Of a DNA stretch of 64,000 nt, positions 1 to 64,000 are shown in pieces (position 1 is the stretch's first letter; each line of letters begins with the position of its first letter). The notes under the pieces were generated by a model that worked only from the letters and a program-made list of their open reading frames with translations, made no database searches and was not told the DNA's origin. The translations under genes and the position numbers were made by a program. Source of the stretch: Alphaproteobacteria bacterium (lineage in GTDB: Bacteria > Pseudomonadota > Alphaproteobacteria > MPNO01 > UBA830); contig OZ219791.1 of the NCBI GenBank assembly GCA_964291215.2, positions 2,688,001 through 2,752,000 of the forward strand, given 5' to 3'.

Positions 1-962
1 ACATTCCGGGCTTCGACGAATGGGTCGACGGGCTGAGAAAACGGGTACCCGGCCTTTACCCGGCAAGCTTCCGCATGGTCGGGAGCCAGGAGGAGTTCCG
101 GAGCGAGCTGGGCGAGGCCGACGGCGTCATCTGCGAGAGCTTGGCTATCGGCGCCGCCGAACTTGCTGCCGCGCCGCGGCTCAGGGTGGTCCAGAAATTC
201 GGCACCGATCTGCGCAACATAGATCTCGAAGCCTGCGCCGCCCGCAATGTCGCAGTCCGCCCGTTGCGTCGGAGGGTCAACATCGCGGTGGCGGAACACG
301 CCTTTGCGCTCATGATCTCCATGGCCAAGAAGCTGTTCCGGGTCAATGGCCGGATCGACGAGGAAAGCCTGCGCGAGGCCGGATTCCGGCCGCGCATGTA
401 TGATCGCCGCCATGCGGCCGCGGCCAACTGGGGCCGTGTGCACGGCCTCGGGACCCTGTACGGCTCTACGGTCGGCTGCCTCGGTCTCGGCGAGATCGGG
501 CGCGAGGTAGCAGCGCGCGCCTCGGCCTTCGGAGCCACGGTTCTCTATCACCAGCGCAACCGGTTGGCGGACGCGATCGAAACGCCGCTCGGCGCCGCCT
601 ATTGCGGTTTCGAGGACATGCTCCGCCGCGCCGACTATGTCGTCGTTTGCGTTCCGCTCACGGCGGCGACCCAAGGGATGATCGATGCGACGGCCTTCGC
701 GTTGATGAAGGACGGGGCGTACCTGGTCAATGTCTCGCGGGCGGCAGTCATCGACAGGGAGGCGCTCCTCGACGTTCTCGAAAGTGACCGCCTGGGCGGG
801 GTTGCGCTCGATGTGCATTACGAGGAGCCGGCGCCCGCGGACGAACCCCTGAAGCGCTTCCCCGGGGCTGTGCTGACGCCGCATTCGGCGGTAGCCTCGC
901 GGGAAAACGCGGCCGCCGACATGGAAGAGCTGGTCGGCAATCTTGCCGCCGAAATCCGGTGA
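1..962 (+). CDS. D-isomer-specific 2-hydroxyacid dehydrogenase (5' truncated by window edge)
   Basis: Frame is open from base 3. Rossmann GCLGLGEIG, VNVSRAAVID, LDV..EEP and LTPHSA motifs. Confidence 0.9.
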   Translation, partial: IPGFDEWVDGLRKRVPGLYPASFRMVGSQEEFRSELGEADGVICESLAIGAAELAAAPRLRVVQKFGTDLRNIDLEACAARNVAVRPLRRRVNIAVAEHAFALMISMAKKLFRVNGRIDEESLREAGFRPRMYDRRHAAAANWGRVHGLGTLYGSTVGCLGLGEIGREVAARASAFGATVLYHQRNRLADAIETPLGAAYCGFEDMLRRADYVVVCVPLTAATQGMIDATAFALMKDGAYLVNVSRAAVIDREALLDVLESDRLGGVALDVHYEEPAPADEPLKRFPGAVLTPHSAVASRENAAADMEELVGNLAAEIR

Positions 963-1001
963 ACGCCGGCAGCGGGCAATCACCAGAGGCGGGAGCAGTT
1001 C

Positions 1002-1781
1002 ATGAGCGACAAGATCCTGTGCCGGCGCGACGGAGCAGTTGCGACGGTGACCATCAACCGGCCCGAGAAACGCAATGCGCTCGATTCCGAATGCTGGCGG
1101 TCCCTCGGCGAGACCATGCAGAGCCTCTCCAGCGATCCGGCGCTGCGCTGCGTGGTAATCACGGGCGCCGGCGACAGAGCCTTCGGTTCCGGGAATGACA
1201 TAGCGGAATTCGAGGCCGCGCGGAGCAGCGCCGCGCAGGTTCGCGCCTACAACGAGGTCACAGCCGCGGCGATCCGGGCCATCGAGCACTCCCTGCATCC
1301 GACCGTTGCCCGCATACAGGGCTACTGCATCGGTGGCGGGCTGGAAATCGCGCTGGCCTGCGATATCCGCGTGGCCGCGGAGGGTTCAAAGTTTGGCCTG
1401 CCGGTGAAGAACATGGGCATATTCCTCGACCCGATTCTTGCCGACACCCTGGTCAACGCGGTCGGCCGTGCGGTGGCGCTGGAGCTGGTCCTCGAAGGCC
1501 GCATCCTCGACGCTGACGCAGCGCTCGCCCGTGGCTTGGTGACGCGGGTGGTTGGCGAAGCGGAACTCGACGCGGAGGTGGCGCAGACCGTGGAACGCAT
1601 CACTGCCGGCGCGCCGCTCGCCGCGCGCTACAACCGGCGCGGTATCCGGCGCGTTGCGGATCCGGCGGCGCCGACCGGGGAGATGCTTGCCGAGGCGGCG
1701 GCTTATGGCGACACCGAGGATTATCACAACGCTTTTCGGGCTTTCGCGAACAGATCGAAGCCCGAATTCAGGGGCCGCTGA
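1002..1781 (+). CDS. Enoyl-CoA hydratase/isomerase (crotonase) family
   Basis: TINRPEKRNAL, AFGSGNDI, IQGYCIGGGLEIALACDIRVA motifs; RBS ggag upstream. Confidence 0.9.
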   Translation: MSDKILCRRDGAVATVTINRPEKRNALDSECWRSLGETMQSLSSDPALRCVVITGAGDRAFGSGNDIAEFEAARSSAAQVRAYNEVTAAAIRAIEHSLHPTVARIQGYCIGGGLEIALACDIRVAAEGSKFGLPVKNMGIFLDPILADTLVNAVGRAVALELVLEGRILDADAALARGLVTRVVGEAELDAEVAQTVERITAGAPLAARYNRRGIRRVADPAAPTGEMLAEAAAYGDTEDYHNAFRAFANRSKPEFRGR

Positions 1782-1894
1782 GCCGGCCGTCATGTGCGGT
1801 TCCGCACTGGCGCAGGCGCCCTTTCCGACTCTGGCGGATCTCCGGGCTCGGGCCGTCCCGCAGCGCCTGCTTCACTGCGAAACGCGCTGAGGCC

Positions 1895-2890
1895 ATGGCC
1901 GCAGATCCGAACGTGTGGGTTCTTGCCGACGACCGGAGCGGCAATGTCAGTCAGGCGACCGGTGTAGCGGCAGCCCTCGGCGCTCCCTACGAAACCATGA
2001 CCCTCGCATACAACGCGCTGGCGCGGCTGCCGAACCCGGCCCTTGGAGCCACGCTTCGGCATCTGAGGAGCGGCAGCGCCGCACGGCTTGCGGCGCCGTG
2101 GCCGGACATCGTCATCGCCGCCGGCCGGCGGACGGCGCCGGTGGCTCGCGCGATCAAGAGGTCGAGTGGCGGCAGGAGCTTCCTCGTGCAGATCATGTGG
2201 CCCGGCTGGCCGGCCGGCGGATTCGATCTGGTCGCGGTTCCAGCCCATGACGGGATACGGGCTGGCAGCAACATCGTGACCACCGTCGGCGCGCCCCACA
2301 ACGTTAGCGGCGAGGCGCTGGCCGGGGCGCGGGAGGCCTGGAAGGCACGCCTTGGCAGCCGCGCCCCGCCCCGCATCGCGGTGCTGGTCGGTGGCTCGAC
2401 GAGGCAGCGCCGGTTCTCGCCCGCCATGGGGCGCGAGCTTTGCCGTTCGGCCTCCGCTCTGGCGGAGGGGACAGGCGGTACGCTGATGGTGGCGACAAGC
2501 CGCCGCACCGGGCAGGAACTCACCGAACTGCTGCGCACGGAAATGCGTGGGCGCGTCGAGTTCCATGCCTGGCAGCCGGTCGGAAACGACAATCCCTATC
2601 TGGGCTATCTCGCCTGGAGCGATATCGTTATCGTCACCGGCGATTCGTCTTCGATGTGCACCGAAGCCTGTGCTGCCGGTTGTCCGGCCTACATCTTTGC
2701 CCCGCCCGGCCTCGTGGGATCGAAGCACGAGCGCCTTCACCGGACGCTCTATGAGCGCGGGTCCGCCCGGCCGCTGGCCGAAGCGGCGGGCGACGCCGGC
2801 CCCGGGGCGTGGCAAGGCGAGCCGCTTGACGACGCTGCGGTGGTGGTGGCGGAGATCAGGCGCCGCCTCGCCGGCAGGGATCCGCCATGA
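1895..2890 (+). CDS. ELM1/GtrOC1 (DUF1022) family GT-B-like protein
   Basis: WVLADDRSGNVSQA, PWPDIVIAAGRR, VLVGG, TSRRT, NPYLGYL, VTGDSSSMCTEA motifs. Confidence 0.85.
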   Translation: MAADPNVWVLADDRSGNVSQATGVAAALGAPYETMTLAYNALARLPNPALGATLRHLRSGSAARLAAPWPDIVIAAGRRTAPVARAIKRSSGGRSFLVQIMWPGWPAGGFDLVAVPAHDGIRAGSNIVTTVGAPHNVSGEALAGAREAWKARLGSRAPPRIAVLVGGSTRQRRFSPAMGRELCRSASALAEGTGGTLMVATSRRTGQELTELLRTEMRGRVEFHAWQPVGNDNPYLGYLAWSDIVIVTGDSSSMCTEACAAGCPAYIFAPPGLVGSKHERLHRTLYERGSARPLAEAAGDAGPGAWQGEPLDDAAVVVAEIRRRLAGRDPP

Positions 2891-2969
2891 CGACCGGCCG
2901 GCGGAACGGTTGGGAGCGCGGGGGCGCGTTTGCTACACTCCGGACGGCTGCAACGGGAATTAACATGCG

Positions 2970-4136
2970 ATGAGAAAAAGCGCTGCGAGAATCCTTACGA
3001 CCCACGTGGGAAGCCTGCCGCGGCCGTCTCGTCTCGTTGACGTGATACTGGCTGAGGATCGCGGCGTTGCCATCGATCGCGATGCGTTCGATGTGGAGTT
3101 GAGGACAGCGGTCGACGACGTCGTGGCAAGGCAGGCTGCGCTCGGGATCGACATCGTCGATGACGGCGAGTTCTCGAAACGCGGCTTTGCCGTCTACGCC
3201 AACGAACGGCTGGCCGGATACGAGGCGCGGCCGCGGGAGCGCGGCATCCCGTGGGGCGGCTCCCGCGAGGCGCTGGCGTTTCCGGAATTCTACGGGGCGT
3301 CGAGGCCGCACGGCTCGGGGGCGGTCGCGCGTGTTGACGAGATCGTCTGCACGGGGCCGGTTTCCTACAAGGGTCACGCTCAGCTCGAACGCGATCTCGC
3401 CAATCTCAGGGCCGCGGTCGACGCCCACGGGGTGGAGGAGGCATTCATGCCGGCGATCTCGCCGGTCGATGTCGTCGGCAACCAGACGAACGAGTACTAC
3501 CTGTCTGAGGAGGAGTTCCTCGGCGCCGTCGCGGCAGCGATGAACGAGGAGTACCGGGCGATCGTCGACGCCGGATTCCTCCTGCAGATAGACGACCCGC
3601 ATCTCGTCACCCATTACGTCAAGACGCCGGACCTCGAACTCGCCGGCTACAGGAAATGGGCGCAAGCCCAAGTCGAGGCGGTCAACCACGCCCTCGAAGG
3701 CATTCCCGAGGACCGGGTCCGCTACCACACCTGCTACGGCATCAACATGGGGCCGCGCGTCCACGAGGTCGAACTCGGCTGGGTTCTCGACATCGTTCTC
3801 GGCATCCGCGCCGGTGCCTACTCGTTCGAGGCGGCCAATCCACGCCACGAACATGAGTGGCGCCTCTGGGAGCGCACGAAGCTTCCCGAGAGCAAGATCC
3901 TGATCCCGGGCGTCATCACCCATTCGTCGGTGCTGGTCGAACATCCCGAACTCATCGCCGAGCGCATTCTCCGCTTCGCCGGGCTGGTCGGCCGGGAAAA
4001 CGTCATCGCCGGCGGCGATTGCGGTTTCGGCACCCAGGCGAGCCTCACCCCCGAGGTGCATCCGAGCATCGTCTGGGCCAAGTTCGAGGCGCTGGCCGAA
4101 GGCGCCCGGATCGCCTCGGAGCGGCTGTGGTCGTGA
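2970..4136 (+). CDS. Cobalamin-independent methionine synthase II (MetE catalytic-domain-like) family protein
   Basis: ILTTHVGSLPRP, DGEF, Zn ligands HTCYG and DCGF, EHPELIAERI, WAKF motifs. Confidence 0.9.
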   Translation: MRKSAARILTTHVGSLPRPSRLVDVILAEDRGVAIDRDAFDVELRTAVDDVVARQAALGIDIVDDGEFSKRGFAVYANERLAGYEARPRERGIPWGGSREALAFPEFYGASRPHGSGAVARVDEIVCTGPVSYKGHAQLERDLANLRAAVDAHGVEEAFMPAISPVDVVGNQTNEYYLSEEEFLGAVAAAMNEEYRAIVDAGFLLQIDDPHLVTHYVKTPDLELAGYRKWAQAQVEAVNHALEGIPEDRVRYHTCYGINMGPRVHEVELGWVLDIVLGIRAGAYSFEAANPRHEHEWRLWERTKLPESKILIPGVITHSSVLVEHPELIAERILRFAGLVGRENVIAGGDCGFGTQASLTPEVHPSIVWAKFEALAEGARIASERLWS

Positions 4137-4170
4137 TCCGGACGGGTGCGGCTGCCGCCTGCGGCTGCCC

Positions 4171-4572
4171 ATGACGGTCTTCAAGGGCGTCGGGCTTGCC
4201 GCCGGCATCGGCGAGGGCGAGGCGCTGGTTACCGCGGAAGGGATCGCGTTCAATCTCGGCGTCGACGAAATGACCGGCACGATCATCGAGAGCGGCCATC
4301 CACTTGCCGGCGAAAGCGTCGCCGGGCGGGTTGCCGTATTCCGTTCGGGCAAGGGCTCCAGCGCCGGCTCGTTCAGCCTGCTGCAGATGGCGGCGCGCGG
4401 CGTGGCGCCGGTTGCCATCGTCAACGTTCAGGCCGATGCGGTGGTGACGGCAGGGTGCGTGCTGGCGGACATCCCGCTGGTACACAGGCTCGGGGCGCCG
4501 CTCTGCAGGCTGCGCACCGGCGACCGGCTGCGCGTCGACGGCGGCAGGGGTACCGTCGAGATCCTGGCATGA
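4171..4572 (+). CDS. Aconitase X small (swivel, DUF126) subunit
   Basis: GEGEALV, HPLAGESVAGRV, GKGSS, IPLV, VDG motifs; stop overlaps the next ATG (ATGA). Confidence 0.85.
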   Translation: MTVFKGVGLAAGIGEGEALVTAEGIAFNLGVDEMTGTIIESGHPLAGESVAGRVAVFRSGKGSSAGSFSLLQMAARGVAPVAIVNVQADAVVTAGCVLADIPLVHRLGAPLCRLRTGDRLRVDGGRGTVEILA

Positions 4573-5792
4573 AGCTCACGGCGAAGCAGCAGCGGATGCT
4601 CGACGGCGAACAGGGATGGCCGCAGCAGATCGCGATGCGCATGCTTGCTGCGGTCGGGCGCGCCCTCGACGCCCCCGACCTGATTCCCGCGTCTTCGGCG
4701 CATCTCGTGATTGACGGTACGGCGCTCGGCGCGGCGGGACGGGATTTTCTCGAGCGCCTCCTTCGCGAGGGCGGGCGGTTTGCCATCCCGGCGTCGATCA
4801 ACGCCATCGCCGTCGACAGGAGGCGCACCACCGTCTCGGGCGCCGGAGCAGACCAGCTGCGCATGCTCGAAGCCTGCGAGAAGATGGGCGCCATGCCGAG
4901 CTGCTCGTGCAACCCGTTCATCCAGGGCATCCGGCCGGGCCGGGGCGAAACGGTTGCGTGGAGCGAATCGGCGACCGCACCCTATGTCAATTCGGTGCTG
5001 GGCGCGCGCACCAATCGCGAGGGGGCGACGGCGCTCGCCTCGGCGCTGACCGGCCTCACGCCACGCTGCGGCATGCATGTCGCGGAGAACCGCTGCGGGC
5101 GGGTACTGTTCCGCGTAACCGCGGATGTCGTCGGCGTCGACGGCTACAGCCTCCTCGGGGCGCTGATCGGACGGGAGGCGGGAGCGCGGCTGCCGGTCAT
5201 CGACGGCATCGCAATTCCTCCGTCCGAAGACGAATTCGTAGCCTTTTCTGCGGCCTTTGCAATCTATGGCGAGGTGGCGATGTTCCACATGGCCGGAATA
5301 ACGCCGGAAGCGCCGACGCTGGCGGACGCCTTCGGCGGCGTTGCCTTGCCCGGGCCTGTCATCGTCGATCGGCGGGCTCTCGACGAGGCCCGCTACAGCG
5401 TCGGGCCGGGTGCCGGCGGTCGGGTCGACGTGGTGTCCATCGGCTGTCCGCACGCATCGCTGGAGCAGCTTCGGGAGGCCGCCGACCGCGCCGACGGCGG
5501 CCGCGCTGCGGGGCGCGTCGCCTTTTATGTCCACACCAACCGTTCAACCTACGATGCGGCCGTTGCCGAGGGGATCATCGGGAGGCTGGAGCGTGCGGAG
5601 ATCTCAGTGACCACCGACAATTGCGCGGTGGTGTCGTACGACCGGTTGCCGACGGGAACGCGGCTTGCCACCAACTCGACAAAAATGGCCCTGTTCGCGA
5701 AATCCGTGGCTGATGCGGAGATCCTCTTCGGCAGCGCCGAACAGTGCATCGTCGCAGGCCTGTCCGGGCACTGGACCGGAGGGGCGGAATGA
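4569..5792 (+). CDS. Aconitase X large (DUF521) subunit
   Basis: ATG at 4569 (MKLTAKQQRMLDGEQG); WSES..YVNSVLGARTNREG, FHMAGITPEA, IGCPH, ATNS.K motifs. Confidence 0.85.
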   Translation: MKLTAKQQRMLDGEQGWPQQIAMRMLAAVGRALDAPDLIPASSAHLVIDGTALGAAGRDFLERLLREGGRFAIPASINAIAVDRRRTTVSGAGADQLRMLEACEKMGAMPSCSCNPFIQGIRPGRGETVAWSESATAPYVNSVLGARTNREGATALASALTGLTPRCGMHVAENRCGRVLFRVTADVVGVDGYSLLGALIGREAGARLPVIDGIAIPPSEDEFVAFSAAFAIYGEVAMFHMAGITPEAPTLADAFGGVALPGPVIVDRRALDEARYSVGPGAGGRVDVVSIGCPHASLEQLREAADRADGGRAAGRVAFYVHTNRSTYDAAVAEGIIGRLERAEISVTTDNCAVVSYDRLPTGTRLATNSTKMALFAKSVADAEILFGSAEQCIVAGLSGHWTGGAE

Positions 5793-6571
5793 GCGGCGAC
5801 GCCGTCCTGCCCGGAATCGACGGCGCTGCAGTCGTCGTGACTGGCGCCGCCGGCGGAATCGGCGAGGGTGTCGCGCGTCGGCTTGCCGCGCACGGCGCAC
5901 GGCTGGCCCTGATCGACCACGAGGCCGGTGCTCTCGAAGCCGTCGCTGGCGATCTCGACTCGGCAGCCCTCGCTGCCGACATTGCCGACGAGGCTGCGGC
6001 AGAAGCCGCCGTGGAGGCGGCTTCCGTCCGTCTCGGCGACATTGACGGGCTCGTCAATGTCGCCGGGGTTCAGCGGATGGGGCCGCTGATGGAACAGGAC
6101 GTGGCCGACTTCGACGCGCACTACTTCGTCAATCTGCGCGGAACCTGGATGGTGACACGCGCGATAGCGCGGGGCATGGCCGGGCGGGGCAGGGGCGCGA
6201 TCGTCACGGTGTCTTCGAACGCGGCGCGGGTGCCGCGGGTGCGCCAGGGCGCGTATTGCGCGTCCAAGGCTGGGGTCAGCCATCTGATGCGCGTGTTGGC
6301 CCTCGAGCTCGGGCCGTTCGGTATCCGCGTCAACACGGTTGCCCCGGGCGCCACCGAGACGCCGATGATCCGCAGGATGATGGACGAGATGGGGTTCGGC
6401 GAGGAAATGCTCCGGGGCAGTCTCGAGAATTTCCGGACCGGCGTTCCGCTGCAGCGGAACGCGCAGGTCGAAGATGTCGCCGACGCCGTGCTCTGGCTGC
6501 TTTCCGACATGGCCTGCCACGTGACCATGCACGAAGTCGTCGTCGACGGCGGAGCGTCGCTCGGTGCCTGA
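5789..6571 (+). CDS. SDR oxidoreductase, 2,3-dihydro-2,3-dihydroxybenzoate dehydrogenase (EntA/DhbA)-like
   Basis: TGAAGGIG, VSSNAARVPR, YCASK, VAPGATETPM, F+TGVPL, HVTMHEVVVDGGASLG. The SSNAA..PR and C-terminal motifs resemble EntA. Confidence 0.8.
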   Translation: MSGDAVLPGIDGAAVVVTGAAGGIGEGVARRLAAHGARLALIDHEAGALEAVAGDLDSAALAADIADEAAAEAAVEAASVRLGDIDGLVNVAGVQRMGPLMEQDVADFDAHYFVNLRGTWMVTRAIARGMAGRGRGAIVTVSSNAARVPRVRQGAYCASKAGVSHLMRVLALELGPFGIRVNTVAPGATETPMIRRMMDEMGFGEEMLRGSLENFRTGVPLQRNAQVEDVADAVLWLLSDMACHVTMHEVVVDGGASLGA

Positions 6572-6730
6572 CGCGGCGGACATGGTGACGGCGGCGACGC
6601 GCCGGCCCGCAATGCGACCAAGCGTGGTGCCCGGCGAGTCTCCGTGTTGCGCGCCGTCCGGGTGCGCCGGCAGTGCGGTGGATCCGCACCACCCGCGCGG
6701 CGGCCGGTCATGTGCGCATGGACGAGCGGG

Positions 6731-7450
6731 ATGATCGGCGACCGACTTGAGGGAACGACCGTTCTGGTGACCGGCGCGTCGTCGGGAATCGGGCGCGAGA
6801 CGGTCCTCCGGTTCGCCGAATCGGGCGCCGTGGTCGTCGCTGTGGCGCGCCGCGCCGAACTGCTCGAAGAGCTAGCTTCGGTGTCGCGCGCTGCCATATT
6901 CCCCGTGCCCGGTGACCTTGCCGATCCCGAGTTCGTCGACGGGCTCGCTGCGGACCGTGACGTCGATGTCCTTGTCAATGCTGCCGGGCGCACCGCCCAC
7001 GCGCCGTTCCTGGAAGCGGATCCGGCGTTGTGGGAGCGCGCGTGGCGGCTCAACGTTCATGCGCTCATGTGCCTGACCCAGGCGGTTGCCCGGCGGATGG
7101 CCCGGCGCCAGAGCGGCCACATCATCAATGTCTCGTCGGTTCTTGCGCGCCAGGTCTATCCCTTCACCCTTGCCTATGCGGCGACCAAGCATGCCACCGC
7201 CGCGATTACCAGGGGCCTCCGGGTGGAACTGGCTGAATACGGTATACGCGTTACCGAGGTCGCCCCCGGGCTCGTCGACACGGGCCTGATGGACGAGGTG
7301 GAGCATCCCGAGGTGCGGCGGGCCTATGCGGCACGTCGCAAGGAGAGGATACCGGCAGGTGAGGTTGCACGGGCGATCGTCTTTGCCGCCGCCGCCGCTC
7401 CCGGGACAGTGCCGGAGCTCGTGACCCTGAACCCCCACGCGCAGCTCTAG
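6731..7450 (+). CDS. SDR family oxidoreductase
   Basis: TGASSGIG, NAAG, YAATK, PGLVDT motifs. Confidence 0.85.
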   Translation: MIGDRLEGTTVLVTGASSGIGRETVLRFAESGAVVVAVARRAELLEELASVSRAAIFPVPGDLADPEFVDGLAADRDVDVLVNAAGRTAHAPFLEADPALWERAWRLNVHALMCLTQAVARRMARRQSGHIINVSSVLARQVYPFTLAYAATKHATAAITRGLRVELAEYGIRVTEVAPGLVDTGLMDEVEHPEVRRAYAARRKERIPAGEVARAIVFAAAAAPGTVPELVTLNPHAQL

Positions 7451-7699
7451 ATTTCGGGGGGCCGGGCCTGTTCTTCGCTGTCCGTTCCGGACACAAATGC
7501 AATATAGGCTTTTCTTCTTATATAACCGCCTGTAATTGTTATATTTTTTCTAGCCTTTACATATGCTCGTAAGCAGATCGAAAGCGAGATGGGATCAATA
7601 TCAGCGTGTTTCAGCGCGGTGTCGTCGATGAAAACTACCTATCGCTCGACAGCGGGTAGCGCGCGTCATAACTCCGTCGGGCTGTAGAGCATCTGACGA

Positions 7700-8060
7700 G
7701 GGTTGGCGGTCGCTGGGCCTCTGGCGCTCAACCGCCATGCCCTGCCGAAGGAGTTCTGTCGGCGCATGGGTTGGTTCAAGTCCGACGGTGACCTCAAGGG
7801 CATGATGGCCTGGGTCGTCATGCTGGCCATGCACCGCGATGCCGTCATCGCCCTGTCACCACCAAGGATGAAGCAGGGCAGGCTCAAGCCCCTCGTCTTC
7901 GGAGCCGACACCGATCCCCGCCCCGATCACCATCGACGAAGTTTGCCCGCTCGACTTTCGCCCCGCCGCGCGTGGGGGCCATGAGGGGAAGCTCTGGAAC
8001 GAGTTCGTCGTCCGCTACCACTATCCCGGATATGGCACTACCGGTGCGCAACTCGCCGAA
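7700..8060 (+). pseudogene. DUF4338 (DruA-like) domain fragment
   Basis: Frameshifted pieces FCRRMGWFKSDGDLKGM...RDAVIAL.PPR and LWNEFVVRYHYPGY. Confidence 0.55.
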
Positions 8061-8089
8061 CGCGATGCAGGGCCGGGTGCTGTGGTTGA

Positions 8090-8600
8090 TCGGTTCTTCA
8101 TCGGCGGTCCGGCCGGCCGGCAGGTCCCGCAGCGTCGCGCGCACGGCCTCGAGCGCCCTGGATCGGTGCGCATTGGCCCAACCGACCGCCTCGGCGGCAA
8201 AGCGCCGACAGGCATCGAGGTTCCAGAAGTCCGCCGCGCAGCGCAGCGCCAAGGCGTCCGCGGTCCGGTACTCGAGGTGGCCGTGCGGTCCCTCGACCGA
8301 GCCTCTCTCATGCGCCACGCCGCGGTTGTTGCGCGTGACCTCCATGCCGCAATGCGTGCCCAGTACCCGGTCACGTCCTCGGCCGCGTCCTTGCTCAGAT
8401 TGCGGAACACCGCCACAGGCTGTCGGTGCGGTGTGGCGGGGCGCGCCGCCGAGGTGCCGCAGCACATCCTGCAGACCCCCGGCCAGCGCCGTGAAGCTCT
8501 CGCCGCCGAGCGCCACCCGGGCATGGATGTCGCCCGACCGGGCGAGGCGATGTGTCCGGCGCGCCATCGCACCCGCCTGACGATAGTGTCCATCAGTTGA
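8090..8600 (-). mobile_element. IS21-family IstA transposase fragment (degenerate)
   Basis: GGESFTALAGGLQD.L..LGG.P and GMEVTRNNRGVAHERGSVEGPHGHL, with frameshifts. Confidence 0.7.
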
Positions 8601-8775
8601 TAATTGGACACCGTCGATCATCCGAAACTCGGCAGAGACTGCAGCGAGAAGCTCCCCGGCCTTGCAAGGGATGCGTCTGCCGGCTGCCGTACAAGTGCCG
8701 GAATGACATTCAATTCTTGACTTCGCCCATAGCTCTTGCTTAGCATCGTCCCGCACTGACCAGCGGGAAAATGTC

Positions 8776-9480
8776 ATGACAGAAAGAAACGGAATTTTCA
8801 TCTTCACCATTCTGGCATTTGCCGTCTTGATGCTCAACTTCCCCGCAGCAGCACAGCCTGTCAAGAAATCGAGGTCCGGTATTTGTCACTGTCTAGGCGG
8901 GAAATACTATGGCCGGACGAAGAATTTTACATCCTATTCCAGTATCGAGAAATGTTTGGCCGCTGGCGGTCGCCATCCTAAAGGAGGTCAGGGCGATTGC
9001 AGCAAAGCATCGGGTACGCAATCGAAACCGGAAAGGTCAAGTAACAGCGGACCTGCTCGGCAGTTCGATAGATCCTTGCGCATCGTCGATGGCGACACCA
9101 TTGTGATTTCCAGGATTGAAACTCGCTTGCACGGCATCGATGCTCCGGAGGCGCGACAGTCTTGCAGAGACGACCGGGGCAAGGCATACCCTTGCGGCCA
9201 GCGCGCCACAGAGGCACTGACTTTACTTGCCGCCGGCGGTGTCAGTTGCGATATGGAAATGAAACCGGACAAATACGGACGCAAGATCAGTACATGCTAT
9301 GCCGTTGGCGGCCGGAACGTCAATGCGCTCATGGTCCGCATGGGCTACGCCCTGGCATATCGACAATACTCGACGGATTATGTTGCTGAGGAAGAGAAGG
9401 CCCGCGCTGCGCGCAAGGGCATGCACGGGGGCGAGTTCGTTGCACCATGGGAATGGCGCCGCGGCAAGCGGCTGCCTTAG
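8776..9480 (+). CDS. Secreted thermonuclease (SNase) with an N-terminal Cys-containing domain
   Basis: Signal peptide; VKKSRSGICHC..YY.RTKNF..Y.S.EKCL..GGR.PK; SNase motifs IVDGDT, RLHGIDAPE, DKYGR, VNALMV..GYA, PWEWRR. Lower GC than the flanks. Confidence 0.85.
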   Translation: MTERNGIFIFTILAFAVLMLNFPAAAQPVKKSRSGICHCLGGKYYGRTKNFTSYSSIEKCLAAGGRHPKGGQGDCSKASGTQSKPERSSNSGPARQFDRSLRIVDGDTIVISRIETRLHGIDAPEARQSCRDDRGKAYPCGQRATEALTLLAAGGVSCDMEMKPDKYGRKISTCYAVGGRNVNALMVRMGYALAYRQYSTDYVAEEEKARAARKGMHGGEFVAPWEWRRGKRLP

Positions 9481-9616
9481 TACGTGGATTTTTCCTTCTG
9501 CTTCTGTCTTTTTGTCGATATTCTGCGTATCCGTCGCGGCCATTTCAGAGAGTTATTTGATTTGAGAAGGCCGTGATTCAGCATTTTCATGAGGGACTGG
9601 CGGCGGCTGACTAGGT

Positions 9617-11761
9617 CTGCCGAGTAATGACAATTACGACGTGACGTCGCGGGTCTGAATGTATTGCAAGGGTTGCCGCTGTCCGGCCCGGAAGCCGACT
9701 TGATGGCCAAGAACGGCGCTGGGTCGCGCCACATGACCTGGTGTCCGGGCTCGGGTTGCGATTCTGGTACCCGCCGAGATGGGCCACCAGGCGGACGGCA
9801 TCCCCGAGGCGGTCGGCATGCGCTTCTCGGCGGCGTAGTCGCGCAGGAAGCTCAGCTCCTGATCGGTGAACATCAGCTCGGGCTCACAGTCGGGAACCTG
9901 CCGCAGGGTCATGACCATGATGCGCGATGACGGCGTTGATGGCGATGGCCCGCTGCAGTCGTTCTGCGGTCCGGAACAGCAGGAACTCGGTGCGACAGCC
10001 TGACTTGAGGATGCGGAAGAAGTCTTCGACCTTCCACCTCTGGAGGTAGAACCATCCTGGCGGCGTCCTCGGCGCTGCGCACCTTGAGCGTGGTGAGCAG
10101 GAACCACTGCACCGGGTTCTCGGGAGGATCGGTTTCGATGATGTGGACACCGGAAAGGGCGAGCGGCCTTCGAGGGTGGAGGGCAAGGCGGCGGAACCGC
10201 AGTGCGTACTGAGCCACGCGTTTGCGTCGGGCGCCTTCGTTCGGCTCGCCTTCGGACGCTCGCCGTCGACGGTGATGCCGCCTGCGCTCAAGGTTGCAAA
10301 CAGCGCGCCCCTTGCCGAGAACCCGGTCATGCAGGAGCCCGACCCGTGGGTTGATGACAGCTCGAAGAAGTCCGCTTCCCGATCACGGACCGAGATCACC
10401 CGCGTCGTGACGTCGCGAACCGCTTCGTCGATGTCCTTGAAGCCTTCCGCGCCGGCTCTTCAACCGCTCCTCGGCCGCCGGGGAGCGCTGCTTCACCGCA
10501 TCGAACCCCAGAACCTCGAGCGGCAACCCCGTCTCGCTCACCGCCAGCGTCGCATGCAGGCCCCGGGCCGACGAGGAGGTCTGGTTCTTGCCGATGACCT
10601 GCAGACCTTCGCATCCGCCGGGAGAAATCGAGGTCGCTGGATTGCCAGCACGGTCGTTTGGCCCCGGATCGTGCGCTCCCGATGCGGAGCAAGAATGTTC
10701 GCCACCGCACTCTACACCGGCTTCTCGATCAAGCGGCAGAAAGCACTGATCGCCGTGTTGTCGGCATCCGTGCTCGCGTGAATCCGGGACAGGAGGCCAG
10801 AAGAGCCGCACTCTTCACCAGGCGTGCCGACAGTCGCTTGTCACCCGCCCCTCCGAATTCGTTCACCGCCCACACCGCACCATCCAGACCGTCTCCGGGC
10901 CCCGGCAGGAGCGACCGGACCCACCCCCAGCTTGCGTCGCCGATCCAGACCGCGCATCCATTGACCGTCTTGGCAGCGCGATGGTGACGATCCTGACGAC
11001 CCTTCGTCCGCCCCGCACACACGAAGTTCGCAGCCCGCAGGCAGGTCCCGGCCCTCGTCCGCACAGGTTTCCACCACCAAGGGACGGAATCCATACCGGG
11101 CCTCGAAGTCCCTCGGCAGACGCCGGAGAAGCCGCCCCGGAACATGGCTCCCGGCACCGCACCCGAAGCAGAAACCGACTCGGACAGACCACCCGATGAT
11201 CCCGTCGCCGGGACGGCGCCATCCAGCGGTCGCGGGCCCGTCAACGCCGCCGCCGAGATCCCGACCGCACCCAGGATCCCGTGCTCCGAAGTCACAAGAT
11301 AGCGCACCTGACAGCCGGCAAACGTCGTCATGCCATGAGGATGCTCGCGCGCCGTGTTCCATACCGTTCGCTCCGAAACCTCGGTCACCACCGACAACCG
11401 CACCTGCGCAATCCCTGACAGACGGGACGGCACCCCGACAGGCACTTCTCCGTCAAGAAGACGCGGAGAGTTGTCCACGGCAGCAGCCTGCGCCGCCGGA
11501 AGCCGGATCTCACGACGATGCCAACGTGGTCAGGGCCTTCAGACAACTCGACAGCTGCCAACGCCCGGCCGCGTCCCGGAACGAAAACTCTTCGCATATG
11601 GCTCGCAGCCCGACGGCCAGAGTGCTGCTCCTGCGACAGGATGGCAGCAACGCGCGCCCCGTCCTCGCGTAGAGTGTGAAGAATGCTGGATCGTGCCATC
11701 ATGGCTGCAAGCTGGCGCAGACCGAGCGGCACGTCCAGACCTAATTTTCATGACATGGCAG
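9617..11761 (-). mobile_element. IS4-family (IS50-like) element with DUF4338 module, degenerate
   Basis: TIRs CTGCCGAGTAATGACAATTA (9617) and CTGCCATGTCATGAAAATTA (reverse complement, ends 11761); 8-bp TSD GACTAGGT at 9609-9616 and 11762-11769; fragments DREADFFEL, WFLLTT, Y.QRWKVEDFFRILKSGC, EFGGAGDKRLSARL, GCQVRYLV.SEHG.LG. Confidence 0.85.
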
Positions 11762-11769
11762 GACTAGGT

Positions 11770-12272
11770 CGTGAAGCCCCGAGATCGGTTGCGTCAGAAT
11801 TTGCAATTTTTGGCAAGCATCGAAGTGGAGCTTTTCATAGGCTGTAAGGCGAATATAGTTCTGCGACTTATTTGAGTTATACAGAATTGATATAATTTTA
11901 CTGTTACCCTGTTCGATTAACTTGACCAAGTGTCGGCTGCAGGATTTTTTGACTGTTTCCGGTAGTAAGCCTTTACAGGATAGAAGACGGATTGAGAGTG
12001 TGCTAAATTGGTCGACATTTGGCAAAGAATTTGTTGTCGAAAGGCTCTGGAAAATATCGGAGAAAGAAGGAGTTTTTTGCTCCGGAAAATCTGCTAATTT
12101 AAGTAGTGTGCGACGTATACTTTTTCTGGCCGAGTCTCAGTCAAGCGATCCAGAGGAATATTACTCGATATTCCATTCTATGACTTCGGCAGGAGAAAGA
12201 ATGTGGTCCATGAGAGATCCTTGGCTTGGTCCGAATGGTATATGGCGGACTGACGTTGCCGCAAACCATTGA
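11770..12272. other. Low-GC remnant; its minus-strand frame rejoins 9477-9616 across the IS4 TSD
   Basis: AT-rich; minus frame ...ISGLHDLV continues in frame as DLVSRRQSLMKML...KSTY* once the IS is removed. No family recognised. Confidence 0.35.
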
Positions 12273-12283
12273 TTGTTCTCGCC

Positions 12284-14729
12284 TCACGTGGCGGTGTATT
12301 CATTGGTGACCGTCGGTTCTCGACTGAGCCGCGCTCGCCAGTCCCGAATCGTTGCAAGCTCGATCCCCGCTGTGGCGGCGGCGGCCCGGTCGAGGGCATC
12401 GCGCAGGTCGTCGTCCGCCGCGTTCTTCCAGGGTTCGACCGGCATACCCTTGGTCTGCTCGAACGCTTCGGCAAGCGCAACTGCGCTTGATGTCCTGAAG
12501 TCCGGAACGGGCAGCGTGGCAAGCTCGGCCTGCGAAAACGACGGGTTGGTCAACTTCGTTCCTCGCCTCATCAGGAAGCCGAGCGCACCGAGTGTGCTGC
12601 TGCACCAGGCACACAGCGCCCTCGTCCCTTCTGTGCTTGTATCCTGGATGGGAACCCACATCGACCCCAGAGCCGGCCGGCCGCTGAAAATCGCGAGAAG
12701 CCGGCCGGAAGTCGTGTTGAACTTCGCCGCCAGCAGGATGTATCCGGCCTGTTGCCGGTAGCGGGCGGCGAGCGCCGGCTTCTTGTCCGTCACCGCCTGT
12801 TCCGGAACCGCCTCCATCGTCGTCCGCAGATCCTTCGAGCGTCCCCAGAACACGCGGTAGCCGTCGCCATCATTCTCAACCGGACGAAACGCGTCCCGAA
12901 TCCGCCGCCCCGCCGGACCCAGCCGATATTGGCTTCCCAGCGGCACGAGCGATGTCTCCCGTTCGAGACGCATGGCGGCGCCAACCAGCTCCGGATCCAG
13001 AAACTGGCAGGGCCGCCAGTCTCCCGCTCGGACCTGCATCTCCGGCTGTTCGTAAACGGTAAACCACTCGCTCACAGCACCCATTTCGATGGCTTCTGCA
13101 GCCTTGATCGCTTCCTCGGGCGTTGCGGGCATGGTGCGCAGCGCAACGAAGCGGGTAGGCTGAGCCTTGCCGGCGCCGTCTTCGTTCCGACGACGGCATA
13201 TCAGCAGCGATTCATGAATCGCGGTGTTCTCGCTGAAGTTGGGTCGGCGCGGATCGTGGCTGGTCACGACGGTTTCGATCTGGAAGCGCTCGGCAAGAAA
13301 GCGGCGTTCCGCCGTCCCGCTTGGGCCAGTGCAAGCTGTGGTGGGAATAACCATGGCAAGCAGGCCAGAGGCGTTCCGGACGAGCATATCCGCAAGGGGA
13401 GTGAAAAATGTCCGGATGCTGTTCGCCGTCACGGCGGCGCCCGCAAGCGGGTCTCTCTGCGCAAGCCGCGTCTGCATGTCGAGTTGGTAGCGCTGCATGG
13501 CCTTGCGACCGTCGGCGCCGTACTTCCTGCTTCGGTTCTCGTTCGCGGTGAACGGCGCGTTCATGATCACAGCGTCGAGGTTCCGCAGCGGGAACCGGAT
13601 CTCCGTACTTTCGTTGACTTGGGCGGCATCCAGGCCTTCGAGCGACCGGGGCGGCGCGATCAAGGACGCAAGGCTTGCCCGGGAGTCTTCCGTCGCCGTC
13701 AGGATCTCCAGCGATCCCGCCTTCGGCGGTCCTTCCGCCTGCGGACCATGAGGCATGGTGACCAGATTCATGCGCGCATAATCGACGGTCGGGGCACCGA
13801 GGGTCATGTTGCACGCGGCCAACTGGATTCCGTGCTGGTTGATGTCGAGACCGCAGAGAACATCCTCCACGAGATGCCTGTGCAGGGCGTTTCGATCCGC
13901 GTCGCTCATCTCCCCGGATTCGGAGACCCGGGCCTTGATGGTCTGGAAGGCGGCCATGAGCAGCGTTCCGGTCCCGCACGCAGGATCGATGAGCCGGAGT
14001 TTCCCCACGGCTTGCGGATCGGACCAGTCGATCAGATCCCGGGCAAGACGCGCCAGCATGACCGCCGACAGGTTGTTGGTATAGAACGCCCCGTCGCTCT
14101 TCGCGGAGCCGAGGATGCGATGGTAGAGCGGTCCCGCGTGGTCGTAGCCGAGATCGCTGAGCGAGTCGGCGACGCGATTGGCGCACTCGGCAAGCATGCG
14201 GATGGTGTCGTCGATGGCCTTGCTTTCGCGCAAGGCGGCCAGCACCGCGAGCGCGGGGCGGAACACCGGCGCATAGTCCTTTTCGAGGATCGCCTCCCAC
14301 GCGACTTCAAGGACCTCTCCGGGATGCTTCGCCCCCGAAACCTTGTCAAGCCGCACGATGGTCTTCATCTCCGGTTCGTCGCGCAGCCGGCGCTGCAGCA
14401 GGCAGGCGTTGCAGAGCATGAGCGCGGCGACCGTGCAGACCCCCTTCGCGCCGCCGTCGTCTTCGGGCACGAGGTCAAGCGCTGCCGCGAGCGGTTCCTC
14501 CATCGCTTCGTCCTGAAGCACGGTGCTGGCGTGACGGACTGCGTCGGTAATCTCATCCGCGACGACCTGCCCGGGCTTGCCGAGCCCCGACGCCGCGGCG
14601 ACATGTGCGTAAATCCCCTGCTCGGCCTCCTTCAGATCAAGTTCACGCTGGATGTACTCTCCTTCTGTCTCTCGAACCTGGCCGCCGGCCGATTCCCCCG
14701 GTGCCGTCGCGCCGGACTGTTCGTAAACC
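12284..14729 (-). pseudogene. 3' part (N6-adenine methyltransferase plus target-recognition region) of a Type ISP-like restriction-modification enzyme
   Basis: GAFYT, IDPACGTGTLL, GLDIN and motif IV IMNAPF. The frame is open from the IS66 junction at 14729 to the stop at 12284. Confidence 0.8.
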
Positions 14730-16195
14730 GTATCTACTCACCCCTAGTTGGGTTCCGATTGGTCGTGGTGCTCGTTGATGATGTCTGCGGCTTTTCCGTC
14801 GAGGGCGATCTGGGTGGCGACGTGATGATTGTAGCCGAGTGTGGCCATGGAGGTGAGGTAGCTTGAGCCCCATGCTTTTGCGTGGAGCGGAAGCATCCGG
14901 ACACCTTGACCTTTGCCATCCTGATCTTCTGTTCTCCGGCATTGTTGGTGAAGCTGACGTCGGGGTTGTCTGTGAAGCGCAGGTTTTCGTGTTTCACGAG
15001 ACGTTCGTGCAGGTTGTGCGCGTTTGCTATGCGTTTTCCTTTCGGCGGGATGTCGGGCAGTTCCCTGGCGCCCTGATGGTGCGGTAGCGCCCGGCCTCGT
15101 TCAGAGTCCTGGATGCGCTCTTGTTGACCTTGTGGCAGACCTCGCGGAGCAGGCTCTTCATCAGTCGCGCGGCAGCCTCGACGACGAAGGTCAGTTCGCG
15201 CAGCAGGTGGCTGCCGCACAACTGGTGGCTACACTGCCATGTACGAGGCCCAGGACGCCCTTGTAGCACGGGCCGATCTCTTGCCCGCGCTTGCGGTGCG
15301 GGAACTTGCACGTCCCGACGACATGGAGCCACTTGCTGTTGATCCGAAATCGTCGACATCGGGCGTTGCAGGAGGTGCGCCACGGCGGCCTCCTCCCATG
15401 ACGCATCGTGAAAGCATGGCCGAGGCCTCGGAGAGCTTGATATCGCCTGCACGAGCGCGACGGCGCAGGGACAGCATCCGGGCGACCAGCAGGTTGATGA
15501 CGAGGGCCTGGATGCCGTACTGCACGGGATGTTGTCGGGGAACCGGGCCTTGCACTTCGGGCATTCCTCGGCGTCGACGCGGCGCGACCTCGAACACGAT
15601 GTCGTGCGGCGCTCGACGGGGTCGGCGCCGCAGGCGTCGCAGGCCGCGACCGTCTCCTCGACGATGGCAGGTTGTCGCCCATCTGCCGGTTCGGCTTCGG
15701 GCCCTTGCTCCCGGCACGCTCTTGTCCGTCTGTGACGGCGGCAGACCGGAGTTCCGGCTCGTGCGTGGTCTTCTCCAGAAGGACGACGATGAGGATGTCG
15801 AGGATCACGGCCTCTTCCGCCACCTTGCCGGCAGCGCCGCGGTCCTGGCCGCTTCGAACTCCTCGCGCGCCGCCCGTCGCCATCACCCGGCCTCGACGGT
15901 CATGATCGTTGCGAGCATCGCCTGGCGCTCGCCCGGCGGCATCTTCCGGTACTCCGCCTTGCGCTTCATCAGCGCGCCGCCTCCGAGATGCGTTTCCACA
16001 TACAGATCATGCGGAGGCTGGAGCCCCGGAAGCAGCTGGCACAGCCCGCTCGTCGCCTTCGATCCAAAGTAGCCCACTGGCGGTCCCCGTCGTTCTTGAT
16101 GACCACCACTAAACGAATCGGGTGTCAAATCTCCACGAAAACCCGTTCGTTACTCTACCCCGACATCAAGCCGGAACCAGGGGGTGAGCAGTTAC
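14730..16195 (-). mobile_element. IS66-family (single-ORF, ISBst12-like) element copy 1, degenerate, with DNA methylase passenger remnant
   Basis: TIRs GTATCTACTCACCCC / GTAACTGCTCACCCC; 8-bp TSD CGTAAACC at 14722-14729 and 16196-16203; fragments WLHVVG, HQLCGSHLLREL, FTNNAGEQKIRMAKVK.SGCFRS. Confidence 0.9.
15883..16077 (-). pseudogene. Internally deleted Dam-like DNA adenine methylase inside IS66 copy 1
   Basis: GYFGSKATSGLCQ...PPHDLYVETHLGGGALMKRK resembles the N-terminus and motif I of Dam-class MTases; only 64 codons remain. Confidence 0.6.
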
Positions 16196-18161
16196 CGTAA
16201 ACCTTAATGAAATTGGCAGGAGACTCCGCAAGGCGCCCGTCGTGGGCCTGGAGCGCTCGCAGCACCCGCCCGACCGTCCTGTAGCCCTCCGTGCCTCGCT
16301 CAAGCGCGGCCACGACATCCTGGTCCGGTGCGACGACAACCGGAATGATGATGTAGCCGAAGCGCTTCCCCGGCGCCTTTCGCATCACCCGTCCGACCGC
16401 CTGCACGACATCGACCTGGCTGTCCCGGGGGTCAAGGAAGGCAACGGCGTCGAGCGACGGCACATCCACGCCTTCGGTAAAGAGCTTGACGTTGCACACC
16501 ACCCGGCATTCCCCGTCCGCGTCGGCATGGGCCAGCGTGCGAAGTTCCTGATTGCGTTGCAGCGCGCTGGACGATGCATCGAGGTGCTGCGCGACAACTT
16601 TCATCGCCCGTCCGGCCTGCATTCGCCGGGTGGTGGCCCTCAGGACCTCGCTCTCCATGAGCGCTTCTGCATACCACTTCGAACGCGCAATGCTGTTGGC
16701 AAACGCCATCGTGCGCGGGAGCTTGCCCGGCTGCTCCAGCGCCTTGCCTTCGGTAACGCCATTCAAGGCGAGCGAGACGCCAAGCACGCGCGTCATGTCG
16801 TTGGTGGTCGGCGCCTGCTTGCCCTCCGCCGACTGGTCGATCCCTTCGAGGCGTCGCCGCAAGCCGGGCGTCACGCTCCCCTCGCCGACGCCGAGGACAA
16901 TCACCCGATAGTCGGAGAGCATGTCGTGATTTACGGCCTTGGCGAACGGCAGCCGATGAAGCTCCGGCCCGTAGACTTCGTAGTCACCCATGTCGACAAC
17001 GGCGATCCCCTGTTCGGCGAGCCTGCCCCTGGAGCGTTCGGTGTAGAGCCGCGGCGTGGCCGTCATGTAGAGGCGCTTGTGAGACTTCAGCCGCGCGTCG
17101 TCGTGAAACTCCTGGAAATCGACCTTGCGGCCATTGCCGGACTTGCGTCCGTCGAGAACCGCTCCGGTCGTGCGGTGTGCCTCGTCGGCGATGGCGAGAT
17201 CGAATGCCGGTGCGCCATGCAGCGCCTGAGCCTCGGTCACTCGCCCCAACGAATGGTAGGTGCAGAACACGACACGGGTCGCGCCGTTGCCGACGAGCGA
17301 CTGCGCGATCTCGCCGGGATCCGTCGTCACCGGGCATTCAAGCTCGGAGATCCGGATATCCTCGTTCTCGTTGCGTCCACCGGCCGTCGGGTCCGAATAC
17401 ACCACGATGCATGCAAGCTTGCGCGTCGTCTGACGCAGCCACTCCCGCCGCGCCTGCGAAACCAGCGCGATGGTCGGGGCGGCAAACAGGATCCGTTGTC
17501 CGTCCTCGACGATTTGCTCGGCGATGCGAAGGGACGTGAATGTCTTGCCCGTACCGCACGCCATGATGAGGCGGCCCCGGTCGTGGTTGGCAAGCCCGGT
17601 TGCCATGTCCTCTATCGCGTCGGACTGAAGCGGCCATGGCGCCTGCACCGGGCGCCCGGCATCCCGCTCCTCGACCTGAACGTCGAGATACTGTCTGAAG
17701 TCGATTTGCCTGGCTTCGGGATGGGCGTTCTGGATCGCACGCTCCGCGTTCGGCCCCCATCTGCAAGTCGCCACGACCCACCGCAGGCGGAAGACCGGCT
17801 GTTGCGAGCCGCCGAGAAACTTGTCGATCCCGCTTTTGCCGAGCACATGCCGGTCGTCGTAGCACTTGCACTGAACAGCGACCCACTCGCCGGAGGAGCG
17901 TCGCGCCACCAGATCGATCCCGATGTCGCGCCCGTCAAGTCCGGTCAATGTCTCGCGCTCGGGCCACTCCGCCCAGCGCCAGATTCCGTCGATCTCGAAC
18001 TCCGGTTCCTGATACGCGATCCGCACGAACAACTGTTCGAACCAGCGTCCCTTCTCGGCCTCATCGCGGCTTTCCTTGCGAATGCGATCGAGAATGGCAC
18101 GTGCGCTCGGCCTTCCTGCGAGGTCCAGATTCATCTGACCTTCCGTCACGGCCTGGAGCAT
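16196..18161 (-). pseudogene. 5' part (Mrr-like nuclease plus SF2 helicase) of a Type ISP-like restriction-modification enzyme
   Basis: EKGRWFE, DIGIDLVA..VAVQCKCY (Mrr-like), MACGTGKT, DEAHRT, YMTATP, LFTEGVDVPSLD, VQAVGRVMRK. Confidence 0.85.
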
Positions 18162-18276
18162 CGCGACTCCTCGACCGCGGCGGTTCGGATGAGCGCATAC
18201 GATCGGATCTCGCATGCCAGCGCCGGTCCAATGGGTTGCTCTTCCCGCTCGCGAGCAAAGGCATCGTTTGCGATAC

Positions 18277-18702
18277 TCATCCGGCTGTCCACGGATCGAC
18301 GACCTGGATGTCGATGTCCTTGAAGTCCCGGACGTTGCGCGTCGCCACCGCCATATTCCGGGACCGGGCGATGGCCGCGATCTGGCAGTCTGCCGGCGCG
18401 ATGGGCCGGCCCGCCGAACGGCGCCGCGCCGCGATGTCGGCATATTCCCGCGCCGCTGCGCTGTCGAAGGGAAGGATGCGGCCTTCGAAGGCTTCGCCCA
18501 GCATGCGCTCAATGTCCGCCGTCAGGGTCTCCCGGCGTCGTCCCGCTGCTAAGATCGCCGCGCCATAGCGCAGTTCCGCCTCGCCGATAGCGGAGAAGAA
18601 TAGGTCGTGCAGCGAATGGGCGGCGGCCCAGCCTCCTACTGCCGCATCGGGTGATCGGCGGACCAACTCGGATACTACATTCGTGTCGACCAGTACGGCC
18701 AT
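18277..18702 (-). CDS. vapC: VapC/FitB PIN-domain toxin
   Basis: VDTNVVSE, AELRYG, ILPFD..AA..Y, ADCQIAAIA, ATRNVRDF. Confidence 0.9.
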   Translation of the reverse strand: MAVLVDTNVVSELVRRSPDAAVGGWAAAHSLHDLFFSAIGEAELRYGAAILAAGRRRETLTADIERMLGEAFEGRILPFDSAAAREYADIAARRRSAGRPIAPADCQIAAIARSRNMAVATRNVRDFKDIDIQVVDPWTAG

Positions 18703-18712
18703 CGCGCCAAGC

Positions 18713-18955
18713 TCAATCGAAGGACGGCGGCTCGCGCCCGGGCTCGCGCAGCGGCAATTCCAGATCTATCCCGTTGTTCGGCCCGAAATACGAACGGGCA
18801 ATCTCCGCGAGGTTCCGCGTGGGCCGCCCGCGCTCGACAGCCTCGTGTAGAATGATGCGCACTTCTTCCTCCATTGATCGGCGATGCTCGGCGGCACGCA
18901 CGCGCAGGCGCGTCTTCACCTCGTCGTCGAGATTGCGGATCGTGATACTCGCCAT
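18713..18955 (-). CDS. FitA-like ribbon-helix-helix antitoxin
   Basis: MASITIRNLDDEVKTRLRVRAAEHRRSMEEEVRIIL, directly upstream of the PIN toxin. Confidence 0.9.
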   Translation of the reverse strand: MASITIRNLDDEVKTRLRVRAAEHRRSMEEEVRIILHEAVERGRPTRNLAEIARSYFGPNNGIDLELPLREPGREPPSFD

Positions 18956-19399
18956 GCCCCTGCCCTCCGCCCGTCGGCGCGCCATTCTATCTGCGTCGGC
19001 GATGCCATCAAGGGGTCGCGCATCCCGACCGGCAAGTGCGGGCATGCTCGCGCCACGCCTGCTGGTATCTGTATAGCCATCAAGGCAGCTTCTGCCGATC
19101 ACTGCTCCGGAAGTCTCGCATTGCGAAGAGGCAGGTCGAGATCGTGAGCGGGGCGGTAGTTGGCGCTCAGGAAGGGGACGCAGCCACCATTTTCTTTCAC
19201 CCGACTGGAGGAGCACAGCGTCATGCAGGCCGCACTCGCACCGCGTGGCGACGCGCGCACCTTTCTCACCGACTTCGGCGGCGGCGGCTTTGATGACGAC
19301 CGCTACGTCATCCAGCGCTACCTGTCCCGGGCCGACGGCGTCAGACCGAAAGGACGGCGCAAGCCGTGCCCGGTCATCGTCTTGCTGAAGGTGGTTGAG

Positions 19400-19570
19400 A
19401 GGATGCGTCCGGCCTGTGACGAGATCATCGGCAGGTGGATTCCTGCACGGAAGCGAACATCGGGGCCAAGCGGCTTGGCAAGGCCGAGCCAACGTTCCGT
19501 CACGCGCAGCAGGATCAGCCCGCCGTCCGACGGGATCCAACTGCTCTCGAAATCAGCGGTCATCCGTGGT
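19400..19570 (-). mobile_element. IS1380-family transposase N-terminal fragment
   Basis: ADFESSWIPSDGGLILLRVTERWLGL resembles the F.GG.ISSDGGL.LLR..E..LGL motif. Confidence 0.5.
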
Positions 19571-19672
19571 TCAACGCCGGAGAAAGGACGACCACGGGCT
19601 CGCATGGGCGGATACGGAAGATGCATCATGTGCGCCGCGTCGGTGCTCTGGCTCCCGGGAAATTCGTTCGGC

Positions 19673-20006
19673 CTACTCGGGACCGCGCTTCGGATCGGAT
19701 CGCGATGGCGATGAATTGACGGTGGCCTCGGGCACCAGCGTCGAGACGAACTGCAGAATCTTCTCGACTTCATTCTCGCGCCCGGCGACAATAAGGTCGC
19801 GCCGGAGAATCTGAGCGGCAAACAGCGCGGCCTTGGCGACCTGGACATCAAGCTCGGTGCGCGGCCATCCGCTCCGGTCGAGGGCTTCCATGGCGAGTTC
19901 GACCACCGAGCCGGTTGGCAGAAACCTTGCGCTGCTTGGCGGTTTTTTCGATGCGCCACCATTGCTTCGTCGTGACCCTGATGGTCTTCGTCAATGTCTC
20001 CGCCAT
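19673..20006 (-). pseudogene. Small RHH-like DNA-binding protein, frameshifted
   Basis: MAETLTKTIRVTTKQW.RIE..AKQRKVSAN, then a frame change to LVVELAMEALDR..WPRTE; beta-strand plus helix pattern. Confidence 0.45.
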
Positions 20007-21026
20007 CGGTCTATCCATCCTTTTCGGCAAGATTCGACCAACGTACGGGAATACGACAGCTTCGGGCATCTACAGCGCGTTGACCGCCGAACTGGAGGCC
20101 CGGGCGCTGAATCGGGGCGCATGCCCCACCATCCTTCCCACCCGCACGGCGTATGATGCCACCATACGTCGGGCGGGCCGGAGCAGTCAATCTGACTGCT
20201 TTTCAGGATCGAGGCAATCTGCGAGCCTTGGAGAATGGGGGCGAGCAGTCAGATTGACTGCTCGCAAGCCACTGGAACGACTTGAAAAACACGGATTGTG
20301 TGACGCGCGTATGCTCCGAGCATACGCTCGGCCCAAGACAGCCCTGTCGTTCCAAGTGATTGGAAACGCACGGAAAAGCGGTCAGGCGCGCGCCTGGCAT
20401 ACCTTCACCTTCATGTGAGTGGGGTGTGACGGTAAAACTCTGAACGGAGTCGAGATCGGGCGAAGTTGCCCTGCACACCACCATCGCCTGAAACGCCGGC
20501 GTCACAAGGGAATGGAGCCGTCGCGACGATTTAGCGAGACGCCCGGTCCACGATCTTCGAGCGCGTTCTGCGTTGTCGTCCGGTCGCAGAGGTAACAGAA
20601 CGCGGCGCGGCGTGCAAACGGCGGAGGGCAGTCTTCACACATGGCGCACCGGAGCCGGCGGCGTTACCTCGGCGACACGGGCGCCGCCGCACATGTTCCG
20701 CGGAACCGGTGGAGGCCGCGCACCTGTTACCGCGGTGGCAGCCGCGCGGATGCAGTGACGGTTGCACAGGCCGTTGTGATCGAAGGCGGCGACGGCGGCG
20801 CCTGCACGACTGCGGGCAGCAGTGCGAAGCACCGTGCCATGCTGGTCCGGCAGCAGCGCCGGCAGCGGGCGCGTCGGCAGTGCCGGCGGCACTGCCCCGG
20901 GCCAGGCGCAGTGGTCGGCGCACTTGTGCGCGGCGTGTTGCGGCGGCGGCGCGACGGGTATGCGCATATGGAGATGGACCGCACCGCCGCCGGAGCGGAG
21001 ACGACGCGGCCCGTGGGTGCTGCGTG

Positions 21027-21856
21027 TCAGGCGGCGCAGCGCATGACCGGGATGCCGAGGGTGCGGGCCTTGTCGACGAGGTTCTCCGTGATGCCGGAGC
21101 CGGGGAAGGCGATGACGCCCCTGGGCAGGAGGTTGAGCAGTTCGTCATTGCGCCGGAATGGAGCGGCGCGTCCGTGGCGGTCCCAGTCGGGCTTGCAGAC
21201 GATCTGGTGGACGGCATTGCGTTTGGCCCAGCTGGCGGCGATCTTCTCGACGCCGGGGTCGATGACGTCCTTGCCGCCGGCGATGGCGACGAGGGTTCCC
21301 TGGGGCAGGTGTGCCTGTGTCTTGCGGTCCTTGCGGGCGCGGACGAAGTCGCGGGCGTCGATGGCGGCGGAGGTCAGATGTCCGGTCTGGCTGCCGCGCC
21401 GGGGCCGCCATGTGTCGCCGGTGTCTGCTCGGTAGGCTTCGGCGGCCTCGTTGCGCAAGGTCTCGAAGGCGTCGCGGCGGTCGGAGAGGTTCCGGGCGCG
21501 GTGAGTTCCAGTTCCAGCGACCTGATCTCGGAGCCGTCCTGCGTGCGCTGGAGGTCCTGGAGTTCGGGGGTGAGCTTGTCGACGCTGCGGTCGAGGCGCT
21601 GTGCCTGGGCGTGGAGCATGTTGACGAAGCCCCAGAGGAGGTGTTCGCGTTCGTCGGCCATCTGGGTGCCGTCGGGCGCGACGCCCTGGCTGAGGATGCA
21701 GAAGGCTTCGTTGACGGCGCAGACGTCCTCGTCCCAGATCTCGCGGGCGTCGAACTCGTCGCGCTCCGGGGTTGCGCCGAAGAGTGCGGCGTTGTCGCAG
21801 ACGATCGCGGTTGCGGACTGTGCTGCGGTCTTGATGGTGTCGGTATTGAAGGTCAT
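21027..21856 (-). pseudogene. DUF2493 (YspA/SLOG-like) protein typical of alphaproteobacterial conjugative elements, frameshifted
   Basis: LLWGFVNMLH, Y...TG..WRPR.GS, TSAAIDARDF, PDWDRHGRAAPFRRNDELL, FPGSGITENLVDKAR; split over two frames. Confidence 0.75.
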
Positions 21857-22578
21857 GTCGTTTTCCTTTCGGTTTTCACGTTCGGGGCCGATCCCCGCTG
21901 TGATGTCCTGTTGGGTCACGCGCGCGAACCGCAGCCACCGGGGCCGGAATAAATTGCCTGGCGGGATGCGCGAGTGGTGCGGGCGCACAAGCGAGCGTGA
22001 GCGAGCGCGGAGCCACGGTCGCGCATGGCGCCAGGCGCTTGCGCCGTTTCATTCCGAGTCCCGGCCGGAACGGAGCGCCAGCGGAGTGGAGGACCCCGCC
22101 TCCGGCGGGATTGGCGGAGGGAGCCCGTGTGGCACAATGGGACAGCACAGCACTCGGCCAATTCTCTCCACCAGCACGGACCCCATCGGCGGTTCGGCCG
22201 GCACGGCGCCGGAGCGGGAGGCGCCGTTGCCCGCCCTTGCGTCAACCCCACAGGGGATGGGAGAGGACCAGGCGCTCGGCGACCTCGCGGGCGCGGTCGT
22301 GGAGATACACCGGCCCGCGCGGGTCCTCGTCGAGATGTATGGCGAACACCCTGCGCCCCGGCCGGATGCTGTCGTCGAAGGCGTGGATGTCGCCGACATG
22401 GTCGCCGTCCCGGTAGATGCGGGATGCGGCGGAAGGCGATGTTGCTCATCGGGCTCTACGGGTCGCGTGATGGGCGCGCGAGCGGCCTCCCTCTCCTCCT
22501 CGCGCGGTTCACCCGCTTTCCAGCCTCGCTCCCACTCCCGTATGCGCCACGGCGAGACTCCAACCTGCCTGCATAGGA

Positions 22579-22609
22579 AAAGGGCCGACGCGTGAGGCGC
22601 CGGCCCTTT
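22579..22609 (-). terminator. Rho-independent terminator-like hairpin
   Basis: AAAGGGCCG...CGGCCCTTT stem just downstream of the ...DGDRIPF* remnant. Confidence 0.55.
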
Positions 22610-22633
22610 CGGGAGGGACAAGAGCGGACGGCG

Positions 22634-22690
22634 TCAGAAGGGAATGCGGTCCCCGTCCATCGGATCGGCGGCGGGCCGTCCGGCGAGGCG
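22634..22690 (-). pseudogene. SSB-like acidic C-terminal tip remnant
   Basis: Minus frame AADPMDGDRIPF* resembles the DDIPF tail; the rest of the gene is not recognisable. Confidence 0.35.
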
Positions 22691-22695
22691 GGCGG

Positions 22696-23016
22696 TTAGC
22701 CGCGCTGGCGGCGGTCGATGCCGAAGCCCATGGCGTGGACGCCCCAGTACTGCACCCCGCCGCGGGAGCGCAGGCCGGTGCACACGATGATCTCGTTGCG
22801 CGCCGGGCGCATCTTCTTCACCGCCTTCAGCGTGGCGGTGGCCGGCTTCGCGCCGCGCCGGGCGCCCTTCGGGGCGGTGTTGTCATGGCAGCGGCGTATG
22901 TCGCCGTCCTTCAGGCCGCCGTTGCAGAAGTGGATGAGGAAGGTGTATCCGTGTTGCCGGGCCTCGAGATTGCGGATGTCATGGGGTGCGCCTCCGTCGT
23001 GTCGGGACTTCAGGGC
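22696..23016 (-). pseudogene. Hypothetical ORF 3' half truncated by the adjacent IS
   Basis: Startless open frame LKSRHDGG...YTFLIHFCNGG...QYWGVHAMGFGIDRRQRG* with coding-like GC3. Confidence 0.35.
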
Positions 23017-24324
23017 CAGGGTGATCTTACGCTAAATTCTGTTTGATTTTTCAAGGCAGTACCTGGGTTTTGCGGGGGCGCGGGTTGGTGCGGAAGATTT
23101 TTTACAGTTTTCGCTGGCTTTCCTGCACTGGAGTGTCATGGTGCGGGGATGTCGGTTCACAAGCATGTCGCGTCCTGTCCGATTCACGTCGCAGCTCCGG
23201 AAGGGTCTGTCCGAGGTCGAGGTTCGCGAAGCCTGAGGAGCATCCGCTGCGGGATGCGTTGATGGACGACTATCTCGGGTTTCGCCGTCTGGCGGGGCTG
23301 CGCCATATTGCGTTCTTCAGGGGGCAGTGGTCTGGCCGGGGCCTTCAAAGTGCCGCGACCGGTGGCTGGAAGCCGGAGCAGCAGTGGCTTGATCTGATTG
23401 CGAACAACACGCGACTGCTTGCGGCGCCGGGAACGTTTCCGAACCTCGCCTTGTTCTTTCTTGCGACGCGGTGGCTGGCCGACGACTGGGCCTGCGGCCA
23501 CCAGGTGGTTGTGGCGGAGACGTTCTGCGATCCGGAGCGTTTTGCGGGCACAAGGCGGCGGGCTGGCGTGCCAGGGGGTTTGCCCGCGCCAACGGGCGCT
23601 GCACCAATGTTCGCGGCAAGGTGATCACCCTCGACGCGCTGCACACGACGCCGGCGACGCTGATCACCCGGCGCCGCGGCGCAGACCACGTCTTCCCGGT
23701 CAAGCGCAATGCGTCCGAAACCTTTGACATCCTCGACGGCATCGACCAGGAGACGGATGCCAGCGGCCGCTTCAAGCAGGAGTTCGACAAGGCCCGCGGA
23801 CGCCTCGAGCAGCGCTCGAGGCGTGTCCTGACGCCGCTCGAGGGCCTGATCAACTACCCCGGCAGAAGGAGCGCCAGCGGCGCAGCGAGCGGCAACGACT
23901 GCACCGGTACATCATCACCTCGCTCGATGCGCAACACGCGTCGCCAGAGGAACTGCTGCGGCCGCGGGCCGTGAAAAACATGAACCACCGAGACTGCGTC
24001 TTCGGCGAGGACGCCTGCCTGACCCGCAAACCGCGCCAGCCTCGACAACATCGCGCTCGCGGTGATCTTCGCCAACCGACGCGAGAGCCTCGCCGAAACA
24101 CGGCTGCGGCTCGACCGCCGGGAAGCCGTCGCAGCCCTGAGCGCCAATGGTGTCCGGCCGATTCCCGGACGCCGCCCACAACCCGCCCACATCCCGAAAA
24201 CAACCCGCCGATAACGCCGCCGGCGACGACCGCGGACGGCCCCGAAGCCAGAAAACCCGGCACGCCGTGAAACCTCCGGACAACAGAAGACAACAAAAAT
24301 TGAATGCAGCGTGGGAAACACCTG
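23017..24324 (+). mobile_element. ISAs1-family element with DUF4338 module, copy A, degenerate
   Basis: Imperfect ends CAGGGTGATCTTACGCT / CAGGTGTTTCCCACGCT; fragments IANNTRLL, AETFCDPERFAGT, GKVITLDALHT, VKRN, NH..DCVFGED; homologous to 46303-49260. Confidence 0.75.
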
Positions 24325-24429
24325 GCCGTGCATCGGCCCGGACCCCGTTGCCGTGCGTGACCTTTCGAGTTGCTCTATCATGACACGCATTGTGGAGTTC
24401 CGGCCTTGCCGGTTTGGGAGAACGGGAAA

Positions 24430-25182
24430 ATGGATCTTGGACTGACCGGCAGGACGGTCTGGGTAACCGGCGCCACCGGCGCAATCGGCCGCGAGATATC
24501 GCTTTGCCTAGCGCGGGAAGGCGCGCTCGTGGCGGTATCGGCGCGCACCGAAACGGCCTTGAACGCCCTCGCAGCTGATATCGAACGCACGGGCGGCAAG
24601 GCTTGCGCCATGCCTCTTGACGTCACCGATAGCGCTGCCGTCAGCTCGGCGGCGCAGCGGATCGTCGACCTGACGGGCCGGCTGGACATTCTGGCGAGCA
24701 CGGTTGCGGTGCCGGCCTTCGGCCCGTTTCTCGAGATTGACGGTGACGTGTTCCGCGCGGCTCTTGAGGTCAAGTATCTCGGCTACATCAACGCCCTGCA
24801 GGCAGCGTTGCCCCACATGCTGGCGGTCGGAAGTGGTGCTATCGTTGCCGTGACCGGGACCGGCGGCAAGCAGCCGATTGGCATTCATCTTCCCGGCGGC
24901 AGCGTCAACGCAGCGCTCAATCTCGTACTCAAGGGGCTTGCCAGCGAATTCGGCCCCAAGGGCATCCGCGTAAACGCGGTATCGCCCGGCCCGGTCATGT
25001 CCGAGCGCCAACAGCAGATGATTGATGCCGGCATGAGCAATCCGGCAGAGGACATTCCGCTTGGGCGGCTCGCGGAAGCGGCAGAGGTGGCCGATGCCGT
25101 TGCCTTCCTCGCAAGCGATCGGGCCGCGTACGTCACGGGACAGGTGCTCTCGCTCGACGGGGGTGGAATCCGGGCGCTTTAG
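24430..25182 (+). CDS. SDR family oxidoreductase
   Basis: MDLGLTGR..VTGATGAIG, VNAVSPGPV, IPLGR, YVTGQVLSLDGG; catalytic YxxxK is replaced (GSVNAAL), as in atypical SDRs. Confidence 0.85.
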   Translation: MDLGLTGRTVWVTGATGAIGREISLCLAREGALVAVSARTETALNALAADIERTGGKACAMPLDVTDSAAVSSAAQRIVDLTGRLDILASTVAVPAFGPFLEIDGDVFRAALEVKYLGYINALQAALPHMLAVGSGAIVAVTGTGGKQPIGIHLPGGSVNAALNLVLKGLASEFGPKGIRVNAVSPGPVMSERQQQMIDAGMSNPAEDIPLGRLAEAAEVADAVAFLASDRAAYVTGQVLSLDGGGIRAL

Positions 25183-25194
25183 CCTCGCTCCGGC

Positions 25195-26271
25195 TCAGGA
25201 CTTCCGTTCCCGTGATGTTGCCCCGAGACCTTTCCGCACGCGTTCCATGTTTGCGGGATCGAAATAGTCCTTGAACCGTCTTTCGAGAGCTTCCCTGTGG
25301 CCCGATTGCCTCAGGGCCGCCGACCAGGACGAATCGCCCGTCGATTCGGTGCGCCATCTGGCGAACCACGTCATCGTGCGCAGCCACGTGAGGCGTCGCA
25401 TCGGGCCGATCCAGGGCCGGATGCGGTCTCCGAGTTCTGCGGGCAGCGCATCGAAATAGGCATCGTGGAACAGCGCCGTCTGTTGCGCCGTCAGCGCCGT
25501 CGCGATGTCGGGATCCCACATCGTCGACGTATAAATGGTGGCATGGGCGAGATCGATGGCCGGCGAACCGTAGAGCATCTTCTCCAGGTCGAGAAAGATG
25601 GCCCGGCCCCTGCGGTCGACGAGGAAATTTCCGGGATGGGTGTCGGTGCCTACGAGCGTGACCGGATGCTTCGGCTCGGCCCGGACATCGGACAACGCGC
25701 GGCTGATTTCCTCGTCGAGCTGGCGCCGGGATTCCGGGTCGAGTCCGGCTTCGTCGAGGAACCGGGCCTGCGCGGTGATCACTTCCAGAGTGGCCCGGAC
25801 AGGATCGCGGTGCACGAGGAGGGGCGGCGTCTGCTCCGGTATCGGCAGGGAATGCACGGCGGCCAGCGATTGCGCAATCAGCGGCAGATCATCCGGAAGT
25901 TCCGGCGTGCTGCCGGTGATCCGGTCCACGATCAGCGCCCCCCAGGGGATACCCGCCTGGGGAACCAGTTCGCCGTGCAGCTTCGGAACGATGTTGCTGG
26001 GACCTGCCCGGGCAAAGCAGGCGGACTGGTAGGCGAGGTTCTCGCCCGGGGCGAATCTGAATGCGCTGAGCCGCGGGAGCCGGAGGAGCATTCCGCTGCC
26101 CTCGACCCGGATATGCGCGTGGTTGAGCCCCTTGGAGGCGAGCGGGACGAGGCAGTCCGGGTGGATGCTCTCCAGGGTGCTGAAGCGGGAGAATTCCCGG
26201 AACAGGATGTCGAGATCGGCGCCGCCGGTGATCCATGCAGTCTCGTCGGCAGGCGCTGAAGCCTCGTTCAT
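25195..26271 (-). CDS. Aminoglycoside phosphotransferase (APH)/choline kinase-like protein
   Basis: KGLNH.H, LLRLP, LA.VH, Brenner-like GTDTHPGNFL, FLDLEK, AIDLAH. Confidence 0.75.
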   Translation of the reverse strand: MNEASAPADETAWITGGADLDILFREFSRFSTLESIHPDCLVPLASKGLNHAHIRVEGSGMLLRLPRLSAFRFAPGENLAYQSACFARAGPSNIVPKLHGELVPQAGIPWGALIVDRITGSTPELPDDLPLIAQSLAAVHSLPIPEQTPPLLVHRDPVRATLEVITAQARFLDEAGLDPESRRQLDEEISRALSDVRAEPKHPVTLVGTDTHPGNFLVDRRGRAIFLDLEKMLYGSPAIDLAHATIYTSTMWDPDIATALTAQQTALFHDAYFDALPAELGDRIRPWIGPMRRLTWLRTMTWFARWRTESTGDSSWSAALRQSGHREALERRFKDYFDPANMERVRKGLGATSRERKS

Positions 26272-26497
26272 GTCCGATCGCCGTCCGAAGGGCGGCAGGG
26301 TGCCGCAGCGTGAGGGCGGTCCCCCGGCCCATTGTGCAGGCTGCGGGCCGCATCCGCAGTGTCGCGAGGACATACCAGACCGTTATCGGGCCGGCAACGG
26401 CGTCCTGCAATCCGCGGCGGGCCGATGCCGATTTGTTGCCGCGGCTGTTTCGTGTTAGCAGTTTGGCAGCAAAGCAAGGAGAACACGGGAGAACGAC

Positions 26498-27580
26498 ATG
26501 GGACGGAAACTCTCCAGAACGAACGTGCTGACGTCGGCGACGCTGGCCCTGTGCCTCGGATCCTCGGCGGTCATCGCGGCGCCGAAGACGATCAGCCTGA
26601 CGGCGGTCGACGGCTATCCGCCAAAGGCGCTGCAGGTGCGGACATTCCTCAGCTACTTCATTCCCGAGGTGGACAAGCGCCTGGCCAAGTCGGGTCAATA
26701 CAAGATCAACTGGAACAAGGCGTTCGCCGGCCAGATCGTCAAGGTCAGGCACGTGATGACTGGCATGCAGAAGGGGCTCGGCGACATCGGCGTCGTTACC
26801 AGCGTCTTCCACCAGGACAAGGTGCCGATGCAGGCCGTCGCCTATGTCACGCCGTTCGTCACCTCGGATCCCGTTCTGCTGTCGCGCACCGTCGACGAGC
26901 TGTCGGGCAAGTTTCCGGCGATGAAGGAGGCCTGGGGCAAGTACAGCCAGGTCCTGCTGACCAGCTTCTCGGTCATCGATACCTACCAGATGTTCTTCCG
27001 CGAAAAGATCACCAAGCTTGAGGAGTTCAAGGGCCTCAAGATCGCCGGTGCGGGGATCAACATGCGCTACCTGACGGGTACCGGTGCAACCCCGGTGATC
27101 GGATCCATGGTCCACTACTACAACAAGTTCAAGACCGGGGCGATCGACGGATCCATGCTGTGGACCGACGCAGCGGTGGCCTTCAAGCTCGTCGAGGGTG
27201 CGAAGTTCATGCTCAAGGCCGATATCGGTACGGCCAACTCAAAGGCGCTGACCATGAACGCCGCGTCCTACAAGCGTCTGCCCAAGGCTGTGCAGGACGT
27301 CATCCACGAGGTCTCTGCCGCCTATCGCGATCACACTGCCGCGCAGGCCCTGGCCGACGCGGACAAGGCCTACCAGAACTTCAAGAATAAGGGCGGCACC
27401 ATCATCCAGATGTCGCAGGCGGCGCGCGCGAACTGGGCGAGCACCATGCCCAATATCGCCAAGGACTGGGCTGCCCAGCTCGATGCGAAGGGGTTGCCGG
27501 GAACCGGGCTCCTGAAGGGCTATATGGACAGCATGCGGGCGGCCAACCAGCCCATCATCCGTCACTGGGACAAGGAGTAA
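26498..27580 (+). CDS. dctP: TRAP transporter substrate-binding protein (DctP family)
   Basis: Signal peptide, GLGDIG, FKGLKI, Y..F.TGAIDG, LPKAVQDVI; followed by DctQ/DctM-like genes. Confidence 0.9.
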   Translation: MGRKLSRTNVLTSATLALCLGSSAVIAAPKTISLTAVDGYPPKALQVRTFLSYFIPEVDKRLAKSGQYKINWNKAFAGQIVKVRHVMTGMQKGLGDIGVVTSVFHQDKVPMQAVAYVTPFVTSDPVLLSRTVDELSGKFPAMKEAWGKYSQVLLTSFSVIDTYQMFFREKITKLEEFKGLKIAGAGINMRYLTGTGATPVIGSMVHYYNKFKTGAIDGSMLWTDAAVAFKLVEGAKFMLKADIGTANSKALTMNAASYKRLPKAVQDVIHEVSAAYRDHTAAQALADADKAYQNFKNKGGTIIQMSQAARANWASTMPNIAKDWAAQLDAKGLPGTGLLKGYMDSMRAANQPIIRHWDKE

Positions 27581-27584
27581 CGGC

Positions 27585-28133
27585 TTGACCCTCGGCGGGC
27601 GCAGTGCGGCGCGGCACTCGTCCGCGCCGCGCCGTCTTTTCATGTCCCTTGTCGGCGGCATGAATGCCGCCGGATCCTGCTGGATCGTGGTGCTCATGCT
27701 GCTCATCAACGCCGAGGCAATCAGCCGTTCGGCGTTCAACGCGCCGATCATCGGCGTCATCGAGATGATCGAGATCTCGATCATTGGCATCGTCTTCATG
27801 CAGCTCGCCGATTCCCTCCGCCAGGGCGTGCTCACGCGCTCCGACGGGCTGTTCAACCAGGTCATGCGGCGCAAGCCGGTGGCCGGTCGGGTCATGGCTG
27901 TTGCGACCTGCGCCTTCGGCGCGGTCTTCATGATCCTGATCACCTGGGGCAGCATCCCCTTCTTTATCGAATCCTGGGACAACGACTACTATATCGGCGT
28001 CGACGGCATGTTCACCGCCCCGGTGTGGCCGGTCGCGCTGATCATCGTCTTCGCGGTCATCGTCACCATGATCCAGTTCCTGGTCATGCTTATGGACAAT
28101 CTTGTCGCCCTTGCCGGCCGGGATCGGGGCTGA
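27585..28133 (+). CDS. dctQ: TRAP transporter small permease (DctQ)
   Basis: Four hydrophobic segments, R..FNAPIIGVIE, PVWP; start codon uncertain. Confidence 0.85.
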   Translation: MTLGGRSAARHSSAPRRLFMSLVGGMNAAGSCWIVVLMLLINAEAISRSAFNAPIIGVIEMIEISIIGIVFMQLADSLRQGVLTRSDGLFNQVMRRKPVAGRVMAVATCAFGAVFMILITWGSIPFFIESWDNDYYIGVDGMFTAPVWPVALIIVFAVIVTMIQFLVMLMDNLVALAGRDRG

Positions 28134-28139
28134 CCGGCA

Positions 28140-29456
28140 ATGGCGGGCGTCGAGGTCGGCATCGCGTCAGTCCTGGTCATCCTGGTTCTTATCTACACCG
28201 GTATTCACGTTGCCGTCGCGCTCGGCCTGGTGTCGTTCGTCGGCGTATGGATTTACCGGGATTCGATTGATGTCGCGATCAGCCTCCTGACCGCGGCTAC
28301 CCATGACACCATCGCCCACGCCGTTTTCGCGAACATTCCACTGTTTGCCCTGATGGGCATTGTCTCGAGCGAGATCGGCCTCGGCAGCGACGTCTACAGG
28401 GTCGCCGACCAGATCTTCCGCCGGGTGCGCGGCGGGCTCGGCATGGCGACCGTTGCGGCCAATGCACTGTTCGCCTCGATCACCGGATCGTCGATCGCGT
28501 CGGCGTCGGTGTTTACCCGCATTGCCGTCCCCGAGATGCGGCGTTTCGGCTACACGCGCCAGTTCTCGGTCGGGGTGGTGGCCGGCAGCTCCGTGCTCGG
28601 CATGCTCATCCCGCCGTCGTCGATGCTGATCATCTACGCTATCGTCGCCGAGCAGTCGGTCGGGCACATGTTCATTGCCGGCTTCATCCCCGGCGTGCTG
28701 CTCGCGGCAGCCTTCATCCTCGGCATCTTCCTGATGACGCGCCTCACGCCGAACTTCATCGGCGGCAACGATCCGGCGGTGATCGCGTCAGAGACCCCGG
28801 ATTTCGGCGTATGGGACATCGCTCGCCTTCTGCTTCCGGTGCTGTTTCTCGTTGTTCTCGTTCTCGGCGGAATCTATACGGGATGGTTTTCTCCAGAGGA
28901 AGCGGGCGCTGCCGGCTCGGCCGGTGCACTTGCGATTGGCGTCCTCAAGCGGCGCCTCACATGGCACGGGTTCTGGCGTATCCTCGTCGAGACCGGCCAG
29001 ATCACGGCCGCCATCCTCTTCCTTATCATCTCGGCGTCGATGTACAGTCGGATGCTGGGCGTCGCCGCGCTTCCGACGCTGTTCAGCGACTGGCTGGCGA
29101 GCATGAATTTCGGGATGGCGGAGCTGATGGTCATCTATGTCGTGCTGATGGTCCTTCTCGGCACGATCATCGAGACCGCCTCGATCATCCTCATCGTCGT
29201 GCCGCTGTTTCTCAGCTCGGTCGAAGCGCTCGGCGGAAACATCGTGTGGTTCGGCATCGTCACCGTGATCGGTGCCGAGATCGGCTTGCTCACGCCGCCG
29301 CTCGGCATCTCGTGCTTCACGATCAAGAGCACGATCCGTGACCAGTCGATCACGCTCGCCCACATATTCACCGGCGCGTTCCCATTCGCCTTCGTGATGC
29401 TGCTGGTGCTGATCCTGATCATCGCCTTTCCGCCGCTGAGCCTCGCCCTCCTGTAG
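28140..29456 (+). CDS. dctM: TRAP transporter large permease (DctM)
   Basis: IPLFALMG, GSSIASAS, LGMLIPPS, EIGLLTPPLG motifs. Confidence 0.92.
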   Translation: MAGVEVGIASVLVILVLIYTGIHVAVALGLVSFVGVWIYRDSIDVAISLLTAATHDTIAHAVFANIPLFALMGIVSSEIGLGSDVYRVADQIFRRVRGGLGMATVAANALFASITGSSIASASVFTRIAVPEMRRFGYTRQFSVGVVAGSSVLGMLIPPSSMLIIYAIVAEQSVGHMFIAGFIPGVLLAAAFILGIFLMTRLTPNFIGGNDPAVIASETPDFGVWDIARLLLPVLFLVVLVLGGIYTGWFSPEEAGAAGSAGALAIGVLKRRLTWHGFWRILVETGQITAAILFLIISASMYSRMLGVAALPTLFSDWLASMNFGMAELMVIYVVLMVLLGTIIETASIILIVVPLFLSSVEALGGNIVWFGIVTVIGAEIGLLTPPLGISCFTIKSTIRDQSITLAHIFTGAFPFAFVMLLVLILIIAFPPLSLALL

Positions 29457-29622
29457 GGCAGCGGGTCTTTCAACTTGACACTATTAAAATCCGTTGAATT
29501 CTGCATATCGTGTTCCCGCATTTTTCTGTGATGCTCGACGAAGTAGAGGAGGAGTTGGTGTCCTTGCCAGAGTTTCTCGGTTTCTGGCAGGGGTTGGCGC
29601 TTTCTGGGGATGAAGCCTGCCA

Positions 29623-31797
29623 GTAAACGTTCGTTCGTGCGGTGAGGTGTTGTTGTTTTCGTCCGTTTGATCGGCTTTTGTCAGGGAGTTCCAGCGTCAT
29701 CCGGAGCGGTTTCGTGCACCGGGATGCGCGGTGAGGGGCACTGGCGCCATGCGGTGTTTCCCGCATCGGTTGCGGTTTTGTCCCGGTGCTGCGGAGGAGG
29801 AGCTGAGCGCCATCCCGTGCCGGTTGCAGGGTTCTGAGGGTCCGCTCCTTGCGGGGCGGGCCAGATGTCCTTCTTCGGCTTCTGTCATGTCGGTCGTGGC
29901 GGCCGCAGGTTGTTCCGACGCGGATCCGGCAGACGCCGCGGCGCGGGACCAGGATCTCGCAGGGCACGGGCGTGGTGTTGCAGCGCGCGGTCCATGCGGC
30001 GGTCGAGAAGCAGCGGCTCGCCGCATGGTAGCGCATCTGCGGCGCCGCCAGGCGCGTGTATCCGAGGTCGTGTCAGCGGGCGGGGCTCGTCGAGGGTCTT
30101 AGGGGCGGCGGTGTGATTAGCTTCGGGGGCTGGCGGCGGCAGAAGGCGCGGGCGATGGGGTCCGCTCCGTGATCGTCGCAGCACTGCGCGACCATGAAGT
30201 CGCGCCCTCGACCTCACGGCGGCGCTGCGAATCTCCGCCGCCTCTCCGGGCTCACGGCAACCAGGGCGACAGATCGCCGGGCCGCCGTTCTCCGCGCAGG
30301 CGCCAGCGCAGAACGTCGAGGCCGCTCCTCGCGACCGTGCCGTGTACATGACAGCCGTCCATGCTGTCGGAACCGAAGCCGGGCTTCCGCCCGGGCCCCT
30401 GACAGCCCTTTCCCCGAAATTGTTGTCCATGGTCGACAAACACGCGATGGTTGAGCGCAGCGGCCTGCCTTCCGGCGCCGCTTTCGGAAGCCTCGGCGCT
30501 TCCGCAAACAGCGACCGCAGTCTCCAGCGCCGCCTGCGCGGCCTCGAACGCCGCCGGAAGCAAGGCAGTCGAGCCGTGTTCAGGCGGCAGATCTCCGCGA
30601 TCGATCCATTCCCACCCCTCCAGCTGCGGCCGGCGCAGTCCGGAAAGTCGCGCCGACAATGCGCCCGACAACAGCACAGGATGATGAAGGGCCACAGGCG
30701 CGCCAGCTTCTTGCAGGCGCCGCAGCGGTCGCAGACATGGGGGCCGTCCGCGAACAGCTTCGCCGCGACCTCGGCGCTGCGCGAGGGAGAGAACCGCGTC
30801 ACGGCTGACCGATGTCTGGAGCCAGGCGCGACTTCCGGACCTCCCTCGGGGCCTGGATGCATCGGCATGGCGCAAACCCCGGTGCGCGAGGATCGCGTCC
30901 CGAAGCGGCTCGAACAGGGGCACAGCATCTGGCTCGCTGGCCAGCGTTCCCGGCGAAAGCCCCTGGACGCGGCGCGCATGCACGCGCTCGTGCAGCACAT
31001 GCGTCCACACCCGAAGGCGGTGCCGGGAAACAGCCGCCACCGGTGAACCGGGGCAGTCACAGCCCCGGCGGACAATCCGCCGCTTTTGATCTCGATGATC
31101 CTGGTGCGAACCGTTGGCAACGCAGCACGAGCAGGCGTCCTCCGCCACCTCCAGCCGCCCTCCACCTCCTCGAGCGCCGGCGGCGGCCAGGAGTGCCGTG
31201 CTGCTGGCCGCGCTTCGATGACGCCCGCTGCCTCTTCTCGCTTTTGCGCCTGTACGACCTGTTCGAACGAAGCTTGTCGTTCTCCGCCCCGACCCTTCAG
31301 AACCCTCATCGCGGTCTTCAGGCTGGCATTCTCCATGCGCAGCGACACCACCGTCGACCGCTTCCGCGCGCCGGCCTCGGCAAGAAGCTGGCCCGGACGC
31401 GCAACCTCCTGCTTCAGCGCAAGAGACTGCTTCGCCGTCCGCCGAATTTCCCTGACCTCCGCACGGGCAGCTGCCAGCTTCTCGCGGTTGCTCTCGAAAA
31501 TCGCCTTCAGGGAATTCGCGCGGCCCCTCCACTTCCTGCAAGCGCAGCTCCTCACAGCGCCCCTCCGCCGCCTCGGCTCGAATACGCTTGCGATCGTACA
31601 GGGACTTCCAGGTGGCCGAATCACGACACGACGACTGCGGCATGTCGCCAGCGGCGTCCGCACCCGATGATGACACGAAATCCTCGATGCACATGACCAT
31701 CTGATGGCACCGCCAAAAAAATTCACCAGCCCCCTTCTCCGAATCACCAAAACAAACCTCGGCGCAGATCGTCATCACCGCATGAACAAACGCTTAC
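29623..31797 (-). mobile_element. IS66-family element, degenerate (distinct from the 14730/46333 element)
   Basis: TIRs GTAAACGTTCGTTCGTGCGGTGA / GTAAGCGTTTGTTCATGCGGTGA; fragments VCDR..ACKKL, CRAHCRRDF, MDNNFGERAVRGP; no TSD found. Confidence 0.8.
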
Positions 31798-31872
31798 GGC
31801 GAAGATATACCCCTGCAATGGCGGTGGGATTTTGTTTTTTCTGTCACTTATTCCCTGTTCCGGCAGTCGATC

Positions 31873-32095
31873 ATGAGCCAGGTCCGCAAGAACGCCGCGA
31901 GCCAGAGGTGGCAGTATGCTTCCGTTGACTTTGAGAGCCGGCAGGTTGCAGAGGAACCCAAGCGGAGATGGAATGAGCGGCTGACCGCGGTCCGGGACAT
32001 CGAGGCGACATTGTCGCGGTTGCGCGATCAGGAGGAACGCCAGGGGATGTCGACGGACGAGCGGGAGGCATGCCTGGCACTGGGCGCGAACCTGG
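31873..32095 (+). pseudogene. Large serine recombinase-like C-terminal fragment
   Basis: QYASVD.E.RQVAEE..RRWNE.L resembles the RQY..VDP.NRLVA..LE.RWN coiled-coil motif. Confidence 0.45.
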
Positions 32096-32208
32096 TGGAT
32101 CGTCGTGCGGTTGATCCCGAAACGCCGCGCCAACTCCGACTGCGAGACGCCCTGGTCGAGATAGTGCTCCAGTAACATTCTGGTCTCCCATCCGTACATC
32201 GGTGCCAC
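32090..32208 (-). mobile_element. IS21 IstA N-terminal HTH fragment
   Basis: MYGWETRMLLEHYLDQGVSQSELARRFGINRTTIH. Confidence 0.55.
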
Positions 32209-32339
32209 ATTCCTGCGGTGGTGATTTCGCCACCACCGCGGGCCACGTGCGCCGGAAGCGACAGGCCAAAACTGTCGAATTTGCGATTGCCGCTAACACC
32301 GATGGTTTGAGCGCCGGTGCACCCTGGGGAGGCTCACCG

Positions 32340-32437
32340 ATGACGAACATCGCGATCCGCAATCTCGACGACGACGTGAAGACGCGCCTGCGCGTGCGCA
32401 CCGCCGGGCATCACCGGTCGGTGGAGGAAGAGGTGCT
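32340..32437 (+). pseudogene. Truncated FitA-like antitoxin remnant
   Basis: MTNIAIRNLDDDVKTRLRVRTAGHHRSVEEEV, paralogous to 18713-18955; no toxin follows. Confidence 0.7.
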
Positions 32438-32455
32438 GGCAGGGCGCGGGCGAAG

Positions 32456-33328
32456 TCAGCGCCGATTGAGTACCGTCGTGCGGTGGATGAGGCGGATGTC
32501 GGGGTAGGTGTAGCCGCCGGTGGCGCGATGGTTGACACACCGGTTGTCCCACATCAGGAGGTCGCCGTCGCGCCACTCGTGCCGGTAGCGGAACTCGCGC
32601 TTTGCCGAGTGCCGCACGAGTTCGTCGAGCAGCGCATCGCCTTCCTCGCCGGCGAGGCCGCCGAGGCGGTACGTAAAACGCGGCGAGCAGTAGAGCGAAG
32701 TGCGCCCGGTCTCGGGATGGACCTGCGCAAGCGGGTGCTCGATGTCCGGGTTTTCCCGCTCCTGGCGGATATAGAATTCTCGTGCGCCCCTGCGCTCTCC
32801 GGATATCGGCGCACGGCTGTTCTTGAGCTTGCTGATCGAGTTCACGCCGCGCAGCCCGCCGATCCGCATTCGCATCGCTTCTGGCAGCCTCTCGTAGGCG
32901 AGATACTGGTTGGTGAAGTCGGTTGCCCCACCCCGCGACGGATTCCTGAGCGCGTAGAGTATGGTGCACTTGGCCGGCCGCGGCTTGAACTGCAGGTCGG
33001 TGTGCCAGATGTCGCCGGCATCGACGACGCCGATATGCTCGCCGTTCTCGTCGACATCGTTGGAAAGGACAAGGATTTCCTGGTGATCCGCGAGCGCGTA
33101 GCGGGAGTTGTCGTGCACGATCACTTGTCCGAACAGCCGCGAAAACGCGATCTGTCCGTCAGGGGAGAGGTTCTGGCTGCGGAAGCACAGAACCTGATGC
33201 TTGAGGAATGCTTCGTTGACGGCGGTGAAGGTCTCGCCGTCGAGGGGGCGCGAGAGGTCGAGCCCGACGATTTCGGCCGCCATCACCTCGCTCAGCGGGG
33301 CGATGCGGAAGCCGTTGGCGGCAGCCAT
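32456..33328 (-). CDS. TauD/TfdA family Fe(II)/2-oxoglutarate dioxygenase
   Basis: AEIVGLDL, WHTD, GGATDF, HPL..VHPETGR, WRDGDLLMWDNRCVNHRA. Confidence 0.92.
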   Translation of the reverse strand: MAAANGFRIAPLSEVMAAEIVGLDLSRPLDGETFTAVNEAFLKHQVLCFRSQNLSPDGQIAFSRLFGQVIVHDNSRYALADHQEILVLSNDVDENGEHIGVVDAGDIWHTDLQFKPRPAKCTILYALRNPSRGGATDFTNQYLAYERLPEAMRMRIGGLRGVNSISKLKNSRAPISGERRGAREFYIRQERENPDIEHPLAQVHPETGRTSLYCSPRFTYRLGGLAGEEGDALLDELVRHSAKREFRYRHEWRDGDLLMWDNRCVNHRATGGYTYPDIRLIHRTTVLNRR

Positions 33329-33350
33329 CCGGATCCCTCCTGCGTGGCGC

Positions 33351-34106
33351 CTAGGCCATGACGGTGCCGCCGTCGACGGAAATCGTCTGGCCGGTGACGA
33401 AACCGCTGGCGTCCGACGCAAGCCACATCACAGTGCCGACCATGTCATCGGGACCCGGATTCCGCCGCAGGCACTGGTCGTTCCTGATCACCTCGAGCGC
33501 GGTGTCGACCTTGCCGCCGAAGAACTCGGCCGTGCCTTCGGTGACGACAGCCGTCGGGGCGATCGCGTTGACCCGTATATCGTCGCGGCCGAGCTCGCGC
33601 GCCAGTGCGCGCGTCATGCCGATCACGGCCGCCTTCGAGGTCGTGTAATGCAGCGCGAACGGCATCCCGTAGGTCGCGGCAAGGGACGCGACGTTGATGA
33701 TGGAGCCGCCGCCGGCCTTGCGGAGCAGGGGCACGACGGCCTTGCAGCAGTTCCAGACGCCCTTGACGTTGACGTTCATCGTCCGGTCCCATTCGCCCTC
33801 GTCGAGCTGGTCGAAGCGCCCCCCGGTGAGGGCGCCGTAAAGTGCCGCGTTGTTGACCAGCACGTTGGCGCCTCCGAAGGCGCCTTCAGCGGCCTCCGCC
33901 ATCGCCGTTGCCGTTCCGGGATCGGTGACGTCAAGCTCCACGCCCAGAGCCCGGCCGTCGGCGCTCTCGATCCGTCGCACCGTCTCGCTGCAATCGAGAA
34001 CATCGCCAGCGACGACGCGCGCGCCGAGCCTGGCGGCTTCGATCGCATAGGCCTGGCCGAGGCCGCGTCCGGCACCGGTCACGATAACGATTTTGTCTTC
34101 GAGCAT
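33351..34106 (-). CDS. SDR family oxidoreductase
   Basis: TGAGRGLG, NNAA, YTTSK, VNAIAP, FVTGQTISVDGG. Confidence 0.9.
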   Translation of the reverse strand: MLEDKIVIVTGAGRGLGQAYAIEAARLGARVVAGDVLDCSETVRRIESADGRALGVELDVTDPGTATAMAEAAEGAFGGANVLVNNAALYGALTGGRFDQLDEGEWDRTMNVNVKGVWNCCKAVVPLLRKAGGGSIINVASLAATYGMPFALHYTTSKAAVIGMTRALARELGRDDIRVNAIAPTAVVTEGTAEFFGGKVDTALEVIRNDQCLRRNPGPDDMVGTVMWLASDASGFVTGQTISVDGGTVMA

Positions 34107-34116
34107 TGTCTCTCCG

Positions 34117-34671
34117 TTACGAAGGGTTGGCGGTCTCTTCCCGCATCCTGAGCTTCAGCCCGGCCACGGCCCACAGGTCGAGTCCCGATATCGAGGCGAT
34201 CTCGGCCAGCGAAAGCTTGGTTTCGGCGAGCAGCACTCGGGCATGGGATGTCGGCGAACGGCGGCGGGGGTTGTAGTGCCAAGGTCGTGGCGCAGCGTCC
34301 TGGACGGGTTGTCTTTCGTCGCGGTCGAGACCGCGCGCGCGGGCGGCGGCCAGCGCCTCCTCATGGCGCTGTTTCTCCCGTGCGCGGCACATCTCCTCGC
34401 TCCTGAACGTCTGGCGCGCGCGCGGGCTGTGGCCGCCATGGCGGAACATTTCCGCGAGGTCGTCGAACGGCGACGTTCCGGGCCGCCGCCGCTCGGGTGC
34501 CGGGTCCTGGTATCTCTCGCCGCCGGAGCGCGCCGCTTCCTCAAGCGTCAGGCCAATGCGGTCGGCCATGCGGGTGGCTGCGGCGAGCGCGTTCCGTCGC
34601 TCGCCTGCGAAGGGACTTTCCTTCGCCACGATGAGGAGGTTATGGAAGCGTTCTTGCTCCCGCAGTGTCAT
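34117..34671 (-). CDS. Hypothetical protein
   Basis: Sits in the minus-strand operon; ERFHNLL..AKESPFAGERRNAL.AA.R N-terminus and HTH-like C-terminus (LAEIASISGL). Confidence 0.6.
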   Translation of the reverse strand: MTLREQERFHNLLIVAKESPFAGERRNALAAATRMADRIGLTLEEAARSGGERYQDPAPERRRPGTSPFDDLAEMFRHGGHSPRARQTFRSEEMCRAREKQRHEEALAAARARGLDRDERQPVQDAAPRPWHYNPRRRSPTSHARVLLAETKLSLAEIASISGLDLWAVAGLKLRMREETANPS

Positions 34672-34766
34672 GCCGTCAGAAATCTCGTCTCTCCGCCAAG
34701 CGTTCTGCCGGGAGCCGCGCACCGGCAAACCCCGGGGGCTCCGTGAATCCGGCGGTCAGAATAGCA

Positions 34767-35795
34767 CTAGAGCGTGCCGCGCACCAAGGCGGCGCCGTCG
34801 CACATGGCCTTGAGCTTGGCGAACGCGGTCTCGCGGGAGAGGTATTTCATGCCGCAATCCGGTGCAACCACGACCCTCTCGGGCTCGACACGATCGAAGG
34901 CGCGGCGGATGCGCGTCGCGACGGTTTCCGGAGTCTCGATTTCCACGGTGCTGAGGTCAAGCACGCCGAGGATTATCTTCTTTCCCGGAAGGCTGTCGAG
35001 GATCGCGAGATCCAGTCCCGACTGCGCTGTCTCGATGGAGATCTGATCGGCCGCGCAGTCGGCGAGTTCGGGCAGGAAGGAATAACCCTCGGGGCGTTGG
35101 TGCACGATGTGCGCGTAGCCGAAACAGATATGCACTGCGGTTTCCCCCGGCACCCCGTCCAGCGCCCGGTTGATTGCGCGGACGGCATATCTGCGCGCGA
35201 TTTCGGGGCGCGCCTGCATGTAGGGCTCGTCAAGCTGCACGACATCGGCACCGGCGGCGAAGAGATCGCGCACTTCCTCGTTCACCGCTGCGGCGTAGTC
35301 CATCGCCGCGGCCTCGTCGTCGGGATAGTGGTCGTTCTGCGCCTGCTGGGTCATCGTGAACGGGCCGGGCAAGGTGATCTTGATGCGGCGGTCGGTATTG
35401 GCGCGCAGGAATTTCACGTCATTGACCTCGATCGGCCGCTGGCGGCGGACCGGGCCCGAGATTCTCGGCACCGGGTTGGGATGCCCGGTGCGGTCGATCG
35501 CGGTACCGGGGTTGTCGATGTCGACTCCGCCGAGCGCGGTGGCGATGCGGTTGGAATAGCTCTCGCGCCTGATCTCGCCGTCCGAGATGATGTCGACGCC
35601 GGCGCGCTCCTGGTCGCGGATGGCGAGCAGTGTCGCGTCGTTCTGCGCCTGTTCGAGGAACTCGGGCGCGACGCGCCACAGTTCCCGGGCGCGCACGCGC
35701 GGCGGCAGGCGGCTCCTGAGATTGTCGCGGTCGACGAGCCAGTCCGGCTGCACGTAGCTGCCGACCACCGTCGTCGGCAGGAGATCCCCTGTCAT
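34767..35795 (-). CDS. Cobalamin-independent methionine synthase (core MetE-like)
   Basis: [44 protein letters not shown]. Confidence 0.9.
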
Positions 35796-36232
35796 TTGGC
35801 CACCTTCTCCGTTTCCTCAAATCTCAGGCGCAGGGCGCCCGTACCGGTCTTCCGAAGCGAACGGAAGAAGCAGGACCGGTAGCCGACATGGCAGGCGCCG
35901 GCACGCTGCGGGCGCACGCGGAGAAGGATAGTATCCTGGTCGCAATCCACGCGAATCTCGGCAACGCGCTGGATCTGTCCGCTGGTGGCACCCTTGTGCC
36001 AGAGCCCGTTGCGGCTGCGGCTCCAGTACCAGGCCTCGCCGCTGTCGATGGTCCGCCGGAGTGCCTCGGCGTTCATCCAGGCGAGCATCAGCGCCTCGCC
36101 GGTATCGGCATCGACGGCGACCGCGGCGACGAGCCCCTCGGCATTGAACCGCGGTGCGAACGTCTCGCCTTCTTCAAGTTCGGCACGGTCCAGCGCGTCG
36201 CCGGACGGGAACTGCACACCTTCTCCTGCCAC
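35792..36232 (-). CDS. hisI: Phosphoribosyl-AMP cyclohydrolase
   Basis: [32 protein letters not shown]. Confidence 0.95.
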
Positions 36233-36234
36233 CG

Positions 36235-36843
36235 TCAGGGGTTCCGGATCATGGCAAGGAACTCGCGTCGTGTCGCGTGGTCGTCGCGGAAGGCGCCCAG
36301 CATGCGGCTGGTCACGGTGTGCGATTCAGACTTGTGGATGCCACGGGTCGTCATGCACTGGTGGCTGGCCTCGATCACCACAGCGACACCCTGGGGCTGC
36401 AGGACGCGGTCGATTGTGGCGGCGATGTCGACGGTCATCTTCTCCTGGATCTGAAGGCGCTTGGCAAAGATCTCGACCACGCGGGCAAGCTTGCTGATGC
36501 CGACGACGCGGCTGTTGGGGATGTAGGCGACATGGGCCCTGCCGATGATCGGCACCATGTGGTGCTCGCAATGTGATTCGAGCGCGATGTCGCGGATGAG
36601 GACCATCTCGTCGTAACCGCCGGTTTCTTCGAAGGTGAGTCTCAGGACTTCTTCGGGGTCGAGTTCGTAGCCGAGAAAGAACTCCCTGTAGGCGCGTGCG
36701 ACCCTGTCCGGCGTGCCGCGGAGGCCCTCGCGTTCCGGGTCGTCGCCGGCCCAGCGTATGAGTGTGCGCACGGCCTCCTCGACCTCCTCCTTCGTCGGCG
36801 TCTTAGAGCCGAGTCGATCCCTGCTGATTCCATCCATGGCCAT
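36235..36843 (-). CDS. folE: GTP cyclohydrolase I
   Basis: [36 protein letters not shown]. Confidence 0.97.
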
Positions 36844-36959
36844 GCTCCTTCAGCGTGATACTGGTCCCTTGGCGCGCCGAAGGCAAGGGCAGACGGCATC
36901 GTACCCGGTCTGGTCGGGACGCAGCCGACCGGTCGGGATCGCCGCCTTCTCAACACGAT

Positions 36960-37550
36960 CGCGTGCTGGAAATCCGCACGCTCGGCGAGCAAGCGTATCG
37001 AGCCGAACTGCTCCAAGATTCCTCCCGAAGGCGATCCGGGCCTCAAGGCGCGCAAGTGGCGCGCCGATGCAGTGGTGACTACCGCGTCCGAATGACAGGT
37101 GGTTGATGTCCTGGCGCTCGACATCGAGTCGGTCCCGATCCTCGAACATGGCCGGATCCCGGTTGGCGGCGCCGACCGAGAGAGCGAGGATCTGGCCCTT
37201 GCGGGACCGGTGCTCCCCTGACCTCGCCATCCGCGAGCGCGTACTTGAAACCGGTCTGGACCGGCGAATCGAACCGCAGCAGTTTGTCGATCGCGTCCTC
37301 GATCAGCGACGGATCGTCGCGAAGGCGCTGAAGCTGGTCGGGGTTGCCCAGGAGCGCCAGCATGTCGTTGCCGATCAGGTTGGTGGTGGTCTCGTTGCTG
37401 ACGTCCAGAAGTAGACGCACCATGTTCAGCATTTCGCGCTCGCTGAGGCGGTCGCCCTCTTTCTCGACATGAACGAGGGCGCTTATGATGTCATCGCCGG
37501 GCTGTCGGCGCCGCTCTCTGATGATCGCCATGAAGAAATCGTGGAACGCC
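36960..37550 (-). pseudogene. Cytochrome P450, C-terminal part (frameshifted)
   Basis: Degenerate I-helix [28 protein letters not shown], heme motif [17 protein letters not shown]. Confidence 0.85.
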
Positions 37551-37879
37551 GCGCCGACAGCGTTGGCAGCCTTCTCTTCCTCTAGAACTCGATCATCTTG
37601 GGCTGCTTGTGCGGGCTCGCCGCTCGTGAGAGCAGCAATCCTGTCGTTTCGGTGTCGAGGACGAGGATTCTCATCATCTCACAGCCTAATGTTGTCCAAT
37701 TGGGGCGGCGACTGGGGTGCAGATGGCCTGTTGGCCTTCAGCGCTTCACTCAGGCTGTCCATTGAGAACACAACCACCTGCCCAATGGCGTACCAGACCA
37801 CCATGATCCCAATGAACACGCCGAATGTCAAGATTGCGCCCCGCCCAATGCAAGGTGATCCCATGCTTGTTGATGTGAT

Positions 37880-39620
37880 GTGATCGGAGTCCTGATCGCG
37901 GCGCGGGTCGACGCGTTCGAGGCTGCGATTTTGAGATTTGCTGACGCGCTGTTACGGCGCGGGGCGCGATTGGTCGGCGTATCCGGGGCGAGCGAGAGGC
38001 CTTGGTTGCCGGGCTCGAAAGCTTGCAGTTTCTGTCGGGGAGAGAGGCGCGGTCAGCCTGGTCTTGTGATTGCGTGCAGGACCTGCTTGCGCTTGTCGGC
38101 ATAGTGGCGTCGACGAAGCTGTTGAAGGGTTTGGGCAGCTTGCGTTTGTTGCGGATGATGATTGCGAGGGTGATCGCGTTGTTTGCGGGCGCGTTCGGAG
38201 CATGGAGTCGTCTTCGCAGAAGGTGGCGTCGCGGACATGATGATGGCTCTCGACTACCCAGTGTCCATGATTCCATGCGAGCAGCTGTTGCGGCGAGGCG
38301 CGTTCGGCCGAGGTCATGGCGTATTCGGTTGTCCGTTTTCTGGATTTCTTGAATTCGACGCGCCGGGTGACGCGGAAGATCTGCTTGACTAGTTGATCAT
38401 CTTCGCCAGCGGGGTGAAGATGGTGCGCTGGCGGCCATGCGCGGGCTTTTCGTTGTAGCGCTGGCGGTCTTCCAGTTGATGCTCTCTCGAAGGTGCGTTG
38501 CCCTTGACCATCAGTCCGCGCGATGGGTCTCGATGATCAGCCTCGCGGGTGGTGTGGAGCGCGTCGAGGGTGAGCAGACGGCCGGCGCCGTCGCGGCGTG
38601 GACGGCAGCGATCTCCCCGTCGTGATAGTTGAGGATTGAAACCGGCATACCGGTCCCGTGCCAGCGAGACTGTCTCGTAATGATCCTCGCCGGTGCGGCC
38701 GCGGATGCGCTTGCCGTCGACCGCGTTGCCGACCTGCGGCTGCGCGCCGCATCCTCGATCCATCCCGGGTCGGTGTTCTGCAGCACCCGGTGCACGGTCG
38801 AGACCGGCTTGTCCCTGTTCTTCCATGCTGCGCCAGCTCCTTCTGCGTCGTAGTGCGCCGCCGCAACCGCGCCGGTTCGCAAGCCAGCAAAATCACGCAC
38901 AGCACCGAGGCGATGCCCCTGCGCGCGCCGGAAAGCGCCGCTGATAAATCGAGCGCAACTCCTGCGCCGACCAGCGGCGCCCGCAACTCCCACGCCACAG
39001 GAAGCGGCGAACGATCCCGCAGCCGACATCGCGACGCAGCGGAAACACGTAAAGATCCTTCGCCTCCCCGGTCGCTATGGCGCCCGCTGGCGCGCGCATA
39101 GCTCCTGCCAACGCACTCCCAGTTCGCCGCCTTGTACATGGTGCCGCTGAACTTCGTCGGCAGGACAAACGACTCCGCAACAAGCAACGGCAGCCTCCCA
39201 GTCGCCGCCGCACCATCCGCGACAACGCAAACGAGGCCCGGAAACGACCACCAAGAACAACAAACCTCGTGTTGTTCCCGGCAACCGCCTGAACTGTTCC
39301 TCGCGGCGCCAGCCAATCCAACGGGTGCGCAGCTGAGGGCGCCCGTCTGCCAGCCCGCAGCACCAATCCACCGCCCGCGCCAGGTGAACACGCAGACCTC
39401 GACCGGCAAACTGCTTGAAACCAAGATACGGTCAACAACACGGTTCCAGCGACATCAGGCCGCGCAAGGCGCACAACCACATCCCGGAGCGCAAAACCCT
39501 CCGGAGTCGTCTCAAAAAAATCCGCTGCCCCCACGACAACGGATACTACGTCGCTTCACAAAAAGCCAGCGAAAATGCGAATCATCCTGAACAAGCAAAA
39601 CCGACCCTTCCAACAAACCT
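37880..39620 (-). mobile_element. ISAs1-family element with DUF4338 module, degenerate
   Basis: VAGNNTRF, LLVAESFV.PTKFSGTMYKAANW, AVDGKRIRG, LLTLDALHT, VKGN, HWVVES.HHVRD.TF.ED; exact ends not resolved. Confidence 0.75.
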
Positions 39621-39894
39621 AGCGTGGGATCGCCGTGCCGCCCAATGCCTCTGAACAATGCTTTTAGCATGGTCTCATGCCTCCGGATCAGTTATGCCGA
39701 GCTGCTTCTTGCGCTCTTCCCGTTACAGGCAGTGAATCGCCCCGTCAAGCCGGAGCCCAAGCAATCCTACAGTCTCTGCGATCTCCCCTATCGGGAGCAG
39801 CCCTTCAATCTTCCTGTGCTCTAGCTCTCCTGATCATCGTCGGTTCGAGCGCGCGGGCGCGCTGTGCGGACCAGACACTGAATTCGGGGATAGT

Positions 39895-40420
39895 CCTCAG
39901 GCGGTACGCCGAGCATCTCGGCGATCACGATGACCGGCAGCGGCTGGGCTAGAGCGGTCATGAGGTCGAAGCCGCCCGGATCCCCGATATCGTCGAGAAA
40001 TGCCCCGGTCAGGCTCCGGATGCGGGGTTCCAGGACGCTGACCGCTCTCAGGGTGAAGGCCTTGTTGACCAGGGGCGCAGGCGCTTGTGGTCCGGCGGAT
40101 CGAGGAACAGCATCGTGAAATCGTCAGCTTCCGGTAGCGCGTCGCGCTGCCGGCGCGACAGATCGCTGTTGCGTGGGTCGGTGCTGAATTGCCGGGGATT
40201 GCGCAGCACCGCGTCGATGTCGGCATGGCGTGTCAGGAACTAGCCGTTGACGAGCTTGGAATGATGCACAGGATCGCGCGCGCAGCCTGGCGTAGGCGGC
40301 ATAGGGGTTCCGGACCATGTCCGCGGTGAACGGGTTGTAGACGATGCTGCTCCGCCAGCGTTCCTGGAGGAGAAGCGCTTCGACAAGGGCTGACCGGAAC
40401 ATGTTGCGGAGCGGGAGCAT
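39895..40420 (-). pseudogene. Cytochrome P450, N-terminal part (frameshifted)
   Basis: YNPF...NPY.AYARLR, TRHAD..AVLR, LFLDPPDH.R, NKAFT, FDLMTALAQPLPVIVIAEMLGVP. Confidence 0.8.
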
Positions 40421-40626
40421 CACGGCCTTTGCTTTCGGGATCCGCGCATGTGCGCGTTTCCGATTCTAGGTGCCGCCATGCTACCGGTCCAACCGGAAAG
40501 GCGGGCGGCGCGGTGCCGGACTCGGCGCCAGAGTTGCGAAGCCGGCGTCCAAGCGGACCGCTGCCGGCGTTGTGCGAAGAAGCCTTTTCTGGAAATATGC
40601 GGCGTTGGCGGAGACGGTGGAGGCCG

Positions 40627-41541
40627 ATGCGTGACTATTGGGCGATAGCCTGCGTTGCCGCGATCTTTCTGGTCTTTCAGGCGTTCACGTTCTTCGGCGG
40701 AACCGGGACCGTGGGTGACCTCGTTGTCCGCGAGCAGACGCGTGTTGCGGCGAAGATCGAGGATCTCGGCAGGATGATCGATGCCGGCCAGCTGGAGAAT
40801 ATCCGGCTGGTGCGCCGCTACGCCGAGGAGGTGCGGGCCGCCCGTCCGGAGCTCGCGAGAGCCGCCGGCGAGCTGGGCAGGGAGGCAACCACCCGGGGCC
40901 GCCACTTCACCGGCCTGCAGAAGCGGATTGCCGCGATCGACATCGCGCCGCGTGGCGAAGACGCAGCCACCCGGGCGCTCGACGAGATTATCCGCATTGA
41001 AGCCGCTGCCGATCCCGTGGTCTTCAACGATTCGCTGATCGACGTCCTCAATGTCCTCGCCGATCTGTCCGGAGAGCGGCTCGGCCGTGTCGAGGGCGAT
41101 GTCGGCGGCGCGGTTGCGGCGCAGGGCGCAGGCTCTCACCTTGTGGGCAATCCGGCCTACGGGCGCTGGCAGCAGGATTCGTCGGGCAGCAGCTTCTGGG
41201 TCTGGTACGGCGCCTACGCGCTCCTGGGCCAAGCGTTCTGGAGGCCAGGCCCGTACTATTACAACGACTGGTACCGGCGGCGCGGATGGAGCTATTACGG
41301 CGATGTCGGGCGCAACTATTACGCTACCCGCGGCGATCAGCGGCGCTGGAGCGACGCGCAGCGGCGCAATCCTGACGTCGGGCAGACGACCCGGCGCAGC
41401 CCGCGCAGCGTGTCGCGGCTCTCGACCTACGGGCGTTCCGACGCCCGCGGCGCGGCGCAGACGGTGCGGCGCGCGTCGTCCTATTCGGGATACGGCTCGT
41501 CCGTGCGCGGCATGGCCTCGGGCGGCAGGCGCGGCAAGTGA
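40627..41541 (+). CDS. Membrane-anchored hypothetical protein with aromatic/Gly/Arg-rich C-terminus (PspA-cluster associated)
   Basis: N-terminal hydrophobic segment, DSLIDVLNVLADLS, LVGNPAYGRW, SFWVWYGAYA, tail RGMASGGRRGK. Confidence 0.7.
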   Translation: MRDYWAIACVAAIFLVFQAFTFFGGTGTVGDLVVREQTRVAAKIEDLGRMIDAGQLENIRLVRRYAEEVRAARPELARAAGELGREATTRGRHFTGLQKRIAAIDIAPRGEDAATRALDEIIRIEAAADPVVFNDSLIDVLNVLADLSGERLGRVEGDVGGAVAAQGAGSHLVGNPAYGRWQQDSSGSSFWVWYGAYALLGQAFWRPGPYYYNDWYRRRGWSYYGDVGRNYYATRGDQRRWSDAQRRNPDVGQTTRRSPRSVSRLSTYGRSDARGAAQTVRRASSYSGYGSSVRGMASGGRRGK

Positions 41542-41564
41542 ACCGCTAACGGGAGTGTCTTGAC

Positions 41565-42458
41565 ATGCTGGATGCGAATTTCTCCGGCCAGATGTTGATC
41601 ATGCTGCTTGTCGGCTTCGTGATCGTGTTTGCGATCCTGCTCTGCGTGCGGGCATTGTACGGCGCGACGGTGCGGGTCGACGCGACCGACGAGCTCTCCG
41701 GCAGGGACAATTTCGCGTTTGGAATCGGTCTTGCCGGCATGACCCTGGGCATCGGAATCATGCTCAGCGGCGTCGCCGAGGGAGACTACGCCGCTGCCCT
41801 CGGCGAGGAGACGGGAACGCTCGCGGTCTACGCCGTGCTCGGTCTGGTCCTGATGTGGCTCACGCGTCTGATCTTCGACCGCGTCTCGATTCCGGCTTTC
41901 GCGGTCGGGACCGAGATCCGGAACGGCAACATTCCGATCGCCATCGTCGAGGCCGGCAACGTCCTCGCCACGGCGATCATGGTTCGCGCCGTGATCGCAT
42001 GGTCGGAGGGCGCGCTTGCCGCCGCCGTCGTCGCGGTGCTGTGCGGCTACGTGGTCACGCAGGTCATCCTCACGCTCACCACCTACTACCGCGTATGGCT
42101 GTTCGCCAGGCGCAACGAAGGGCGACGTTTCCAGGATGCGGTGCAGTCGGGCAATACGGCGCTCGCGCTGCGTTTCGCCGGATTCCAGGCCGGGATCGCG
42201 CTCGCAGTCACTGCGGCGTCGCAGATCGTGGAGTATGACCCTGGCGGCGACCCGTTTCTTCTCGCGATGGCATGGGGCGCCTGCTCGATCGTGCTTGCGG
42301 CGGCGCTGATCGTGCTCAGCCTGCTCGCGGAACGCTTCGTCCTGCGCCGCATCGACGTCTCCGAGGAAGTCGACCGCCAGAAGAATGTCGGGGTCGCGCT
42401 GACCGAGGCCGCCGTCTATACCGCGATCGGGCTGCTGTTCATCGGATTCCTCTCCTGA
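41565..42458 (+). CDS. DUF350 (YjfL-like) membrane protein, duplicated domain
   Basis: Repeated ELS.RDNFAFG / EIRNGN..IA / VQSGNTALA / EVDRQKNVGVA motifs between TM helices. Confidence 0.8.
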   Translation: MLDANFSGQMLIMLLVGFVIVFAILLCVRALYGATVRVDATDELSGRDNFAFGIGLAGMTLGIGIMLSGVAEGDYAAALGEETGTLAVYAVLGLVLMWLTRLIFDRVSIPAFAVGTEIRNGNIPIAIVEAGNVLATAIMVRAVIAWSEGALAAAVVAVLCGYVVTQVILTLTTYYRVWLFARRNEGRRFQDAVQSGNTALALRFAGFQAGIALAVTAASQIVEYDPGGDPFLLAMAWGACSIVLAAALIVLSLLAERFVLRRIDVSEEVDRQKNVGVALTEAAVYTAIGLLFIGFLS

Positions 42459-42475
42459 GCCGACCCGTGGCGTTC

Positions 42476-44191
42476 ATGGCACGGAGCCGCGCGACGGTCC
42501 GCGACGACATTGCCGTGATCGTCATGACCGGCGTGCTCGCCGGTTGCGGTCTCGTCTACGAGTATCTTCTTGCCAGCACTGCGGGCCGCATCCTCGGCGC
42601 CGTCGAATCCGTGATCTTCGCGATGATCGGCCTGATGATCGTCGCCATGGGTGTCGGAGCGTTCCTGTCGCGCTTCATCACCCGGCCCTTTGCCGGATTC
42701 GCGTGGCTGGAGGTGCTCATCGCCGTGCTCGGCGGCTTCTCGGTGCTCCTCATGGGCGCGGTCGCAGCGGTGACGGTGCTGCTGCCGCAGGCAATCGCGG
42801 CGACCTACGGCATGCCGCCCGACCTGATTCCGCAAGGCGCGCTGATCGCCGCGCTCCGAAGCGCAGGCGAGATCGCGCCATATGTTCTCGGCGCGATCGT
42901 CGGTATTCTCGTTGGCATGGAAATTCCGCTGCTGGCGCGCATCCGCCAGAGCTTTCACGCCGACGCACTGGTCCACAATACCGGCACGATCTATGGTGCC
43001 GACTATATCGGTGCCGGGATCGGCGCGGCGCTATGGGTTGCCGTCATGCTGACCATGGATCCGGTGCGCGCGGCCTATCTCACGGCAGCGGTCAATCTCG
43101 TCGTCGGCGTCGGTTTCATCGTTCGTTACCGCCGCCGCATAGCGTGGTTTGCACCGATTCTCGGCCTCCATGTCGCTGCCGGGCTTGGGCTCGCCGCGGT
43201 GGCGCAGGAGGGCACGGGCTGGGCGCGGGCGATGGAGGACATCCTTTATGCGGATCGCATCGTCTATGCCGCCAACACCGAGCATCAGCGCGTCGCGGTG
43301 ACCCGGCGCCTGGTCGATGCCGGTGCGCCGCCCGTCGTCAGCCTCTACCTCAACGGACGTCTTCAGTTCTCGTCCAGTGACGAACATGTCTATCACGCGT
43401 TCCTCACCTATCCCGCGCTCGCCGCGGCGGCGCGGCGCGAGCATGTCCTCGTGATCGGCGGCGGCGACGGGCTCGCGGTGCGCGACATACTGCGCTGGGC
43501 TCCGCGATCGATAACGGTTCTCGATCTTGACCGCGAGCTCGTCGAGCTGTTCTCGTCGCCGCGTTTCGAGGATGGGCGCTTCGTTAACCGCGAGCTCCTT
43601 GCGCTCAACGGCTTCGCCTTCCGCGATCCGCGGGTGCGTGTCCGTTTCGGCGACGCCTTCGTTGGCGTCGACGAGTTGCTGCGCGAGGGCAGATCCTTCG
43701 ATGCGGTGATCGTCGACCTGCCCGATCCCGGGCATCCCGACCTGGCCCGGCTCTACAGCGTCAGCTTCTACCGCAAGCTTCGTCTGCTGCTCGCCGCCGA
43801 CGGCACCCTTGCCATCCAGTCGACCTCGCCGTATTTCGCGCGCGATGCGTTTCTCTGCATCGGGCGGACGGTCGAGGCCGCGGGCTTCGGGCGCGTCGAT
43901 CAGTACGGGCAGAACGTGCCTAGCCTCGGCCAGTGGGGCTGGACGGTGGCTACCCTGCGGGGCCCGTCGGTGTCCGGGCGCCTGCGGCGCATGGAGAAGC
44001 TGCCGGTCGATGACGGCTTCATGACGCACGAACTCCTGCTCAGCGCCTTCGCCTTTCCGCAGGGATTCTTCGACGGCCGCGATGCCATCGCGGCAAGCCG
44101 GCTCGACAACGCCGCGATCTACCACTACTACCTGCGCGGCTGGGAGGAGGCCGCCGGGGTGTCGCGAAAAAATCCGCCGGCCGGGCCTTGA
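42476..44191 (+). CDS. Membrane-fused polyamine aminopropyltransferase (spermidine synthase-like)
   Basis: N-terminal TMs (CGLVYE, GMEIPL, ADYIGA), then LYLNGRLQFSSSDEHVYH, VLVIGGGDGLA, DLPDP, LYS..FY, VPS.GQWG. Confidence 0.9.
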   Translation: MARSRATVRDDIAVIVMTGVLAGCGLVYEYLLASTAGRILGAVESVIFAMIGLMIVAMGVGAFLSRFITRPFAGFAWLEVLIAVLGGFSVLLMGAVAAVTVLLPQAIAATYGMPPDLIPQGALIAALRSAGEIAPYVLGAIVGILVGMEIPLLARIRQSFHADALVHNTGTIYGADYIGAGIGAALWVAVMLTMDPVRAAYLTAAVNLVVGVGFIVRYRRRIAWFAPILGLHVAAGLGLAAVAQEGTGWARAMEDILYADRIVYAANTEHQRVAVTRRLVDAGAPPVVSLYLNGRLQFSSSDEHVYHAFLTYPALAAAARREHVLVIGGGDGLAVRDILRWAPRSITVLDLDRELVELFSSPRFEDGRFVNRELLALNGFAFRDPRVRVRFGDAFVGVDELLREGRSFDAVIVDLPDPGHPDLARLYSVSFYRKLRLLLAADGTLAIQSTSPYFARDAFLCIGRTVEAAGFGRVDQYGQNVPSLGQWGWTVATLRGPSVSGRLRRMEKLPVDDGFMTHELLLSAFAFPQGFFDGRDAIAASRLDNAAIYHYYLRGWEEAAGVSRKNPPAGP

Positions 44192-44241
44192 CACACTGTC
44201 CGCCCGCACCATATTGTGACATGTCACGCGTGACACGTCAC
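44188..44241 (+). promoter_or_regulatory. Sigma70-type internal promoter overlapped by two palindromic operator-like sites
   Basis: TTGACA at 44188, -10-like CATATT/TATTGT at about 44210-44217, GTGACATGTCAC (44216-44227) and GTGACACGTCAC (44230-44241). Confidence 0.6.
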
Positions 44242-44254
44242 GGATCAGCAAGCC

Positions 44255-44884
44255 GTGGAGGGTCGTTTGGCCGAAGGACGCACGGGCCGGCCGCTCAGCC
44301 CGGCCGACCGCAAGCGGCGTCAGCGCGAGCGCCTGCAACGGGCGGGGCTGAGCGCCGTCGAGATCTGGGTGCCGCCCGAACACCGGCCTGCGGTGCGCCG
44401 CTTCGAGCGCCTGCTTCGTCTCGGCATCGTTCCTCCGCTGCCGGCTGCCCGGAACATCGACGCGAAAGGAGATCATGCGATGGACCTCAACCTGCTGCGT
44501 AAGACACTGGACGGCTACACGTCCGAAAACGGTTTTGCATTCAGCGCCATAGAGTCGGAAAGCGAGGATGCGCTCGAAGTCGTGGTCGAGGATCGCGACG
44601 AGTTTCCGATCCTGGTTTCGGCCGACGACGAACAGGTGCTCTGCATCACCTATCTGTGGAGCGACGGCGAAATCAGGTCCGACCGGCGCACCGAGCTCCT
44701 GACGGCGCTCCTCGAGATGAACGTGCCGCTGCCGCTGTCGTCGTTCGGCAAGGTGGGCGACCGCTATGTCATCTTCGGTGCACTGGCGGCGAGCGGCTCG
44801 GTCGAGGATCTGGTGACCGAGCTGGAAACGCTGAGCGACAATACCCTCGAGGCGCTCGAGGCTGTTGCCGGCTACCTGAACTAG
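44255..44884 (+). CDS. YjfI (DUF2170) family protein with N-terminal basic, DNA-binding-like extension
   Basis: ADRKRRQRERLQRAGLSAVEIWVPPE, then EFPILV, LPLSSFG, YVIFGAL, ELETLSDN. A second ATG with RBS (aaagga) at 44480. Confidence 0.8.
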   Translation: MEGRLAEGRTGRPLSPADRKRRQRERLQRAGLSAVEIWVPPEHRPAVRRFERLLRLGIVPPLPAARNIDAKGDHAMDLNLLRKTLDGYTSENGFAFSAIESESEDALEVVVEDRDEFPILVSADDEQVLCITYLWSDGEIRSDRRTELLTALLEMNVPLPLSSFGKVGDRYVIFGALAASGSVEDLVTELETLSDNTLEALEAVAGYLN

Positions 44885-44908
44885 CCCGACAGGCAGGGAG
44901 AGACTACG

Positions 44909-45601
44909 ATGGCAATCTTGGCAAAACTGTTCACGGCAATGCGCGGCGCCGCCACCGAGGCCGGCGAGGCGGTCGTTGACAACCAGGCGCTGAGAATCCT
45001 CGACCAGGAAATGCGCGATGCCGACAAGGAGTTGAACGAGGCCAAGGCGCAGCTCGTCGAGGTGATGGCGCAGAAGCGCGGGGTCGAGCGCGAGATCGAG
45101 AAGTTGCGCGGACAGGTCTCGGAGCACGAAGCCTACGCGATGAAGGCGCTCGACAAGGGCGACGAGAGCCTTGCCTCCGATGTCGCCGAGCGCATCGCCG
45201 AGTTCGAGGAGGAGCTCGGGCTGCAGGAACACGCGCTCGTCCAATACGATACGGGCGTCAACCAGCTCAAGCGCAGCATCAAGGCTACCGAGCGCAATAT
45301 CGCCGCGATGCGCCGCCAGGTGTCGATGGTCAAGGCTACCGAGCGCGTGCAGAAGGTGAGCTCGGCGGCCAATGCCCGGTTCTCGGGCAGCAACACCGCG
45401 ATGTCGTCGGCGACCGAATCTCTCGAGCGGATCAAGCGCCGCCAGCAGCGGCGCGCCGACCAGGCGGAGGCGGCATCCCAGTTGGCCGCCGACAGTGAAG
45501 GCGCCGGTCTCGAGAAACGCTTGCGCGACGCTGGCATCGTGAGCGGCGAGCGGTCGGGCTCCGCCGTGCTCGACCGTCTCCGGGCCAAGCGGGACGGCTG
45601 A
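44909..45601 (+). CDS. PspA/IM30 family protein (YjfJ-like)
   Basis: KLFTAMRG...EAGEA.VD.QALRILDQEMRDA, long coiled coil, SLERIK.RQ, VLDRLRAK. Confidence 0.92.
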   Translation: MAILAKLFTAMRGAATEAGEAVVDNQALRILDQEMRDADKELNEAKAQLVEVMAQKRGVEREIEKLRGQVSEHEAYAMKALDKGDESLASDVAERIAEFEEELGLQEHALVQYDTGVNQLKRSIKATERNIAAMRRQVSMVKATERVQKVSSAANARFSGSNTAMSSATESLERIKRRQQRRADQAEAASQLAADSEGAGLEKRLRDAGIVSGERSGSAVLDRLRAKRDG

Positions 45602-46221
45602 TGTTCGGGCGGCTGTTCGGCCGTCGCGAGGAGCCGGAGGACGCCGCTCCGCCCGCCGCCCACGCCTGGGACCTGTGCCCGGGCAGCTTCCTGCGGCTCG
45701 GTTTCGTCGCGCCTGAGGGCCTTGCGCGGGCCGAGCTCGAAGTTTGCGGCGTCCACGCCCTTGACCTCTCCGGCAGCATGCGCCGGGTGCTGACAGTCGA
45801 GGCGCTGGCGCTCGGGCGGCTGCTCATGTGGCGCGGTGAGCGCGGTACGGTGGCGATGGGCCGGCCCGTGGATCGGCCGGATGTCGAGCGCCTGTTCGAC
45901 CTTGGCGAGTTCGCCCGCCTGTTCGATCTCCACGGCGCTGGGAACCAGGTGCTCAACCGGGTAGCGGAGCCTGCGGATTTTGCGGGCTGGACGGCGCCGG
46001 TCTACCGCCAGGAGGCCGCTCACGAGGCCTTCCGCCGGGAGGCGGATCCGCTTTCGGGCGCTTCCGGCGCGGGCGCCGGGCAGGCCTTCGACTTCTACCG
46101 CCTGGTCGACGACCGGCGCTGCCACGCCTTGGAAGCCTACGTGCATGACGGCGGGCGCACCGACGTTGTCGTGGCGGCGCTGCTCGGCGAATCCGTGGTC
46201 GAGGAGATCTGGTCGGGCTGA
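45601..46221 (+). CDS. YjfK (DUF2491)-like protein
   Basis: MFGRLFGR N-terminus, coupled to the PspA stop; assignment rests mainly on context (yjfI-yjfJ-yjfK order). Confidence 0.55.
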   Translation: MFGRLFGRREEPEDAAPPAAHAWDLCPGSFLRLGFVAPEGLARAELEVCGVHALDLSGSMRRVLTVEALALGRLLMWRGERGTVAMGRPVDRPDVERLFDLGEFARLFDLHGAGNQVLNRVAEPADFAGWTAPVYRQEAAHEAFRREADPLSGASGAGAGQAFDFYRLVDDRRCHALEAYVHDGGRTDVVVAALLGESVVEEIWSG

Positions 46222-46332
46222 GCCTCGGGACTTCCGGCGCGTGTGGCCGATTCCGGGCGCTCGTGTGGCGGCAGACTCCGCCTCGCGGGAACGCGCTCCG
46301 GCCAGGTGTTTCCCACGCTGCATTCAATTTTG

Positions 46333-47781
46333 GTAACTGCTCACCCCCTGGTTCCGGCTTGATGTCGGGGTAGAGCAACAAACGGGTTTTCGTGGAGATT
46401 TGACACTGCAGGCCGATTCGTTTAGTGGTGGTAATCGAGAACGACGGGGACCGCCAGTGGGCTACTTTGGATCGAAGGCGACGAGCGGGCTGTGCCAGCT
46501 GCTTCCGGGGCTCCAGCCCCCGCATGATCTGTATGTGGAAACGCATCTCGGAAGCGGCGCGCTGATGAAGCGCAAGGCCGGGTGATGGCGACGGGCGGCG
46601 CGCGAGGAGTTCGAAGCGGCCAAGGCGCTGCCGGCAAGGTGGCGGAAAAGGCCGTCATCCGCGTCCTCGTCATCCTGCTCGACATCCTCATCGTCGTCCT
46701 TCTGGAGAAGACCACGCACGAGCCGGACTCCGGTCTGCCGCCGTCACAGACGGACAAGAGCGTGCCGGGAGCAACGGCCCGAAGCCGAACCAGCAGATGG
46801 GCGACAACCTGCGCAAGATCATCGTCGAGGAGACGGTCGCGGCCTGCGATGCCTGCGGCGCCGGGGACATCGACGGCCCCGTCGATCGGGAGCGCCGCAC
46901 GACATCGTGTTCGAGGTCGCGCCGCGCCGAGGAATGCCCGAAGTGCAAGGGCCGGTTCCCCGACAACATCCCGTGCAGTACGGCATCCAGGCCCTCGTCA
47001 TCAACCTGCCGGTCGCCCAGATGCTGTCCCTGCGCCGTCGCGCTCGTGCAGGCGATCTCCGGCATCAAGCTCTCCGAGGCCTCGGCTATGCTTTCACGAT
47101 GCGTCATGGGAGGAGGCCGCCGTGGCGCACCTCCTGCAACGCCCGATGTCGATGATTTCGGATCAACAGTAAGTGGCTTCATGTCGTCGGGACGTGCAAG
47201 TTCCCGCACCGCAAGCGCGGGCAAGAGATTGGCCCATGCTACAAGGGCGTCCTGGGCCTCGTACATGGGCCAGTGTAGCCACCAGCTGTGCGGCAGCCAC
47301 CTGCTGCGCGAACTGACCTTTGTCGTCGAGGCTACCGCGCGACTGATGAAGAGCCTGCTCCCTGCCACAAGGTCAACAAGAGCGCATCCAAGACCCTGAA
47401 CGACGACGTGCGCAAGCGCTACCGCACCATCAGGGCGCCAGGGAACTGCCCGATATCCCGACGAAAGGAAAACGTGGACGCAAGTCCGACGCGCACAACC
47501 TGCACGAACGTCTCGTGAAACACGAAAACCTGCGCTTCACAGACGACCCCAACGTCAGCTTCACCAACAATGCCGGAGAACAGAAGATCAGGATGGCAAA
47601 GGTCAAGGTGTCCGGATGCTTCCGCTCCACGCAAAAGCATGGTGCCAAGCTACCTCACCTCCATGGCCGCACTCGGCTACAACCCACTCGTCGCCACCCA
47701 GATCGCCCTCGACGGAAAAGCCGCAGACATCATCAACGAGCACTATGGCCAATCAGAACCCAACAAGGGGTGAGTAGATAC
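46333..47781 (+). mobile_element. IS66-family element copy 2, degenerate, with methylase remnant (46457-46585)
   Basis: TIRs GTAACTGCTCACCCC / GGGGTGAGTAGATAC; 8-bp TSD CAATTTTG at 46325-46332 and 47782-47789; colinear with 14730-16195. Confidence 0.9.
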
Positions 47782-49281
47782 CAATTTTGCTGTCTTCTGC
47801 TGTTCGGAGGTTTCACGGCGTGCCGGGTTTTCGGGGCCGTCCGCGGTCGTCGCCGACGGCGTTGCCGGCGCGTGGGCGGGTTGTGGGCGGCGTCCGGGAA
47901 TCGGCCAGACGCTATTGGCGCTCAGGGCTGCGACGGCTTCCCGGCGGTCGAGCCGCCGCCGTGTTTCGGCGAGGCTCTCGCGTCGGTTGGCGAAGATCAC
48001 CGCGAGCGCGAGGTCGTCGAGGCTGGCGTGGTTTGCGGGTCAGGCAGGCGTCCTCGCCGAAGACGCAGTCTCGGTGGTTCATGTTTTCCACGGCCCGCGG
48101 CCGCAGCAGTTCCTCTGGCGACGCGTGTTGCGCATCGAGCTGATGCACCGGTACAGTCGTTGCCGCTCGCTGCGCCGCTGGCGCTCTTTCCCGGCGGCTT
48201 GCGGTAGCATGCGGGCGATCTGCCGGGGTAGTTGATCAGGTCCTCGAGCGGCACGCGCTGCTCGAGGCGGGCCTTGCCTCCTTGAAGCGGCCATCCGTCT
48301 CCCGGTCGATGCCGTCGAAGGTTTCGGGCGCCCTTGACCGAGAAGATGTGGTCTGCGCCGCAGCGCCGGGTGATCAGCGTCGCCGGCGTCGTGCGGGTGA
48401 TCACCTTGCCGCGGACATCGGTGCGCTCGAGGAGGTGGCCGCCAGCTCACCGTCGTCGAAGTTCAACAGCGCGAAGGGTGCGCCGGAGGCGTGAGGGCCA
48501 CGGTCTCGTGGTGGCCGTTGCGGTTGGCGCCGCGGATGCGCTTGCCGTCGGCGGCAAGCGCTCGGGCGAGCCCGCGGCCGAGCACATCCTCGAGCGCCTC
48601 GGGGTCGATTGACTGCCCGGTGGAGGGTCGCCCCGGAGGGCGGCTCGCGCAGCTCTGTCCTCGGGTTCCGCCGATGACCTCGAGCTCGTCCCGGGACAGC
48701 GACCGCGCAAACTGCGCAGCTGCCTTTCATGCGCGGCGGAAGTCCTCGATCGCCGCCAGCTCGTCGTGCAGCGAACGCATCACCTCGGAACCCCGGGGAG
48801 CGAGGAGGCAGGCCACCGCAGCGCCTGCGACAGCAGCCGTCGCGCCGCACAACGAAAATCTCCTTGCCATGGGGGTCGGTGCAGCGCCCGCGGGCAAACC
48901 CCCTGGCACGCCAGCCCGCCGCCTTGTGCCCGCAAAACGCGCCGGATCGCAGAACGTCTCCGCCACCTGGTGGCCGCAGGCCCAGTCGTCGGCCAGCCGC
49001 CGCGTCGCAAGAAAGAAGAAGGCGAGGTTCGGAAACGCTCCCGGCGCCGCAAGCAGTCGCGTGTTGTCAGATCAAGCCACTGCTGCTCCGGCTTCCAGCC
49101 ACCGGTCGCGGCACTTGAAGGCCCCGTCACGCCGCCAAACCACTGCTCCTGAAGGACGCAATATGGCGCAGCCCCGTCAGACGGCGAAACCCGAGATAGT
49201 CGTCCATCAACGCATCCCGCAGCGGACGCTCCTCAGGGCTCTTCTTTTGTCATGTTTTTGAAAAAATAACGATTTTATATC

Positions 49282-49974
49282 GTAACTGCTTACCGCTGCT
49301 GGTCATGGATTGCCGTTCCTGACGGCGTTCGGGGTCAAGCATCTTTTCTCGTCCCCTTCCCTCGCTGATTGCCGGAAACCGGAGGTGCGGGTTCCGATGG
49401 GCAAGAACCGTTCCGGTCTTCGGCCGGTCTTGCTTTCCGGCCGGTGTCGCCGGGTCTGCAATGCGGTACCGAGCCCGCGGTGCGGGTTCCATCGTGCCGG
49501 CTGAGGAATCCGGCGGTGCAGCTTCAGATATCCTGGCCTCTGGAGAATTGGCAGGCAAGGCCCTCCGGCGGCCGTTCAGGCGGGCTTCGGAGGCAGTTCG
49601 TAGATCATGCGGAGCTCGGTTCCGAGAACGCAGGTGCCGGTTTCATTGAGTTCCTTCAGCAGTCCTGCGATGGCGGCGTTGCAGGCGGATCCGGGGATGC
49701 GCACCCGGAGGATCCCCGGTTCAGGTTCGGGGAGGATGTCGGCGTCGGCCTGCAGGAGGGTGCGGAGGGGTTTTCGCGGGCGCGGTTTCCTGCCCTGCTC
49801 CTTCGCCAGGGCCGCCATCGTCCGGGTTTCGGCGCGGTAGGCGATCATGCGCAGGATGTCGAGCCGGTGCTTCTCCCGGAACGGAAGAGCATCGAGGGCC
49901 GGATCGGCGGCGAGTTCCCGGATGCGAACGCCGTCAGGAAAGGCGGCCAATGATCAGCAGGGGCAAGCAGTTAC
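49282..49974 (-). mobile_element. 693-bp non-autonomous element carrying a transposase C-terminal fragment
   Basis: TIRs GTAACTGCTTACC / GTAACTGCTTGCC; 8-bp TSD TTTATATC at 49274-49281 and 49975-49982; ORF fragment D.LRMIAYRAET...ELNET...GTELRMIY. Confidence 0.8.
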
Positions 49975-50362
49975 TTTATATCAATGATTTGAAGTTAAAT
50001 TACCTGATGTGTCTTCATGTCGAGATCAGATGTTTCCGACCCCGTTTGTCCACTTGTGAAGGCCGTGGTGCAACCATTTCGTCAATGTTCCCTATTTGTT
50101 TTATGAAGCCGTAGAACTGTCGGGCTTGCGCAGGAGATCAGGGAACGCGGCGTCCGGCCACGCCATCGGCGGGTAGGGCAAGGGGAGACGCAAACGATCT
50201 TTCCGCGCTCAAGGTAACGGCGCTGGCGCACGACGACATGGCAGCGCTGCACCACGGGATGCGCGGCAAGCCCCGACCCGGACAACCGCCAAGTGTATGT
50301 CCACCTCGCCGACGATCCGCAGCATGGCGCTTCCGGGCGAACCACCGCGTCCCTCAAGCAGG

Positions 50363-51208
50363 TCATGGGCCGTAGCGCGAGCGCCGGTTTCCTCCACCCG
50401 CGCTTCGCGCCTCCCGATCACCCCCGGCCAGGCCGCGCAGCACGAACTCGCGCCAGCCGCCGTCGGCAAGCGCCTCTGCCTTCGGGACCCAGCGCCGCAC
50501 CTGCGAGCGCATCCAGCTGTCGGAGGTCCATGTCGCTGCCACATCCTCCTCGCCCCAGATGTCTTCCGCGATCCCGCGCGCCGTCTTGCCGGCCCCGAGC
50601 CCGGCCAGCACCGTCACCAGCCTGTCGATCTCGCGAACCGTGCCTCCCGACCCTGCCCGTTCCGAGGGACCGGAAGACCCGCCACGTTCCAGAAGTCGAG
50701 AAGGCGCCGGACCGACAGCGGCATTCGCAGCCCGAACGGATGCCTGATCGAAATGCCGCCGTCGCCGGGGAACCGCGCCGCGTTCCCGAGGTCGATCCGG
50801 ACCGCCGCGCCGCCATGTTTGATCTTGAGCACCAGACCGCCGCCGAGCAGGCGCAGCCCCTCGACCGCGCCTCCCATCAGCCCGAGCAGCGGCTCCGGCA
50901 CGCCCTCCGGCATCCCGTCCTGACGCCAGAAGGGCGAGGCGGGGCTGTCCGCCTTCCAGGGGTCTTCCCAGGCGAGCATCTCGAACCGCTCCGCCGCCAG
51001 GTCGGCCTTCGTCTGGATAGGGAAGGAGCCGGGTTCCGGCGCGCCGGCGGCGTGCCGGCGCCAGGCTTCCTCGTATTCGACGACCTTGCCTGAGAACCTT
51101 CCAGGCAAGGACGCCGTTCCCGGTCTCCGTCACGGATGCCGCCCCTTGTCGGTGCCGCGACACCAGGCGGGAGCCCGCAACGCATTCGGTTTCGTTTCCG
51201 GCGGTCAT
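50363..51208 (-). pseudogene. FseA-like transcriptional activator (DUF6499 + DUF2285) spread over two frames
   Basis: LAWKVLR then KVVEYEEAW (DUF6499 AWEFLRRNPDY...W spacing), LAWEDP..SPFW, then C-terminal GKTARGIAEDIWG..V...W.SDSWMRSQVRR.V.KA.AL.DGGWR. Confidence 0.65.
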
Positions 51209-51679
51209 GTTGCGGTCTCCCGCATGGACTTCCCGGACCGGATGCCGGCTGGCGCGGCCGCCCTCCTCGCCGCCTCAACCGCTGTATGCCTGTTCACCAG
51301 GGCGCCCTCCCGGAATCGAGTAATCCACTTGATGCCCACTATGCGTCGGCTGGCTCGACCCGGCCAATTGCCGCCCGCGATGCGGGAAATCAGCCGAATG
51401 CGGCATGGAGTCCTTCCACTACCGCGCGCTATGCGCATCTGGCGCAAGGCCCGGTGCGCGGGTCCGCCGTCTGCGTCTCCGACAGCATTGCTGCCGATAT
51501 CCTCGGGGACTACCGCCCGTCATGACGGCTCTGGCATATCCCCGCCACAGGCTCCGGCGATTGCGGAGCCGATGTTGCCCGGTGTAGGGTGCCGCCATGC
51601 CGAATGTCGACCCTCTTCCGGCCCGCAAGCAGGATGTCCGTCGGGAGCCTCCCGGAGACGATGCCGGAGGTCTTTCCCG

Positions 51680-52685
51680 GTGAGCCTTCCGGCGACGCCG
51701 CACGATGCGCTGTTCCGGGCGCTGGTCTCCGAGCCGGCCCGCGCCGCTTCGCTGCTCGCGGAATACCTGCCACCCGAGGTGGCAGCCCTCCTCGACCCCG
51801 AGGCCCCGCCCGAGGCGGTCGAGGGCAGCTTCGTCGACGAGAACGCCGCGCGGACCCAGTGCGACGCGCTCTTCCGGGTCAGGCTGAGGAGCGGCCACGA
51901 GGCGCGCCTCTATGTGTTGCTCGAACACAAGAGCCGCGTCGATGCTGACACGCCACTCCAGCTCCTGAAATACATGGTCAACATCTGGCGCCGCGAGATC
52001 GAGAATGGCGGTGCCGGGGACAGGTTGCCGACGATCATCCCGCTGGTCTTCTACCATGGCCGGGGCCGCTGGACGGCGCCGCTCTCGGTGCCGGGGATGA
52101 TAGACGCGCCCGGGGAGTTGGAGCCGTTCGTCAGGGAGTTTGCCTATGTGGTGCACGACCTTGGCGAGATTGCGCCAGACCGGCTGTCGGCCTCACCCGA
52201 GGTGCGTTCTGGCGCTCAGGGTCGTTCATGCCGAGGAGATACCGCCCGATCTTCTGGACGAGATGACGGGCGGGCCAGTTGCGGGGAGCGCGTTCGAGCG
52301 TCATATTGTGCGCTACATTGCCGAGCGCATGAACCTGACGCCGCCTTTGCTGGAGGCGTCGCTGCGCCGGACGAAGCCGGATCGCTGGGAGGCGCTGATG
52401 GGAACGGTCGCGCAAGCCTGGATCGAACAGGGAAGAGCTGAAGGAATCGAGAAGGGAATCGAGAAGGGAATCGAACGGGGCCGGAGCGAGGGCCGGGAGG
52501 AAGGTCGCGCGGAGGGCCAGGCTGGAATTGTTCTTCGTCTTCTGGAGTTGCGCTTCGGTGATGTGCCGGATGCGGTTCGCGAGCGGGTTCGCAACGCGTC
52601 GGCCGCCGAACTGGAGGCTTGGGCGGAGGCGGTGCTGATGGCTGCGAGCCTCGATGAGGTGCTGGCCGTCAAGCCCGGGCGCTGA
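51680..52685 (+). pseudogene. Rpn/YhgA-like PD-(D/E)XK nuclease copy 1, frameshifted at about 52210
   Basis: GTG start with GGAGG RBS; PHDALFR, GSFVD, QCDALF, LLEHKS, LP.IIPLVFYHG...W; C-terminal (E/Q)G repeats and DUF4351-like tail in another frame. Confidence 0.85.
52398..52685 (+). CDS. Internal RpnS-type small ORF (putative antitoxin) copy 1
   Basis: GGAGG-cgctg-ATG; MGTVAQAWIEQGRAEGIEKG... intact to the stop. Confidence 0.6.
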   Translation: MGTVAQAWIEQGRAEGIEKGIEKGIERGRSEGREEGRAEGQAGIVLRLLELRFGDVPDAVRERVRNASAAELEAWAEAVLMAASLDEVLAVKPGR

Positions 52686-53299
52686 ACCGGCGCAGTATTG
52701 GCCGACCTTGCCTGAGAACCTTCCAGGCAAGGACGCCGTCCCCGGTCTCCGTCATGGATGCCGCCCCTCGCCGGCGCCGCGACACCACGCGGGAGGCCGA
52801 GCCCGCCGCGCGGGCGGTTTCTCGTTTTGGGCGGTCATGTTGCGATCTCCCGCATGGACTTCCCGGACCGGATGCCGGCCGGCGCGACCGCCCTCATCGC
52901 CGCCTCAACCCCTGTATGCCTGCCCGCCATGGCGCCCTCCCGGAATTGAGCGTTCCACTTGATGCCCGCTGTGCACCCGTTGGCTCGATCCGGCCAATTG
53001 CCGCCCGCGATGCGGGAAATCAGCCGAATGCGGCATGGAGTCCTTCCACTACCGCGCGCTATGCGCATCTGGCGCAAGGCCCGGTGCGCGGGTCCGCCGT
53101 CTGCGTCTCCGACAGCATTGCTGCCGATATCCTCGGGGACTACCGCCCGTCATGACGGCTCTGGCATATCCCCGCCACAGGCTCCGGCGATTGCGGAGCC
53201 GATGTTGCCCGGTGTAGGGTGCCGCCATGCCGCCCCTCTTCCAGTCCGTGAGCGGGCTGTCCTTCGGGAGCCTCCCGGAAACGCCGGGGAACCTTCCCG

Positions 53300-54281
53300 G
53301 TGAGCCTTCCGGCGACGCCGCACGATGCGTTGTTCCGCGCGCTGGTCTCCGAGCCGACCCGCGCCGCTTCGCTGCTCGCGCAATACCTGCCGCCGGAGGT
53401 GGCCGCCCTCCTCGACCCCGAGGCCCCGCCCGAGGCGGTTGAGGGCAGTTTCGTCGACGAGGACGCCGCGCGGACCCAGTGCGACGCGCTCTTCCGGGTC
53501 AGGCTGAGGAGCGGCCACGAGGCGCGCCTCTATGTGCTGCTCGAACACAAGAGCCGCGTCGACGCCGACACGCCACTCCAGCTCCTGAAATACATGGTCA
53601 ACATCTGGCGTCGCGAGATCGAGAATGGCAGCGCCGGGGACAGGCTGCCGGCGATCATCCCGCTGGTCTTCTACCACGGCCGGGGCCGCTGGACGGCGGC
53701 GCGTTCGGTGCCGGGGATGATTGATGCGCCCGAAGAGTTGGAGCCGTTCGTCAGGGAGTTTGCCTATGTGGTGCACGACCTTGGCGAGATTGCGCCAGAC
53801 CGGCTGTCGGCCTCGCCCGAGGTGCGTTCTGGCGCTCAGGGTCGTTCATGCCGAGGAGATACCGCCCGATCTTCTGGATGAGATGACGGGCGGGCCGGTT
53901 GCGGGGAGCGCGTTCGAGCGTCATATTGTGCGCTACATTGCCGAGCGCATGAACCTGATGCCGCCTTTGCTGGAGGCGTCGCTGCGCCGGACGAAGCCGG
54001 ATCGCCGGGAGGCGCTGATGGGCACGGTCGCGCAAGCCTGGATCGAACAGGGAAGAGCCGAGGGAATCGAGAAGGGAATCGAACAGGGGATCGAACGAGG
54101 TCGGAGCGAGGGCGAAGCCGGAATCGTTCTTCGTCTCCTGGAACTGCGCTTCGGGGCTGTGCCGGATGCGGTCCGCGAGCGGGTCTGTCGTGCGTTACCA
54201 ACCGAACTGGAGGCTTGGGCGGAGGCGGTGTTGGTGGCTGCGAGTCTTGATGAGGTGTTGGCCGCCAGACCCGGGCGCTGA
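53300..54281 (+). pseudogene. Rpn/YhgA-like nuclease copy 2, same frameshift at about 53830
   Basis: Same motifs as copy 1; identical ggtgcgttctggcgctcagg junction. Confidence 0.85.
54018..54281 (+). CDS. Internal RpnS-type small ORF copy 2
   Basis: GGAGG-cgctg-ATG; two fewer 4-residue repeats and a diverged tail relative to copy 1. Confidence 0.6.
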   Translation: MGTVAQAWIEQGRAEGIEKGIEQGIERGRSEGEAGIVLRLLELRFGAVPDAVRERVCRALPTELEAWAEAVLVAASLDEVLAARPGR

Positions 54282-54557
54282 ACCGGCGCAGCATTGGCCG
54301 ACCTTGCCTGAGAACCTTCCAGGCAAGGACGCTGTCCCCGGTCTTCGTCACGGAGGCCGCCCCTTGCCGACACCGGGACGGAGGCCGAGCCCGCCGCGCG
54401 GGCGGTTTCGTTTCCGGCGGTCATGTTGCGATCTCCCGCATGGACTCCCCGGACCGGATGCCGGCCAGCGCGACCGCCCTCATCGCCGTGTCAACTGCTG
54501 TATACCTGCCCGCCATGATGCCCTCCCGGAATCGAGCGTTCCACTTGATTCCCACTA

Positions 54558-55012
54558 AGGCAGCTGTTGGCGAAGACTGCGACTTGGCGAGCGGCACGAT
54601 CTATGTGCTGCGCAGCAAGTCCAATGATCCTGTTATCGCGCAGCATCGCGACGTGTTGCACAAGATCGGGGTGACGGGCGGCGACGTGAAAACGCGGATC
54701 GCCAATGCCAAGCTCGACCCGACCTTCCTGCTGGCCGATGTGGAGATCATCGCCACCTACAAGCTAGCCAATATCAACCGGACGAAGCTCGAAAACCTCA
54801 TCCATCGCGTCTTCGACCCGGCACGGCTCGACATCGAGATCAAGGATCGTTTCGGAAATCCTGTGATCCCGCGCGAATGGTTCCTTGTCCCGCTGTTCGT
54901 CATCGACGAGGCGGTCGAGCGGATCAAGAACGGCGCGATCACTGAGTACAGTTACGATCCGGCAGCGGCACGCTTGGCTCGTCATGAGGGAAGGACGAAG
55001 GCACAGCCATGA
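54558..55012 (+). pseudogene. GIY-YIG/T5orf172-like nuclease, C-terminal part only
   Basis: SGTIYVLRS, LHKIGVT, RIANA, KLENLIHRVF, PREWFLVPL; the 5' end is replaced by the third repeat leader. Confidence 0.75.
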
Positions 55013-55073
55013 CAACGATGCGGGGGGACATCGCAGACCATTTTTTTGTCGGGCCTGTGGATTGCTGATGTGA

Positions 55074-56632
55074 CAGGGACCTGGCATGGCACCCCGGGTT
55101 CACTGTGGGTCGGTTTCAGTGGCTGGTGCATCAGGGCTCACGGGCACGCTTTTTCGAGTGTTCGAGCAGAGCTGTCCTGTTGCGCTGGCGCGTTCCCGGC
55201 TTATGGCGCGGGGTCAGGAGCGAAGGTTTATCTGCGGGATGAGGATGGCGTCGAGCGCGTCCCGGGCGCGGGCGGCGTAGTGCCGGTTGGCCTCGGACAT
55301 ATGGTTGAAGTGTCCACCGCAGCGCACGATGGCGGCTTTTGTCAAGAGGTTGCGCGGCGCACCCTGCAGCGATCTTCGTCGCAGGTGAAATCGCGTACGT
55401 AGTGGAGTCGATTTTCCATGACCCGCGCGCCAGAAGCATCTCGGGGCGTTCGGGGCCGAGCGAGGTGAGGCACCAGGTGATCTCGACACTGCTCTCTTTG
55501 GTCTTGCAGATCTCGCGCTCGATGCGCCCTTGTCGAGGGTTTCGAACGAGCCCTCGAAGTCGATGGCCTTGAGGTCGTCGAGCATGGTTTCCTGGTTATT
55601 CTTGATCGCCGTGACGACATGCGGCGCTCGAGAAGCCGCCGCTCGTGCTGAGCGTGCATCGCGTCCATGGTGACGATGCGGCTGGCGACGTTGATGCTGC
55701 TGGCGAGGGGGATCTCGTTACTCTTCGCGTCGACCTCGACCTGGCCGAGAACCATCCGTGCTCGACCGCTACGACCCGCCGGGCGTTCTCGGTTGGAGGC
55801 ACCGCGGATGTCCTTGCCGTCGTGTCTGCTGCCGGGCCGTCTACAGGGCAGGGTCTCGGGCGGCAGGTCAGCGAGGATGGTGTGGAAGGTGTGGGTGCGG
55901 TGTAGCGCTTCGGGCTGAAGAACGAGTTCACCGCCGCAAGCTGTTCCTGGAGGGCGGCGAATGCGGTCACGCCGCGGTAGCCGGCGAGCCGCGAGAATGG
56001 TTCTCAGCGGATAGCGCTTGCGGCACACCTCGCCCAGGCACAGGCTGCGCAGCCGAGGCCCGGCACGGGCGTGCTGCGCTCTCCGGGATCGCGTCCCGGC
56101 GGCCCCAGTTCGTACATGAAGATCTCCTGGCCGTGGTGACGGAAGCGCGCGGAGCCGCTCGCGACCGAGCGTCAAGCGAGCGCCAGTTCGCCGCGCGATA
56201 GCAGGTTCCGGCGAAGCGCTCGACGACCGTCTCCGCGAGGAACGCGCGGCCTCGATGTCCAGCCGTCGAAGGCACGCCAGGTTCGGCATCCCCCCAACGA
56301 ACCGGGAATTGTTCGCGACCAGATGCAGGCACTGCTGCTCCGCAGCGATCCAGCGGTGCAGCAAGCTTGAACGCGCCGCCAGCCGACCACCCAGGTCTCG
56401 CCGTGCAGGGCGACATGGCGCAGACCCTTGATGCCGTGAAACCGCAGGTAGTGATGCTCCTTCACCAGACGGTCCCGGAGCTCACCTGCGCCACGGGCGC
56501 ACCGTCACCTCGCGAAGGAGGGAATCCGGGGTCGCAAGCGTCGCCACGCCGGCACACTGCCACAGCGAAAACGGAATGCCCGGACCAAAATCAGCATGCG
56601 CCGATCGTTGGGACGACAACAGAATAGCCCTG
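55074..56632 (-). mobile_element. ISAs1-family element with DUF4338 module, degenerate
   Basis: MKEHHYLRF, VANNSRF, LAETVV..FAGTCYRAANW, DGKDIRG, VDAKSNEI, VTMDAMHAQ, ENRLHYVRDFT.DED; CAGGG end at 56632, other end approximate. Confidence 0.75.
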
Positions 56633-56707
56633 CGCTCCGGTCCGCCTTGCTTGAACTGCCCGGTCTTAGCTGATATCCATCGGCGGAGCGGGATATTGGG
56701 ATGGTCG

Positions 56708-59455
56708 ATGCCGGGCAGGATCAAGGACAGGACGAAGGTTCCAGTCTACTGTTACCAATGCGTGGCAGGGCCCGACCTCATGCGTGTCGAGGTCGAGGAT
56801 GGCGTTGCGACGCGCGTCGAATCCAATTACAGCATCACCGGCGACCATCCGGGCGGAGGCCGCGTCTGCGTCAAGGCCTACGGCCTGATCCAGAAGACCT
56901 ACAACCCGAACCGCGTTCGTTCGCCGATGAAGCGGACCAACCCGAAGAAGGGGCGCGGCGAGGATCCGGGTTTTGTCCCGATTTCCTGGGACGAGGCGCT
57001 CGATACGGTCGCCGGGCGGATGCGCGAGATGCGCGCCCGAGGCCTCAATGACGAGAACGGGTTTCCGCGCCTCGCCGTGTCCTTCGGCGGCGGCGGCACG
57101 CCGACCCAGTACATGGGGACGTTTCCGGCCTTCCTGTCGGCCTGGGGCGATGTCGATCTCGGATTCGGCGGCGGCCAGGGCGTGAAATGCTACCATTCGG
57201 AGCATCTCTACGGCGAGCTTTGGCACCGCGCCTTCATCGTTTCTCCCGACACGCCGTACTGCAACTACGTCATCAACTGTGGCAACAACGTCGAGGCCTC
57301 GGGCGGCGTCGCCGGCGTCTGGCGGCAGGCGGACGCGCGCGTGCGCGGACTGAAGCGGGTGCAGGTCGAGCCGCACCTGTCGATCACCGGCGCGCTGTCG
57401 GCCGAATGGATACCGATCAAGCCCAAGACCGACGCCGCCTTCCTCTATGCGCTCGTCCACCGCATGATCTGCGAGCGCGACTGGCGCGAGACCTGTGATG
57501 TCGAGGCGCTGAAGGAGATCACGACATCGCCCTATCTCGTCGGGCCCAACGGTTATTATCTGCGCGACCCGGAGACGCGGAGGCCGCTAATCTGGGACGC
57601 CGCCGTCGGCGATGCCCGGACTTGGGATTCGGAGATCTCGGACGCCGCGCTCGACGGCGCGTATGCGGTGACCGGAATCGAGGACGGCTCCGACGGGCAG
57701 GTCTGGACGCATTCGAACGTGGAAGCGCGGCCGGCCTTCAGTCTCCTGCTCGACCATATGGCCGGATTCACCCCGGAATGGGCAGAGGCCGAGTGCGACG
57801 TACCGGCCGATCGGATCCGCCGCGTGGCTGACGAATATGTCGCCCATGCCCGTATCGGCGAGACCTGCGAGATCGAGGGTGTCGAGATGCCGTTCCGGCC
57901 GGTTGCGGTCATGCTGGGCAAGGGCGTTAACAACGGCTGGGGCGGATACCAGACCTGCTGGGCGCGGACCTTGCTTGCCACCCTGGTCGGGGCACTCGAG
58001 GTGCCTGGCGGCACCCTCGGCACGGCGGTCAAGCTCAACCGGCCCGCCTACTCGCGGCTCAAGACGGTGCGCGGGACCGATGACGGAATCATGGACTACC
58101 CCTTCAATCCCACCAGCCACGAGGAATGGCTGGCCGCGCCGCATATCCGCAACGGTTATCGGACCCTGGTTCCGCTGGCCGCCAACTCCGCCTGGTCGCC
58201 GGCGCTCGGCCCGGCCCATCTGCCGTGGCTCTTCCAGAAGAAAAATCCCGACAACTGGCCGACCCAGTCCAAGCCGGAGATGTGGATCAACTACCGCACG
58301 AACCCCGCGATCTCGTCGTGGAACGCACCCGAGGTGGCGGAGCGGATCGCGGAGTTTCCCTTCACGGTTTCGTTCGCCTACACGCGCGACGAGACCAACC
58401 ACATGGCCGACATCCTGCTGCCCGACTGCACCGATCTCGAGAGCCTCCAGCTCATCCAGATCGGGTCGACGAAATTCACCGAGCAGTACTGGAAGCATCA
58501 GGGCTGGGCGATCCGCCAGCCCGTGGTCGAGCCGCAGGTCGACGCGCGCGATCTCACCGATATCGCGACCGCGCTTGCCGAACGCACCGGGCTTCTCGAA
58601 CCCTACAACGAGGCGATTAACCGCGGCGCCGCCGGCGCGCGGCTGCGCGCAGATGGTGCCTACGACTACGCTGTAGATCCTGCCGTGGCGCACCCGTGCG
58701 AGGCGATATGGGACGCCGTCTGCAAGGCGGCAAGCCACGGCCTTACGGACGGCGAGGAGGTGCGCGACCTCGGCTGGTTCCGTGAAAACGGCTTTCTGCT
58801 TCGACCATTCCCGCAGCTTGAGTGGTACCTCTATCCCGTGCTCAGGGAGAAGAAGCTCCGCTTCGAGATGCCGTACCAGGAACGCATCCTGCGCCACGGC
58901 GCCCAGCTTGCCAACCGCCTGCACGAGAGCGGCATCGAATGGTGGGATGCGCAACTTGAGGAATACGAGCCGCTGCCCGGTTACAGGCGGTTTCCGGAGA
59001 TCTGGGCCGACCATGTCAGGGAGTCCGGGCACGATCCGGATGATTACCCGTTCTTCGCCCTCACCGCGCGGTCCATGCAGTATTCTTGGGGAGCGAACGT
59101 CGGCATACCGCTGATCAACGAGGTTGCCGGCAACATCGCCGGCCACAAGGGCGTCATCATCAATCGCACCCGCGCGCGCGCGCTGGGCATCGCCGAGGGC
59201 GATCCGGTGGAGATCGAATCCGTGACCGGGATCACGCGGGGCCATGCTGTGCTGCGCGAGGGAATCCGGCCCGACACGGTCCTGATGATCGGACAGTTCG
59301 ATCACTGGGCGACGCCGTACGCGAAGGATCTGAATCTCCCGAGCCTCAACTCGGTGACTTCGCTGTCGCTGTCGCTGACCGATGCAACGGGATCGAGCGC
59401 CGATCTTGCGCGGGTCAGGATCCGCAAGGTCCCTGGCGAGAGACACGCGGCATGA
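56708..59455 (+). CDS. Molybdopterin oxidoreductase catalytic subunit, phenylacetyl-CoA:acceptor oxidoreductase PadB-like
   Basis: KVPVYCYQCVAGPDL...HPGGGRVCVKAYGLIQKTYNPNR, PMKRTNPKKGR.EDPGFVPISWDEA, QGVKCYHSEHLYGE, C-terminal molydop-binding domain; no Tat motif. Confidence 0.8.
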   Translation: MPGRIKDRTKVPVYCYQCVAGPDLMRVEVEDGVATRVESNYSITGDHPGGGRVCVKAYGLIQKTYNPNRVRSPMKRTNPKKGRGEDPGFVPISWDEALDTVAGRMREMRARGLNDENGFPRLAVSFGGGGTPTQYMGTFPAFLSAWGDVDLGFGGGQGVKCYHSEHLYGELWHRAFIVSPDTPYCNYVINCGNNVEASGGVAGVWRQADARVRGLKRVQVEPHLSITGALSAEWIPIKPKTDAAFLYALVHRMICERDWRETCDVEALKEITTSPYLVGPNGYYLRDPETRRPLIWDAAVGDARTWDSEISDAALDGAYAVTGIEDGSDGQVWTHSNVEARPAFSLLLDHMAGFTPEWAEAECDVPADRIRRVADEYVAHARIGETCEIEGVEMPFRPVAVMLGKGVNNGWGGYQTCWARTLLATLVGALEVPGGTLGTAVKLNRPAYSRLKTVRGTDDGIMDYPFNPTSHEEWLAAPHIRNGYRTLVPLAANSAWSPALGPAHLPWLFQKKNPDNWPTQSKPEMWINYRTNPAISSWNAPEVAERIAEFPFTVSFAYTRDETNHMADILLPDCTDLESLQLIQIGSTKFTEQYWKHQGWAIRQPVVEPQVDARDLTDIATALAERTGLLEPYNEAINRGAAGARLRADGAYDYAVDPAVAHPCEAIWDAVCKAASHGLTDGEEVRDLGWFRENGFLLRPFPQLEWYLYPVLREKKLRFEMPYQERILRHGAQLANRLHESGIEWWDAQLEEYEPLPGYRRFPEIWADHVRESGHDPDDYPFFALTARSMQYSWGANVGIPLINEVAGNIAGHKGVIINRTRARALGIAEGDPVEIESVTGITRGHAVLREGIRPDTVLMIGQFDHWATPYAKDLNLPSLNSVTSLSLSLTDATGSSADLARVRIRKVPGERHAA

Positions 59456-59482
59456 TCCGGCACGGCCCGGCGGCGGTTCGCG

Positions 59483-61120
59483 GTGTCTGAGGGAAGCGCA
59501 GCGGTGGAAGGGCGCGGCGTTGAGGAATCCGCGCTGGACCCCCGGTGGGGCATGGTGGTTGACCTTAACCGGTGCGTCGGCTGCCAGACCTGCACGATAG
59601 CCTGCAAGCATGCGAACGACACGCCGCCGGGGGTGCAGTGGCGGCGGGTGCTCGATGTCGAGTGCGGCACGTTTCCCGATGTCGAACGGCTGTTCATGGT
59701 GGTCGGCTGCCAGCACTGCGCCGAGCCGCCCTGTGTGCCCGTCTGCCCCACCGGCGCGACCCGTCAGCGCACCGACGGGCTCGTGACCATGGACTATGAC
59801 ACCTGCATCGGCTGCGCGTACTGTGCCGTCGCCTGCCCCTACCAGGCGCGCACCATTACCCATGACCGGGAGTGGTTCTACGGTGAGAAGACGGTTCAGG
59901 AGGAACACGTTTATCACGACGAGCGCGTCGGCGTCGCGACCAAGTGCACCTTCTGCGTCGAGCGTCTCGACGAGGCGCGCGAGGAGGGCAAGGTGCCGGG
60001 CGTTGATCTGGAATACACCCCGGCCTGTTCCTCGGCCTGCATCGCCCAAGCGATACACTTCGGGGATTTCAACGACCCCGGAAGCAATGTTTCGCTGCTT
60101 GCGTCGGAGAACAGTTCCTTCCAGATGCACGAGGAGCTCGGGACTGACCCACAAATCAGGTATCTATACGAGGTGCCCAACAGCATGCCTGGCCGCGAAC
60201 CGGACGACGCCGACGACGCGGCGCTCAGCAATCCCGGCAATGCGCTGGCCGGCCAGCGCCAGGAGTTCTGGGACTGGCGAGCGGCGATGAATTTCACGCT
60301 GGGGGGGATGTCGAGCGGCCTCGCGGTCATCGCGACAGCGGCGCATTTCCATGCCGGCTTGGCCGGCGCGGTGCTGGTCTGGCTCTACGTCGTGGCTGCC
60401 GCGATCATGGCGGCGGGCCTGTTCTGCGTGTTTCTCGAGATCGGCCGCAAGTTCCGCTTTCTCCGGGTTCTCATGCGTCCGCAGACGTCTTGGATGACGC
60501 GCGAGACCTACGCTGTCGCGGTCTTCTATCCGGCGGTGGCAGCCGACTGGTTGTGGCCGCACCCGGTCCTTCATCTGGCAGTGGGACTCTCCGCCCTCGT
60601 GTTTCTCTATTGCCAGGCACGCATCCTGTATGCGGCACGCGGCATTCCGGCCTGGCGGGCCGGGCTGATGCCGACGATGCTGATTATGACCGGCATTTTT
60701 GAGGGTGCAGGCCTGCTCGCGGCTGCGTCGGCCGCGTTTCCGGCAGTGGTGAAGCTGTCGGCGCCGTCTCTCGCCATCTGCGGCATCGTCCTCGCTGTCC
60801 TCAACGCTGTTCTGTGGCAACGCTATGTTGCTGATGCGGAGCGCAGCGGCATTCCGCCGCTTTCGCGCGCTGAACTGCGGCGGATCACTCCGGCGATGCG
60901 CGTTGTCGGCCATCTGGCACCGCTCGTCCTGTTCGCATTCTGGATTCCGGCCGCCAGCCCGGCCGTTCTTCTGGGTGCCGGGATATGCGCCATCGCTGGC
61001 GGCGTGCTCTGGAAATTCGTGGTGATCACCCGCGCCTGCCATCAGCAGGGCTTCGCGTTGCCGAAGATGCCGCGTCGCGGTTCCGGCCAGCGGGCAGCGC
61101 CGGCGCGGATGGGCCTGTAG
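59483..61120 (+). CDS. Fused 4Fe-4S electron-transfer subunit plus DmsC/PadD-like membrane anchor
   Basis: CVGCQTC..AC, CQHC.EPPCVPVCP, CIGCAYCAVACP, KCTFC..C...C, then in frame Q.FWDWRAAMNF.LGG, P.TSWMTRE and multiple TMs. Confidence 0.85.
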   Translation: MSEGSAAVEGRGVEESALDPRWGMVVDLNRCVGCQTCTIACKHANDTPPGVQWRRVLDVECGTFPDVERLFMVVGCQHCAEPPCVPVCPTGATRQRTDGLVTMDYDTCIGCAYCAVACPYQARTITHDREWFYGEKTVQEEHVYHDERVGVATKCTFCVERLDEAREEGKVPGVDLEYTPACSSACIAQAIHFGDFNDPGSNVSLLASENSSFQMHEELGTDPQIRYLYEVPNSMPGREPDDADDAALSNPGNALAGQRQEFWDWRAAMNFTLGGMSSGLAVIATAAHFHAGLAGAVLVWLYVVAAAIMAAGLFCVFLEIGRKFRFLRVLMRPQTSWMTRETYAVAVFYPAVAADWLWPHPVLHLAVGLSALVFLYCQARILYAARGIPAWRAGLMPTMLIMTGIFEGAGLLAAASAAFPAVVKLSAPSLAICGIVLAVLNAVLWQRYVADAERSGIPPLSRAELRRITPAMRVVGHLAPLVLFAFWIPAASPAVLLGAGICAIAGGVLWKFVVITRACHQQGFALPKMPRRGSGQRAAPARMGL

Positions 61121-61720
61121 ACGGGGCTCCGCGACTTCCAACCCCGACCGGTGCGGGCGCTTCCCGTTTCACCTTTGAGGCGACCGATACCGCGCCTCAC
61201 CTATCGACATGGTTCGTAGCGCTGCTCCGGCTTGCCTGACGGATCGCGGTTCCGCCTGATACCAAGGATCCGAGCCTTTGGGCTTCAACGCCGTGATGGC
61301 GCTGCTTTGCGTTCTCCAGTCCCGAAGACAGGATTCATGGGACCAGTCGATAAACCGAATGCGAAATTTCTTAACCCAAGTTCAGAGGTCCTGACCTCGT
61401 GAGTTGACTTGATCAGTCCGTGATCCCTTTTTCACAGTACAATGAATGATTTGACCGGTTTTGTGCTTGACAACAGAGCCGCATCGTGGTCCAATATAAT
61501 ATGATGCTTGTAATGGGATGATCCCGACCCTGAACACGTTCGCGATGCACCCGTCTGAAGCCCCGTCCCGATCGGGACCTCGTGCTTCTCCCTTGCCAAC
61601 GTCGACGTACCGACCGTCTTGTTCTCGAACCTGAAGCCCTTCGACTGCCAGACAACGCACGCAAACTCGGCCTAGAAGCATCACCCTGATTTGGAAACAT
61701 CGAAGCCGAGGTCAGGACGT

Positions 61721-63452
61721 CTGAAGTTGGCACTTTTTGCGGCCTGGAATTTTTATCACGTTGCGCGATTTTTTTGTCGACCGATTTCAACATGGCACCT
61801 GTTGAATTCTGTCAGCTTGTGAGGCGGCTCCTCGTGCGGCGGGTTCGACACCAGCCGCCGAGGAGATTTCGGCGACCTCGGCGGTGCGTGTCCTGTCGGT
61901 TGACGATCAATGCGCGCAGGCGCTGGTGACCCTGGTTCCGCATGCTCTCGCGGATTGATGTCTGGCACTTGTCGATGCTCCGTGCGGGGATCAGATGCAC
62001 CGCGGCGAGCACGGCGATCAACAGGTGGGCGGCGATGCGCTGGCCGGGCGCAATCCGGGCTCGGATTTCAATGAACGGAAGGTGGCCTCGATATCCGTGA
62101 TCCATGTCCTGAGGACGGTCTCGATATCCCGGTCGCTGGTGCGCAGGCGCCCGCGTTGTCTTGTCGTCTGTGGCTGAAGGCCGTTGCGTTGGCCTTCTCG
62201 ACGGTGATCTCGTAGTGCCGGGCGACGGTGGAGAAGCGCTGCCTGAGACCGCTCTCCGGCACCTTGTCGTGGCGCCGGCCCTTGGAGGTGAAGCTTGGCT
62301 GCCTCGAAGCCCTGCGGCCAGGAATGGCGTCCTCGGCCCTCTTCCTGCTCTCGCTGACCACGCCGCGCCATCCTCGCTGGCAAGGCGCCTGCACCTCGTG
62401 GTTGGTGATCAGCCTCGGGCCCACCCTCGGGCGCCGCCGCCCGCGATCCAGCCGTGCTCGCCACGCGATGTTCGCCTCGGTGCCGGCGTCCATGACTACC
62501 GTCGGCTTCGCCGCCCGCCTCCAGCCTCGCCAGCGCATCCGTGCCCGGCCACGTTGCCCGGCAAGACCTCGCAACTGCGCCGAAAGCCCGCGCCGTCGAG
62601 TACCAGCGTGGGGCAGTCATTGCGCTTCTGCTTCGAGCGCCCGAAGCGGGGGAGCTTGCCGTCGGTGCGGCCGTGAACATTGGTGAGGTCGTAAAGGCGA
62701 TGGTGTCGGGGATGCAGCGCGCGCTCGCGGTTGAACAGCTCCTGGCGGCCCGGTGGCGCAGGTCGCCGATGCGGTACAGCGCCTTGCGCTCCAGATCCGG
62801 AAGCTCCGCGGTCGCGCTGTCATCGCGCAACCAGCGCTCGCTGGCGGATCATCCTGGCGACGATCAGCGCACTCGTGATGCCGAGGTCGTGAAGCCGAGA
62901 TCGCGCCTCGAGGTACAGGCAGCCGACCGGGCGCGGGTTCTCGAGGCTGTCGAGGTTGACGGTCGCAATTTGCGTGCGTCTTCCTCCGGAGCGTCGGCGC
63001 GGAACCTCCGGGCCCCTGTTGACGATGTCCTGCGGCCTGCACGCGGCTTCGAACAGCGGTGGGCGGCCGTGGAGCAGCGCTTCGGCGGCAACCTCCTTCC
63101 GGTTCTTGCGCGCCACCGGATGGTCGGTGCCGAGGCAGGGTGCGCTGCCTGACCTTGTCGCCGATGCGTTGAGAAAGCACGAGCCGGTGGACGGGTTTGC
63201 CGTCTGCGGTGCTGCGGGTTTTGGTTGCCCTGATGAACATGTTGGCTGGAGGCTTTTGTGTTGACGAGGCTCCGGATATACCGGGTTTGGCTGCGGGGCG
63301 AATCGGCAATATTCTGGCACCACACCGGCCATCCTGGGCAGGAAATCACATATAGAGTTGGTATATGCACATGACGCATCAATATATAGTATATGGAGCG
63401 GGGCTGCCGCATAAACTTCGCCTTCGACTGACGCAAAAAGTGCCAACTTGGG
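61721..63452 (-). mobile_element. IS1634-family element, degenerate
   Basis: TIR core AAGTTGGCACTTTTTGCG at 61724-61741 and inverted at 63432-63449; MFIRATKT...RIGDKVRQRTL (start 63240), TVVMDAG, DIEATFRSLKSE.GLRP; no TSD. Confidence 0.8.
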
Positions 63453-63786
63453 TTAAAGTAAGGTTTTGCTGTCGGATCGTGGCGGTAGATTACCATTTCG
63501 AGTTGAAACCGGTGAAACTTGGTCAGGCGCGAGCGGGTAGGCCCGAGCGTGGTTGAGCCGCGCATCGAGGACCGGTTCCCGGAGATTCCGCCGTCGCCCG
63601 GTTCTTCAGAGCCGAGGCTTACGAGGCCGCCGGGGCGTAGTTGCTCCACATTCACCTAGCACGGGATTCTATCCATGAGATGGCAGAGCCGATCATTGAG
63701 AATATTGCAACCGATGACTTTGGCCGATAGACCTTCGCTAAATTGCGAGCTGCTCTGGGTAGCATCCGCACATCCGGTGCTGCTTC

Positions 63787-64000
63787 TTGGACAGCGAGAA
63801 TTCGAGAGAAACAGTGACGGCGGAGCAGCTTTTTTCCAGATCCGTTTCGGTCGATCTTGAAGTCGATCCGACCACCGGCCGGATTTATAGATTTGCGGCC
63901 GTCCGTCCGGTAATGAGCGACGCCTGCTGCTATCGTGCCGGCGACCTCGCGAAGGCGCTGCTCGCGCTGGATGCGTATTCCTCTGGCGCCGACTTCGTAC
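63787..64000 (+). CDS. Probable RecQ-family helicase with N-terminal exonuclease-like domain (runs off the window)
   Basis: Open frame SVDLEVDPTTGRIYRFAAVR...GDLAKALLALDAYSSGADFV resembles the N-termini of large RecQ-like helicases; only about 70 codons visible. Confidence 0.45.
   Translation, partial: MDSENSRETVTAEQLFSRSVSVDLEVDPTTGRIYRFAAVRPVMSDACCYRAGDLAKALLALDAYSSGADFV

Follow-up and report, generated by a model that had tools for sequence, protein, structure and literature searches.

Layout of the locus

The window, as we call the whole 64,000-nucleotide stretch of DNA that was analysed, contains a real A-B-A-B-A array at 51073-54557, in which three A repeats alternate with two B units by pairwise alignment. 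Unit 1 (51073-52694) is made up of A1, a leader and an rpn gene, and unit 2 (52695-54290) of A2, a leader and an rpn gene; the two units are 90.4% identical over 1630 aligned columns. The A repeats, which were not assigned to a strand, lie at 51073..51345 (A1), 52695..52975 (A2) and 54291..54557 (A3; 84.6% identity over 267 aligned columns), and A1 covers the upstream region and the first 9-12 codons of an fseA-like gene. Each repeat carries one copy of CCTTGCCTG-N9-CAGGCAAGG, a perfect 9-bp hairpin (51084-51110, 52706-52732 and 54302-54328) with a predicted fold of -26 kcal/mol (z = -6.6). A terminator-like stem is found in A2 (52801-52815, followed by a T-rich run) and in A3 (54389-54403). 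The minus-strand ORF of the A repeat had no match in Pfam, tblastn with the A-repeat peptide found no full-length paralogue, and a promoter scan of 50900-54700 returned 0 sigma-70-like sites. The array and its hairpin had been proposed in a first-pass annotation of this DNA, and the coordinates and identities recovered by alignment bear both out. The amplification through A repeats proposed there is compatible with the junction between the rpn stop and the following A repeat, which is identical in units 1 and 2.

The leaders of unit 1 (51346..51679, plus strand) and unit 2 (52976..53299, plus strand) each carry an integrase remnant. In unit 1 the remnant occupies 51418-51525 and corresponds to the last 36 codons of a tyrosine recombinase gene (...STTARYAHL...SIAADIL...), as judged against full-length integrase paralogues in the same genome. 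The near-identity of the leaders noted earlier was recovered as 100% identity in the 120-nt windows that begin at 51365, 51425 and 51478.

ORFs and Pfam matches also confirmed the expected flanks, an fseA-like gene on the left and a truncated nuclease gene on the right. The fseA-like gene (50363..51108, minus strand) is in two frames: an N part (50614-51108) with no Pfam match, and a C part (50363-50680) that encodes a RovC_DNA-bd/DUF2285 domain (PF10074 on 50366-50680, E 1.9e-9). The split falls at a G-rich tract where three paralogues of this gene are also divided. To the right, a 5'-truncated GIY-YIG/T5orf172 nuclease gene (54558..55012, plus strand; PF10544 and PF13455) retains only the C-terminal ~145 aa; its closest annotated homologue is 396 aa long and is matched only in its C-terminal part, and no useful homologue was found among 25 other genomes of the same family.

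A search for A-repeat/Rpn units elsewhere in the genome showed that the two recur solely inside a larger paralogous block containing the fseA-like gene. Homology between rpn copies stops at the stop codon or within ~10 nt of it, beyond which the flanks differ. A discrete mobile unit such as an insertion sequence, of which defined ends, terminal repeats and a target-site duplication would be the marks, was rejected, since the ends vary, terminal repeats are absent and it is the larger block that is shared; the suggestion that the A/Rpn unit is mobile was therefore unsupported. No circular forms or joints of A/Rpn were seen in the contigs of the metagenome runs, from which rare forms could escape.

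The rpn genes and their shared deletion

The genes in both B units are Rpn genes, as had been claimed: each has a PF04754 match (E 8.5e-43 in unit 1 and 9.5e-43 in unit 2; covering 1-165 of the 203 profile positions), followed in the next frame by a DUF4351 match (PF14261). The nuclease part of unit 1 (PD-(D/E)XK, YhgA-like; 51680..52206, plus strand) continues out of register to a stop at 52441 (ORF 51086..52441), and its downstream frame (52207..52685, plus strand) encodes the middle region and the DUF4351 tail (PF14261 E 7.4e-11). In unit 2 the nuclease part (53300..53826, plus strand) continues to a stop at 53881 (ORF 53300..53881), and the downstream frame (53827..54281, plus strand) has a PF14261 match with E 1.1e-7. 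The out-of-frame tails are thus 77 codons long in unit 1 and 17 in unit 2. Residues D62, E82 and K84 (QCD-ALFRV ... LLEHKS), which we take to be the counterparts of the RpnA catalytic residues, are present in both units and in 10/10 copies compared.

The continuous RpnL frame, running from the nuclease to the C-terminal domain, is broken in both units and kept in seven paralogues elsewhere in the genome. Across the break both units read GAGGTGCG directly followed by TTCTGGCGCTC, at 52206/52207 in unit 1 and 53826/53827 in unit 2 (plus strand). Because the seven intact paralogues read GAGGTGCGGGCCGGGCTTCTGG at the same site, the lesion is a deletion of the 8 bp GGCCGGGC. The shared frameshift of the first-pass annotation is therefore real and the break identical in both units, but its attribution to the loss of one TTCTGGC repeat is not upheld by the alignment. 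The PF04754 match extends to profile position 181 in intact paralogues and only to 165 in the window copies, so that the deletion shortens the match to the domain. It likely abolishes the full-length RpnL nuclease in both window copies.

Alignment of the copies that span the site showed GGCCGGGC missing from 5/12 and present in 7/12. The carriers are units 1 and 2, C1_2346k, C1_2493k and C2_3153k, and the last three are damaged further: C1_2346k carries another frameshift, C1_2493k is truncated 24 aa past the deletion site, and C2_3153k is a 244-nt fragment. Among 47 loci of relatives (L049-L095), an intragenic frame change was found in 6, none of which (0/6) lies at residues 176-179.

These observations bear on whether the broken gene could still yield a toxin, either as two chains (a 176-aa nuclease fragment and a downstream product) or through ribosomal frame recovery. 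Both units retain an open nuclease frame with D62, E82 and K84, as such a toxin would need. However, the deletion site contains no repeat, homopolymer, slippery sequence or stop, the out-of-frame tails are of unequal length, the reach of PF04754 is reduced, three of the five deleted copies have decayed further, and no relative among the 47 loci is broken at this site. We consider a split or recoded toxin very improbable. The same absence of a suitable sequence, together with the degraded copies and the relatives' frame breaks, led us to reject a programmed frameshift or phase-variable switch, and the earlier suggestion of a slippage-switchable toxin finds no support at a site with neither repeat nor homopolymer.

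We also considered whether the array is an assembly artefact, with a repeat collapsed or mis-joined, or whether the frameshift stems from faulty sequencing. Such an error would be invited by the repetitive nature of the region and by the identical leaders of the two units. However, units 1 and 2 are readily distinguishable because ~10% of positions differ, and the same deletion recurs at four other loci. In addition, contigs of the metagenome runs, possibly derived from the assembly's own sample, showed 0 differences at the unit-2 deletion site and at the three junctions; record 12 of contig X2 spans 53767-53856, including the deletion site, and record 16 spans the junction of A3 with the GIY-YIG/T5orf172 gene. 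The array and its frameshifts are almost certainly genuine.

The paralogous family

A blastn search placed the window genes in one Rpn subfamily with 15 copies or fragments in the genome, and genome-wide profile searches gave 12 matches to PF04754 and 12 to PF14261. Each of the seven intact copies is one ORF with both domains. A second tandem array elsewhere in the genome contains three intact rpn genes. No close rpn relative was found in 4 other genomes of the same genus.

Identity among the copies is mosaic. Unit 1 shares 99-100% identity with C1_2419k over 51305-51838 and with C1_2493k over 51898-52200, and the nearest neighbour of unit 2 shifts along its length from C2_1795k to C1_870k, C1_2346k, C1_548k and, in the tail, C1_870k again. 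This pattern indicates recombination or gene conversion between copies. Moreover, the amino-acid differences between the nuclease halves of units 1 and 2 recur in intact copies, and such shared variation points to a recombining rpn family. The identical breakage of diverged copies, noted in the first-pass annotation, is unsupported as a sign of selection, given that the variation between units is also present in intact paralogues.

C1_2346k carries the 8-bp deletion on a different flanking haplotype, and the deleted copies form no single clade in either segment tree. For the nuclease segment, a single clade of deleted copies was not formally rejected by the AU test (p = 0.079), an outcome that runs counter to the favoured view of the window genes as pseudogenes in a recombining family. 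So does the frequency of the null allele, at 5/12 copies.

The internal RpnS frames

Intact internal frames preceded by GGAGG-N5-ATG had been predicted in both units, and these proved to be open, with 12-bp repeats and tails that vary. In unit 1 the predicted RpnS (52398..52685, plus strand) is 95 aa long, with GGAGG at 52388-52392 (the whole motif at 52388-52400) and seven 4-aa repeats at 52434-52517. In unit 2 (54018-54281, plus strand; motif at 54008-54020) it is 87 aa long, with five 4-aa repeats at 54054-54113. The repeats begin at RpnS residue 13, and the internal Met and MGTVAQAWIEQG are conserved in 40/40 distinct family sequences compared. The window RpnS frames would still be open to translation. 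Neither length equals that of any of the seven resident intact copies (111, 83, 99, 94, 98, 82 and 99 aa). An open RpnS frame with a Shine-Dalgarno sequence and ATG is found in 3/3 deleted copies that reach the 3' end (units 1 and 2 and C1_2346k), which is itself an observation at odds with the pseudogene view.

A model of the unit-1 RpnS (pLDDT 83.7) consists of a long helix at residues 2-53 and three short helices. The fold expected of an Rpn antitoxin is that of RpnA-S (PDB 7TH0), a dimer in which a long first helix lies in a small helical bundle. A Foldseek search of the PDB with the model found nothing at E <= 0.001, and phmmer and other sequence searches of the PDB gave none.

The C-terminal ORFs of units 1 and 2 differ in repeat number (seven and five) and in tail sequence, and the repeat array differs in every paralogue with a complete C-terminal domain. 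The tail type QAGIVLRLLELRFG is common to the broken window copies and to intact C1_870k. This individuality of the arrays, the shared tail and the mosaic identity are what would be seen if the broken copies were silent cassettes, feeding repeat arrays and tails into intact, expressed rpn loci by gene conversion and so diversifying specificity. However, mosaicism is expected in any multi-copy family and could reflect transfer in either direction, and no case of transfer from a broken to an intact copy emerged. We regard a donor role as improbable.

To compare constraint along the genes, we took as conserved those columns with 90% conservation or more among 37 intact family members. Deviations at these columns number 1/101 in the N-terminal part, 0/36 in the middle and 0/31 in RpnS for unit 1, and 1/101, 2/36 and 2/31, respectively, for unit 2; the counts for intact paralogues fall in the same range. 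The changes in unit 2 include R311C and S314L, at nearly invariant RpnS positions, and T223M and W239R in the middle region. Of the private substitutions that three deleted copies carry in their nuclease halves, 5 are synonymous and 3 non-synonymous, tiny counts that are confounded by conversion; the ratio is more synonymous than neutral decay predicts, and unsampled copies could supply such changes by conversion. Family-wide, synonymous variation shows an apparent dip at codons 211-234, immediately 5' of the internal start, which would fit an embedded promoter able to keep RpnS expressed. A contrast in constraint between the nuclease and RpnS parts was not seen, with no differential decay at conserved columns and substitution counts too small to decide. 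Because the nuclease and antitoxin halves are equally preserved outside the deletion, there is no antitoxin-specific selection signal.

Three features of this comparison run counter to the pseudogene view: both gene halves look healthy apart from the deletion, the private substitutions are 5 synonymous to 3 non-synonymous, and synonymous variation dips at codons 211-234.

An orphan-antitoxin role for the window RpnS frames is possible on this evidence. After the loss of RpnL, an internal promoter and start would go on driving RpnS expression, and selection would have kept the frames to neutralise Rpn toxins brought in by mobile elements or phages, or to tune resident paralogues. The start motif and open frame in units 1, 2 and C1_2346k fit this, as do the scarcity of changes at conserved RpnS columns (0/31 and 2/31), the synonymous dip upstream of the internal start, the C-terminal-only copies adjoining full genes in relatives L063, L070 and L074, and the stand-alone RpnS genes of E. 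coli described in the text of PMC10400941. Against it, the nuclease half is preserved equally well and unit 2 is altered at R311C, S314L, T223M and W239R. In addition, the 95- and 87-aa products match no intact copy, and the same text reports that a one-repeat mismatch is enough to abolish neutralisation in E. coli. Selected retention as orphan antitoxins is, on balance, doubtful. It would be a long shot that selection favours the deletion as an allele with 'toxin off, antitoxin on' and that gene conversion copies it between loci, so that a bank of orphan RpnS and silent repeat cassettes both blunts incoming Rpn toxins and supplies the seven live loci with new specificities.

Discussion

Taken together, the sequences favour a model in which a 1.6-kb segment was duplicated in tandem, both rpn copies are toxin-null through one 8-bp deletion and the RpnS frames are leftovers; we give this reading a probability of roughly 0.6. 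As toxin genes, both rpn copies in the window are most likely pseudogenes. Since three further copies carry the deletion and seven others in the genome are intact, the window copies are likely ordinary inactivated paralogues.

The duplicated segment would comprise the upstream region of the fseA-like gene, the integrase remnant and rpn. An illegitimate duplication may first have joined sequence just 3' of the rpn stop to the fseA-like gene, 9-12 codons from the start of that gene, after which a unit could have been added by unequal crossing-over between A repeats. The null allele would have spread by recombination or gene conversion among paralogues, mixing in polymorphisms of intact copies and homogenising the leader. 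The window copies would then be toxin-dead members of an expanded, recombining rpn family of antiphage toxin-antitoxin genes, and their RpnS products, if made, would be leftovers and not a selected immunity array.

On this reading the locus shows the turnover of an expanded rpn family within one genome, through tandem duplication, exchange between copies and spread of a null allele, and the different 4-aa repeat array of each copy is part of that turnover. It also offers a caution: when members of a multi-copy family have diverged and yet carry the same break, this need not imply selection. If the open RpnS frames are in fact expressed and active against non-cognate toxins, they would extend stand-alone RpnS to anti-toxin immunity. 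Our full-text literature search found no paper on shared rpn null alleles or orphan-RpnS arrays, and the words 'pseudogene' and 'frameshift' are absent from the main text of PMC10400941.

In E. coli and other bacteria, RpnL and RpnS form toxin-antitoxin pairs of the gene-within-gene type that act against phages (Zhong et al. 2023, PMC10400941). According to the text of that study, rpn genes are multi-copy within genomes and form arrays through tandem direct duplication, with variable ends; KGIE-type repeats and their number set Rpn specificity; and variable 4-aa repeats starting 8-20 residues past the RpnS start are a criterion for Rpn. The window genes fit this pattern of multiple copies, tandem arrays and variable repeats, already described in that text (PMC10400941). 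They share with these systems a PF04754 nuclease domain, a DUF4351 tail and an internal Shine-Dalgarno sequence with ATG, as well as GIEK/KGIE-type 4-aa repeats, here 12 residues past the internal Met, many copies per genome, and direct-duplication arrays with variable ends that lack terminal repeats. They differ in that both are broken by an 8-bp deletion common to three further paralogues and lie within an ICE-derived block (the fseA-like gene and integrase remnant).

A second comparison is with the stand-alone RpnS genes described in the text of PMC10400941 (rpnSs, among them ypaA, which lies downstream of rpnE) and with DUF4351 proteins. Like these, the window RpnS-type frames could be produced without a working RpnL from their own locus. 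Unlike them, they are embedded in a nearly complete, frameshifted rpn instead of forming a separate small gene, and the window locus has no adjacent intact rpn of matching repeat number. Finally, the mosaic identity, the occurrence of one lesion on different backgrounds and the identical tracts within diverged units resemble multigene families homogenised by gene conversion.

Two tandem units share one lesion in the rpn gene

The array at 51073-54557 has the A-B-A-B-A structure proposed in the first-pass annotation, as repeat alignment gives two units, at 51073-52694 and 52695-54290 (90.4% identity over 1630 aligned columns), and a third A copy (A3) at 54291-54557 (84.6% identity, 267 columns). 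The perfect 9-bp hairpin noted earlier was found once in every A copy (51084-51110, 52706-52732 and 54302-54328); it is very stable (fold energy -26 kcal/mol, z = -6.6) and overlies, at 51084-51110, the TTG at which the flanking minus-strand fseA-like ORF starts. The hairpin is broken up in the paralogue C1_2420k (named, like other copies below, by contig and approximate kb position). Every B unit comprises a leader and an rpn gene, and the leaders, described as mostly identical, are 100% identical in the 120-nt windows that begin at 51365, 51425 and 51478. Both unit junctions read TGAACCGGCGCAG(T/C)ATTGGC|CGACCTTGCC. This shared sequence points to a single founding junction followed by unequal crossing-over, the mechanism proposed for rpn arrays by Zhong et al. 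2023 (PMC10400941).

Domain searches bore out the Rpn assignment. In both window genes the upstream part matches PF04754 over profile positions 1-165 of 203 (E about 9e-43), and the next frame matches PF14261/DUF4351. Where the frame changes, both units have GAGGTGCG|TTCTGGCGCTC, while an alignment of the genome's rpn copies showed GAGGTGCGGGCCGGGCTTCTGG in a single open frame in seven of them; the eight bases GGCCGGGC are absent from five copies (unit 1, unit 2, C1_2346k, C1_2493k and C2_3153k). The frameshift thus lies at the same site in both units, as first reported, but because the intact copies carry the eight bases it is an 8-bp deletion and not the loss of a TTCTGGC repeat. Since GGCCGGGC is neither a repeat-tract unit nor a homopolymer, slippage could not restore it, which argues against a slippage-switchable toxin. 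A split toxin is likewise unsupported, with the out-of-frame tails stopping at different points, 52441 in unit 1 versus 53881 in unit 2.

Parts of the array occur in four metagenome runs from one study, which may themselves be the source of the assembly; their contigs match the fseA/A1, rpn2/A3 and A3/T5orf172 junctions and the unit-2 deletion site with 0 differences. At 53827 there are also loose contig ends in which the 8 bp are intact; paralogues would be expected to produce these.

The array belongs to an expanded, probably recombining family

The genome (6.15 Mb, 2 contigs) contains 12 PF04754 and 12 PF14261 matches, all of one subfamily, which with one 244-nt fragment mark 15 places. Both domains lie in a single ORF in seven copies: C1_548k, C1_870k, C2_682k, C2_1795k and the three intact genes of a second tandem array (C2:1147762-1151976; L046:6763-11113 as a locus). 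In this second array the units share 96-98% identity, and the two periods (1545 and 1557 nt) are 12 nt, or one repeat unit, apart. A DruA-like fragment lies directly downstream of the array. Three of the five deleted copies have suffered further damage: a second frameshift in C1_2346k, truncation of C1_2493k 24 aa past the deletion site, and reduction of C2_3153k to a fragment of 244 nt.

Identity among the copies is mosaic along the gene. Over 51305-51838 unit 1 shares 99-100% identity with C1_2419k, and over 51898-52200 with C1_2493k; the nearest neighbour of unit 2 switches from C2_1795k to C1_870k, C1_2346k and C1_548k and then to C1_870k in the tail (93%). Amino-acid differences between the window nuclease halves are also present in intact copies; NGSAGDRLPAII and TAARSV...PEELEP, for example, are common to unit 2 and C1_548k. 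In the nuclease-segment tree the deleted copies formed one clade in 0% of bootstrap trees; a single clade was not formally rejected by the AU test (p = 0.079). C1_2346k carries the deletion on a distinct flanking haplotype. Given this shared variation and mosaicism, diverged copies broken identically are the expected product of a recombining multigene family, and not all of the variation between units postdates the deletion. In the reading that fits best, tandem duplication and exchange among copies gave rise to the array, whose two rpn genes are toxin-dead members of an rpn toxin-antitoxin family that has expanded and recombines.

No close rpn relative was found in the four remaining genomes of the genus. 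The subfamily recurs at 60-91% amino-acid identity in MAG records, usually in several copies each; the labels of these records are Binatia (at least 12 loci in a single record), Alphaproteobacteria, Rhodospirillales/Defluviicoccus, Gammaproteobacteria and Longimicrobiales; this range of phyla suggests wide horizontal spread, a shared habitat or label errors. A frame change inside the gene occurs in 6 of 47 such loci (L049-L095), in 0 of the 6 at residues 176-179, and in three loci (L063, L070 and L074) full genes have C-terminal-only copies next to them. Pseudomonadales MAG records (L096-L110, e.g. OY762279.1:493771-522409) hold clusters of C-terminal-only DUF4351/RpnS-like matches, the nuclease part being absent within the matched loci.

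The repeated entity is a larger block

Mobility of an A/Rpn unit, raised earlier, is not favoured by its recurrence elsewhere. Homology between copies stops at the stop codon or within about 10 nt, after which the flanks differ. The A segment (positions 70-273) and the leader also lie upstream of rpn at C1_548k, C2_1795k and C1_2419k, contiguous with fseA-like paralogues. What is repeated is therefore a larger, ICE-derived block made up of the fseA-like gene, A, an integrase remnant and rpn. Comparison with full-length integrases of the genome identified 51418-51525 (+), repeated at 53048-53155, as the 3'-terminal 36 codons of a tyrosine recombinase gene. Because the leader begins with these codons, rpn sits where most of the integrase gene was lost. 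At its right end the array adjoins a GIY-YIG/T5orf172 gene of which just the C-terminal ~145 aa are left (closest annotated homologue, 396 aa, 76% identity).

All four fseA-like (DUF2285) paralogues (window 50614-50690 (-), C2:1797290-1797905, C1:548017-548636 and C1:2420472-2421055) are split in two frames at a G-rich tract of variable length (GGGAGG, GGGGGG, GGGGGGGG). Joining the frames here would take a shift of -1/+2, either programmed or a defect, unlike the +1 frameshift of Mesorhizobium FseA. Beside the fseA-like gene of the window, a 124-aa C-terminal fragment of Transposase_29 (49576-49950 (-)) is flanked by 56-nt inverted repeats (49276-49331 and 49925-49980, 82% complementary), an arrangement that looks like an insertion element remnant.

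Nuclease and RpnS parts are equally preserved

Deviations were counted at columns at least 90% conserved in 37 intact family members. Unit 1 deviates at 1/101 nuclease, 0/36 middle and 0/31 RpnS columns, and unit 2 at 1/101, 2/36 (T223M, W239R) and 2/31 (R311C, S314L), in the same range as intact paralogues; these columns give no signal of a decaying toxin half with the antitoxin half kept. Private nuclease-half substitutions number 5 synonymous to 3 non-synonymous in three deleted copies and 7 to 4 in six intact copies (without the divergent C2_682k), counts too small to weigh and confounded by conversion. Either the deletion is recent or conversion has kept all parts of the gene fresh. Neither comparison provided evidence of selection for an antitoxin-only role. 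At 54185-54203 in unit 2, about nine clustered substitutions alter five consecutive RpnS-tail residues (RGASA to CRALP), two of them at nearly invariant positions.

RpnS frames and comparison with described Rpn systems

As first reported, GGAGG-N5-ATG is kept in both units, with the ATG at 52398 and 54018, and the C-terminal frames are open and differ in their repeats (95 and 87 aa); both could be expressed. All 40 distinct family sequences collected share the internal Met and MGTVAQAWIEQG. Synonymous-site variation among the 37 intact members falls to around half of its gene-wide average at codons 96-115 (about 51965-52024 in the window) and 211-234 (about 52302-52373). The second dip, directly upstream of the internal start, would fit a candidate embedded promoter of the kind reported in E. 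coli rpn genes; a promoter scan of the array region returned no sigma-70-like site. In an AlphaFold model of the 95-aa RpnS (pLDDT 83.7), residues 2-53 form a long first helix, and there are three short ones; a Foldseek search of the PDB with this model retrieved neither RpnA-S (7TH0) nor any other match at E <= 0.001.

The 4-aa repeats (GIEK, GRxE, RAEG) form a different array in every copy, and RpnS of the seven intact copies is 111, 83, 99, 94, 98, 82 and 99 aa long (94, 98 and 82 aa in the second array). According to Zhong et al. 2023 (PMC10400941), a mismatch of one repeat abolishes neutralisation in E. coli; were this rule to extend to the present subfamily, the window RpnS would neutralise no resident RpnL. 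That paper already describes many rpn copies, arrays, stand-alone RpnS genes, repeat-set specificity and KGIE-type repeat units, with repeats beginning 8-20 residues after the RpnS start. The window repeats, which start at residue 13 of RpnS, match this hallmark.
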